Source of the DNA: Hadesarchaea archaeon
Lineage (GTDB): Archaea; Hadarchaeota; Hadarchaeia; Hadarchaeales; Hadarchaeaceae
Direction of reading: 5' to 3'
Assembly (NCBI GenBank): GCA_029880065.1
Contig: JAOUPD010000002.1
Span: forward strand, 1 to 32,640
DNA: 32,640 nucleotides
Shown: positions 1 through 32,640 of the stretch, piece after piece
Layout: each line of letters opens with the position of its first letter
Position numbering within the stretch: the stretch's first letter is position 1
The notes under the pieces: generated by a model
Seen by the model: only the letters and a program-made list of their open reading frames with translations
Databases searched by the model: none
Told to the model about the DNA's origin: nothing
Translations under genes and position numbers: made by a program

Positions 1-1335
1 TATCTCGAGGCGTCCAACTAGCATTTGAACTGTCATGCTTATCTTCCCTGCCAGGGGCATCGCTGCTGAAGTTATCCCCACAGATAAACCAACGTTCCCC
101 TGAGCTGAAGCCGACTCAAATACCGAATTAATGGCTGGGTTGCCCACTGCCATCAGCACTATTGCACCGCTTATCAGCACGATAATGTAGAGAAATGCGT
201 AAATGGCGGTTTCCATCATCTCCTGTTCGCTGTAGATCCTACCCGATATTTTCATCGGCACAACTGCCCGCTCGGGGAGAAAGCTTCGCTTAATCATCCA
301 GTGGACTGCCTTAACGATAATCACGGTTCGGATGAGCTTGATCGCACTCGAGGTTGAACCATACCCGCCACCTACAACCATGAGGATTGTGAGCAGGCCC
401 TTCTGGGGATCCCCCCACATTGAGAGGGTGGTCGTGGAGAAGCCCGTTCCCGTCAGGGCAGAGGAAGATTGAAATAGCGCGTCCTGCAACCCCACACTCC
501 ACACAAGCAAAAGCGTGGCCAGCGCTACCAGTACGAGCATCAGCCGAACTTCGATGTTTTGGAAGAGTTCCCGCCAGTGCCCTGAAATGACTCTTCGGTG
601 GACCGCGAAGCTGATCGCGCCCGCTATCATTATCAAAATTGCAACTGCAAGCACCGGGGTGCCGTACCCAGCGAAACTCGCGTTGCGCACGCTGAATCCG
701 CCAGTGGCGATTCCCGTCATCGAGTGGTTAACTGCCTCAAACAGCGACATGTTGGGTGCTCCTGCAAAATACAACCCGACGATGCCGAGAAGCGTGAGCA
801 ACAAATATATTTTCCATAGAGAACGGGCGGTTTCTCTAATGCTTGGCTCGATGCGATCGGCTCGTGCCTCAGCAACGTACATCTTCCGAGCTGCTTTACC
901 CGCGCCGATGAGGGCTGCTAAGAAGAGAACGATCACACCCACGCCGCCCACCCACTCGGTCAGACTGCGCCAGAAAAGGATGGTGGGTTGAACTGCTTCG
1001 ACATTAGAAATCATTGTTAGTCCCGTAGCCGTGAAACCAGACATGCTCTCAAAGTAAGCGTCCTCGACTGGCATGTAATTGCCAAAGATGTAGGGTATCG
1101 AGCCGAATGCCGAGAAGATGATCCAACCTAAGGCGACAAGCACCATTGCCTTGCCTAAGGTTATATCCGTAGGCTGAAAACGCCGCCTGAGGAAAAATCC
1201 CAGTACTAAGACGACTACTGCGGGGACTATGAAATATGGGAGCAAGTAGGTTTCGTTAGCTAGAAACGCCACTGGAGTCGGCGCCAGCATCACCGCGCCT
1301 AGGGCGAGCAGAATGAACCCTATGAAATGTAGCAT
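1..1335 (-). CDS. trkH: TrkH/KtrB-family K+ transporter membrane subunit, C-terminus cut by the window edge (445 codons visible)
   Basis: This gene is absent from the ORF track because it has no stop codon inside the window. My own minus-strand translation from the ATG at 1335 reads MLHFIGFILLALGAVMLAPTPVAFLANETYLLPYF... and stays open in frame to nt 1 (...MLVGRLEI). Four glycine pore-loop motifs typical of the Trk/Ktr/HKT superfamily are visible: SGFTATG, TGIATGGF, LTGTGFST and SAQGNVGLS. The plus-strand ORFs at 515-991 and 598-819 are antisense to it. Confidence 0.85.
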   Translation of the reverse strand, partial: MLHFIGFILLALGAVMLAPTPVAFLANETYLLPYFIVPAVVVLVLGFFLRRRFQPTDITLGKAMVLVALGWIIFSAFGSIPYIFGNYMPVEDAYFESMSGFTATGLTMISNVEAVQPTILFWRSLTEWVGGVGVIVLFLAALIGAGKAARKMYVAEARADRIEPSIRETARSLWKIYLLLTLLGIVGLYFAGAPNMSLFEAVNHSMTGIATGGFSVRNASFAGYGTPVLAVAILIMIAGAISFAVHRRVISGHWRELFQNIEVRLMLVLVALATLLLVWSVGLQDALFQSSSALTGTGFSTTTLSMWGDPQKGLLTILMVVGGGYGSTSSAIKLIRTVIIVKAVHWMIKRSFLPERAVVPMKISGRIYSEQEMMETAIYAFLYIIVLISGAIVLMAVGNPAINSVFESASAQGNVGLSVGITSAAMPLAGKISMTVQMLVGRLEI

Positions 1336-1517
1336 CGTGCAACCTCCGACGGTATACCCTCACCGAAAGTGTATAAAGGATTTGCTGGGTTAAGGCCAAA
1401 ACTGTAGGTTTAAACTTGAAACCCATGCTTAATTTTGGTATGTGCAGGAAACCCGACGCACTACGCACGAAATTCTCGAAAATCTCCAAAATACAAAGAA
1501 ACTTAAAGCAGGCGAGA

Positions 1518-1859
1518 TTAGACATTTTCTCCAGAGAATTCCTGAAGTACCTCAACCAACGCAGTATCGAAACCCTTTTCATCTTCGGGTCTAAACTTCC
1601 GTGAGAGCCTCTCCCGCACGCTTTTGACGAGTTCTACAACTTGTTCCTGTTTGTATTCCCCATTCACCACGCGGTTAATCACTGATAGCTCTCCTCCAGC
1701 CTCGAGGGCCGCAACCATGCCCCGCAGCGCCAGCAAATAGCCTCGCCCGAACTCATCGTTGAAGTCAACTCTGCTCTTGATTTGCTCGAGCCATTCCTTA
1801 GCCTTTTTTGTATCCCTTTCCCTGAGGGTCTGGACGAAAGATTTCAGGTCCAATTCCAT
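1518..1859 (-). CDS. Hypothetical small soluble protein (113 aa), family not recognised
   Basis: A clean ORF with non-repetitive, helix-rich composition (MELDLKSFVQTLRERDTKKAKEWLEQIK...). An SD-like AGGTGGT lies a few nt upstream of the ATG. I recognise no motif. Confidence 0.5.
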   Translation of the reverse strand: MELDLKSFVQTLRERDTKKAKEWLEQIKSRVDFNDEFGRGYLLALRGMVAALEAGGELSVINRVVNGEYKQEQVVELVKSVRERLSRKFRPEDEKGFDTALVEVLQEFSGENV

Positions 1860-2031
1860 GTGACCACCTAGATTTTAACCAAAAGTTAAGAAACCCCTGA
1901 GGCTATAACGGTTTCCGACACCGCACAAAAACTCATCGTGAAAAAGCACGGGCTGATAACCACCAAGCATATGCCACACGAGGCATTTCTCGTGGCAGAG
2001 GCTGTCGAGAGTGCTGCAAGAGTGGCTTACC

Positions 2032-2319
2032 TCACTCACGGATTGTTTCCAAAACGCTGAGAGCACTCCATATCGTCGTTCGGGTGTGGATGGGCATATT
2101 CGGGTCATTACTTATCTCGTCAAGTATCATCGTCGCAGAAGAAGCCTTGAGCACTGAATCGCCCTCCTTTTTCAACAGGGCATTCTTAGCTTCGTTTGCA
2201 GCTCTTCGAATGTTACGGGGGACTGAAGTGTCCTCTGCCACGCGCGCCATAATTTCCGCCACCTGCCTTAGCTTGACCTCTGAGGACACGATTATCACCC
2301 GTTCGCATATCCAATCCAC
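2032..2319 (-). CDS. UPF0147-family small archaeal protein
   Basis: The motifs ...DTSVPRNIRRAANEAKNALL... and ...ILDEISNDPNMPIHTRTTIW... match what I recall as the conserved UPF0147 family signature (PRNIRRAA and DEISNDPNMP). The exact start is uncertain, because internal GTG candidates exist. Confidence 0.75.
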   Translation of the reverse strand: MDWICERVIIVSSEVKLRQVAEIMARVAEDTSVPRNIRRAANEAKNALLKKEGDSVLKASSATMILDEISNDPNMPIHTRTTIWSALSVLETIRE

Positions 2320-2359
2320 TTAATTTTAAGGAGGGAGCCCATAAAGAGTTTGGGGTCAG

Positions 2360-2686
2360 ATGCAAGACGAAAGGATAGCTAAAATGACGGAAATGCTCCT
2401 CGGCGGGGGGAAAATGCTTTCGGTGCACTGCGGCACCTGCAAGGGGCCCCTCTTCGAGTTTAAGGGGAAAGTTATCTGCCCAGTCTGTGGCGAGAGAACC
2501 GAAGCCGCAAAAGCTGAAGCTAAGCCCGAGGCTGCCCCCACCGAGAAAGTTGAAGGAATCCTACGTGCCAAGCTAAATACGCTCGCTACTCAGCTCGAAA
2601 AGGAAACTGACCACGTCAAGACCTTAGAACTGCTCGATCGTATTAAATCTATCCTTGGAGTACTCGAAAAGTTGAAGGAGAGGTGA
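2360..2686 (+). CDS. UPF0148 / autoantigen-p27-like zinc-ribbon protein
   Basis: The N-terminal region has a Cys4 ribbon (CGTCKGPLFEFKGKVICPVCG), followed by a charged coiled-coil-like tail. The gene is divergent from the UPF0147 gene across a 40-nt spacer. Confidence 0.65.
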   Translation: MQDERIAKMTEMLLGGGKMLSVHCGTCKGPLFEFKGKVICPVCGERTEAAKAEAKPEAAPTEKVEGILRAKLNTLATQLEKETDHVKTLELLDRIKSILGVLEKLKER

Positions 2687-2690
2687 AAAC

Positions 2691-2927
2691 TTGCGAAAGG
2701 ATGAAATTCTCACGGCGTTAAGAGAGGCCGGAGTCGCGCTCACCATCGAAGAGCTCTCTCAGCAAACTGGGATCGACATCGCCCACCTACGGGTCGATCT
2801 CTTTAGACTGGCTGAGGAGGGAAAGGTCGAGCGCCGACAGCGGGAAAACAAGCCCACTTGGACGATAAAGGTGAGTACAGCCCTAGATCGGCGCTACGAG
2901 AAGCTCTCTAAAAAATATGTTCCGTGA
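2691..2927 (+). CDS. Small winged-helix (wHTH) DNA-binding-like protein, TTG start
   Basis: A strong SD (GGAGAGGTGA) lies 5-6 nt upstream of the TTG at 2691. The sequence LTIEELSQQTGIDIAHLRVDLFRLAEEGKV resembles an HTH followed by a wing. The stop overlaps the next start (GTGA). Confidence 0.55.
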   Translation: MRKDEILTALREAGVALTIEELSQQTGIDIAHLRVDLFRLAEEGKVERRQRENKPTWTIKVSTALDRRYEKLSKKYVP

Positions 2928-3532
2928 TCTGGTTGCTCTGGCTCGACCTCGCTAGAATCCTCCTGGCCGGTGTCGTGCTTGGCCTCGTAGTCGGTAAGCT
3001 CGTTGTGTTGAGGCCCTCCTACCTCGAACGAATACGTCCACGCTATTGGCTACCCATCGCGCGCCGAATGCGAAGGCGGGAGTCGATTAGGCTTATCTCA
3101 ATTGCACTTGCATTTACCGCTGCGGCGCTCGTCGTGGCGACCATAGTGGGGAATCTCCTTTATGGAGCTGGGGTGGAGCTGTACTCGAGGGATGAGTACC
3201 CCTTCACGGCGCTCCAAGAACAGTATCCGTTGCTGTTGCTCGTGATGGTCAACTTGCTGCCGATTTTTGAGGAGTGGATATTCAGGGGGATTCTACTCGA
3301 GGAAGTGGCACGGCGGACTCGCTCGAAATGGATCGGGGTGATGGTCTCGGCCCTCATCTTCGCCGCGTTTCACCTCTCAAATCCTGGTACTTATCCCGCG
3401 TTCGCGATACCTTTGCTCGGGGCAGGGCTCCTGCTCGGGACCTGCTATCTGGTAAGTGGACTGGCTGGAGCGATTATAACTCACAACGCTTACAATTCAA
3501 TTTTAGTGGTTCTCTGGGCCATAAGTGTATGA
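2924..3532 (+). CDS. CPBP-family (CAAX/Abi) intramembrane glutamic protease
   Basis: A multi-TM protein carrying the three CPBP motifs: EEWIFRG (EExxxR), FAAFH (FxxxH) and HNAYN (HxxxN). Confidence 0.85.
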   Translation: MIWLLWLDLARILLAGVVLGLVVGKLVVLRPSYLERIRPRYWLPIARRMRRRESIRLISIALAFTAAALVVATIVGNLLYGAGVELYSRDEYPFTALQEQYPLLLLVMVNLLPIFEEWIFRGILLEEVARRTRSKWIGVMVSALIFAAFHLSNPGTYPAFAIPLLGAGLLLGTCYLVSGLAGAIITHNAYNSILVVLWAISV

Positions 3533-3536
3533 ACTT

Positions 3537-5870
3537 TTATGGCCGCTGTACTGCGATGATTGCCTGCCCGACAGAGATGCCACCATCACCCGGGGGCAGA
3601 AGCTCGTGTTGAACAAATCTCAACCCAGCTTTCTCGACTTCCTTGCGCACCGCTGCGGTAATCGCTCTGTTATAGAAAACTCCACCTGACCCTCCAACGA
3701 CTTCAATCCCCTTAGAGGAAGCTGCGTCGATAGCGACTGACGCTAACCCCCGAGCGATAACTCGTTGGGCCGCAGCCGCGATGTGTCTGCGGGAAACTCG
3801 TGCTCGAAGGGCATCGAGTATGTCCACAAGCAACCGAGATGTGTTGACGACCATCATCCCGTCGACCTTTTCGATCACGGGTTCTAGCCTCACCTCCTCT
3901 GAGTCCCCCTTGTTCGCGGCCGCCTCGAGCTTGATCGCTGGCTCGCCCTCGTATGTCCGTTCGTCGCAAATTCCGAGCAGGCAGGCGATGGCATCGAGCA
4001 CCCTGCCGCAACTGCTCGTTTGGAACACGTTCAAATCGCGCTCGAGTTGGCGAATGACGATATCTACTTCTCGCTTCCCGCGTCTGAAGCTACTCGCGCA
4101 AAACTCGTCCAGAACCCGCTCAAGCTCCTCACGCCCGAGCTGCTGCCAGAGGATGCCTGCAACCATGCGTGCTGGAAATATCGCCGCCAAGTCACCCCCA
4201 GGCATACGCTGGCTCATTAGCCCGCCCACACGTTTGAACGAACTCAAATCGGCCAACATGACTTCGCCACCCCATATCGTGCCATCTGGACCATATCCAA
4301 CACCATCAGCGGCGATGCCGACGAACTCGCTTAGACCACATTCTGCCATCAGGGTTACAAGGTGAGCGTGATGATGTTGGGCAGAAAGGGTTCTTGCTCC
4401 GAGCTTCTTTGCCATCCGCGGTGCAATCCTTGTCGTTGCATAGTTGGGGTGTAAATCGTGGACAACTATGTCAACTGAGTCCAAGTTTAACAGTCGCATA
4501 AGCCTCTCAACAGCTGATTGCATGTATTTGAGGGTTTCCACTTTTGTGGTGTCGCCTATATGTTGACTGGGGAAGCACCGGTCGCCCGTCAGAACCGAGC
4601 AAGTCACATTGAGCTCCGCCCCCACCGCGAGAACTTTTTTATCACTCGTGAAAGCGAGCTTCACGGGCTCCGGCACATAACCTCGCGAACGCCTCAAAAA
4701 TGCTGGCTTTCCATCAACCTCCTTGATCACCGAGTCATCACATCGGTTGACGATTAGCCGATCATGAAGTAGGAAGTAATCGACGCCCCCGCGCAGCTTC
4801 CTGAAGGCTTCGGTATTATCTATTATCATCGGTAACCCAGCGACATTTGCGCTCGTCATGACGTAGGCCGGGTCCTTACCGTAGCTAAGAATGAGGTGAT
4901 GAATTCCCGAGTAAGGAAGCATCACGCCTACCGAGTCCAGGCCGGGTGCCACGAACTCTGAAAGCATGTAGTCGTTAGAGCGTTGGAGCACAACTATCGG
5001 CCGCCGAAAGGATGTCAGCAACTCAACTTCGGCTTTACCGACCTCTGCAAAAGTTCGGATTGTCCTAATATCTCTGGACATTACCGCAAATGGTTGCTGA
5101 AAGCGGTTGAATGCCCTCCGCATGCGTGTGAGTACCCCATCCTCGGTCGTTTTCGATGCTATGTGAATTCCCCCTACTCCCTTGATGGCGACCACGCTGC
5201 CCCCATCGAGCAGACGCGCTACCTCACGCAGCGGTTCGGACACATCAATGGGATTACCTTCTGCATCGTAGAGCTTCATCCGGGGGCCGCAGATAGAACA
5301 ACACGTTGGTTCTGCATGGTATCGTCGGTCGGGTGGGTCTTGATACTCACGAAGGCAATCGGTGCAGAGCGGAAAAACATTCATTGAAGTTCTAGGGCGG
5401 TCGTAGGGTAGCCTCTCGATGATGGTGAAGCGAGGGCCACAGTTGACGCAGGTGATGAATGGATAATTATAGCGCCGGTCGCTTGGGTCGAGCATCTCGT
5501 GCAGACAATCGTCGCAGAGCGCGAGGTCGGGTGGCACCACTGAAGGAAGCCCCAAGCCGGTCGTTTCACTCGGCACTACCCTAAAAATAGCGAATTCGTT
5601 GGTTGGATTCTTCCACGCAACTCGGATGTCATCGATTCGCGCGAGCGGGGGTTTCTCGGGACACAGCGAGTTGACAAATTTTTCGATTGCTCTTTTATCA
5701 CCCTCGACTACCACCTGCACTCCCGCGTCTCCCATGTTTCGGGCAAAGCCGGTGAGCCCGTGATGAGTAGCAAGTCGATAGATGAACGGTCTAAATCCTA
5801 CACCCTGCACTAGGCCAGTAACTGCTATTTCAGCACGGGCGCGCAAATCCCCACCCAATTTTAAACACAT
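3537..5870 (-). CDS. hypF: [NiFe]-hydrogenase maturation carbamoyltransferase HypF
   Basis: 777 aa. It has an N-terminal acylphosphatase-like motif (VTGLVQGVGFRPF) and two tandem Zn-finger pairs (CDDC...CVNCGPRF and CTDC...CSICGPR). A YrdC-like domain and then a Kae1/ASKHA-like C-terminal domain follow (HHHAH, GGVFYN). Confidence 0.95.
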   Translation of the reverse strand: MCLKLGGDLRARAEIAVTGLVQGVGFRPFIYRLATHHGLTGFARNMGDAGVQVVVEGDKRAIEKFVNSLCPEKPPLARIDDIRVAWKNPTNEFAIFRVVPSETTGLGLPSVVPPDLALCDDCLHEMLDPSDRRYNYPFITCVNCGPRFTIIERLPYDRPRTSMNVFPLCTDCLREYQDPPDRRYHAEPTCCSICGPRMKLYDAEGNPIDVSEPLREVARLLDGGSVVAIKGVGGIHIASKTTEDGVLTRMRRAFNRFQQPFAVMSRDIRTIRTFAEVGKAEVELLTSFRRPIVVLQRSNDYMLSEFVAPGLDSVGVMLPYSGIHHLILSYGKDPAYVMTSANVAGLPMIIDNTEAFRKLRGGVDYFLLHDRLIVNRCDDSVIKEVDGKPAFLRRSRGYVPEPVKLAFTSDKKVLAVGAELNVTCSVLTGDRCFPSQHIGDTTKVETLKYMQSAVERLMRLLNLDSVDIVVHDLHPNYATTRIAPRMAKKLGARTLSAQHHHAHLVTLMAECGLSEFVGIAADGVGYGPDGTIWGGEVMLADLSSFKRVGGLMSQRMPGGDLAAIFPARMVAGILWQQLGREELERVLDEFCASSFRRGKREVDIVIRQLERDLNVFQTSSCGRVLDAIACLLGICDERTYEGEPAIKLEAAANKGDSEEVRLEPVIEKVDGMMVVNTSRLLVDILDALRARVSRRHIAAAAQRVIARGLASVAIDAASSKGIEVVGGSGGVFYNRAITAAVRKEVEKAGLRFVQHELLPPGDGGISVGQAIIAVQRP

Positions 5871-5894
5871 CAGGCCTCAGTTTTAAAAACTCGC

Positions 5895-6767
5895 CTAACT
5901 GATGCCCAGCCTCTTCCACTCTTCATCTACCGTCCGCTGGATTCCCGCGATTTCCTCATCAGTGAGGTGCCTAAATCTCCCCTGCATCTTCAGGTAATCT
6001 GCAACCGGCCTTCGCTTGGGTGGCTTAAAAGTGAGCTTAAACACACCACTCTCAATTTCATAGAGATTCCACATTCCTGTCAACACCGCAAGCTTGGCGA
6101 TCTCGATCGTCTTGCTGGAATCAATCCTCCACCCCGGACCACATGGGCAATGGACGTGAATATAGGTTGGCCCTTCAATCGAGGCCGCTTTCTTCACTTT
6201 TTTGATGTAATCGAGTGGGTAGCCAACTGAAGCAGTCGCAACGTAAGGAGCACGATGAGCCGCGATTATTGCGGGCATATCTTTTTTCGGGAGATCCTCG
6301 CCTCGCTTCACCTTACCTATAGGTGTTGTAGTTGTCCAAGCGCTGTAGGGTGTTGCCCCACTTCGCTGGATACCCGTGTTCATGTAAGCCTCGTTGTCAG
6401 TACAAATGTAGAGCACGTTGTGGTTGCGCTCGACCATCCCAGAAAGAGCTTGAAGCCCGATGTCTACCGTGCCTCCATCGCCGCCTATCGCCACGACCTT
6501 GATACCACGTTTACCCAAGCTTTTCAAACCAGCCTCAACTCCAGAAGCGACTGCAGCGGCGTTCTCAAAAGCAACATGTATCCAAGGTACCCGCCAAGCA
6601 GTTTCTGGATAGGGAGTGGTCACAACCTCCATGCAACCAGTTGGGGCACAAACAATGGTGTTTTTACCAAGAGCTTTTAGTGCGTACCGTATCGCAAGTA
6701 TGCTGCCACATCCTGGGCATGCACGGTGTCCAGGCGCAAGTAATTCTTCTTCAGGTATTTGGCTCAT
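5895..6767 (-). CDS. porB: 2-oxoacid (pyruvate/2-ketoisovalerate):ferredoxin oxidoreductase, beta (TPP-binding) subunit
   Basis: It has the Cys cluster CPGCG...C...C and the TPP motif GGDGG...NN. It is the last gene of a gamma-delta-alpha-beta operon. Substrate specificity cannot be read from the sequence alone. Confidence 0.9.
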
Positions 6768-7948
6768 GGTTTTAACCCCACCATAGTTTCTCTCAACCCT
6801 AGCCAGCGAACAGTTTTTTTGACTTCACCGGTTTTCGCTGCTTCCATCGCTGCTTTGGTCGCTTCCCTAATTTGAAGTGATGAAACATCACGTCCCCCAA
6901 GACCACAGATGAAATTCAACAGAAGCGGAGACTCTCTAGAATTTACAAACGCCCCAGAAAGGTCGGAAAAAAGTGCCCCAGTTGAACCAGGTGAGAAATC
7001 TTTTTCGAGTACAGCCACGGCTTTGGCATGGCCAAGCGAGTCCACTAACTCTTTCGCTGGGAAAGGTCTGAATGCTCGCACCTTCACGAGTCCAACTCGC
7101 TCACCGTGACCGCGATACTCATCAATCATCTCTTTAATGCTGCCGCTCAACGAACCCATTGTGAGCAAAATCACGTCGGCATCATCACTTCGATAACACT
7201 CTATGAGGTCACTTTTCCTTCCGAATTGTCTGCCGAATGCTTGTCCAACTTCAATTATTTTTTCCTTCGATTTGAGTACAGCTTCTTGCAACATATATCT
7301 GAATTCCTCATAGTACTCTGGTACCCCAACTGCACCCATCGTGATGGGCTTCTCTGGATCGAGGAGATAAGGATACTTGTAAGTGGGAAGGAATTTATCG
7401 ACTTCAGCCTGTTCAGGAATCTCCACTGGCTCGGCCGTGTGTGAGAGAATATATCCATCGAAACAGACCATTACTGGAAGCAAGGACTCTTCAGCGATGC
7501 GAAATGCCTGAATCGTCGAGTCGAGAACCTCCTGATTATTCTCGCAATAAAGCTGTATCCAACCGCAATCGCGTACAGCTACTGAGTCTTGTTGGTCGCA
7601 CCAAATGCTGAGAGGTGCTGAGAGCGAGCGATTTGCGTTCGCCATGACAATGGGTAGCCGCATACCGGAAGCGACGAACAATATCTCGCTCATGAGCATT
7701 AGTCCCTGAGAGGAAGTCGCAGTGAATGTCCTCGCCCCTACAGCCGCAGAACCTAAGCAAGCACTTAGTGCACTGTGTTCTGACTCCACTTTAATGTATT
7801 CTGCGTCCAGCTCACCATTAGCCACGAATTCGGCAAGTCTCTCTACGATAATCGTCTGCGGGGTTATTGGGTAAGCTGAGATGACTTTGACGCGCGCAAG
7901 CTTTGCAGCGATAGCAGCGGCTTCGTCGCCAGTGACCAGTTGCTTCAT
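6764..7948 (-). CDS. porA: 2-oxoacid:ferredoxin oxidoreductase, alpha subunit
   Basis: 394 aa. The N-terminus [32 protein letters not shown] is typical of POR/VOR alpha subunits. There are 4-nt overlaps with both neighbouring genes. Confidence 0.9.
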
Positions 7949-8205
7949 TTTTGTCCCTCCTCAACCATCACTATCGCTTTGACCGGACAGTCATTGGCAC
8001 AGATACCACAGCCTTTACAATATCGGTAGTCAATAACGACAGGTTTGCCCTTGGTGATTGCTGGTTCAGGACAATAAAGCCAGCACAGCCCGCATCCATT
8101 GCATTTTTTAGAATCGACCACTGGCTTGAGGCTCCGCCAACTGCCAGTTTCATTTTGCTCACTATTCCCCGGTTTAAGGATAATCGTGCTAGGGGGCAAT
8201 TTCAT
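7945..8205 (-). CDS. porD: 2-oxoacid:ferredoxin oxidoreductase, delta (2x[4Fe-4S] ferredoxin) subunit
   Basis: 86 aa with two CxxCxxCxxxCP motifs ([12 protein letters not shown] and [12 protein letters not shown]). Confidence 0.9.
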
Positions 8206-8744
8206 GTTATCACCTTTGTTTGTTCATACGCTGCTTTTATCGCGGCAATGTTTTTGTCCGCAAGTTTGCCGAAAAAGCGCCCTTTGATCACATTTATGAG
8301 CGAGTCCAACGACACGAGCTTCGTCGCCTTCGCAAAAGCTCCCAGCATGGCCGTGTTTGTTATCGGCACTCCTAGCATCTCCTTCGCTATTGAAGTGGCA
8401 TCGACAAAAGCGCTTTTAGCATTGGAAAATTGCGCATTTTTTTTAGAATTGAGCACTATTAGTCCATCACGCTTTATGCCAGAAGCGACGTTCACAACTT
8501 CTAGCAGTGAAGGGTCTAGTACCACCACGTAGTCAGGTTCGTAAATTTGCGTGCGGATGCGAATTGGCCTGCTATCGATTCGCGTGAACGCGAGCACGGG
8601 TGCCCCTCTTCTTTCAGCGCCGAAAAATGGAAGAGCTTGGCTATATTTACCTTCCGCAAAAGCCGCCTCGGCAAGCAACCTAGCCGCGGTCACTGCTCCT
8701 TGCCCACCGCGACCATGAAATCTTATCTCTATCATGCCATTCAT
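8202..8744 (-). CDS. porG: 2-oxoacid:ferredoxin oxidoreductase, gamma subunit
   Basis: 180 aa. The motifs [20 protein letters not shown] and FGAERRG are typical of the gamma subunit. It is the first gene of the operon. Confidence 0.9.
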
Positions 8745-8952
8745 GGAAATTTCACTCCGACTCTATAAGGATTTTTTTACTATAATTTAACACTTTCGCG
8801 TAAGGGTCTGTAGGAGCTAGGGAACGCCTGAGTAAATTTCATTCATCGAGCGGTCCGCAAGCCCGAAATGGCAAGGTCGAGAGAAAGATTGAACAGCCGG
8901 CGCGAACTTTTAATCACCCAAAATGGTTATAGCTTGCAATTCTGAATAATGC

Positions 8953-9183
8953 ATGGTTGAGAAAATGGGTAAGAAATGGGGCCGCTATCGTGCGGGAGGA
9001 CGAAGTCAGCCAGTCTCTTGTGTCTATTGCGGGCGAATGGTGCCTAGAATAAAAGCCGTATCAGTGAGGAAGGGTTTCAGGGTTGACCCCAGAATTCCCG
9101 GTATCGATCGGAGGCGCGTTTTTACTCCAAGCTTCAAAGGTTACGCTTGCATTTCCTGCGCTAAGCACCGCGGCCTAGTTTAA
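8953..9183 (+). CDS. rps26e: Small-subunit ribosomal protein eS26
   Basis: The segment GRSQPVSCVYCGRMVPRIKAVSV...VDP...YACISCAKH matches the eS26 pattern (GR..V.C..C.R.VP..KA plus a late Y.C.SCA.H). The start could instead be the internal MGKK codon at 8965. The 3' end overlaps the convergent GGGP synthase gene by about 23 nt. Confidence 0.75.
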   Translation: MVEKMGKKWGRYRAGGRSQPVSCVYCGRMVPRIKAVSVRKGFRVDPRIPGIDRRRVFTPSFKGYACISCAKHRGLV

Positions 9184-9913
9184 TTGCTTTCACTATTTCG
9201 CGAATTTTTGCTACACTATCTTTTGCGCGCTCAACGATGGTCCCAGTTACAATAACATCCGCACCGGCTTTCACGCGCTCGACAGCCGCTCTTGGTGTTT
9301 TTATCCCGCCCCCCACGATGAGCGTCGCCTGCGTTGCCTTCCGCACCGCTCGCACCATGTTTGTCGGCACTGGTATAGGTGCCCCTGAACCAGCCTCGAG
9401 GTAGACGAACCTCATTCCCAGATATTGCGCCGTGAGCGCGTATGCCGCGGCCAGCTCAGGTTTGGCGCGAGGGAGTAGGTCTGCCTTCCCGACCCGCCCG
9501 ACCGCCTGACCAGGTTCGACCAATAAATATGCCATAGGCAAGGTTTCCAACTTGAATTGCTTGACGAGCGGCGCCCCGCGCTTTTGTGCACCAGTAATAA
9601 AATAGGGGTCACGAGAGTTGAGCATGCTCATGAAAAAGATTGCATCCGCATGCCGGCTTACTCCTGCCTCACTTGCAGGAAAAAGGATAACAGGAAGTTT
9701 TATGGCTTTTTTTATCTCCACCACAGTCCGGTCGAGGAGACTGCCACCCGCGCGAGTAGAGCCACCAACCATGATACCATCACTTCCCGCAGACGCAACA
9801 TCGGACGCTATTTGCGCAGCGACTCTTGGCGCCTGTTTTGCTGGGTCTATAAGCGTTAAGTGAGCCGCGCCCTCTCGAGCTATGACCCGCTTTAATCGCT
9901 CCTCTACCTTCAT
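9161..9913 (-). CDS. Geranylgeranylglyceryl phosphate (GGGP) synthase, PcrB family
   Basis: It has MVGGST, the C-terminal [10 protein letters not shown]...GADVIVTGT motif and an overall TIM-barrel PcrB-like sequence. The ORF-track version runs to 9967. I prefer the ATG at 9913 ([10 protein letters not shown]...), which abuts the eL40 stop at 9910. Confidence 0.85.
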
Positions 9914-10056
9914 CCTCGTGGCTCCCTCGATTTCGACCTCAGCCCGCCGTAGCCGCACTTCCTGCATTTAGTCGCCTTCCAAGGATTGCGGGCGTTGCAC
10001 CGCATACATATCTTCACGTTAAACAGGCGTCGCTCAGCAACCTCAAACTTCACCAC
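9910..10056 (-). CDS. rpl40e: Large-subunit ribosomal protein eL40 (about 48 aa, GTG start)
   Basis: Only the C-terminal part of the 114-aa track ORF is credible: (V)[47 protein letters not shown]. That is the eL40 Cys4 motif. GTG codons at 10056 and 10053 are the candidate starts. The remainder of the ORF overlaps the upstream dehydratase gene. Confidence 0.8.
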
Positions 10057-10948
10057 AGTATCGTCTCCTTCCTCTGACCTCCTTGAAAACTTCGGGTAAC
10101 TTCTCAAGCAACTCCGATGCCAAGAATTCATTACCCTTTTCCCGAAGGCAGAGATCTCCCGCCCGCCCGCATACCCAAGCTCCAGCGACCGCAGCCTTGA
10201 AAGGTTCTGCCCCTTGCGCCAAGAAGGTGCCCACAATCCCCGAGAGTACATCACCTGTACCTCCCACTGTCATTCCGGGGTTGCCCGTGTAATTGAGTTT
10301 CACTCCCCCAGCAGGTGATGCGATGATGTCTACCCACGCTTTCAACAGCACCGTGCAGCCGAGCTCCTTTGCAGCGGCCTTGACCTGCTGAGCCCGTCCG
10401 TTGATGCCAGCTGGAAGATCCACGCCCGTTAGTAATTCGAACTCACGCGCATGGGGGGTCAGAACCCAATGCATCCCCTGAAGTAAATCCCGCTCTGATG
10501 CTAGCGCTTTTAACCCATCCGCATCGAAAAGAGCGGGCAGATTCGGGTACATTTCCTTGAGCGTGCGTACGAATTCAATTACGGCGTCACGCGTCTTCGC
10601 AAGCGTGCCCAACCCCGGTCCCACAACTACGGCCGTTGAGAGTTTAAATTCGTTCCGCAATTCAGAAAGTGCGGTGGGCTCGAGGTCGCGGCAGGGGAGT
10701 TTGATAGTGATAAGGTCTGGCGAGAATGAGTTTATCGTCCAAGCTGCTTTTTCAGGCGCAGCAATAATCGCGAGGTCAGCACCGGAACGTAATGCGGCTA
10801 GGCCAACGAGCGCTGGAGCTCCAACGTAACGCGAACTCCCTCCGACGACGAGCAACCGCCCATAGTCACCTTTGTGTGCTTCCCGCCTTCGTTTCGGTAA
10901 AACTACTGATACGTCCTTTTTTCCAACACGCATTTTAGGATTTATCAC
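10043..10948 (-). CDS. ADP/ATP-dependent NAD(P)H-hydrate dehydratase (YjeF C-terminal / carbohydrate-kinase fold)
   Basis: It has [33 protein letters not shown] near the N-terminus and GGTGDVLSG near the C-terminus. No N-terminal epimerase domain is present. Confidence 0.85.
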
Positions 10949-11125
10949 AGGTGCACCTCTGAAGGAAGAAGCGCTGCTGGATATAAAAACTTAGTTAGCT
11001 TGCCATATTGCGCTGCCGCAATTATTTAAATAGATACCATTTTAGTAAACCTATGAAGTGAGAGTTTGCTAAAACAAACATGGGACAAAAAATCTTCAGG
11101 GAACCCTTCGCGAGGTCGAGAGTAA

Positions 11126-12439
11126 ATGCTAATGTTAAAGTCACATTTCAGCACCAACCCTCAAGGACATCTTGTGATCGGGGGCGCCGATGCGGTCGAA
11201 CTCGCCGAGCGATTTGGAACCCCTTTATACGTGGTCGATGAGCAACGAGTGCGCGAGAACTACAGGCGCTTCTACCACGCCTTTGCTGAGCGATGGCCAA
11301 GCGTATTTGTCTGCTACGCTCTCAAGGCTAACTTCAACTTGGCGGTTTGCAAAATCCTGCAGAGCGAGAATGCGGGTGCGGAGGTTAGCTCCGGCAATGA
11401 ACTCCGAAATGCCCTGAATGTTGGCGTTTCTGGTGAGAGAGCAATCTTCAACGGCAACCACAAATCACCCTCCGAACTCGAGTACGCGATAACCAACAAT
11501 GTTCTGATAAACGTCGACAGTTTTCAAGAACTTAATGTGGTTGAAAGTATTGCCTCAAGGATTGGAAAAAAAGCACGGATAGGAGTTAGGGTGAACCCCG
11601 ATGTGAAGGCACCGACTCACCCCTACATAGCCACGGGGCTCCGAGAGAGCAAATTTGGGTTCGATGTCGCGAGTGGGCAGGCGCTTGAAGCGTACAAGCT
11701 CGCATCAAAGATGAAGAATGTTGAGGTTGTCGCCATCCACGCTCATATCGGCTCTCAAATTCTCGACGCCAGGCCCTTTGAGGAAGAGGCCGAGAAACTC
11801 ATGACTCTAGTAGTCGAGATTAAAAAAAGGTTTAACATTCACCTCCAATTCGTCGATTTCGGAGGCGGTATCGGCGTACCCTACAAACCTGATGATCCAG
11901 AACTCAAACCCGAGCAAGTGGCAGAGCGCATAGTGTCTGTGGTCAAACGAGTCGTCGAAGAAAAGAATCTCACAAAACCTACACTTATCCTTGAACCAGG
12001 ACGGTACATAATCGCCGACGCAAGTGTGCTGCTGGCGCGTGTCGGCTACACCAAGGAACGACCGAGAATGCCGACGTGGGTGGCGGTCGACGCAGGGATG
12101 AACGCGCTGATTAGGCCTGCCCTCTACGGCGCCTACCACCATATTGAACTCGCAAACAAAATGCGAGAAAAAAATGAGAAACTCTTCAATATCGCTGGCC
12201 CCCTCTGTGAGTCTGGCGATTTCTTAGGCAAAGAGCGCAGGTTGCCTGCTACCGAACCCGGAGATCTAGCTGTGATTTTCGATGTTGGGGCTTACGGCTT
12301 AGCAGTATCGAATCAGCATACCGCTCAGCCCCGCCCGGCGATGGTTTTGGTCAACCGTGGCAAGGCCGAGATCATCCGGAAGCGGGAAATTTATGAAGAC
12401 CTGACTCGCCTCGACCAAATCCCCGGGTGGCTAAAGTGA
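11126..12439 (+). CDS. lysA: Diaminopimelate decarboxylase
   Basis: 437 aa of the PLP fold-III decarboxylase type: GTPLYVVDE, YALKAN, HIGSQ, GGGIGVPY and CESGD. Confidence 0.95.
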   Translation: MLMLKSHFSTNPQGHLVIGGADAVELAERFGTPLYVVDEQRVRENYRRFYHAFAERWPSVFVCYALKANFNLAVCKILQSENAGAEVSSGNELRNALNVGVSGERAIFNGNHKSPSELEYAITNNVLINVDSFQELNVVESIASRIGKKARIGVRVNPDVKAPTHPYIATGLRESKFGFDVASGQALEAYKLASKMKNVEVVAIHAHIGSQILDARPFEEEAEKLMTLVVEIKKRFNIHLQFVDFGGGIGVPYKPDDPELKPEQVAERIVSVVKRVVEEKNLTKPTLILEPGRYIIADASVLLARVGYTKERPRMPTWVAVDAGMNALIRPALYGAYHHIELANKMREKNEKLFNIAGPLCESGDFLGKERRLPATEPGDLAVIFDVGAYGLAVSNQHTAQPRPAMVLVNRGKAEIIRKREIYEDLTRLDQIPGWLK

Positions 12440-13665
12440 GTCGAATTGTAGTCAAGTTTGGAGGAACCAGCATAGTGAATGGCGAACGCATACGCTTAGG
12501 AGCAAAAGCCGTCTATCGAGAGTACAAGAAGGGTACCGAAGTGGCAGTGGTTGTGTCCGCAATGGGACACGCAACTGATGAACTAATTAAAGCTGCTAAA
12601 GAGAGCACTGATGGCAGAGTGGACGCCAGAGAACTCGATGATATCATGGCAATGGGGGAGCAGACGAGTGCTCGAGTATTCGCTGCAGCGTTGCGTAGCC
12701 TTGGGGCAGATGCAAAATATATTGACCCCAAACAGCGTGGGTGGCCGGTGGTGACTGACAGCAACTTCGGCTCGGCTAACGTAAATTTGGCCGAAACGAG
12801 GATGCGAGTACAAAAGTTCATTTTGCCTTTATTGAAAAAGCGTGTAATCCCTGTAATGTGCGGTTTTTTGGGCAAGGATAAGCACGGCAATATAACAACG
12901 ATTGGACGCGGGGGAAGCGATATAACGGGTTTCCTCACGGGAGAATGCTTAGACGCGAATGGGGTGATTATAGTCACCGATGCCGAGGGGGTTATGACCG
13001 CTGATCCCAACAAAATCAAGAAGGCACAGTTAATAAAGCGCATCTCAGTAGAAGAAATGTTTGACCTAGCGCGCTTTGGGGCGCAGGTAATGCATCCCCG
13101 AGCGATGAGTTATAAAAATCCCCACATAAACGCCAAGGTTATACACTTCCGCTACGGTAATTTATCTGCTCGAGGTACAACTATCGTGGGACCAAAGGAG
13201 GCCGAATTTGTGGGTGTTCGAGCGTATGAAAAACCGCTTGCGATGCTGACGATAGTTGGCGAAGAAATGCAGACCACGCCAGGGATACTTGTAAAGTCCG
13301 CAACCCCCCTAACTAGAGCGGGCATAAACATCTTCGGCATCTCGATCGGCCCAAGGTCTTTCTCGATCTACGTTATGGAGAAAGATTCCAGCCGAGCACT
13401 TGAGCTGCTGCACAAAAGCATAATTCTAAACAGAAAGATGAAATCAGTGACGAGCGAGAACAATATCGCATTGCTCATAGCGGAAAGTGAACGCTTCATC
13501 TACACGCCGGGTGCTATAACCAAATTGTCGGAACCTCTCGCGCGAGCTCGGATAAATGTCATTGAAATCTTCTCGAGCCGGGCGTCGATTAGCTTCTTCG
13601 TCAACTGGGACGACCGGAAGAAAGCCCTGAAGCTGCTCAGGCAGTCTATGAAGGAGGTTAAATGA
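12427..13665 (+). CDS. lysC: Aspartate kinase
   Basis: It has VVKFGGTS, VVVSAMG, GRGGSD and C-terminal ACT-like repeats. The start is GTG at 12427 or 12436 and overlaps the lysA stop. Confidence 0.9.
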   Translation: MAKVSRIVVKFGGTSIVNGERIRLGAKAVYREYKKGTEVAVVVSAMGHATDELIKAAKESTDGRVDARELDDIMAMGEQTSARVFAAALRSLGADAKYIDPKQRGWPVVTDSNFGSANVNLAETRMRVQKFILPLLKKRVIPVMCGFLGKDKHGNITTIGRGGSDITGFLTGECLDANGVIIVTDAEGVMTADPNKIKKAQLIKRISVEEMFDLARFGAQVMHPRAMSYKNPHINAKVIHFRYGNLSARGTTIVGPKEAEFVGVRAYEKPLAMLTIVGEEMQTTPGILVKSATPLTRAGINIFGISIGPRSFSIYVMEKDSSRALELLHKSIILNRKMKSVTSENNIALLIAESERFIYTPGAITKLSEPLARARINVIEIFSSRASISFFVNWDDRKKALKLLRQSMKEVK

Positions 13666-14546
13666 TGTTCGAAGGCGCCCTGACTGCGATGGTCACGCCC
13701 TTCGACAACAATGGAAAAATCGACGAGGAAGGGCTTCGCGAAAATGTGAAATTTCAAATCAAAAGTGGCATCCATGGGCTAGTGCCGGTTGGGACAACAG
13801 GCGAATGCGCAACGCTTTCCTATGAAGAACACAACCACGTTGTCGAAATCGTTGTCGATGCGGCGAAGGGAAAAGTGCCCGTGCTGGCTGGCACTGGGAG
13901 CAACAGCACATGGGAGGCAATCATGCTTACGAAACACGCAAAGGAAGTGGGCGCGGACGGAGCGCTACTCGTGGTGCCCTATTATAACAAGCCAACGCAA
14001 GCCGGCCTTTACCAGCACTACAAGCGGCTCGCAGAGGAGGTCGACTTACCCCAAGTGATTTACAACATCCCTTCGCGCACGGGCGTCAACATGCAGCCTG
14101 CGACAATGGCGAAACTGGCCAAGCTGAATAACATCGTGGGAGTAAAGGAGGCAAGCGGAGACCTAGAGCAAATCGTGCGGATAATTGGGCTGACTCGCGG
14201 CGAAAATTTCATTGTGATCTCTGGCGATGATTCACTGACTCTCGAAATTATGAAACGGGGAGGAGTCGGCGTCATCTCGGTTGCATCAAACCTCGTGCCT
14301 GATAAGGTGGTTAAGATTGTAGACTCTTTTCGGTCCGGTGATATTGAGACAGCAAAACGGATTAACGACGAATTAGCACCGCTGTTCAAGGCGTTGTTCA
14401 TCGAGACCAACCCAGGGCCCGTCAAGATGGCCATGAACTTGATAGGGATGGCCGCTGGAGGGCTCAGGCTCCCATTAGTCGAGCTCGAGCCGGAGAACCG
14501 GAAAAAATTGCGCAAGGTTCTAGTCGACATGGGATTGATGAAATGA
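13662..14546 (+). CDS. dapA: 4-hydroxy-tetrahydrodipicolinate synthase
   Basis: It has TAMVTPF, VPVGTTGE, YYNKP and VGVKEASGD (the Schiff-base Lys context). The start overlaps lysC as ATGA. Confidence 0.95.
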   Translation: MMFEGALTAMVTPFDNNGKIDEEGLRENVKFQIKSGIHGLVPVGTTGECATLSYEEHNHVVEIVVDAAKGKVPVLAGTGSNSTWEAIMLTKHAKEVGADGALLVVPYYNKPTQAGLYQHYKRLAEEVDLPQVIYNIPSRTGVNMQPATMAKLAKLNNIVGVKEASGDLEQIVRIIGLTRGENFIVISGDDSLTLEIMKRGGVGVISVASNLVPDKVVKIVDSFRSGDIETAKRINDELAPLFKALFIETNPGPVKMAMNLIGMAAGGLRLPLVELEPENRKKLRKVLVDMGLMK

Positions 14547-15316
14547 TTCGAGTTGCCGTCTGCGGTGCTTGCGGGCGAATGGGCAGGCTAATCGTTCACC
14601 AAGTCGCGAAACAAGCGGACATGGAGTTAGTTGCGGCCATCGATGCCCATGGTACCCCAAGCGCAGGAGAGGACGCCGGGAAACTCGCCGGTGTGGGCGA
14701 ACTCGGCGTAAAGATCGTTGGCGCAGACAAACTGGCTGAGACGCTGAAGAGATTAAACCCAGATGTCTTAGTGGACTTCACCACAGCAGATGCCACAGTT
14801 CAGAACGTCAAAACTGCATCCCAAACGGGCGTTTCTGTGGTTGTGGGTACTACCGGGTTCACAGCCAAACAGCGGGTTGAAATGGAGGAAGCCGTGAAAA
14901 AGGGAAAAATCCGGGCAATCGTCTCACCAAACATGTCGATCGGCGTGAATGTATTTTTCAAATCGGCAAAGGAAACTGCAAGGATGTTGGGCAGCGATTA
15001 CGGAGTAGAGATTGTTGAAGCGCATCACGTGCACAAGCGCGACGCTCCCAGCGGAACCGCGCGGAGGATTGCGCATATCATCGCGAGGGAATTCAACTGG
15101 AGCGAAGATAAAATCAAAATTAAATCGATTAGAGAAGGCGAAATTGTCGGTGAACACACGGTGATATTTTCCACACCGGAGGAGCGGGTCGAGATCATCC
15201 ATCGTGCACAGAGTCGTGAGACCTTTGCTGCCGGGGCGATGAAAGCAATCCGCTACGTCGTGGCAAAAGGCAAGCCGGGCGTTGTGCAAGACATGCAGGA
15301 TGTCTTAGGTTTATAG
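14543..15316 (+). CDS. dapB: 4-hydroxy-tetrahydrodipicolinate reductase
   Basis: It has the N-terminal Rossmann motif VAVCGACGRMG, then VVGTTG and EAHHVHKRDAPSGTA (the E.HH..K.DAPSGTA signature). The start overlaps dapA as ATGA. Confidence 0.95.
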   Translation: MIRVAVCGACGRMGRLIVHQVAKQADMELVAAIDAHGTPSAGEDAGKLAGVGELGVKIVGADKLAETLKRLNPDVLVDFTTADATVQNVKTASQTGVSVVVGTTGFTAKQRVEMEEAVKKGKIRAIVSPNMSIGVNVFFKSAKETARMLGSDYGVEIVEAHHVHKRDAPSGTARRIAHIIAREFNWSEDKIKIKSIREGEIVGEHTVIFSTPEERVEIIHRAQSRETFAAGAMKAIRYVVAKGKPGVVQDMQDVLGL

Positions 15317-15320
15317 TCCA

Positions 15321-16394
15321 ATGAACTCATTTAGTGAAAATGGGAATACCTTGTCTAGTGTAATTCATTTTTGTAGGAGAGAAGAGGATTTTTATAACAT
15401 AGGTGAAATCGCCATAGCGTGCTCGATTAGAGACATGCTACGCTCCCGTTTGAAACCATTTACCTACACTCCGGGCGAGGTCAAAGAACTAGAAAAACCG
15501 CAACCCACCGAGTTTGTCGAGACCATCAACCGGCATGATATTTGCGTGATCGGGGGAGGAGGATTATACTCCAAATTTTTTCTCCCGATGGATGCTCAAG
15601 TTATCAAATCGATAGAAATACCGATTGTGCTCTATGGGATAGGCTACATCAGAAATCTCGGAGACAAGGAACTAACTCAGGAACAAATAGAAAGCGTTCG
15701 ATTATTGAACGCATGCGCCAAGCTCACCTCCGTTCGGGACGAATACACCGGTAAATTTTTGAGAGATTTAGGAGTAAGCGACGTGCACGTAACTGGTGAT
15801 CCCGCAATTTTTCTCGATTCTGAAGAGACTAGCCAAGTTGTCCTAGATGATAGTAAAATAAAGATAGGCATAAACGTGGCTTGCCACTACTGGGCGCTAT
15901 ACCCTAAATATTTGTACACGACAATTGCCGAGTACACCAAAGCTTGCGAATTTTTAATTAAGCATCTAAACGCAGAAATCGTATATTTAGCACACCACCC
16001 CGATGAGCACCACGTTGTTGAGATAATGAGGAAGAAAAAATTGCCGCTCAAAGTGGTGGATACATCCCCCAACCCGTACAAAATGAAATTCATTTACGGC
16101 AAAATGGATTTGGTCATTGGAATGATGATGCATTCCACAGTACTGGCGTTCGGAAGCGGGACCCCAATAGTAAATGTTGCCTACGACGCCAAAAATTACA
16201 ATTTCATGGAGTTCATTGGTCAAAAAGATAAAGTAATAGATGTCAGAAACGCTGATCAGGAAAATATTAAGGAAGTCTCATTGCGTACTTTCGATGATTC
16301 GGAAAATATCAAGAAAGATTTCAGGGCTCTAAAGCGTAAACTGTGGGCACAACAAGAAGAGTTCCTAACAAAAATTAGCAAATTGCCAACCTAA
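15321..16394 (+). CDS. Polysaccharide pyruvyl-transferase-family (PS_pyruv_trans-like) protein
   Basis: It has YNIGEIAI (compare N.GD.A), CVIGGGGLY and SVRDEYTGKFLRDLGV..VHVTGDPAIFL, which resemble the CsaB/WcaK-type pyruvyl transferase pattern. It starts 4 nt after the dapB stop. G+C is visibly lower than in the flanking genes. Confidence 0.65.
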   Translation: MNSFSENGNTLSSVIHFCRREEDFYNIGEIAIACSIRDMLRSRLKPFTYTPGEVKELEKPQPTEFVETINRHDICVIGGGGLYSKFFLPMDAQVIKSIEIPIVLYGIGYIRNLGDKELTQEQIESVRLLNACAKLTSVRDEYTGKFLRDLGVSDVHVTGDPAIFLDSEETSQVVLDDSKIKIGINVACHYWALYPKYLYTTIAEYTKACEFLIKHLNAEIVYLAHHPDEHHVVEIMRKKKLPLKVVDTSPNPYKMKFIYGKMDLVIGMMMHSTVLAFGSGTPIVNVAYDAKNYNFMEFIGQKDKVIDVRNADQENIKEVSLRTFDDSENIKKDFRALKRKLWAQQEEFLTKISKLPT

Positions 16395-16417
16395 AAATTA
16401 ATCAAGATTGTAATCGC

Positions 16418-16427
16418 TATTTTTTTC
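16418..16427 (+). terminator. Oligo-T tract (T7) downstream of the pyruvyl-transferase-like gene
   Basis: The sequence gctatttttttctc lies 25-30 nt after the stop. Archaeal transcription terminates at oligo-T runs. Confidence 0.4.
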
Positions 16428-16624
16428 TCAAAGAAGATGGTTTTCTTTGCTTATGGAAAGGGCAAGGTAACCCACGCCTACAGAATCTACACTTCTCGAG
16501 TTTAGGTGGGGCTGGAAGCGGCCCGACCATGTGTCCATACTTACGGCGGGGCATCTAGACACCAAAATCTTTTCACCTTGCCAAATTAAATAATCTTGAA
16601 AGTATAATATAGCGGGGCGACTGA

Positions 16625-17764
16625 ATGGCGAAAATTCCAGTTGCTGTCTTGGGCGCAACGGGCGAGGTTGGGCAAAAATTTATAATCAACCTACAGAGGC
16701 ACCCGTGGTTCGAGCTCACGGCATTGTATGCTTCGGAAAGGTCCGCTGACAAGACTTATGCGGACGCACTAAACTATGGAAAGGAAAATTCAAGATGGTT
16801 TTGTAAGGGGATGCCTAGCGAAAAAATTCTAGGCATGACAGTACGGAATCTTAGCAACGTGCACCCTGAAGAAAACAGCTTGTTCTTTTCAGCATTACCC
16901 TCGGAAACAGCACTAGAGGTCGAGGGAAAAATCGCAGGGGAAAAGCCAGTGGTCAGCACGGCTTCCGCATACCGTTATTTCGACGACAGCTTCGTATACC
17001 TGCCAGGTGTGAACGAGTTACATGCGGGCATCATAGATGTGCAACAAAAGGGCAGGGGTTGGAAGGGATTTGTCGTGCCTCAGCCTAACTGCACGACTAT
17101 TGGCCTAGTGATGTCGCTGAAACCTGTGCACGATGAGTTCGGACTTGAGCACGTGACGATGGCTTCGATGCAGTCTGTGTCTGGAGCGGGGTATGGTGCG
17201 GTCAGAAGCTGGGCCGAACAGCGAAAGGTACAGGGGTCCGACCTTCCGGCTGAGCTGGAGGAATTTTCCCAAGGTGTCTTCGAGGGTAACGTCATTCCGT
17301 ACATTCACATGGAAGAAGAAAAAGTCAGAAAAGAAACATTGAAGCTCCTCGGAGAATTCAGCGCGGGTAAAATCAGGTCCGCGGGATTCAAGATTGCATG
17401 CAAATGTAATCGCGTCCCGGTCCTCGACGGCCACACGGAGTCCGTTTTCATTGAGACCACGAAAGGATGCAGTATTGATGCGCTAAAAGAAGTTTGGAAA
17501 AGTTATCGGGGCGAACCGCAGAAACTAGCATTACCTACAGCACCCAAGCAGCCGATAATAGTCATGGATGAGATCGACAGGCCCCAGCCGAGGTTCGATG
17601 CAGCCATGGAAGGTGGCATGATCGCAATCATCGGCGGAGTGGAAGCGAACGCTTTTGACAATGGCTTCCAGTACACCGTGCTCTCACACAACACCGAGCT
17701 CGGTGCAGCGAAGGGTGCGGTGCTAGCAGCTGAGTACCTTAACAAAATTGGGCTAATCAAATGA
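16625..17764 (+). CDS. asd: Aspartate-semialdehyde dehydrogenase (archaeal type)
   Basis: It has VAVLGATGEVGQ, the active-site context QPNCTTIGL and SVSGAGY. The genomic context is the lys/dap cluster. Confidence 0.9.
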   Translation: MAKIPVAVLGATGEVGQKFIINLQRHPWFELTALYASERSADKTYADALNYGKENSRWFCKGMPSEKILGMTVRNLSNVHPEENSLFFSALPSETALEVEGKIAGEKPVVSTASAYRYFDDSFVYLPGVNELHAGIIDVQQKGRGWKGFVVPQPNCTTIGLVMSLKPVHDEFGLEHVTMASMQSVSGAGYGAVRSWAEQRKVQGSDLPAELEEFSQGVFEGNVIPYIHMEEEKVRKETLKLLGEFSAGKIRSAGFKIACKCNRVPVLDGHTESVFIETTKGCSIDALKEVWKSYRGEPQKLALPTAPKQPIIVMDEIDRPQPRFDAAMEGGMIAIIGGVEANAFDNGFQYTVLSHNTELGAAKGAVLAAEYLNKIGLIK

Positions 17765-17865
17765 AAAACGTGGCATCCTAAAGGATAACCACGGTGTACC
17801 TATGCGGCAATTGAAAGCGAGCAATATTGTTACAGGCTATCTTAAGTGAGGCTAGCACAGGATAG

Positions 17866-18483
17866 TCAGCGACTTCTTAGGAGTGGACGAAATATTTTCC
17901 GTAATAGCTTGCGCTCGCGAACCTTCTTGTATATGAGAAAGGCGAATGTCGCGGCAATCAATATCAGGTAAAGTACCAATGGATTGGGCAGGACCCCCAC
18001 AATTCCAGCAAATGCGAAAGTCCAGAAAATGCTAGAAATCACCGCACCGACAGCGATGGACGCGAGGATCGTCTTCTTCTTTATGTTTAGTATGTAAGCA
18101 CAGAGGGCCGCCCAAGAGACGCCAACCAAAAATGTGAATCCAACCACACCGAGAGCAAAACCGAACTGTCCCGTTCGGCGCTCAAATTTTCGTATGTAAC
18201 CGTCAATGTCTACCCTGAACCTTTTAGATTTAGTCGCCGCGTACCCCATAACATGGGAGATAATACGATTTTTGTAACGCATGCTATATCCAATAAATTC
18301 GAAAAACCCAAACCATACTGGCACGAGAGTCGCGTGGATGATACTAACAGCGATTGCGGTGTCAAAAGTCGACATTCCTTGGGCAAACGCGAACGGGATA
18401 GAGCCAAATGGGCCCAAGAGCAGAGTCAGCGCGACCAACCCGATAATAGACATAATCAACCCCTTATTGACTTCCTTAGGCAA
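17866..18483 (-). CDS. Integral membrane protein (about 5-6 TM), family uncertain (possibly COG2426-like)
   Basis: It has hydrophobic segments throughout and a basic C-terminal tail (KKVRERKLLRKIFRPLLRSR). The family assignment comes from memory only. Confidence 0.55.
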   Translation of the reverse strand: MPKEVNKGLIMSIIGLVALTLLLGPFGSIPFAFAQGMSTFDTAIAVSIIHATLVPVWFGFFEFIGYSMRYKNRIISHVMGYAATKSKRFRVDIDGYIRKFERRTGQFGFALGVVGFTFLVGVSWAALCAYILNIKKKTILASIAVGAVISSIFWTFAFAGIVGVLPNPLVLYLILIAATFAFLIYKKVRERKLLRKIFRPLLRSR

Positions 18484-18498
18484 TCAAACCAGATAAGG

Positions 18499-18689
18499 TA
18501 GCGGGGAGTGGAAATTCCGAGAGAGGTTTTACGCCACTCTCTCTTGAACCACTGACCTCCGGGTCTCGCAGGAGCGCCAAACTCACGGCTTGACGCCTTA
18601 TGAGCTTCGCCCGTGGTTTTCCACGACCGGCGGGCACTCCATGCTGCCGTAGGGGCAGAGTAGTTTTCCTACTGCTGCTCTACCCCGCT
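18499..18689 (-). tRNA. Initiator tRNA-Met (CAU) gene interrupted by four introns (exons 10+22+7+22+14 nt; introns 31, 21, 34, 30 nt)
   Basis: Read on the minus strand. Exons are 18689-18680, 18648-18627, 18605-18599, 18564-18543 and 18512-18499. Joined, they give AGCGGGGTAGGGCAGCATGGAGTGCCCGCCGGGCTCATAACCCGGAGGTCAGTGGTTCAAGTCCACTCCCCGCTA. This 75-nt product folds as a perfect cloverleaf. The acceptor stem is AGCGGGG/CCCCGCT, the D stem is GGGC/GCCC with GG in the loop, and the anticodon stem is CCGGG/CCCGG. The anticodon loop is CTCATAA, the T arm is AGTGG-TTCAAGT-CCACT, and the discriminator is A. Archaeal initiator features are the A1:U72 pair and G29-31:C39-41. Every junction falls after the 2nd nucleotide of a 3-nt bulge in a bulge-helix-bulge-like fold (details in findings). 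Confidence 0.8.
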
Positions 18690-18710
18690 GCAGGTAGCTA
18701 CCCCGCTACC
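18680..18710 (-). repeat. Direct duplication of tRNA positions 1-10 (AGCGGGGTAG) in the 5' leader
   Basis: The minus strand reads GGT-AGCGGGGTAG-CTACCTGC-AGCGGGGTAG. The copies lie at 18707-18698 and 18689-18680. The leader sequence GGTAGCGGGG (18710-18701) is a perfect complement of the 3' end CCCCGCTACC (18506-18497). Confidence 0.9.
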
Positions 18711-18731
18711 GTGAATTCGTCTGATTTTTCG

Positions 18732-18741
18732 GGATAAATGA
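18732..18741 (-). promoter_or_regulatory. Candidate TATA box for the initiator tRNA transcript
   Basis: The minus strand reads ATCATTTATCCCG. The TTTAT lies at 18738-18734, about 27 nt upstream of G18710 where the leader helix begins. This spacing fits archaeal TATA-to-TSS distances. Confidence 0.4.
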
Positions 18742-18932
18742 TTTGTGTTTCTAAAAGCAGCGAGTGTAATGCCGAGATTTTTTATCAATACAAAAGAACC
18801 CACCGCCAACAAACATTCAAACTAAGTATCCTCTTTCAGCCGCGTCTAATTGGTGTATTCAATTTCTTTTGGCGGTACCCACATTCACCCGCCGAGGCTT
18901 TGGGTGGAGTTCTTTATAAAGAGAAAAACTCG

Positions 18933-19424
18933 CTACTGTTGGGGTTCCTGTACAGCAGGTTTTAAGAGTTTGCGCAGCAGGCCCCCCAGCACGGCGCCAA
19001 TGCCGACAATGGCCACCAACATAAAAGCATAGAGAAACATGTCCCCATATAGCAGGAATAATACCTCTTCATGACTAGCCTGAGGAACTACGATATCAGA
19101 GACGCCTTGTGTGAAGAGGAGCAACATGTTCGCGAGGATAGGGCTGCAAACAATTAAAGTACCGTTCAACCCCCCAGCTCGAAATTGACTCCACCAGCCT
19201 CTGACTTCTCGAGCGAGCAAGTATCCGGTAACCGCGCCACCTATCAAAAAGGCGAAGACCCCCCCTCCAAAAAGTAAGCTGACGCCCGCCCCGAATAAAA
19301 AGCCATAAATCACTGGTCGTAGGTAAAGCCGTCGATCGAGTTTTCGGCCTAACAAGAATAACAAGACCCCTATGAGGACCACTGCGACAACGCTATAGAG
19401 CAATCCAAATGTAAAGTCGTCCAT
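18933..19424 (-). CDS. Hypothetical integral membrane protein (163 aa, Gly-rich TM helices)
   Basis: It has four to five hydrophobic segments (LLYSVVAVVLIGVLLFLLG, GFLFGAGVSLLFGGGVFAFLIGGAVTGYLL, and so on). I recognise no family. Confidence 0.55.
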   Translation of the reverse strand: MDDFTFGLLYSVVAVVLIGVLLFLLGRKLDRRLYLRPVIYGFLFGAGVSLLFGGGVFAFLIGGAVTGYLLAREVRGWWSQFRAGGLNGTLIVCSPILANMLLLFTQGVSDIVVPQASHEEVLFLLYGDMFLYAFMLVAIVGIGAVLGGLLRKLLKPAVQEPQQ

Positions 19425-19514
19425 CGTTGCACCTTAAATCGTGAAGATTAATAAATGTGTCTTGGTGAGAAACTTTTAGGTTATCCCGAAGAGTGTTAAA
19501 ATGGGGTTACGACC

Positions 19515-20240
19515 TTGAAGACGCTAAGGATAGAGGATTTAACCGTAGAAATCGCGGGAAAACGGGTGCTCGGAGGAGTTAACCTAGAGGTGCCCGAAGG
19601 GGAGACCCACGTTTTGCTCGGCCCCAACGGATCCGGGAAGACCTCACTGATAACGTCAATTTTGGGCTTCCCGAGCTGCCACATTCTATCGGGCAAGATT
19701 CGGTTCAATGGCACTGACATCACAACCATGCCAACGGATGAGCGCGTGAAGCTAGGTATTGGGGTGGCCTTCCAAAACCCCCCGCAAATAAGAGGTGTCA
19801 AACTGGGCGATGTTTTGCGACACCTCACCAGGAGAAAATTCGATGAAGTAAAGCTGGCAGGCACCACAAACATTCCCGTGGATTTTTTCGGCAGAGATTT
19901 AAATTTGGGATTCTCCGGAGGCGAGCTCAAGCGGACGGAGATTTTACAGTTGCTCGCCCAACGACCAGATTTTGCGATATTCGATGAGCCCGACTCAGGA
20001 GTAGACGTTGAGAACCTAGAGGTTATAGGCAAGGCAATCAACGAATTCCTCAAGAACCGATCTGGCCTGTTGATAACCCACCTCGGCCACATCCTGCGCT
20101 ACCTAAAGGTGGACAAAGCCCATGTGATGTTTTATGGAACGATCGCCTGCTCTGGAAAGCCGACCAATATTATCAACCGAATCATGAAAAAAGGCTACAA
20201 GTGGTGTGAGCGATGCCCAAAGGTAAAAAGACTACATTGA
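19515..20240 (+). CDS. sufC: Fe-S cluster assembly ATPase SufC (TTG start)
   Basis: It has Walker A (GPNGSGKTS), the ABC signature (FSGGE), Walker B (AIFDEPDSGVD) and the H-loop (ITHL). The N-terminus LRIEDLTVEIAGKRVLGGVNLEV aligns with SufC N-termini. Confidence 0.9.
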   Translation: MKTLRIEDLTVEIAGKRVLGGVNLEVPEGETHVLLGPNGSGKTSLITSILGFPSCHILSGKIRFNGTDITTMPTDERVKLGIGVAFQNPPQIRGVKLGDVLRHLTRRKFDEVKLAGTTNIPVDFFGRDLNLGFSGGELKRTEILQLLAQRPDFAIFDEPDSGVDVENLEVIGKAINEFLKNRSGLLITHLGHILRYLKVDKAHVMFYGTIACSGKPTNIINRIMKKGYKWCERCPKVKRLH

Positions 20241-21436
20241 ATGCAATCGAGAAGCCAGCGGCTTTTGGGCCCGACTTAGATTTGGGAGCTTTCAAAAGAG
20301 AAACCTCACCTTGGCCCCCATGTACGATTTCGACGCTCCCAGAGGATATCGTCCAAAGGGCATTGAGCGTCGGCATTAGCACTGAGGAAAAGGAAAGAGC
20401 TGGCACATATTTTCAAATAGATCACTCTGCGATTCTTCAAACAATTCGAAAAACTTTCAGCGGAAAAGCTGAGATAATGACCACTGGAGAAGCCCTCAAA
20501 AAATACCGCTGGGCCAAGGAGTATTGGTGGAAGATTGTTGCCGCCGATACCGACAAATTCACCGCTTTAGCCAAGCTAAAGTGGGACCAAGGCTATTTCA
20601 TCCGAGTGTTGGAAGGCCAAAAAATCACGATCCCCCTGCAAGCATGCCTTTTCATCTCGAAAGACAATTTCAACCAAAACGTTCACAACTTGATAATAGC
20701 AGAACCCAACTCGGAAGCTCAGATAATAACTGGCTGCACGGTCCACCCAAACGTTCAAAGCGGTCTACATGTGGGCATTTCCGAATTTTACGTGAAGAAA
20801 AACGCGAAGCTCACTTTCACCATGATTCACAACTGGGCCCAAAATTTCAATGTTCGACCTCGAACCGCGGCCCTCGTGGACGATGATGCAACATTCGTGA
20901 GTAATTACATGTGTATGAAACCGGTGAAAAGCCTTCAAATGTACCCTGTTGCTTACTGCAAGGGAGCTAACTCGAGAGTCAGATTCAATACAATCCTACA
21001 CGGGAACCAAAATTCCCATTTAGATGTGGGCTCGAAAGTGGTCCTCCAAGGCAAAGGGAGCAGGGGGGAAATCATCACGCGGGCGATAGCCTCGGACAAC
21101 GCACAGATAAATGCCCGTGGACTCTTGGTTGGAGAGCATGAGGACAGCAAGGCGCATCTTGAATGCAGGGGTCTTTTGCTCTCTGATGAAGCCTTCATTC
21201 ACGCGATTCCGGAGTTGGTGGGGAAGGTGAAGGGAACCGAACTTTCACATGAGGCCGCTGTAGGAAAGATAGCGGAAGAGCAGATTCAGTATTTGATGGC
21301 AAGGGGTTTCTCGGAGACTGAGGCTGAATCGCTGATTATCCGGGGGTTCATGGATACTAGCATTTTCGGTCTTCCAGATGTCTTAAAAAAGGATACCGAG
21401 CGGATGATAGATGCAACCTTTGGTGGCGCTTTGTAA
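20213..21436 (+). CDS. SufB/SufD-family Fe-S cluster assembly scaffold protein
   Basis: 407 aa, overlapping the sufC stop by 28 nt. The C-terminal half has the beta-helix repeat region plus the conserved tail ...HEAAVGKIAEEQIQYLMARGFSETEAESLIIRGF (the SufB/D C-terminal signature). Confidence 0.85.
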   Translation: MPKGKKTTLNAIEKPAAFGPDLDLGAFKRETSPWPPCTISTLPEDIVQRALSVGISTEEKERAGTYFQIDHSAILQTIRKTFSGKAEIMTTGEALKKYRWAKEYWWKIVAADTDKFTALAKLKWDQGYFIRVLEGQKITIPLQACLFISKDNFNQNVHNLIIAEPNSEAQIITGCTVHPNVQSGLHVGISEFYVKKNAKLTFTMIHNWAQNFNVRPRTAALVDDDATFVSNYMCMKPVKSLQMYPVAYCKGANSRVRFNTILHGNQNSHLDVGSKVVLQGKGSRGEIITRAIASDNAQINARGLLVGEHEDSKAHLECRGLLLSDEAFIHAIPELVGKVKGTELSHEAAVGKIAEEQIQYLMARGFSETEAESLIIRGFMDTSIFGLPDVLKKDTERMIDATFGGAL

Positions 21437-21457
21437 GGCGGGATAACAAAAAAATGA

Positions 21458-21620
21458 TTATGTGACCGAAAATTCGTGCCCACATCTCGGACACTTTTTT
21501 TCCAATCGAGCAACTTGAAGTAAACATCGGACAACCTTTGCACGATACCACGCGAACATAAAACTTGCTAAACTCGAAGCCGCATTTCGGGCAAGTAGCT
21601 AAATCAGTGCCCCTGTTCAT
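21458..21620 (-). pseudogene. Small double zinc-ribbon protein gene (about 53 aa) needing a 1-nt frame correction in an A7 run
   Basis: Frame 0 from the ATG at 21620 reads MNRGTDLATCPKCGFEFSKFYVRVVSCKGCPMFTSSCSIGKK. Skipping one A in the AAAAAAA run (plus-strand T7 at 21495-21501) continues as CPRCGHEFSVT and reaches a stop (TAA at 21460-21458). This recreates a second CPxCGxEF motif and removes the roughly 80-nt overlap with the sufB/D gene. The cause could be an assembly indel, a real pseudogene or a programmed +1 shift. Confidence 0.5.
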
Positions 21621-21661
21621 CGATTCATTCCCCCGACTTTCAAGTACTCCCATAATATTAA

Positions 21662-22792
21662 GTGTTCTTTGTGATCAATTGGAATAAGGCGATAAAAGTG
21701 TCCGAAGTTTTATTTTTCAACTATCGGAGGGGCAAAAAGACCGTTTACGAAGGCATCAAGGCCCTCCTCCAAAAACTGCCGCTGACAAAAGTTGTGAGCA
21801 AAGACGACTTGGTAGCTATCAAAGTACATATGGGCGAACTCGGGAACGTGACCCACATCAGGCCGGGAATCGTGAGAGAAATCGTTAAATTCGTAAAAGC
21901 GGCTGGCGGGCAGCCTTTCGTGACCGACACTACCACCCTCTACCCTCACGCAAGATGGACCGCTATGAAGTACCTCCAAACGGCAGCAGCGAACGGCTTT
22001 ACCGGTGAATCAATGGGTGCACCGATAATCATCGCGGATGGCCTGCTTGGATACGATGGCACCAAAAGACCCGTAAGTAGGAGGGTTGAGGGCTGTGATC
22101 TGGGTGAAGTTGAGGTTGCTCAATCTATAGCCGAGGCGGATGCGATGGTGGTAGTGTCTCATGCGAAGGGGCACATTATCGCAGGTTTCGGCGGCGCAAT
22201 CAAAAATGTGGGAATGGGTTGTTTGACCAAACGTGGAAAGGCGGCCATACACAGAACCGACTTGGCGGAGATAAATGCGGAGAATTGCAGTGGTTGCGGC
22301 AAATGTGTAGAGATTTGCGTCTACGGGGCGATGCGAATCGAGGATGGTAAAGCGCAAAGAGACATCGAGAAGTGCATGAACTGCAATTCCTGTTATTTTA
22401 ACTGCCCGAACAAAGCTATGAAAATCCCGAATGACGCGAGCAATCGCTTACAGGTTTACCTCGCACACGGGACGGCGGCGAGTTTGGAAAAATTCGATGG
22501 CAAAGTTTGCTTCATCAACGTCATTCAGGATGTTACTCCGCTCTGCGACTGCGCTGCTCATGCTGGCAACCCTGTGGTGGCAGATGTCGGCATCCTCGCC
22601 TCAATGGATCCAGTCGCGATCGACAAGGCATCGCTCGACCTCATTGATTGTGCCGAATTGGTTCCCGGCGCGCTGGCCGAGGATGGTCCGGACAGGCTTG
22701 GCAGAATCAACCACGCAGACTGCACAATTCAGATGCGCGTAGCAAAAAAACTGGGAATGGGCGAACTCAAATATCAGATAATCGAAATTTGA
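21662..22792 (+). CDS. DUF362-domain protein with inserted 2x[4Fe-4S] ferredoxin domain
   Basis: It has VAIKVHMGELGN..HIRP..VREIVKFVKAAGGQPFVTDTTT (the DUF362 N-terminal pattern) and the dicluster motifs CSGCGKCVEICVYG and CMNCNSCYFNCP. The more likely start is the GTG at 21698 (VSEVLFFNYRRGKK). Confidence 0.8.
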   Translation: MFFVINWNKAIKVSEVLFFNYRRGKKTVYEGIKALLQKLPLTKVVSKDDLVAIKVHMGELGNVTHIRPGIVREIVKFVKAAGGQPFVTDTTTLYPHARWTAMKYLQTAAANGFTGESMGAPIIIADGLLGYDGTKRPVSRRVEGCDLGEVEVAQSIAEADAMVVVSHAKGHIIAGFGGAIKNVGMGCLTKRGKAAIHRTDLAEINAENCSGCGKCVEICVYGAMRIEDGKAQRDIEKCMNCNSCYFNCPNKAMKIPNDASNRLQVYLAHGTAASLEKFDGKVCFINVIQDVTPLCDCAAHAGNPVVADVGILASMDPVAIDKASLDLIDCAELVPGALAEDGPDRLGRINHADCTIQMRVAKKLGMGELKYQIIEI

Positions 22793-22854
22793 AGTTTCTT
22801 AAGTTAACAGCTCCGAGTAAAAGAATTATGGATTAGTCTAAATTGAGCATCGTT

Positions 22855-23277
22855 TTATTCATTAATCCAGTACTCTTCAGTTTCAGTGACCTCTTTTTTC
22901 CAGATTAGTGCTTTCGCCTTTATGCGGTCCATGATTTGGGGCAACACCGAAAAGACCTCGGCTCGATGCTTGCCCGCCACCAAGATGTAGATGGCATCTT
23001 CGCCCGGTGTCAGGTCGTCGATGACATGGTGGATCATCACCCTCAGGATGCCTGGTTGTCTCTCGATGTCAGCTGCTATTTGCTCAAGTTCTTTGATCGC
23101 TTCTTCCGCGCACTCATAATGAAGATACTTTACTTTCTTCCCGTCCTTCGAGATGTCACGGACGATGCCCACGAAACATCCCACCGCACCCGCCTTCCCC
23201 CCAAGTTCACGTTTCAATTTTTGAAGAAGTATCTGCAAATCAACCTCGCCCTTTTGATGGATGCCAACGTCGGGCAT
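22855..23277 (-). CDS. moaE: Molybdopterin synthase catalytic subunit MoaE
   Basis: It has GAVGCFVGIVRD...YLHYECAEEAIKELEQI...IHHVIDDLTPGEDAIYILVAGKHRAEVFSV....IKAKALIWKKE. This matches the MoaE pattern (F.G.VR, Y..MA, H..G.L..GE, HR..AF, IWKKE). Confidence 0.85.
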   Translation of the reverse strand: MPDVGIHQKGEVDLQILLQKLKRELGGKAGAVGCFVGIVRDISKDGKKVKYLHYECAEEAIKELEQIAADIERQPGILRVMIHHVIDDLTPGEDAIYILVAGKHRAEVFSVLPQIMDRIKAKALIWKKEVTETEEYWINE

Positions 23278-23389
23278 TAGACAACCCTGTAGATTGTATT
23301 CTTTGAAAGTTTAAAGTTTATTTTCCAAAACACGGCATGAAAGGCCATATTAATTTTTGGTAAGCCCAGGTCGGTTTTGAACTAAAAGT

Positions 23390-23399
23390 ATAAAAACAG
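23390..23399 (-). terminator. Oligo-T tract immediately 3' of tRNA-Cys
   Basis: The minus strand reads TCTGTTTTTATAC directly after the discriminator base. Confidence 0.4.
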
Positions 23400-23495
23400 A
23401 GCCGGGGGCCGGATTTGAACCGGCGAATAGCGGGTCCCAACGGAAAAATTTTTTCCTCTGCAGCCCGCCGCCTTTCCGGACTAGGCTACCCCGGC
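23400..23495 (-). tRNA. tRNA-Cys (GCA) with a 22-nt intron at the canonical 37/38 position
   Basis: On the minus strand the gene reads GCCGGGG-TA-GCCT-AGTCCGGAA-AGGC-G-GCGGG-CTGCAG, then [AGGAAAAAATTTTTCCGTTGGG], then A-CCCGC-TATTC-GCCGG-TTCAAAT-CCGGC-CCCCGGC-T. All four stems pair. The U73 discriminator is the classical Cys identity element. The intron (23457-23436) sits in a relaxed BHB with bulges AG|A and GG|A, an inner helix GGAAA/TTTCC, and a central helix CUGC/GUUG carrying one U-U mismatch. No CCA is encoded. Confidence 0.9.
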
Positions 23496-23519
23496 ACATC
23501 CTTCTTTTTTATTGAAACA

Positions 23520-23529
23520 CTGATAAAAC
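23520..23529 (-). promoter_or_regulatory. Candidate TATA box for tRNA-Cys
   Basis: The minus strand has TTTATC at 23527-23522, which is -32 to -27 relative to tRNA position 1. It lies in the 47-nt divergent spacer shared with the ThiI-like gene. Confidence 0.35.
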
Positions 23530-23542
23530 ATCTGTGGTTTAG

Positions 23543-24208
23543 ATGAAAGAGCGAGTCGTTTGCTTGGTTTCGGGAGGGATAGACTCCCCTGTCGCGTGCG
23601 TCATTGCAGCGAAAAAGTTCGATGTCGTACCACTCCATTTCTGCACTTACCCATACACGAGCGAGGAAATGTTTGGACTCACGATGAATGCTTTGAAAAA
23701 ACTCAAGAAAGTAGCCAAATTTGAGAAAATCGTCCTCTACCCTTGGGCTGGGGTTTTGAATGCAATTACCAAAAAACTGAACCGCAGGGAATACACATGC
23801 TTGATCTGCAGAAAAAGCATGTTCAAGGCCGCCGAACTCGTTTGCAAACGAGAGGGAGCTGAAGGCATAGTGACTGGCGAGTCGTTGGGGCAAAAAGCGT
23901 CGCAAACATTGAGCAATCTCGTGGCAACCTCACATGGTTTGAAAGTTCCGATCTTGAGGCCTTTACTTGGTTTCGACAAACTGGAGATCGAGAAAATCTC
24001 AAAAGAATTCGGGATTTGGCAAGAACGGCACGCAGGTGTTTGCAGCGCGTTGCCGAAGCACCCGCGCACAAAAGCCACCGCTGGCGAGGTCGATGAACTC
24101 TTCAACCAACTCAAGCTTAATGAACTCATCCAAAAAAATTCGAAAAAAACTGTAGAAGTCCGCACCTTTAGGGAAGACCTACGCTCGCTTTTTGCGAAGC
24201 ACTTCTAG
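23543..24208 (+). CDS. ThiI-like PP-loop ATP pyrophosphatase, stand-alone catalytic domain (no NFLD/THUMP, no rhodanese)
   Basis: The PP-loop motif SGGIDSPVA starts at residue 10. It has the ThiI-like core ...GIVTGESLGQKASQTLSNL... and PILRPLLGFDKLEI. The cysteines lie in CLIC (CxxC) plus a later single Cys (GVCSALP). At 221 aa it is about 170 aa short of a canonical ThiI N-terminus. Confidence 0.75.
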   Translation: MKERVVCLVSGGIDSPVACVIAAKKFDVVPLHFCTYPYTSEEMFGLTMNALKKLKKVAKFEKIVLYPWAGVLNAITKKLNRREYTCLICRKSMFKAAELVCKREGAEGIVTGESLGQKASQTLSNLVATSHGLKVPILRPLLGFDKLEIEKISKEFGIWQERHAGVCSALPKHPRTKATAGEVDELFNQLKLNELIQKNSKKTVEVRTFREDLRSLFAKHF

Positions 24209-24973
24209 GGCAACCTCCGCAGCCCTTTTGCCTGAGAGTAGCATCCCCCCAAAAATCGCTCCCATCCGCGGCGATCCAAAGAGGGTGTTGGCTGCCATGC
24301 CTGTCATGATCAGATTCGGATAGATCTCACGCGTGTTGTGTATGATTTCAGCCTCTCCTGCCTCTGCCCACATTGGTTTTTCCCCCATAACTCCGCCCGT
24401 ACTCGTCGGAAACTTTGCGCCAGGTACCTTTCGCTGTATGATGCGAGCTATCGCCGCTTCGTGCCCCGTGGCGTCGATAACGACTTTCGCGCTTATTCCG
24501 AGCGGGTCAACATGCAGGCTCGCCAGCTCGACCGCTTTCCAATTGATCACGACGCCTGCCACGCGATCCCTCTCTCGTATCATCACATCTTCTACCGTTA
24601 GCCCGACCATCACCCGTGCTCCGGAATCTATGGCGGCTGCAGTACACTTAGACACGGCTTCGACCGAGTCAGCCGTGTAGTAGCCAGCCTCACGTGACTC
24701 GAGCTTGACTCCAACCTCTTCCATAATCTCCTTCGCTTCCTCTTGTATTACGATGCGTGGGAAAAGGATTCCACCACCCCACATGCCTCCCCCCACGTGA
24801 AGGTTCCGCTCGAAAACCGCAACTTTAGCACCCGCCTTGGCTAAGTAGCGGGCAGCAGTTATTCCAGAGGGTCCAGCCCCGACCACCGCCACATCGAGCT
24901 CGATGAGGTCCAAAAAGTCTCGCATAAAGCGTTTGACAATCGCCGCCGTAACTTGAGTATCCTCAACTTTCAA
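24179..24973 (-). CDS. thi4: Thiamine thiazole synthase Thi4 family (His-type, predicted non-suicide)
   Basis: It has the FAD/NAD dinucleotide motif VVGAGPSGITAARYLAKAGAKVAVFER, then GGGMWGGG and IDATGHEA. The loop ASLHVDPL has His where yeast THI4 has the sulfur-donor Cys (QSCMDPN). This is my alignment from memory. The 3' end overlaps the convergent ThiI-like gene by 30 nt. Confidence 0.88.
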   Translation of the reverse strand: MKVEDTQVTAAIVKRFMRDFLDLIELDVAVVGAGPSGITAARYLAKAGAKVAVFERNLHVGGGMWGGGILFPRIVIQEEAKEIMEEVGVKLESREAGYYTADSVEAVSKCTAAAIDSGARVMVGLTVEDVMIRERDRVAGVVINWKAVELASLHVDPLGISAKVVIDATGHEAAIARIIQRKVPGAKFPTSTGGVMGEKPMWAEAGEAEIIHNTREIYPNLIMTGMAANTLFGSPRMGAIFGGMLLSGKRAAEVALEVLRKKRA

Positions 24974-25006
24974 TTTTCCACTCTCTTTGATAAATTGTAT
25001 TCAACT

Positions 25007-25801
25007 TTAAAGAAGGTTTGCGCCGCCCATGCGATAACCGCTGGGGTCAAGGACGGCGGAGGGGTAGCCGAACCCACGAAGGGCTTTCACGATCTCAACC
25101 TCCAGTTTCCGCGCGCGAGACAGTTCCTCCTCCCCCACCTCAACTCTCGCCAGCTCCCCATGATCTCGAACACGCACGACTCGGAAGCCCAGTGAACGCA
25201 GAAACTGTTCACCCTTCGCTATCCGCTCGAGCTTTTCGGGCGTTATTTCTTGACCGAAGGGGATTCTAGAAGCGAGGCATGGATTGGCAGGTTTATCCGC
25301 ATTTGGCAAACCGTACTCGGCAGCCAGCTCCCGGACCTCCTCCTTCGTTAGACCAACTTCCGCAAGCGGGCTCCGAACCCCAAACTCACGGAGGGCGCGG
25401 ATGCCCGGCCTGTAATCGGAAAAATCATCGAAATTCGTCCCATCAAAAATTTTCTCAAATCCCAACTCCTTACGGATTCCATCCAATTTTCTAAGCAACT
25501 CACTTTTACAATAGTAGCATCTTTCCGGCGGATTTGCGGCAAAGTTTGCGTTATGAAGTTCATTCGTGATTATAGTCATGTGCTTGATGCCGATATGTCT
25601 GGCCGCTTTCTTGGCCCATTCAACTTCCCCGGGTGGGTATGTCTGAGAAATAGCGGTGCCCGCGACGGTTCGCTCGCCCAACACTTCGTGGGCAACCGCG
25701 CAGACCAGCGAGGAGTCGACCCCGCCCGAAAAAGCGATGACTGCACCGTCGCAGTCTCTGACAATCGATTTGAGATGCTGGAGTTTCTCGTTGAATGACA
25801 T
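25007..25801 (-). CDS. larE: LarE-like / TIGR00268-type PP-loop ATP-dependent sulfur transferase
   Basis: It has the PP-loop AFSGGVDSS, a CYYCK motif and NPCLASR (three Cys, as in the cluster-binding LarE subgroup). The tail RVR.HG..ARVEV is typical of this family. Confidence 0.75.
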   Translation of the reverse strand: MSFNEKLQHLKSIVRDCDGAVIAFSGGVDSSLVCAVAHEVLGERTVAGTAISQTYPPGEVEWAKKAARHIGIKHMTIITNELHNANFAANPPERCYYCKSELLRKLDGIRKELGFEKIFDGTNFDDFSDYRPGIRALREFGVRSPLAEVGLTKEEVRELAAEYGLPNADKPANPCLASRIPFGQEITPEKLERIAKGEQFLRSLGFRVVRVRDHGELARVEVGEEELSRARKLEVEIVKALRGFGYPSAVLDPSGYRMGGANLL

Positions 25802-25817
25802 AGTTCGTTACCTTTGA

Positions 25818-25895
25818 TGGTGGGCCCGGAGGGATTCGAACCCTCGACCTTCCGGTTATCAGCCGAACGCGCTAACCAATCTGCGCCACGGGCCC
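25818..25895 (-). tRNA. tRNA-Ile (GAU), intron-less, genomically encoded CCA
   Basis: The minus strand reads GGGCCCG-TG-GCGC-AGATTGGTTA-GCGC-G-TTCGG-CTGATAA-CCGGA-AGGTC-GAGGG-TTCGAAT-CCCTC-CGGGCCC-A-CCA. All stems pair. Confidence 0.95.
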
Positions 25896-25916
25896 TCATT
25901 AAGGACTTGCTCACGT

Positions 25917-25930
25917 TACTTAAATTTTTT
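25917..25930 (-). promoter_or_regulatory. Candidate BRE/TATA for tRNA-Ile (and probably the downstream larE-thi4 genes)
   Basis: The minus strand reads AAAAAATTTAAGTAAC, with the TTTAAG beginning 29 nt upstream of tRNA position 1. Confidence 0.45.
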
Positions 25931-26164
25931 CTGAGATAATCTGATTTAATTCGCTTTCCTCCTATTTTGCTTGCCGTCAAGTTAGGCAGAATGAAATCTA
26001 TATGAAAATCAGTGGGTGGTTTTTTGAGTTACTTGCTTACAAGCTTAGAAGAACCAAATAATTACGAAAAGATAGACCATCAGAAATCCATTCTTTATCA
26101 ACCATAAACATAAGAAGGCTATAAATACTACTAATAGTTGTAAAACAATGTGGAGGTATTAGAT

Positions 26165-26256
26165 GGGCGAAGCGGGGACGGGTTTATTATTATCCTGTCG
26201 GAAGGTTTGCTCCTCCTTTCCTTCCGTTAAACACCTAGGCTCGCCCCCGCGTCACT
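26165..26256. other. GC-rich imperfect long hairpin inside the AT-rich spacer (candidate small structured RNA; strand unresolved)
   Basis: GAAGCGGGGACGGG (26169-26182) pairs with CTCGCCCCCGCGTC (26240-26253). Twelve of the 14 positions pair, including one G-U. The inner helix is CGGAAGG (26199-26205) paired with CCTTCCG (26220-26226). The 14-nt apical loop is TTTGCTCCTCCTTT. Confidence 0.25.
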
Positions 26257-26420
26257 TACATCAAACAAATCAGTGATAGCAATGACGCCTATGTTTATAA
26301 GTTTTAAGCAGGAGATAAAAGCTTGTCCCGGCCGGCGATTGCTACTTAAGTGCCAGTATCAAGGGAAATGAAGAAATGGAAATATTGCTCATTTTGAGGC
26401 CAGTCTGATGAGGGGATAAA

Positions 26421-28772
26421 ATGAAATATGGAAGTTTTAGTGAGGATGGAAGAGAGTTTATAATAACCACTCCCCGCTTACCAAACCCTTGGATTAATTA
26501 TCTTTACAATGAAAAATATTGCGCTATCGTTTCCCATACTGGCGGAGGATACAGTTTTGAACAGGATTGTAGAACCAAAAGAATCACTGCTTGGAATCCT
26601 AACAATTTATTCACCGACAGACCGGGGAGATATGTCTTTTTGAGAGACAATGAAAGTGGCAAATATTGGTCGATAAACTGGCAACCTATCTGTCCAAAAA
26701 AACAAAATTTTCAGTGTATTCATGGCTTAGGTTATACTATAATTTCATCGACAGTTAACAAAATTAGTGGGCAGATCACTTATTTTGTCCCACTAAAAGA
26801 TAGTTTGGAAATTTGGAAAATAAGAATTTCAAACAGAGATAGGAAAAAAAGAAAATTTGGTTTATTTCCTGTTGTGGAGCTAATCATCAATGATTTCCAA
26901 TTGGAGATGTTATTCAAAAATATTTTTGCCATGTATAACAAAGCATGGTTCGATAGAGAATTACAGGCGATTATTTCAGCGAAAAATACTTGGGGCTGGA
27001 CTGGAATTTACCCTTACCGAACATATTTTGGGGCAAATTTTAAAGTTCACGGGTGGGAAACGAGAAGAGAATCTTTTTACGGTGCACCCCTCCTGCTATC
27101 AAACCCCAGAGCGATTGTAGAAGGCGAATGTACTAACACCGACAATTTAGGAGAAAATATGGTCTCAGCACTTCAGCACAACTTTGTTATTAAACCGAAG
27201 GAGGAGAAAGAATTTGTAATTTTACTTATTCACGCAAAAAAAAGGCAATCAGCGAAAAATCTTCTAACAAAATATAGAAGTTTGTCAAATGTCGATAACG
27301 CGCTTAAAGAGGTAAAACATTTTTGGGATAGGGTTGTTGAGAGAGTAAAGATAAAAACGCCAGATGAAGATTTCAATCGCATGATTAACATCTGGAGTAA
27401 ATACCAACTTTATACAACAAATGCGTGGAGTCGATCCCCATCCTATTACCATGAGGGAACGGGGGGCCGGGGTTATCGAGATTCTTGCCAAGATGCCGAA
27501 GGAATACTCTCTCTGGATGCTGAATACGCCAAAAATAAACTTCGCAAAATTGCCACACTTCACGCTAAAGACGGGCACTGTGCTCCTGGCTGGTCAGACG
27601 ATTACGGCCCTTTTACAGATACACCAAGAGCGGACCATCCTGTTTGGTTCACATACGCATTAGCAGCATATGTAAGAGAAACAGGTAATATCAACTTTTT
27701 GAATGAAAGTGCAAAATGGCTTGACGGTGGAGAGGGGACTATTTTTGAGCATTGTTTAGCAAACATTGACTATCTTTGGAGACACCGAGGACAGCACGGA
27801 TTACCGTTAATTGGCATTGCTGATTGGAACGATGCCATCGATAGCGCTGGAGATGAAGGTAGGGGCGAGAGTGTCTGGCTAGGTATCGCCTTTCATAGAA
27901 CGCTCCTCCACGCTGCAAGGTTAGCCAAAATTCTAGGTAAAGATGATATCGAGAAAGATTTGACCCACAAGGCAGACAAAATTAGAAAAATTGTAAATAG
28001 CTCTACAGGTTGGAATGGAAAATGGTTTAAAGCAGGGTACACTGACGAGGGGAACCCTTTCGGTTCTAAGGAAAATAAACAGGGTAAAATACACATTAAT
28101 CCTCAAATATGGACAATTCTGTCAGAAGTGTGTAACCTTGATAGACAAAAACAAGTTATGGCCATGGTCGACAAATATTGTGATAGCCAACATGGGCCTA
28201 TATTACTTGCACCACCATACACAAAAATTGATTTATCAATAGGAAGAATAACGAAATTCGCCCCAGGTATAAAGGAAAATGCGGCGATATTCTGCCATGC
28301 TGTCGCATTTAAAATAGTCGCCGACTGTATACTTGGCCGAGGTGATAAAGCTTATGATTCTTTTTGTAAAATAAATCCGATGAAACAGGATTTAAATCTT
28401 TACAAAGCGGAACCTTACGTTTTCGCCGAATATTTAGTTGGACATTCACATCCCTATCGTTTTGGTGAGGGTGCCTATACTTGGCTTACTGGAGCAGCAG
28501 CGTGGATGTACCTTGCCGCCACGGAATGGATACTTGGTGCAAGAAGGGATTTTGATGGATTAAAAATAGATCCGTGTATACCTAAGCATTGGAAGAAATG
28601 CCGAATAGAAAGACCGTTTAGAAACGCGATTTACAGAATAGAAATTAAAAATCCCAATTATGTAGAAAAAGGTGTTAAAGAGATATATGTCGACGATGAA
28701 AAAATAAATAGCGATATAATCAAACCGCATAGCGACGGTAAAGTTCACGAAGTGAAAGTCATAATGGGATAG
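26421..28772 (+). CDS. GH94-family glycoside phosphorylase (cellobiose / chitobiose / cellodextrin phosphorylase-like)
   Basis: 783 aa. The N-terminus is GSFSEDGREFIITTPRLPNPWINYL. It has GGRGYRDSCQD, the catalytic-Asp context IADWNDAI and IKENAAIFCHA. I recall these as the GH94 hallmarks (G.RD..QD, DWND, ENGxIF.H). No signal peptide is apparent. Confidence 0.85.
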   Translation: MKYGSFSEDGREFIITTPRLPNPWINYLYNEKYCAIVSHTGGGYSFEQDCRTKRITAWNPNNLFTDRPGRYVFLRDNESGKYWSINWQPICPKKQNFQCIHGLGYTIISSTVNKISGQITYFVPLKDSLEIWKIRISNRDRKKRKFGLFPVVELIINDFQLEMLFKNIFAMYNKAWFDRELQAIISAKNTWGWTGIYPYRTYFGANFKVHGWETRRESFYGAPLLLSNPRAIVEGECTNTDNLGENMVSALQHNFVIKPKEEKEFVILLIHAKKRQSAKNLLTKYRSLSNVDNALKEVKHFWDRVVERVKIKTPDEDFNRMINIWSKYQLYTTNAWSRSPSYYHEGTGGRGYRDSCQDAEGILSLDAEYAKNKLRKIATLHAKDGHCAPGWSDDYGPFTDTPRADHPVWFTYALAAYVRETGNINFLNESAKWLDGGEGTIFEHCLANIDYLWRHRGQHGLPLIGIADWNDAIDSAGDEGRGESVWLGIAFHRTLLHAARLAKILGKDDIEKDLTHKADKIRKIVNSSTGWNGKWFKAGYTDEGNPFGSKENKQGKIHINPQIWTILSEVCNLDRQKQVMAMVDKYCDSQHGPILLAPPYTKIDLSIGRITKFAPGIKENAAIFCHAVAFKIVADCILGRGDKAYDSFCKINPMKQDLNLYKAEPYVFAEYLVGHSHPYRFGEGAYTWLTGAAAWMYLAATEWILGARRDFDGLKIDPCIPKHWKKCRIERPFRNAIYRIEIKNPNYVEKGVKEIYVDDEKINSDIIKPHSDGKVHEVKVIMG

Positions 28773-28778
28773 ATTTTT

Positions 28779-31595
28779 ATGGACGCGGCCAAGTTGACAA
28801 ATTCTAAGAAAATTATTGGTCATAACTCTAAAAGCATGATAATAAAAGGCAAAAGAGTTATGCTTTTCGGCGGAGAACTTCACTATTTTAGAATACCTCA
28901 CGAACTTTGGGAAGACAGGCTCGTAAAAATGAAACGGGCGGGCTGTAATTTTGTTAGCACATACGTACCATGGAACTGGCATGAACCACGTGAAGGGCAG
29001 TATCGCTGGACAGACGATTGTGACCTTGGCTATTTTTTGAAATTGTGCAAAAAACATGGTCTATATGTTGTAATTAAACCCGGACCATACATTTGTGCCG
29101 AATGGGATTTTGGTGGATTTCCTGATTGGTTGTTATCAAGAAAAAAGAAATTGAAATTGCGGCTTCTAGATGATGAATATCTATCACTAGTGGAAAAATG
29201 GTTTAAAGCAATTTCTTCTGTCATTAAACCGTATTTGATTACTAATGGTGGCAATATAATTCTCTTCCAAATCGAAAATGAATACGATCATCTTATTAAA
29301 TTTGGCGATGTACCCATTTCAAAAGAATATGCACTAAAATACATTAGTAGACTCGTTGATATTGCAAGAGATGTTGGCATTGATGTGCCTCTATTTACTA
29401 ATGAAGGCGAATTTCTCAGAAGCACGGAAATTATCGATGCTCGTACTTTCTATCCTGATATTCCATGGCTTTGGTCACAAGAGTTTAATCATTTCGAGGA
29501 AAGAATAGAGAAATCAAAAATAGAACAACCTGATAAACCGATTTTGATTTTAGAATTGGAATCGGGATGGTTTGACCAGTTTGGGCAACCCAAGTGTGAA
29601 ATTCCTATCAACGTTCTGGAAACTTGTATGAGAAGTGTATTAGCACAGGGGGCCTCTCTTCTTAATGTCTACATGTTTGCTGGCGGGACAACTTGGCCTT
29701 ATTGGGGTTGCCGTGGAGATATTTACGATCTATTTCCTCCAGGTTATGGTATCCCTCCTTCATACGATTTTGGCATATCCCCAATTCGCGAATGGGGGGA
29801 ACTTAGTGAAAAGTACTACACATGCCATAAAATTTCTATGTTTTTGGAAAACTTTCAAGATCTTATAACAGAAACTGAAATCCAAAATGAAAATACCATT
29901 TCTATCAAATCAAGAGAAGCAAAAAAAACACGACTTTTGAAGAGAAAAAAAGCTGAAGTTAGAGATAACCCAGCAGATACTTTTGAAAAAATAAGAACTA
30001 TTTACAGGGCAGCGCCCCATGGTGGCCTTTTGTTCGTTCGCAATCTTGAGAAAAGTGATAGACATGTTTCCATCACGTTAACTCCACCATTTGAGAGGAA
30101 AAAGCTCAAAATACCAGTAAAAGGTGAATTGCAGGTATTGCCCTACTCAGCTGTTCTTCTTCCAGTTGATGTGAAAATTCCTAGCACAAATTTGACAATT
30201 GAGTATTCGACCTCTGAACTTTTGGCAGCAAAAAAGATAGGCAATTTTGATTACTTACTTCTTTACGGCAAAAGAAACCAAAAAGGTGAAACAGTTCTCA
30301 GAAATGTGCGTGCTCAAGCAGAAATAATAGAGGGCGAGGTTAAACAGTCCCTTGAAAATGATGTTTTGCAAATTCAGTACATCCATGATGGCATAAAGAT
30401 CGTTAAACTGGATTCACTGATAATAATTTTCTTGGATGACCACTACGCTGGCAGAACATGGATTGATAAGGATTTGCTCATGATTAGCGATTTTTATTTT
30501 GTTGAGAAAATAGAAAAATCTGATGGAGAACACAAAATACACATCCAGACCAAGCCCGACGTAAATACTCAGTCACATATTTTCTTACCTAAAGAGCCCA
30601 AGAATATCAAGCTTGAAAAGAAATCAATTAAATTTGATTTTGAGAAAAAAATAAACAGATGCAAGTTTGAGTACAAAGAAACCGGAAATAGTCCCATAAA
30701 GTTAAAGTGGCTTTCGCCTTGGAAATATGCCCTCGACGATGAGGAGTTACAACTCAATTACGATGATAACCAGTGGAAAGTTTTAGATAAACCAATTTCC
30801 TTGGAGCAAGCAGAAATCCTTGAGCATGGCTATATATGGTACAGGGCTAGATTCACGGTCCCAGATGAGTTAAAAAATGTAAAAATAAATGTGAATACCG
30901 GTGGTATTGACCGGGCCTACTTCTACCTAAATGGCAATTTGTTTTGGAGAGGGATCGGGGGGAGCTCTGTTAATGTAGACCCGCTTATCAGAAAAGGTGA
31001 AAATATTCTTGCGGTGAGATATTACAACTCTTTTCATCCAAAAGCCCATCCTCACGAAGGGATAATCCAAAAGTACAGTGGTTTACAATTCCCAATTCAA
31101 ATAGAAGGCGTAGTGAATGGAAAAAAGTGGACTGAACAAATAGAAAAGTCCAAGGTCAGAGCTGGATTAGGGGGCGATCTGAAGGGATTTCACGCTTTAG
31201 GATATGATGATTCAGATTGGGTAGAAATTCCTTCCGGAGAAAAATATGTATGTGCTGATGAAACAAAAGATATTGTTTGGTTTAGGAGAAAATTCTCTTA
31301 TGAAAAAGAAAAATCGTGGGGAGGTGCTGTAAAACTTCTCATACCCGCTGCATCTGAGCGATTTCTAATTTCTATTAACGGCAAATTTATTGGGGTGTAC
31401 GAATCAACGGGGCCACAGTTTGAATTTTACGTACCTGAAAGTGTTCTTAAAAAAGAAAATGTGTTAGTTTTACTCCTTGAAGGGCCCGGGTTTCACAAAA
31501 TATTTCAAGGTGTACCCAAGCAACCATACTTGGAAGAACCAATTTGGGGGACGTATTATAAAGCCAAGAGAGTTGAACTAGAAATAGTTTTGTAA
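28779..31595 (+). CDS. GH35-family glycosidase (beta-galactosidase / exo-beta-glucosaminidase-like) with C-terminal beta-sandwich domains
   Basis: It has GGELHYFRIPHELWEDRLVKMKRAGCNFVSTYVPWNWHEP, KPGPYICAEWDFGGFPDWL and QIENEY (the acid/base Glu context). Jelly-roll-like segments follow (GYIWYRARF, VWFRRKF). It starts 6 nt after the GH94 stop. No signal peptide is apparent. Confidence 0.85.
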   Translation: MDAAKLTNSKKIIGHNSKSMIIKGKRVMLFGGELHYFRIPHELWEDRLVKMKRAGCNFVSTYVPWNWHEPREGQYRWTDDCDLGYFLKLCKKHGLYVVIKPGPYICAEWDFGGFPDWLLSRKKKLKLRLLDDEYLSLVEKWFKAISSVIKPYLITNGGNIILFQIENEYDHLIKFGDVPISKEYALKYISRLVDIARDVGIDVPLFTNEGEFLRSTEIIDARTFYPDIPWLWSQEFNHFEERIEKSKIEQPDKPILILELESGWFDQFGQPKCEIPINVLETCMRSVLAQGASLLNVYMFAGGTTWPYWGCRGDIYDLFPPGYGIPPSYDFGISPIREWGELSEKYYTCHKISMFLENFQDLITETEIQNENTISIKSREAKKTRLLKRKKAEVRDNPADTFEKIRTIYRAAPHGGLLFVRNLEKSDRHVSITLTPPFERKKLKIPVKGELQVLPYSAVLLPVDVKIPSTNLTIEYSTSELLAAKKIGNFDYLLLYGKRNQKGETVLRNVRAQAEIIEGEVKQSLENDVLQIQYIHDGIKIVKLDSLIIIFLDDHYAGRTWIDKDLLMISDFYFVEKIEKSDGEHKIHIQTKPDVNTQSHIFLPKEPKNIKLEKKSIKFDFEKKINRCKFEYKETGNSPIKLKWLSPWKYALDDEELQLNYDDNQWKVLDKPISLEQAEILEHGYIWYRARFTVPDELKNVKINVNTGGIDRAYFYLNGNLFWRGIGGSSVNVDPLIRKGENILAVRYYNSFHPKAHPHEGIIQKYSGLQFPIQIEGVVNGKKWTEQIEKSKVRAGLGGDLKGFHALGYDDSDWVEIPSGEKYVCADETKDIVWFRRKFSYEKEKSWGGAVKLLIPAASERFLISINGKFIGVYESTGPQFEFYVPESVLKKENVLVLLLEGPGFHKIFQGVPKQPYLEEPIWGTYYKAKRVELEIVL

Positions 31596-31680
31596 AAAAC
31601 AAAAATAAACAAGTCCAGTCTTACTCATTTGCTCCCTCACTAAATACAAGATGCTTCTCGCCAGCCGTCCTTGACATTTC

Positions 31681-32640
31681 CTACGAATCACTTTCTTTGA
31701 AAATTCTATGTTTTACGTTCCCAATGATATCATTGTGATGAAATTCGACCAACTCTGAGTTTCTTCCTGCCCATACTCCTGCCTCTTTGTTGTTCTTTAT
31801 GATATTATACGATATAGCAGCGCTTGAGAATTTGTCCAAGCAGATTCCATTAAGGTTGCTCCGTTCTATGGCATTGTTTTTTATTATCGTCTTACGCGCA
31901 TTTTGAAGATAAATACCATGTCCCCTGTTCGGACGGTTTCCATTACCGCTTATCTTGTTGTTTTCTATCCTATTGTTATTACTGCCACGAATGCGAATTC
32001 CATCACTAGCATTGTCCTTTATTATATTCCCAGTTATGAGGTGATTGCTCCTGCCACCTCCAAAAATCACTATACCATCATTTTTGTTATTTATGAGTCT
32101 ATTGTTAATTATTTTAATGTTCTTAGCATTCTCAATCCGAATACCACCCTCCCATGCATTTGCATTACAGTTTTTAATGGTAAAACCCTCAATTATTACA
32201 TCATTGGATTCAACTCGAAATATGGCCTCCTCCATCTTTGCATCGAATATTGTCTTCTCTGGAAGCCCAGCGGATTTCAAGGTAACAGGTTTGTTCACCC
32301 TAATCGGAAATACCAGAAGTTCTGTATCGTAATATCCGGGCTTAACTCTGATCACGTCTCCACTACTTGCGTTGTCTATAGCATCCTGAATTGACAAAAA
32401 TGTTAGATCATTATTACCCATTATCCCATCATTATCCTTATCAATCCATACAAAAGGCCCTATAACTGAAAGTTTTTGTGCTTTCAGATCACCTATTGTA
32501 ACACTGTGAATTCCTTTGTTTTCAACGAATTTATAGGTAAAACTTATCTCTTTAGCTTCTTTACTATTCAGAGTAACTTCTTTCCAATCAGCTACTTTTT
32601 TGTCAACATAAAGTTTAACCTTCTCTTTTTTCTCAGATCG
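31681..32640 (-). CDS. Parallel beta-helix repeat (NosD/PbH1-like) surface protein, N-terminus outside the window
   Basis: The track ORF starts at M32421. My translation stays open upstream to nt 32640: ...RSEKKEKVKLYVDKKVADWKEVTLNSKEAKEISFTYKFVENKGIHSVTIGDLKAQKLSVIGPFVWIDKDNDGIMGNNDL.... That upstream part looks like an Ig/CARDB-like beta-sandwich. Downstream are repeated N-rich turns (IINNRLINNKNDGIVI, ITGNIIKDNASDGIRI, IENNKISGNGN, IKNNAIERSNLNGICL) typical of right-handed beta-helix repeats. Confidence 0.7.
   Translation of the reverse strand, partial: RSEKKEKVKLYVDKKVADWKEVTLNSKEAKEISFTYKFVENKGIHSVTIGDLKAQKLSVIGPFVWIDKDNDGIMGNNDLTFLSIQDAIDNASSGDVIRVKPGYYDTELLVFPIRVNKPVTLKSAGLPEKTIFDAKMEEAIFRVESNDVIIEGFTIKNCNANAWEGGIRIENAKNIKIINNRLINNKNDGIVIFGGGRSNHLITGNIIKDNASDGIRIRGSNNNRIENNKISGNGNRPNRGHGIYLQNARKTIIKNNAIERSNLNGICLDKFSSAAISYNIIKNNKEAGVWAGRNSELVEFHHNDIIGNVKHRIFKESDS

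Follow-up and report, generated by a model that had tools for sequence, protein, structure and literature searches.

A Hadarchaeota locus that very probably encodes the initiator tRNA in five exons, one of them a 7-nt anticodon micro-exon

Whether a working initiator tRNA gene can be hidden by its own introns is the question raised by a GC-rich block in the 32,640-nt stretch of DNA analyzed here (the window). The unspliced locus yields no ARAGORN call and no Rfam match, either at the gathering threshold or at E ≤ 10; missed by both, the gene is hidden rather than absent. When the five segments proposed in a sequence-only reading (Table 1) are joined, ARAGORN reports tRNA-Met(cat) with a perfect cloverleaf, and RNAfold returns that cloverleaf as the minimum-free-energy structure (-36.2 kcal/mol), both agreeing with the 75-nt product put forward there. 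The anticodon loop of the spliced sequence is a canonical 7 nt, CUCAUAA (C32 U33 CAU A37 A38). Archaeal elongator Met and Ile2 tRNAs carry G1:C72, as against A1:U72 in the initiator. A1:U72 was present in 7/7 distinct spliced orthologs, and G29G30G31:C39C40C41, three successive G:C pairs at the base of the anticodon stem, which intron 2 interrupts in the gene, was invariant (alignment columns 31-33 with 41-43). Together these pairs form the archaeal initiator signature, and the identity proposed from A1:U72, GGG:CCC and CAU is borne out by spliced orthologs at the syntenic position. Asd is 98% identical to that of Hadesarchaea DG-33, indicating the source affiliation. We conclude that the locus is very probably the working gene for initiator tRNA-Met(CAU) in a Hadarchaeota archaeon, and that it is broken up by four short introns of BHB type, inserted at 10/11, 30/31, 37/38 and 59/60. 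A split or circularly permuted tRNA gene is ruled out by the colinear arrangement of all five exons on a single strand within 191 nt. Self-splicing group I or group II introns were likewise rejected, the introns being 21-34 nt long and matching no Rfam family even at E ≤ 10.

Table 1. Features of the initiator tRNA locus and its upstream region (window coordinates)
Feature	Position	Strand	Length	Description
TATA-like box	18733-18738	minus		TTTATC; putative archaeal promoter, 22 nt upstream of first GGTAGC
5' leader	18690-18710	minus	21 nt	GGTAGCGGGGTAGCTACCTGC
Initiator tRNA-Met(CAU) gene	18499-18689	minus	75 nt joined	five exons, 10+22+7+22+14 nt
Exon 1	18680-18689	minus	10 nt	AGCGGGGTAG (RNA AGCGGGGUAG); tRNA positions 1-10; placed by cloverleaf and orthologs
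Intron 1	18649-18679	minus	31 nt	position 10/11; relaxed BHB
Exon 2	18627-18648	minus	22 nt	GGCAGCATGGAGTGCCCGCCGG; positions 11-30; D arm and 5' strand of anticodon stem
Intron 2	18606-18626	minus	21 nt	position 30/31; near-textbook BHB
Exon 3 (micro-exon)	18599-18605	minus	7 nt	GCTCATA (GCUCAUA); positions 31-37, including CAU anticodon
Intron 3	18565-18598	minus	34 nt	position 37/38 (canonical)
Exon 4	18543-18564	minus	22 nt	ACCCGGAGGTCAGTGGTTCAAG; positions 38-59; 3' strand of anticodon stem, variable loop, 5' strand of T stem, most of T loop
Intron 4	18513-18542	minus	30 nt	position 59/60; full hBHBh' motif, near-textbook
Exon 5	18499-18512	minus	14 nt	TCCACTCCCCGCTA; positions 60-73; 3' strands of T stem and acceptor stem, discriminator A73

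The junctions are anchored by presence and absence of the introns in relatives. The gene adjoins asd in 18 Hadarchaeota genomes, whose intron sets differ and range from one to five introns, with eight insertion sites in the gene across the phylum. L008 contains intron 1 alone and L013 the 59/60 intron alone; five-intron alleles were found in Ca. Hadarchaeum yellowstonense YNP_45, four other Hadarchaeum genomes and one Hodarchaeaceae genome. Intron 1 is missing in L010, L011, L013 and the L021 group (exact join GUAG|GGCAGC), intron 2 in L008, L009, L010, L013 and L019 (exact join), intron 3 in L008, L010, L013 and L019, with a minimal 18-nt version in L009, and intron 4 in L008, L012 and L019 (exact join). 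Since each window intron is exactly absent in some relatives, every junction is fixed, and the exons of relatives lacking a given intron join just as the four splice junctions had been predicted, with the 7-nt anticodon micro-exon supported by the same comparison. The L013 ortholog was absent from the BLAST matches and was recovered by pattern search, while the exon parses of L016 and L010 and the short 5' exons of L014, L018 and L021 were set by hand. Three independent assemblies (JGI, Logan, ENA) agree at 100% identity over the 341-nt region, which is therefore not an assembly artefact.

Cloverleaf cells were 100% paired in seven distinct spliced sequences, compared with 33-56% in slid controls, and in three T-stem pairs both partners have changed, in a compensatory manner across intron 4. 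The junctions were first picked by eye to make a cloverleaf, and the freedom this allowed could favor a chance cloverleaf from a GC-rich non-coding block, or else a different structured RNA. We give that explanation a negligible probability: the same exons are contiguous in relatives, the presence/absence series effectively refutes a chance cloverleaf, and the one-intron L008 ortholog, which passes the Rfam tRNA gathering score (31.8 bits), also argues against it. Covariation backs tRNA helices and intron helices alike, and the region matches no other Rfam family even at E ≤ 10.

The exons are under purifying selection. The mature sequence is 88-100% identical across orthologs and fully pairable although Asd diverges to 71% across the phylum, and flanks are only ~50% identical in more distant genomes. 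These figures bear on a second alternative, in which the locus is a decaying or non-functional relic and another, intron-less initiator gene is used elsewhere. Such a relic might go uncalled by standard tools and show a non-canonical intron 1, as this gene does, and the searches for another initiator were limited to the window, the fetched loci and a metagenome T-arm scan. We nevertheless consider it very improbable, given the compensatory T-stem changes, an intron structure maintained by covariation and no disabling change in 18/18 genomes. With one mismatch tolerated, the intron-less anticodon arm GGGCTCATAACCC is found nowhere else in the 32.6-kb window, and in the fetched Hadarchaeota loci only at the syntenic gene. 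The metagenome-wide search for exon 4 joined directly to exon 5 produced 4 matches, all from unrelated low-GC (27-32%) organisms sharing the T arm by coincidence, with no intron-less Hadarchaeota paralogue or transcript among them.

BHB geometry supports the same junctions. In the 16 parsed orthologs, from 15 distinct genomes, 58/58 listed intron instances reach 3/4 or more central BHB pairs at the cloverleaf-defined register, compared with 15% of random junction pairs within the window, the chance control. Requiring in addition an inner helix of 4 bp or more leaves 0.3% of random pairs but three of the four introns of the gene (introns 1, 2 and 4), scored at junctions fixed independently by the cloverleaf. 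Intron 2 combines a complete central helix (CGCC/GGCG, 4/4) and bulges GG|U and AA|G with an inner helix CGUGG/CCACG closed by an AAAA loop; its register ranks best among 81 shifted registers tested, and the inner helix shows a compensatory change in L011 (CGCAU/AUGCG). Intron 4 uses the T stem as outer helix and has bulges AG|A and UU|U and inner helix GAGAG/CUCUC; its central helix, UUCA/GGAA, pairs at 3/4 here but at 4/4 in L011, L017 and the L021 group. Across 12 distinct orthologs, pairing holds in 92.6% of the cells of its hBHBh' motif, with compensatory change at 10 pairs, a signal that collapses when the partners are slid as a control. In intron 3 the bulges read UA|A and AG|A, the central helix CUCA/UGCG pairs at 3/4 (4/4 in L011) and the inner helix is poor. 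A box C/D guide RNA within this intron was rejected, as no convincing C/D boxes were seen by eye and 34 nt is too short.

The sequence-only reading had placed all four junctions in BHB register, and the same pairings were recovered for introns 2, 3 and 4. For intron 1, the inner hairpin GCAG(C)AGUAG/CUACUCUGC and the junction both stand, but the central helix reaches only 3/4 in the strict register (GGGU/CCCU) and 4/4 (GGGG/CCCU; GGGG/CCCY) only with a 4-nt 5' bulge (UAG|A). Its outer helix consists of the leader GC plus G2C3, paired with G12C13 and G15C16, and the fold favored by RNAalifold runs one unbroken helix through the 5' splice site. Despite this misfit to a strict 3-nt/4-bp/3-nt BHB, the junction itself is set by the intron-less alleles. 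A shifted junction, UAGAG|...CUACGG|, with a GUAG/CUAC central helix, was rejected, being contradicted by the intron-less alleles, which read GUAGGGCAGC, and giving an A11 unpairable with C24.

The precursor is predicted to adopt a fold linking introns 2 and 3, which is conserved and is new here. In this fold the intron 3 segment GGCGCUCC (18578-18571) is complementary to GGAGUGCC of exon 2 (18640-18633), and CUCAU of the micro-exon pairs with GUGAG of intron 3 (18586-18582); the competing partner of the anticodon loop inside intron 3 is better supported by variation, a point against the model. Intron 3 is 94-100% identical in every relative carrying it, except L011 (62%), while Asd identity to the window spans 71-98% across the genomes compared. 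Intron 2 would be presented in a three-way junction peculiar to the precursor, its outer helix formed by exon 2 and intron 3. The outer helix of intron 3, the anticodon stem, can form only once intron 2 is out, and the introns probably leave in a constrained order. We hypothesize that splicing may be cooperative, with the helix between GGCGCUCC and exon 2 presenting intron 2 and the micro-exon held on its own hairpin; if so, the two introns would co-evolve and leave in an obligate order.

Upstream, a TTTAT[C/A] or TTAAAG motif lies ~22 nt from GGTAGC in all orthologs, and the TATA-like box of the window is a putative promoter of the tRNA transcript. Transcription would start ~22-25 nt downstream of the TTTATC box, at or near GGUAGC (18710). 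At each of the eight exon-intron boundaries the tRNA splicing endonuclease (EndA) would then cut within the bulge, and the five exons, micro-exon included, would be linked by an RtcB-type ligase. RNase P would take off the leader, before or after splicing, and the 3' end, where exon 5 gives way to CC (18498-18497) and a T, would be trimmed and completed to CCA. The expected end product is a 75-nt tRNA with A1:U72 and G29-31:C39-41.

The leader itself carries a second occurrence of AGCGGGGTAG (18707-18698), which the sequence-only reading did not mention. This duplicate of tRNA positions 1-10 is followed by GCTACC, copying the 3' end of the gene. The leader can either fold into a GGUAGC/GCUACC hairpin or pair over 10 bp with the 3' end CCCCGCUACC (18507-18498), and it is kept in all orthologs having the 10/11 intron. 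The true 5' exon might then be this upstream copy, in which case intron 1 would be 49 nt long (18697-18649) or an 18-nt fifth intron would be present. The two copies are identical in the window, and a spliced aligner scores them equally; the spacing between the promoter-like box and the first copy is constant in all genomes, the single-copy genomes L010 and L011 read GGT-AGCGGGG at its position, and the whole-precursor minimum-free-energy structure pairs it with the 3' end over 10 bp. Moreover, it must be the 5' exon in Hadarchaeum L014, L015, L018 and L021, where splicing is placed at 4/5 with a perfect GUAG/CUAC central helix. Even so, we regard this reading as unlikely for the window gene. 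The first copy is broken past position 6-7 in L008, L009, L012, L016, L017 and L019 (e.g. AGCGGGGAAG, AGCGGGTGAA) and has C3>T in L006, and in all seven of these genomes U8-A9-G10 can come only from the second copy. By eye, the 18-nt element between the copies offers no register with a BHB central helix, whereas the inner helix GCAG/CUGC abuts the second copy rather than the first. Removal of a 21-nt leader is straightforward given that the phylum possesses RNase P RNA, one of archaeal type having been found in relative L009. The second copy (18689-18680) is accordingly the better-supported 5' exon, although the upstream copy may also have a role. The leader may be a remnant mini-copy of the 5' and 3' ends that serves as an alternative 5' exon; if this is true, it would capture an intermediate stage in the origin of acceptor-stem introns.

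Three introns per tRNA gene is the commonly stated maximum (PMC8450103). The view that four introns would lie at or beyond the known extreme holds against this number but not beyond it, as four-intron genes are known in Asgard archaea and Hadarchaeota reach five. Four-intron tRNA genes are tabulated for Freyarchaeia (Arg-TCT and Ile2-CAT from tRNAscan-SE, Leu-GAG from R2DT) and Atabeyarchaeia (Trp from R2DT) (PMC11291895, Supplementary Data 4). These Asgard lineages likewise have highly disrupted tRNA genes, four-intron ones included (Valentin-Alvarado et al. 2024), but their initiator tRNA has three introns and the table tops at four (PMC11291895), whereas the Hadarchaeota initiator goes up to five; the Asgard cases are also single-genome predictions in another phylum, as opposed to a phylum-wide presence/absence series. 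Thermoproteales (Pyrobaculum, Thermofilum, Caldivirga, Vulcanisaeta) share short BHB introns at canonical and non-canonical positions within one gene, BHB motifs some of which form only after removal of a neighboring intron (PMC8450103), and relaxed HBh' and hBH forms. They belong to Thermoproteota, however, with a stated maximum of three introns compared with four in this gene and five in its relatives. In Cyanidioschyzon merolae, nuclear tRNAs also have up to three BHB-like introns, located at 37/38, in the D arm and in the T loop and removed in an order established by RT-PCR (PMC3728597); this organism is a eukaryote, and some of its genes are circularly permuted, unlike the colinear gene of the window.

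Increased tRNA gene disruption has been reported for Hadesarchaea, and YNP_N21 encodes an alpha4 EndA with an L3 loop, a form associated with more tRNA disruption (PMC5829648), rather than the (alpha-beta)2 form with which Thermoproteales are contrasted. The window itself carries no EndA gene. The accessible portions of Kaneta et al. (2018), on the same phylum, give disruption as proportions and contain no initiator tRNA, per-gene intron count or intron positions. With Asgard four-intron tRNAs and Hadesarchaea tRNA disruption already known, the novelty is moderate. New here are the five-intron alleles predicted for Hadarchaeum and Hodarchaeaceae, the eight predicted insertion sites in one gene and the partial 5'-end duplicate in the leader. 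Among colinear tRNA genes described to date, the Hadarchaeota initiator may be the most fragmented. That it should be so and also splice introns 2 and 3 cooperatively and use the leader mini-copy as an alternative 5' exon is a tentative combination, more doubtful than probable. Heavy tRNA fragmentation would extend to Hadarchaeota, beyond Thermoproteales and Asgard archaea, with four or five introns per gene, one exon of only 7 nt and two introns that appear mutually dependent in sequence. The natural allelic series (one to five introns, eight sites) could be used to study BHB intron gain, loss and retention, and the gene offers a demanding test of substrate range for the L3-loop alpha4 splicing endonuclease.

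Detection is affected as well. Among the GC-rich intergenic blocks, no further hidden multi-intron tRNAs were evident. In this phylum ARAGORN and Rfam overlook an essential gene, that of the initiator tRNA; it will seem to be missing from Hadarchaeota genome bins, and tRNA-based completeness will be underestimated. As a minor point, the block had been described as containing no ORF, but a spurious 53-aa ORF overlaps it.

ARAGORN called the 75-nt exon join as tRNA-Met(cat) with a perfect cloverleaf, and the minimum-free-energy structure from RNAfold was the same cloverleaf (−36.2 kcal/mol), bearing out the five segments that the sequence-only reading had joined into an initiator tRNA. The spliced product combines A1:U72, G29-31:C39-41, the anticodon loop CUCAUAA and discriminator A73, the established signature of archaeal initiators. 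In unspliced form, the locus yielded neither an ARAGORN tRNA call nor an Rfam match at the gathering threshold or at E ≤ 10; the single-intron ortholog L008 exceeded the Rfam tRNA gathering score (31.8 bits). The window's contig was found in three independent assemblies (JGI, Logan and ENA), whose 341-nt tRNA region is 100% identical, which excludes an assembly artefact. The observation is real and was interpreted essentially correctly: this is a predicted multi-intron tRNA gene of the bulge-helix-bulge (BHB) type, an extreme case of a known kind.

The neighboring gene product Asd (aspartate-semialdehyde dehydrogenase) shares 98% identity with its counterpart in Hadesarchaea archaeon DG-33 and has relatives in 19 Hadarchaeota genomes (69–98% identity). 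The tRNA gene adjoins asd in 18 Hadarchaeota genomes, with varying intron sets (see table). Alleles without a given intron have contiguous flanking exons, exactly at the four junctions predicted earlier; intron presence and absence among relatives thus fix every junction. Phylum-wide, this one gene has eight insertion sites (4/5, 10/11, 14/15, D loop, 30/31, 37/38, 45/46 and 59/60), and three arrangements reach five introns: that of YNP_45, that shared by four other Hadarchaeum genomes and that of one Hodarchaeaceae genome.

Features of the window gene, compared Hadarchaeota orthologs (L numbers) and other window features; introns 1–4 follow the order of the window's own row
Feature	Position	Strand	Details
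Leader	18710-18690	-	GGUAGCGGGGUAGCUACCUGC
Exon 1	18689-18680	-	AGCGGGGTAG
Exon 2	18648-18627	-	GGCAGCATGGAGTGCCCGCCGG
Exon 3 (micro-exon)	18605-18599	-	GCTCATA
Exon 4	18564-18543	-	ACCCGGAGGTCAGTGGTTCAAG
Exon 5	18512-18499	-	TCCACTCCCCGCTA
A-rich-loop inner hairpins, introns 1, 2, 4	18672-18656, 18625-18611, 18541-18519	-	
Arm P1, exon 2 x intron 3	18640-18633 x 18578-18571	-	GGAGUGCC x GGCGCUCC; MFE and RNAalifold
Intron 2 arm of three-way junction			3-nt 5' bulge; MFE and RNAalifold
Micro-exon hairpin, exon 3 x intron 3	18604-18600 x 18586-18582	-	CUCAU x GUGAG; MFE and RNAalifold
L013			59/60 only
L008			10/11 only
L019			10/11, D-loop intron
L010			14/15, 59/60
L009			10/11, minimal 18-nt 37/38, 59/60
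L012			10/11, 30/31, 37/38, 45/46
Window, L004-L007, L016			10/11, 30/31, 37/38, 59/60
L017 (Ca. Hadarchaeum yellowstonense YNP_45)	12420-12080	-	10/11, 30/31, 37/38, 45/46, 59/60
L011 (Hodarchaeaceae)	12120-11800	-	14/15, 30/31, 37/38, 45/46, 59/60
L014, L015, L018, L021 (Hadarchaeum spp.)	12140-11770 (L021)	-	4/5, 30/31, 37/38, 45/46, 59/60
RNase P RNA in L009	126-412	+	RF00373, archaeal, 202.5 bits
Second intron-containing tRNA	23400-23495	-	Rfam 54.1 bits; no ARAGORN call
Plain tRNA-Ile(GAU)	25821-25895 (Rfam), 25818-25895 (ARAGORN)	-	
Long ORF	26421-28772		glycoside hydrolase family 94 domains
Long ORF	28779-31595		

Comparative evidence indicates that the tRNA gene is under selection. 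Cloverleaf cells were paired in 100% of cases across seven distinct spliced sequences, falling to 33–56% with slid partners, and both partners vary in three T-stem pairs, whose strands lie on either side of intron 4 (AGUGG/CCACU, CCAGG/CCUGG, GCUGG/CCAGC, GGUGG/CCACC, CGAGG/CCUCG). Mature tRNAs are 88–100% identical to the window's, with flanks down to about 50% in more distant genomes, and no disabling change was seen in any ortholog compared. Searches for an intron-less anticodon arm gave none elsewhere in the window and, among the Hadarchaeota loci retrieved, placed it at this syntenic gene alone. Metagenome-wide, the spliced T-arm junction was matched only by unrelated low-GC organisms; four such contigs (L026-L029, 27–32% GC) encode a tRNA-Met that has the same T arm and acceptor 3' strand as the spliced tRNA, and were rejected as relatives, the match being coincidental.

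We scored BHB geometry in a strict register, pairing the four exon nucleotides before the last two with the four intron nucleotides before the last two. At least 3/4 central pairs formed in 58 of the 58 intron instances listed from 16 orthologs (15 distinct genomes; L001 is the window's own contig), including all four window junctions, compared with 15% of random junction pairs in the window (0.3% when they also had to form an inner helix of 4 bp or more). The earlier descriptions stood. Intron 2 has central helix CGCC/GGCG, bulges GG|U and AA|G and inner helix CGUGG/CCACG (CGCAU/AUGCG in L011), its register being the best among 81 shifted registers. Intron 4 forms a full hBHBh' motif whose outer helix is the T stem: the pairing rate over 12 distinct orthologs is 92.6% of cells, and 10/17 pairs show two-sided compensatory change, a signal that collapses with slid controls. 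Intron 3, at the canonical 37/38 site, has 3/4 central pairs in the window and 4/4 in L011; its outer helix can be formed by the anticodon stem only once intron 2 is gone. Intron 1 is the least canonical, although intron-less alleles fix its junction: the strict central helix is GGGU/CCCU, and RNAalifold also found a competing continuous helix. With a 4-nt 5' bulge, GGGG/CCCY forms in 10/10 orthologs carrying this intron, and the outer helix sets leader GC plus G2C3 against G12C13 and G15C16. Introns 1, 2 and 4 resemble one another in the A-rich loops of their inner hairpins (GGAAAAC, GGAAAACC and GUAAAACC; repeat families D2 and D5), perhaps through shared ancestry or because such a loop is favored.

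A conserved three-way junction made up of exon 2, intron 2, the micro-exon and intron 3 is predicted both in the single-sequence minimum-free-energy (MFE) structure and by RNAalifold over nine distinct orthologs. The micro-exon hairpin still pairs in variants (AUGAG in L007; GUGGG in L006, L014 and L015; UAUGGG against CUCAUA in L011), and GGCGCUC is the sole intron 3 block retained in the diverged L011. Among genomes with Asd 71–98% identical to the window's, introns 2 and 3 are 86–100% identical wherever they occur, except in L011, a near-invariance that contrasts with introns 1 and 4. Only genomes with intron 2 carry the long 34-nt intron 3; L009 lacks intron 2 and has the minimal intron 3. 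The modelled junction is predicted to be precursor-specific and to couple the two introns, and we infer that intron 3 helps present intron 2.

The transcript probably starts at the leader, in which tRNA positions 1-10 are repeated and joined to GCUACC, a duplicate of the 3' end of the gene. The leader can fold into a hairpin or pair over 10 bp with the real 3' end. This feature, absent from the sequence-only reading, is conserved across the phylum, with a constant ~22-nt spacing from a TATA-like box to the upstream copy in all genomes. In relatives whose upstream copy is degenerate beyond position 6-7, the second copy is the 5' exon. In the four Hadarchaeum genomes with a 4/5 intron, only the upstream copy can serve as 5' exon (AGCG); it is joined to GGGUAGGGC over a 36–37-nt acceptor-stem intron that has a perfect GUAG/CUAC central helix and appears to hold the degenerate second copy, AGCGAGCCUAG. 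A tandem duplication, with the upstream copy then losing an internal part, would account for this arrangement. The phylum encodes RNase P RNA (L009, ~10 kb from the initiator gene), which makes conventional removal of the leader plausible.

The suggestion that four introns lie at or beyond the known extreme holds against the stated maximum of three in archaeal tRNA genes (tRNAscan-SE 2.0 paper, PMC8450103) but not against the four-intron tRNAs of Asgard archaea (Valentin-Alvarado et al. 2024, PMC11291895, Supplementary Data 4) or the five introns in Hadarchaeota relatives. The Asgard initiator tabulated there has three introns. Increased tRNA disruption has been linked to the Hadesarchaea L3-loop alpha4 form of the splicing endonuclease EndA (Kaneta et al. 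2018, PMC5829648). In the literature searched, neither a five-intron tRNA gene nor the Hadarchaeota initiator tRNA gene had been described, an absence that is no proof of novelty. The five-intron alleles, eight sites, coupled introns and leader mini-copy are of more interest than the window locus alone.

Elsewhere in the window, we read the second intron-containing tRNA as a putative tRNA-Cys(GCA) whose intron, about 20–25 nt long, lies at the canonical site in the anticodon loop; a plain tRNA-Ile(GAU) is also present. G+C falls from about 50% to 36–42% over the last ~6 kb (26001-32000), which contains two long ORFs and may be recently acquired DNA.
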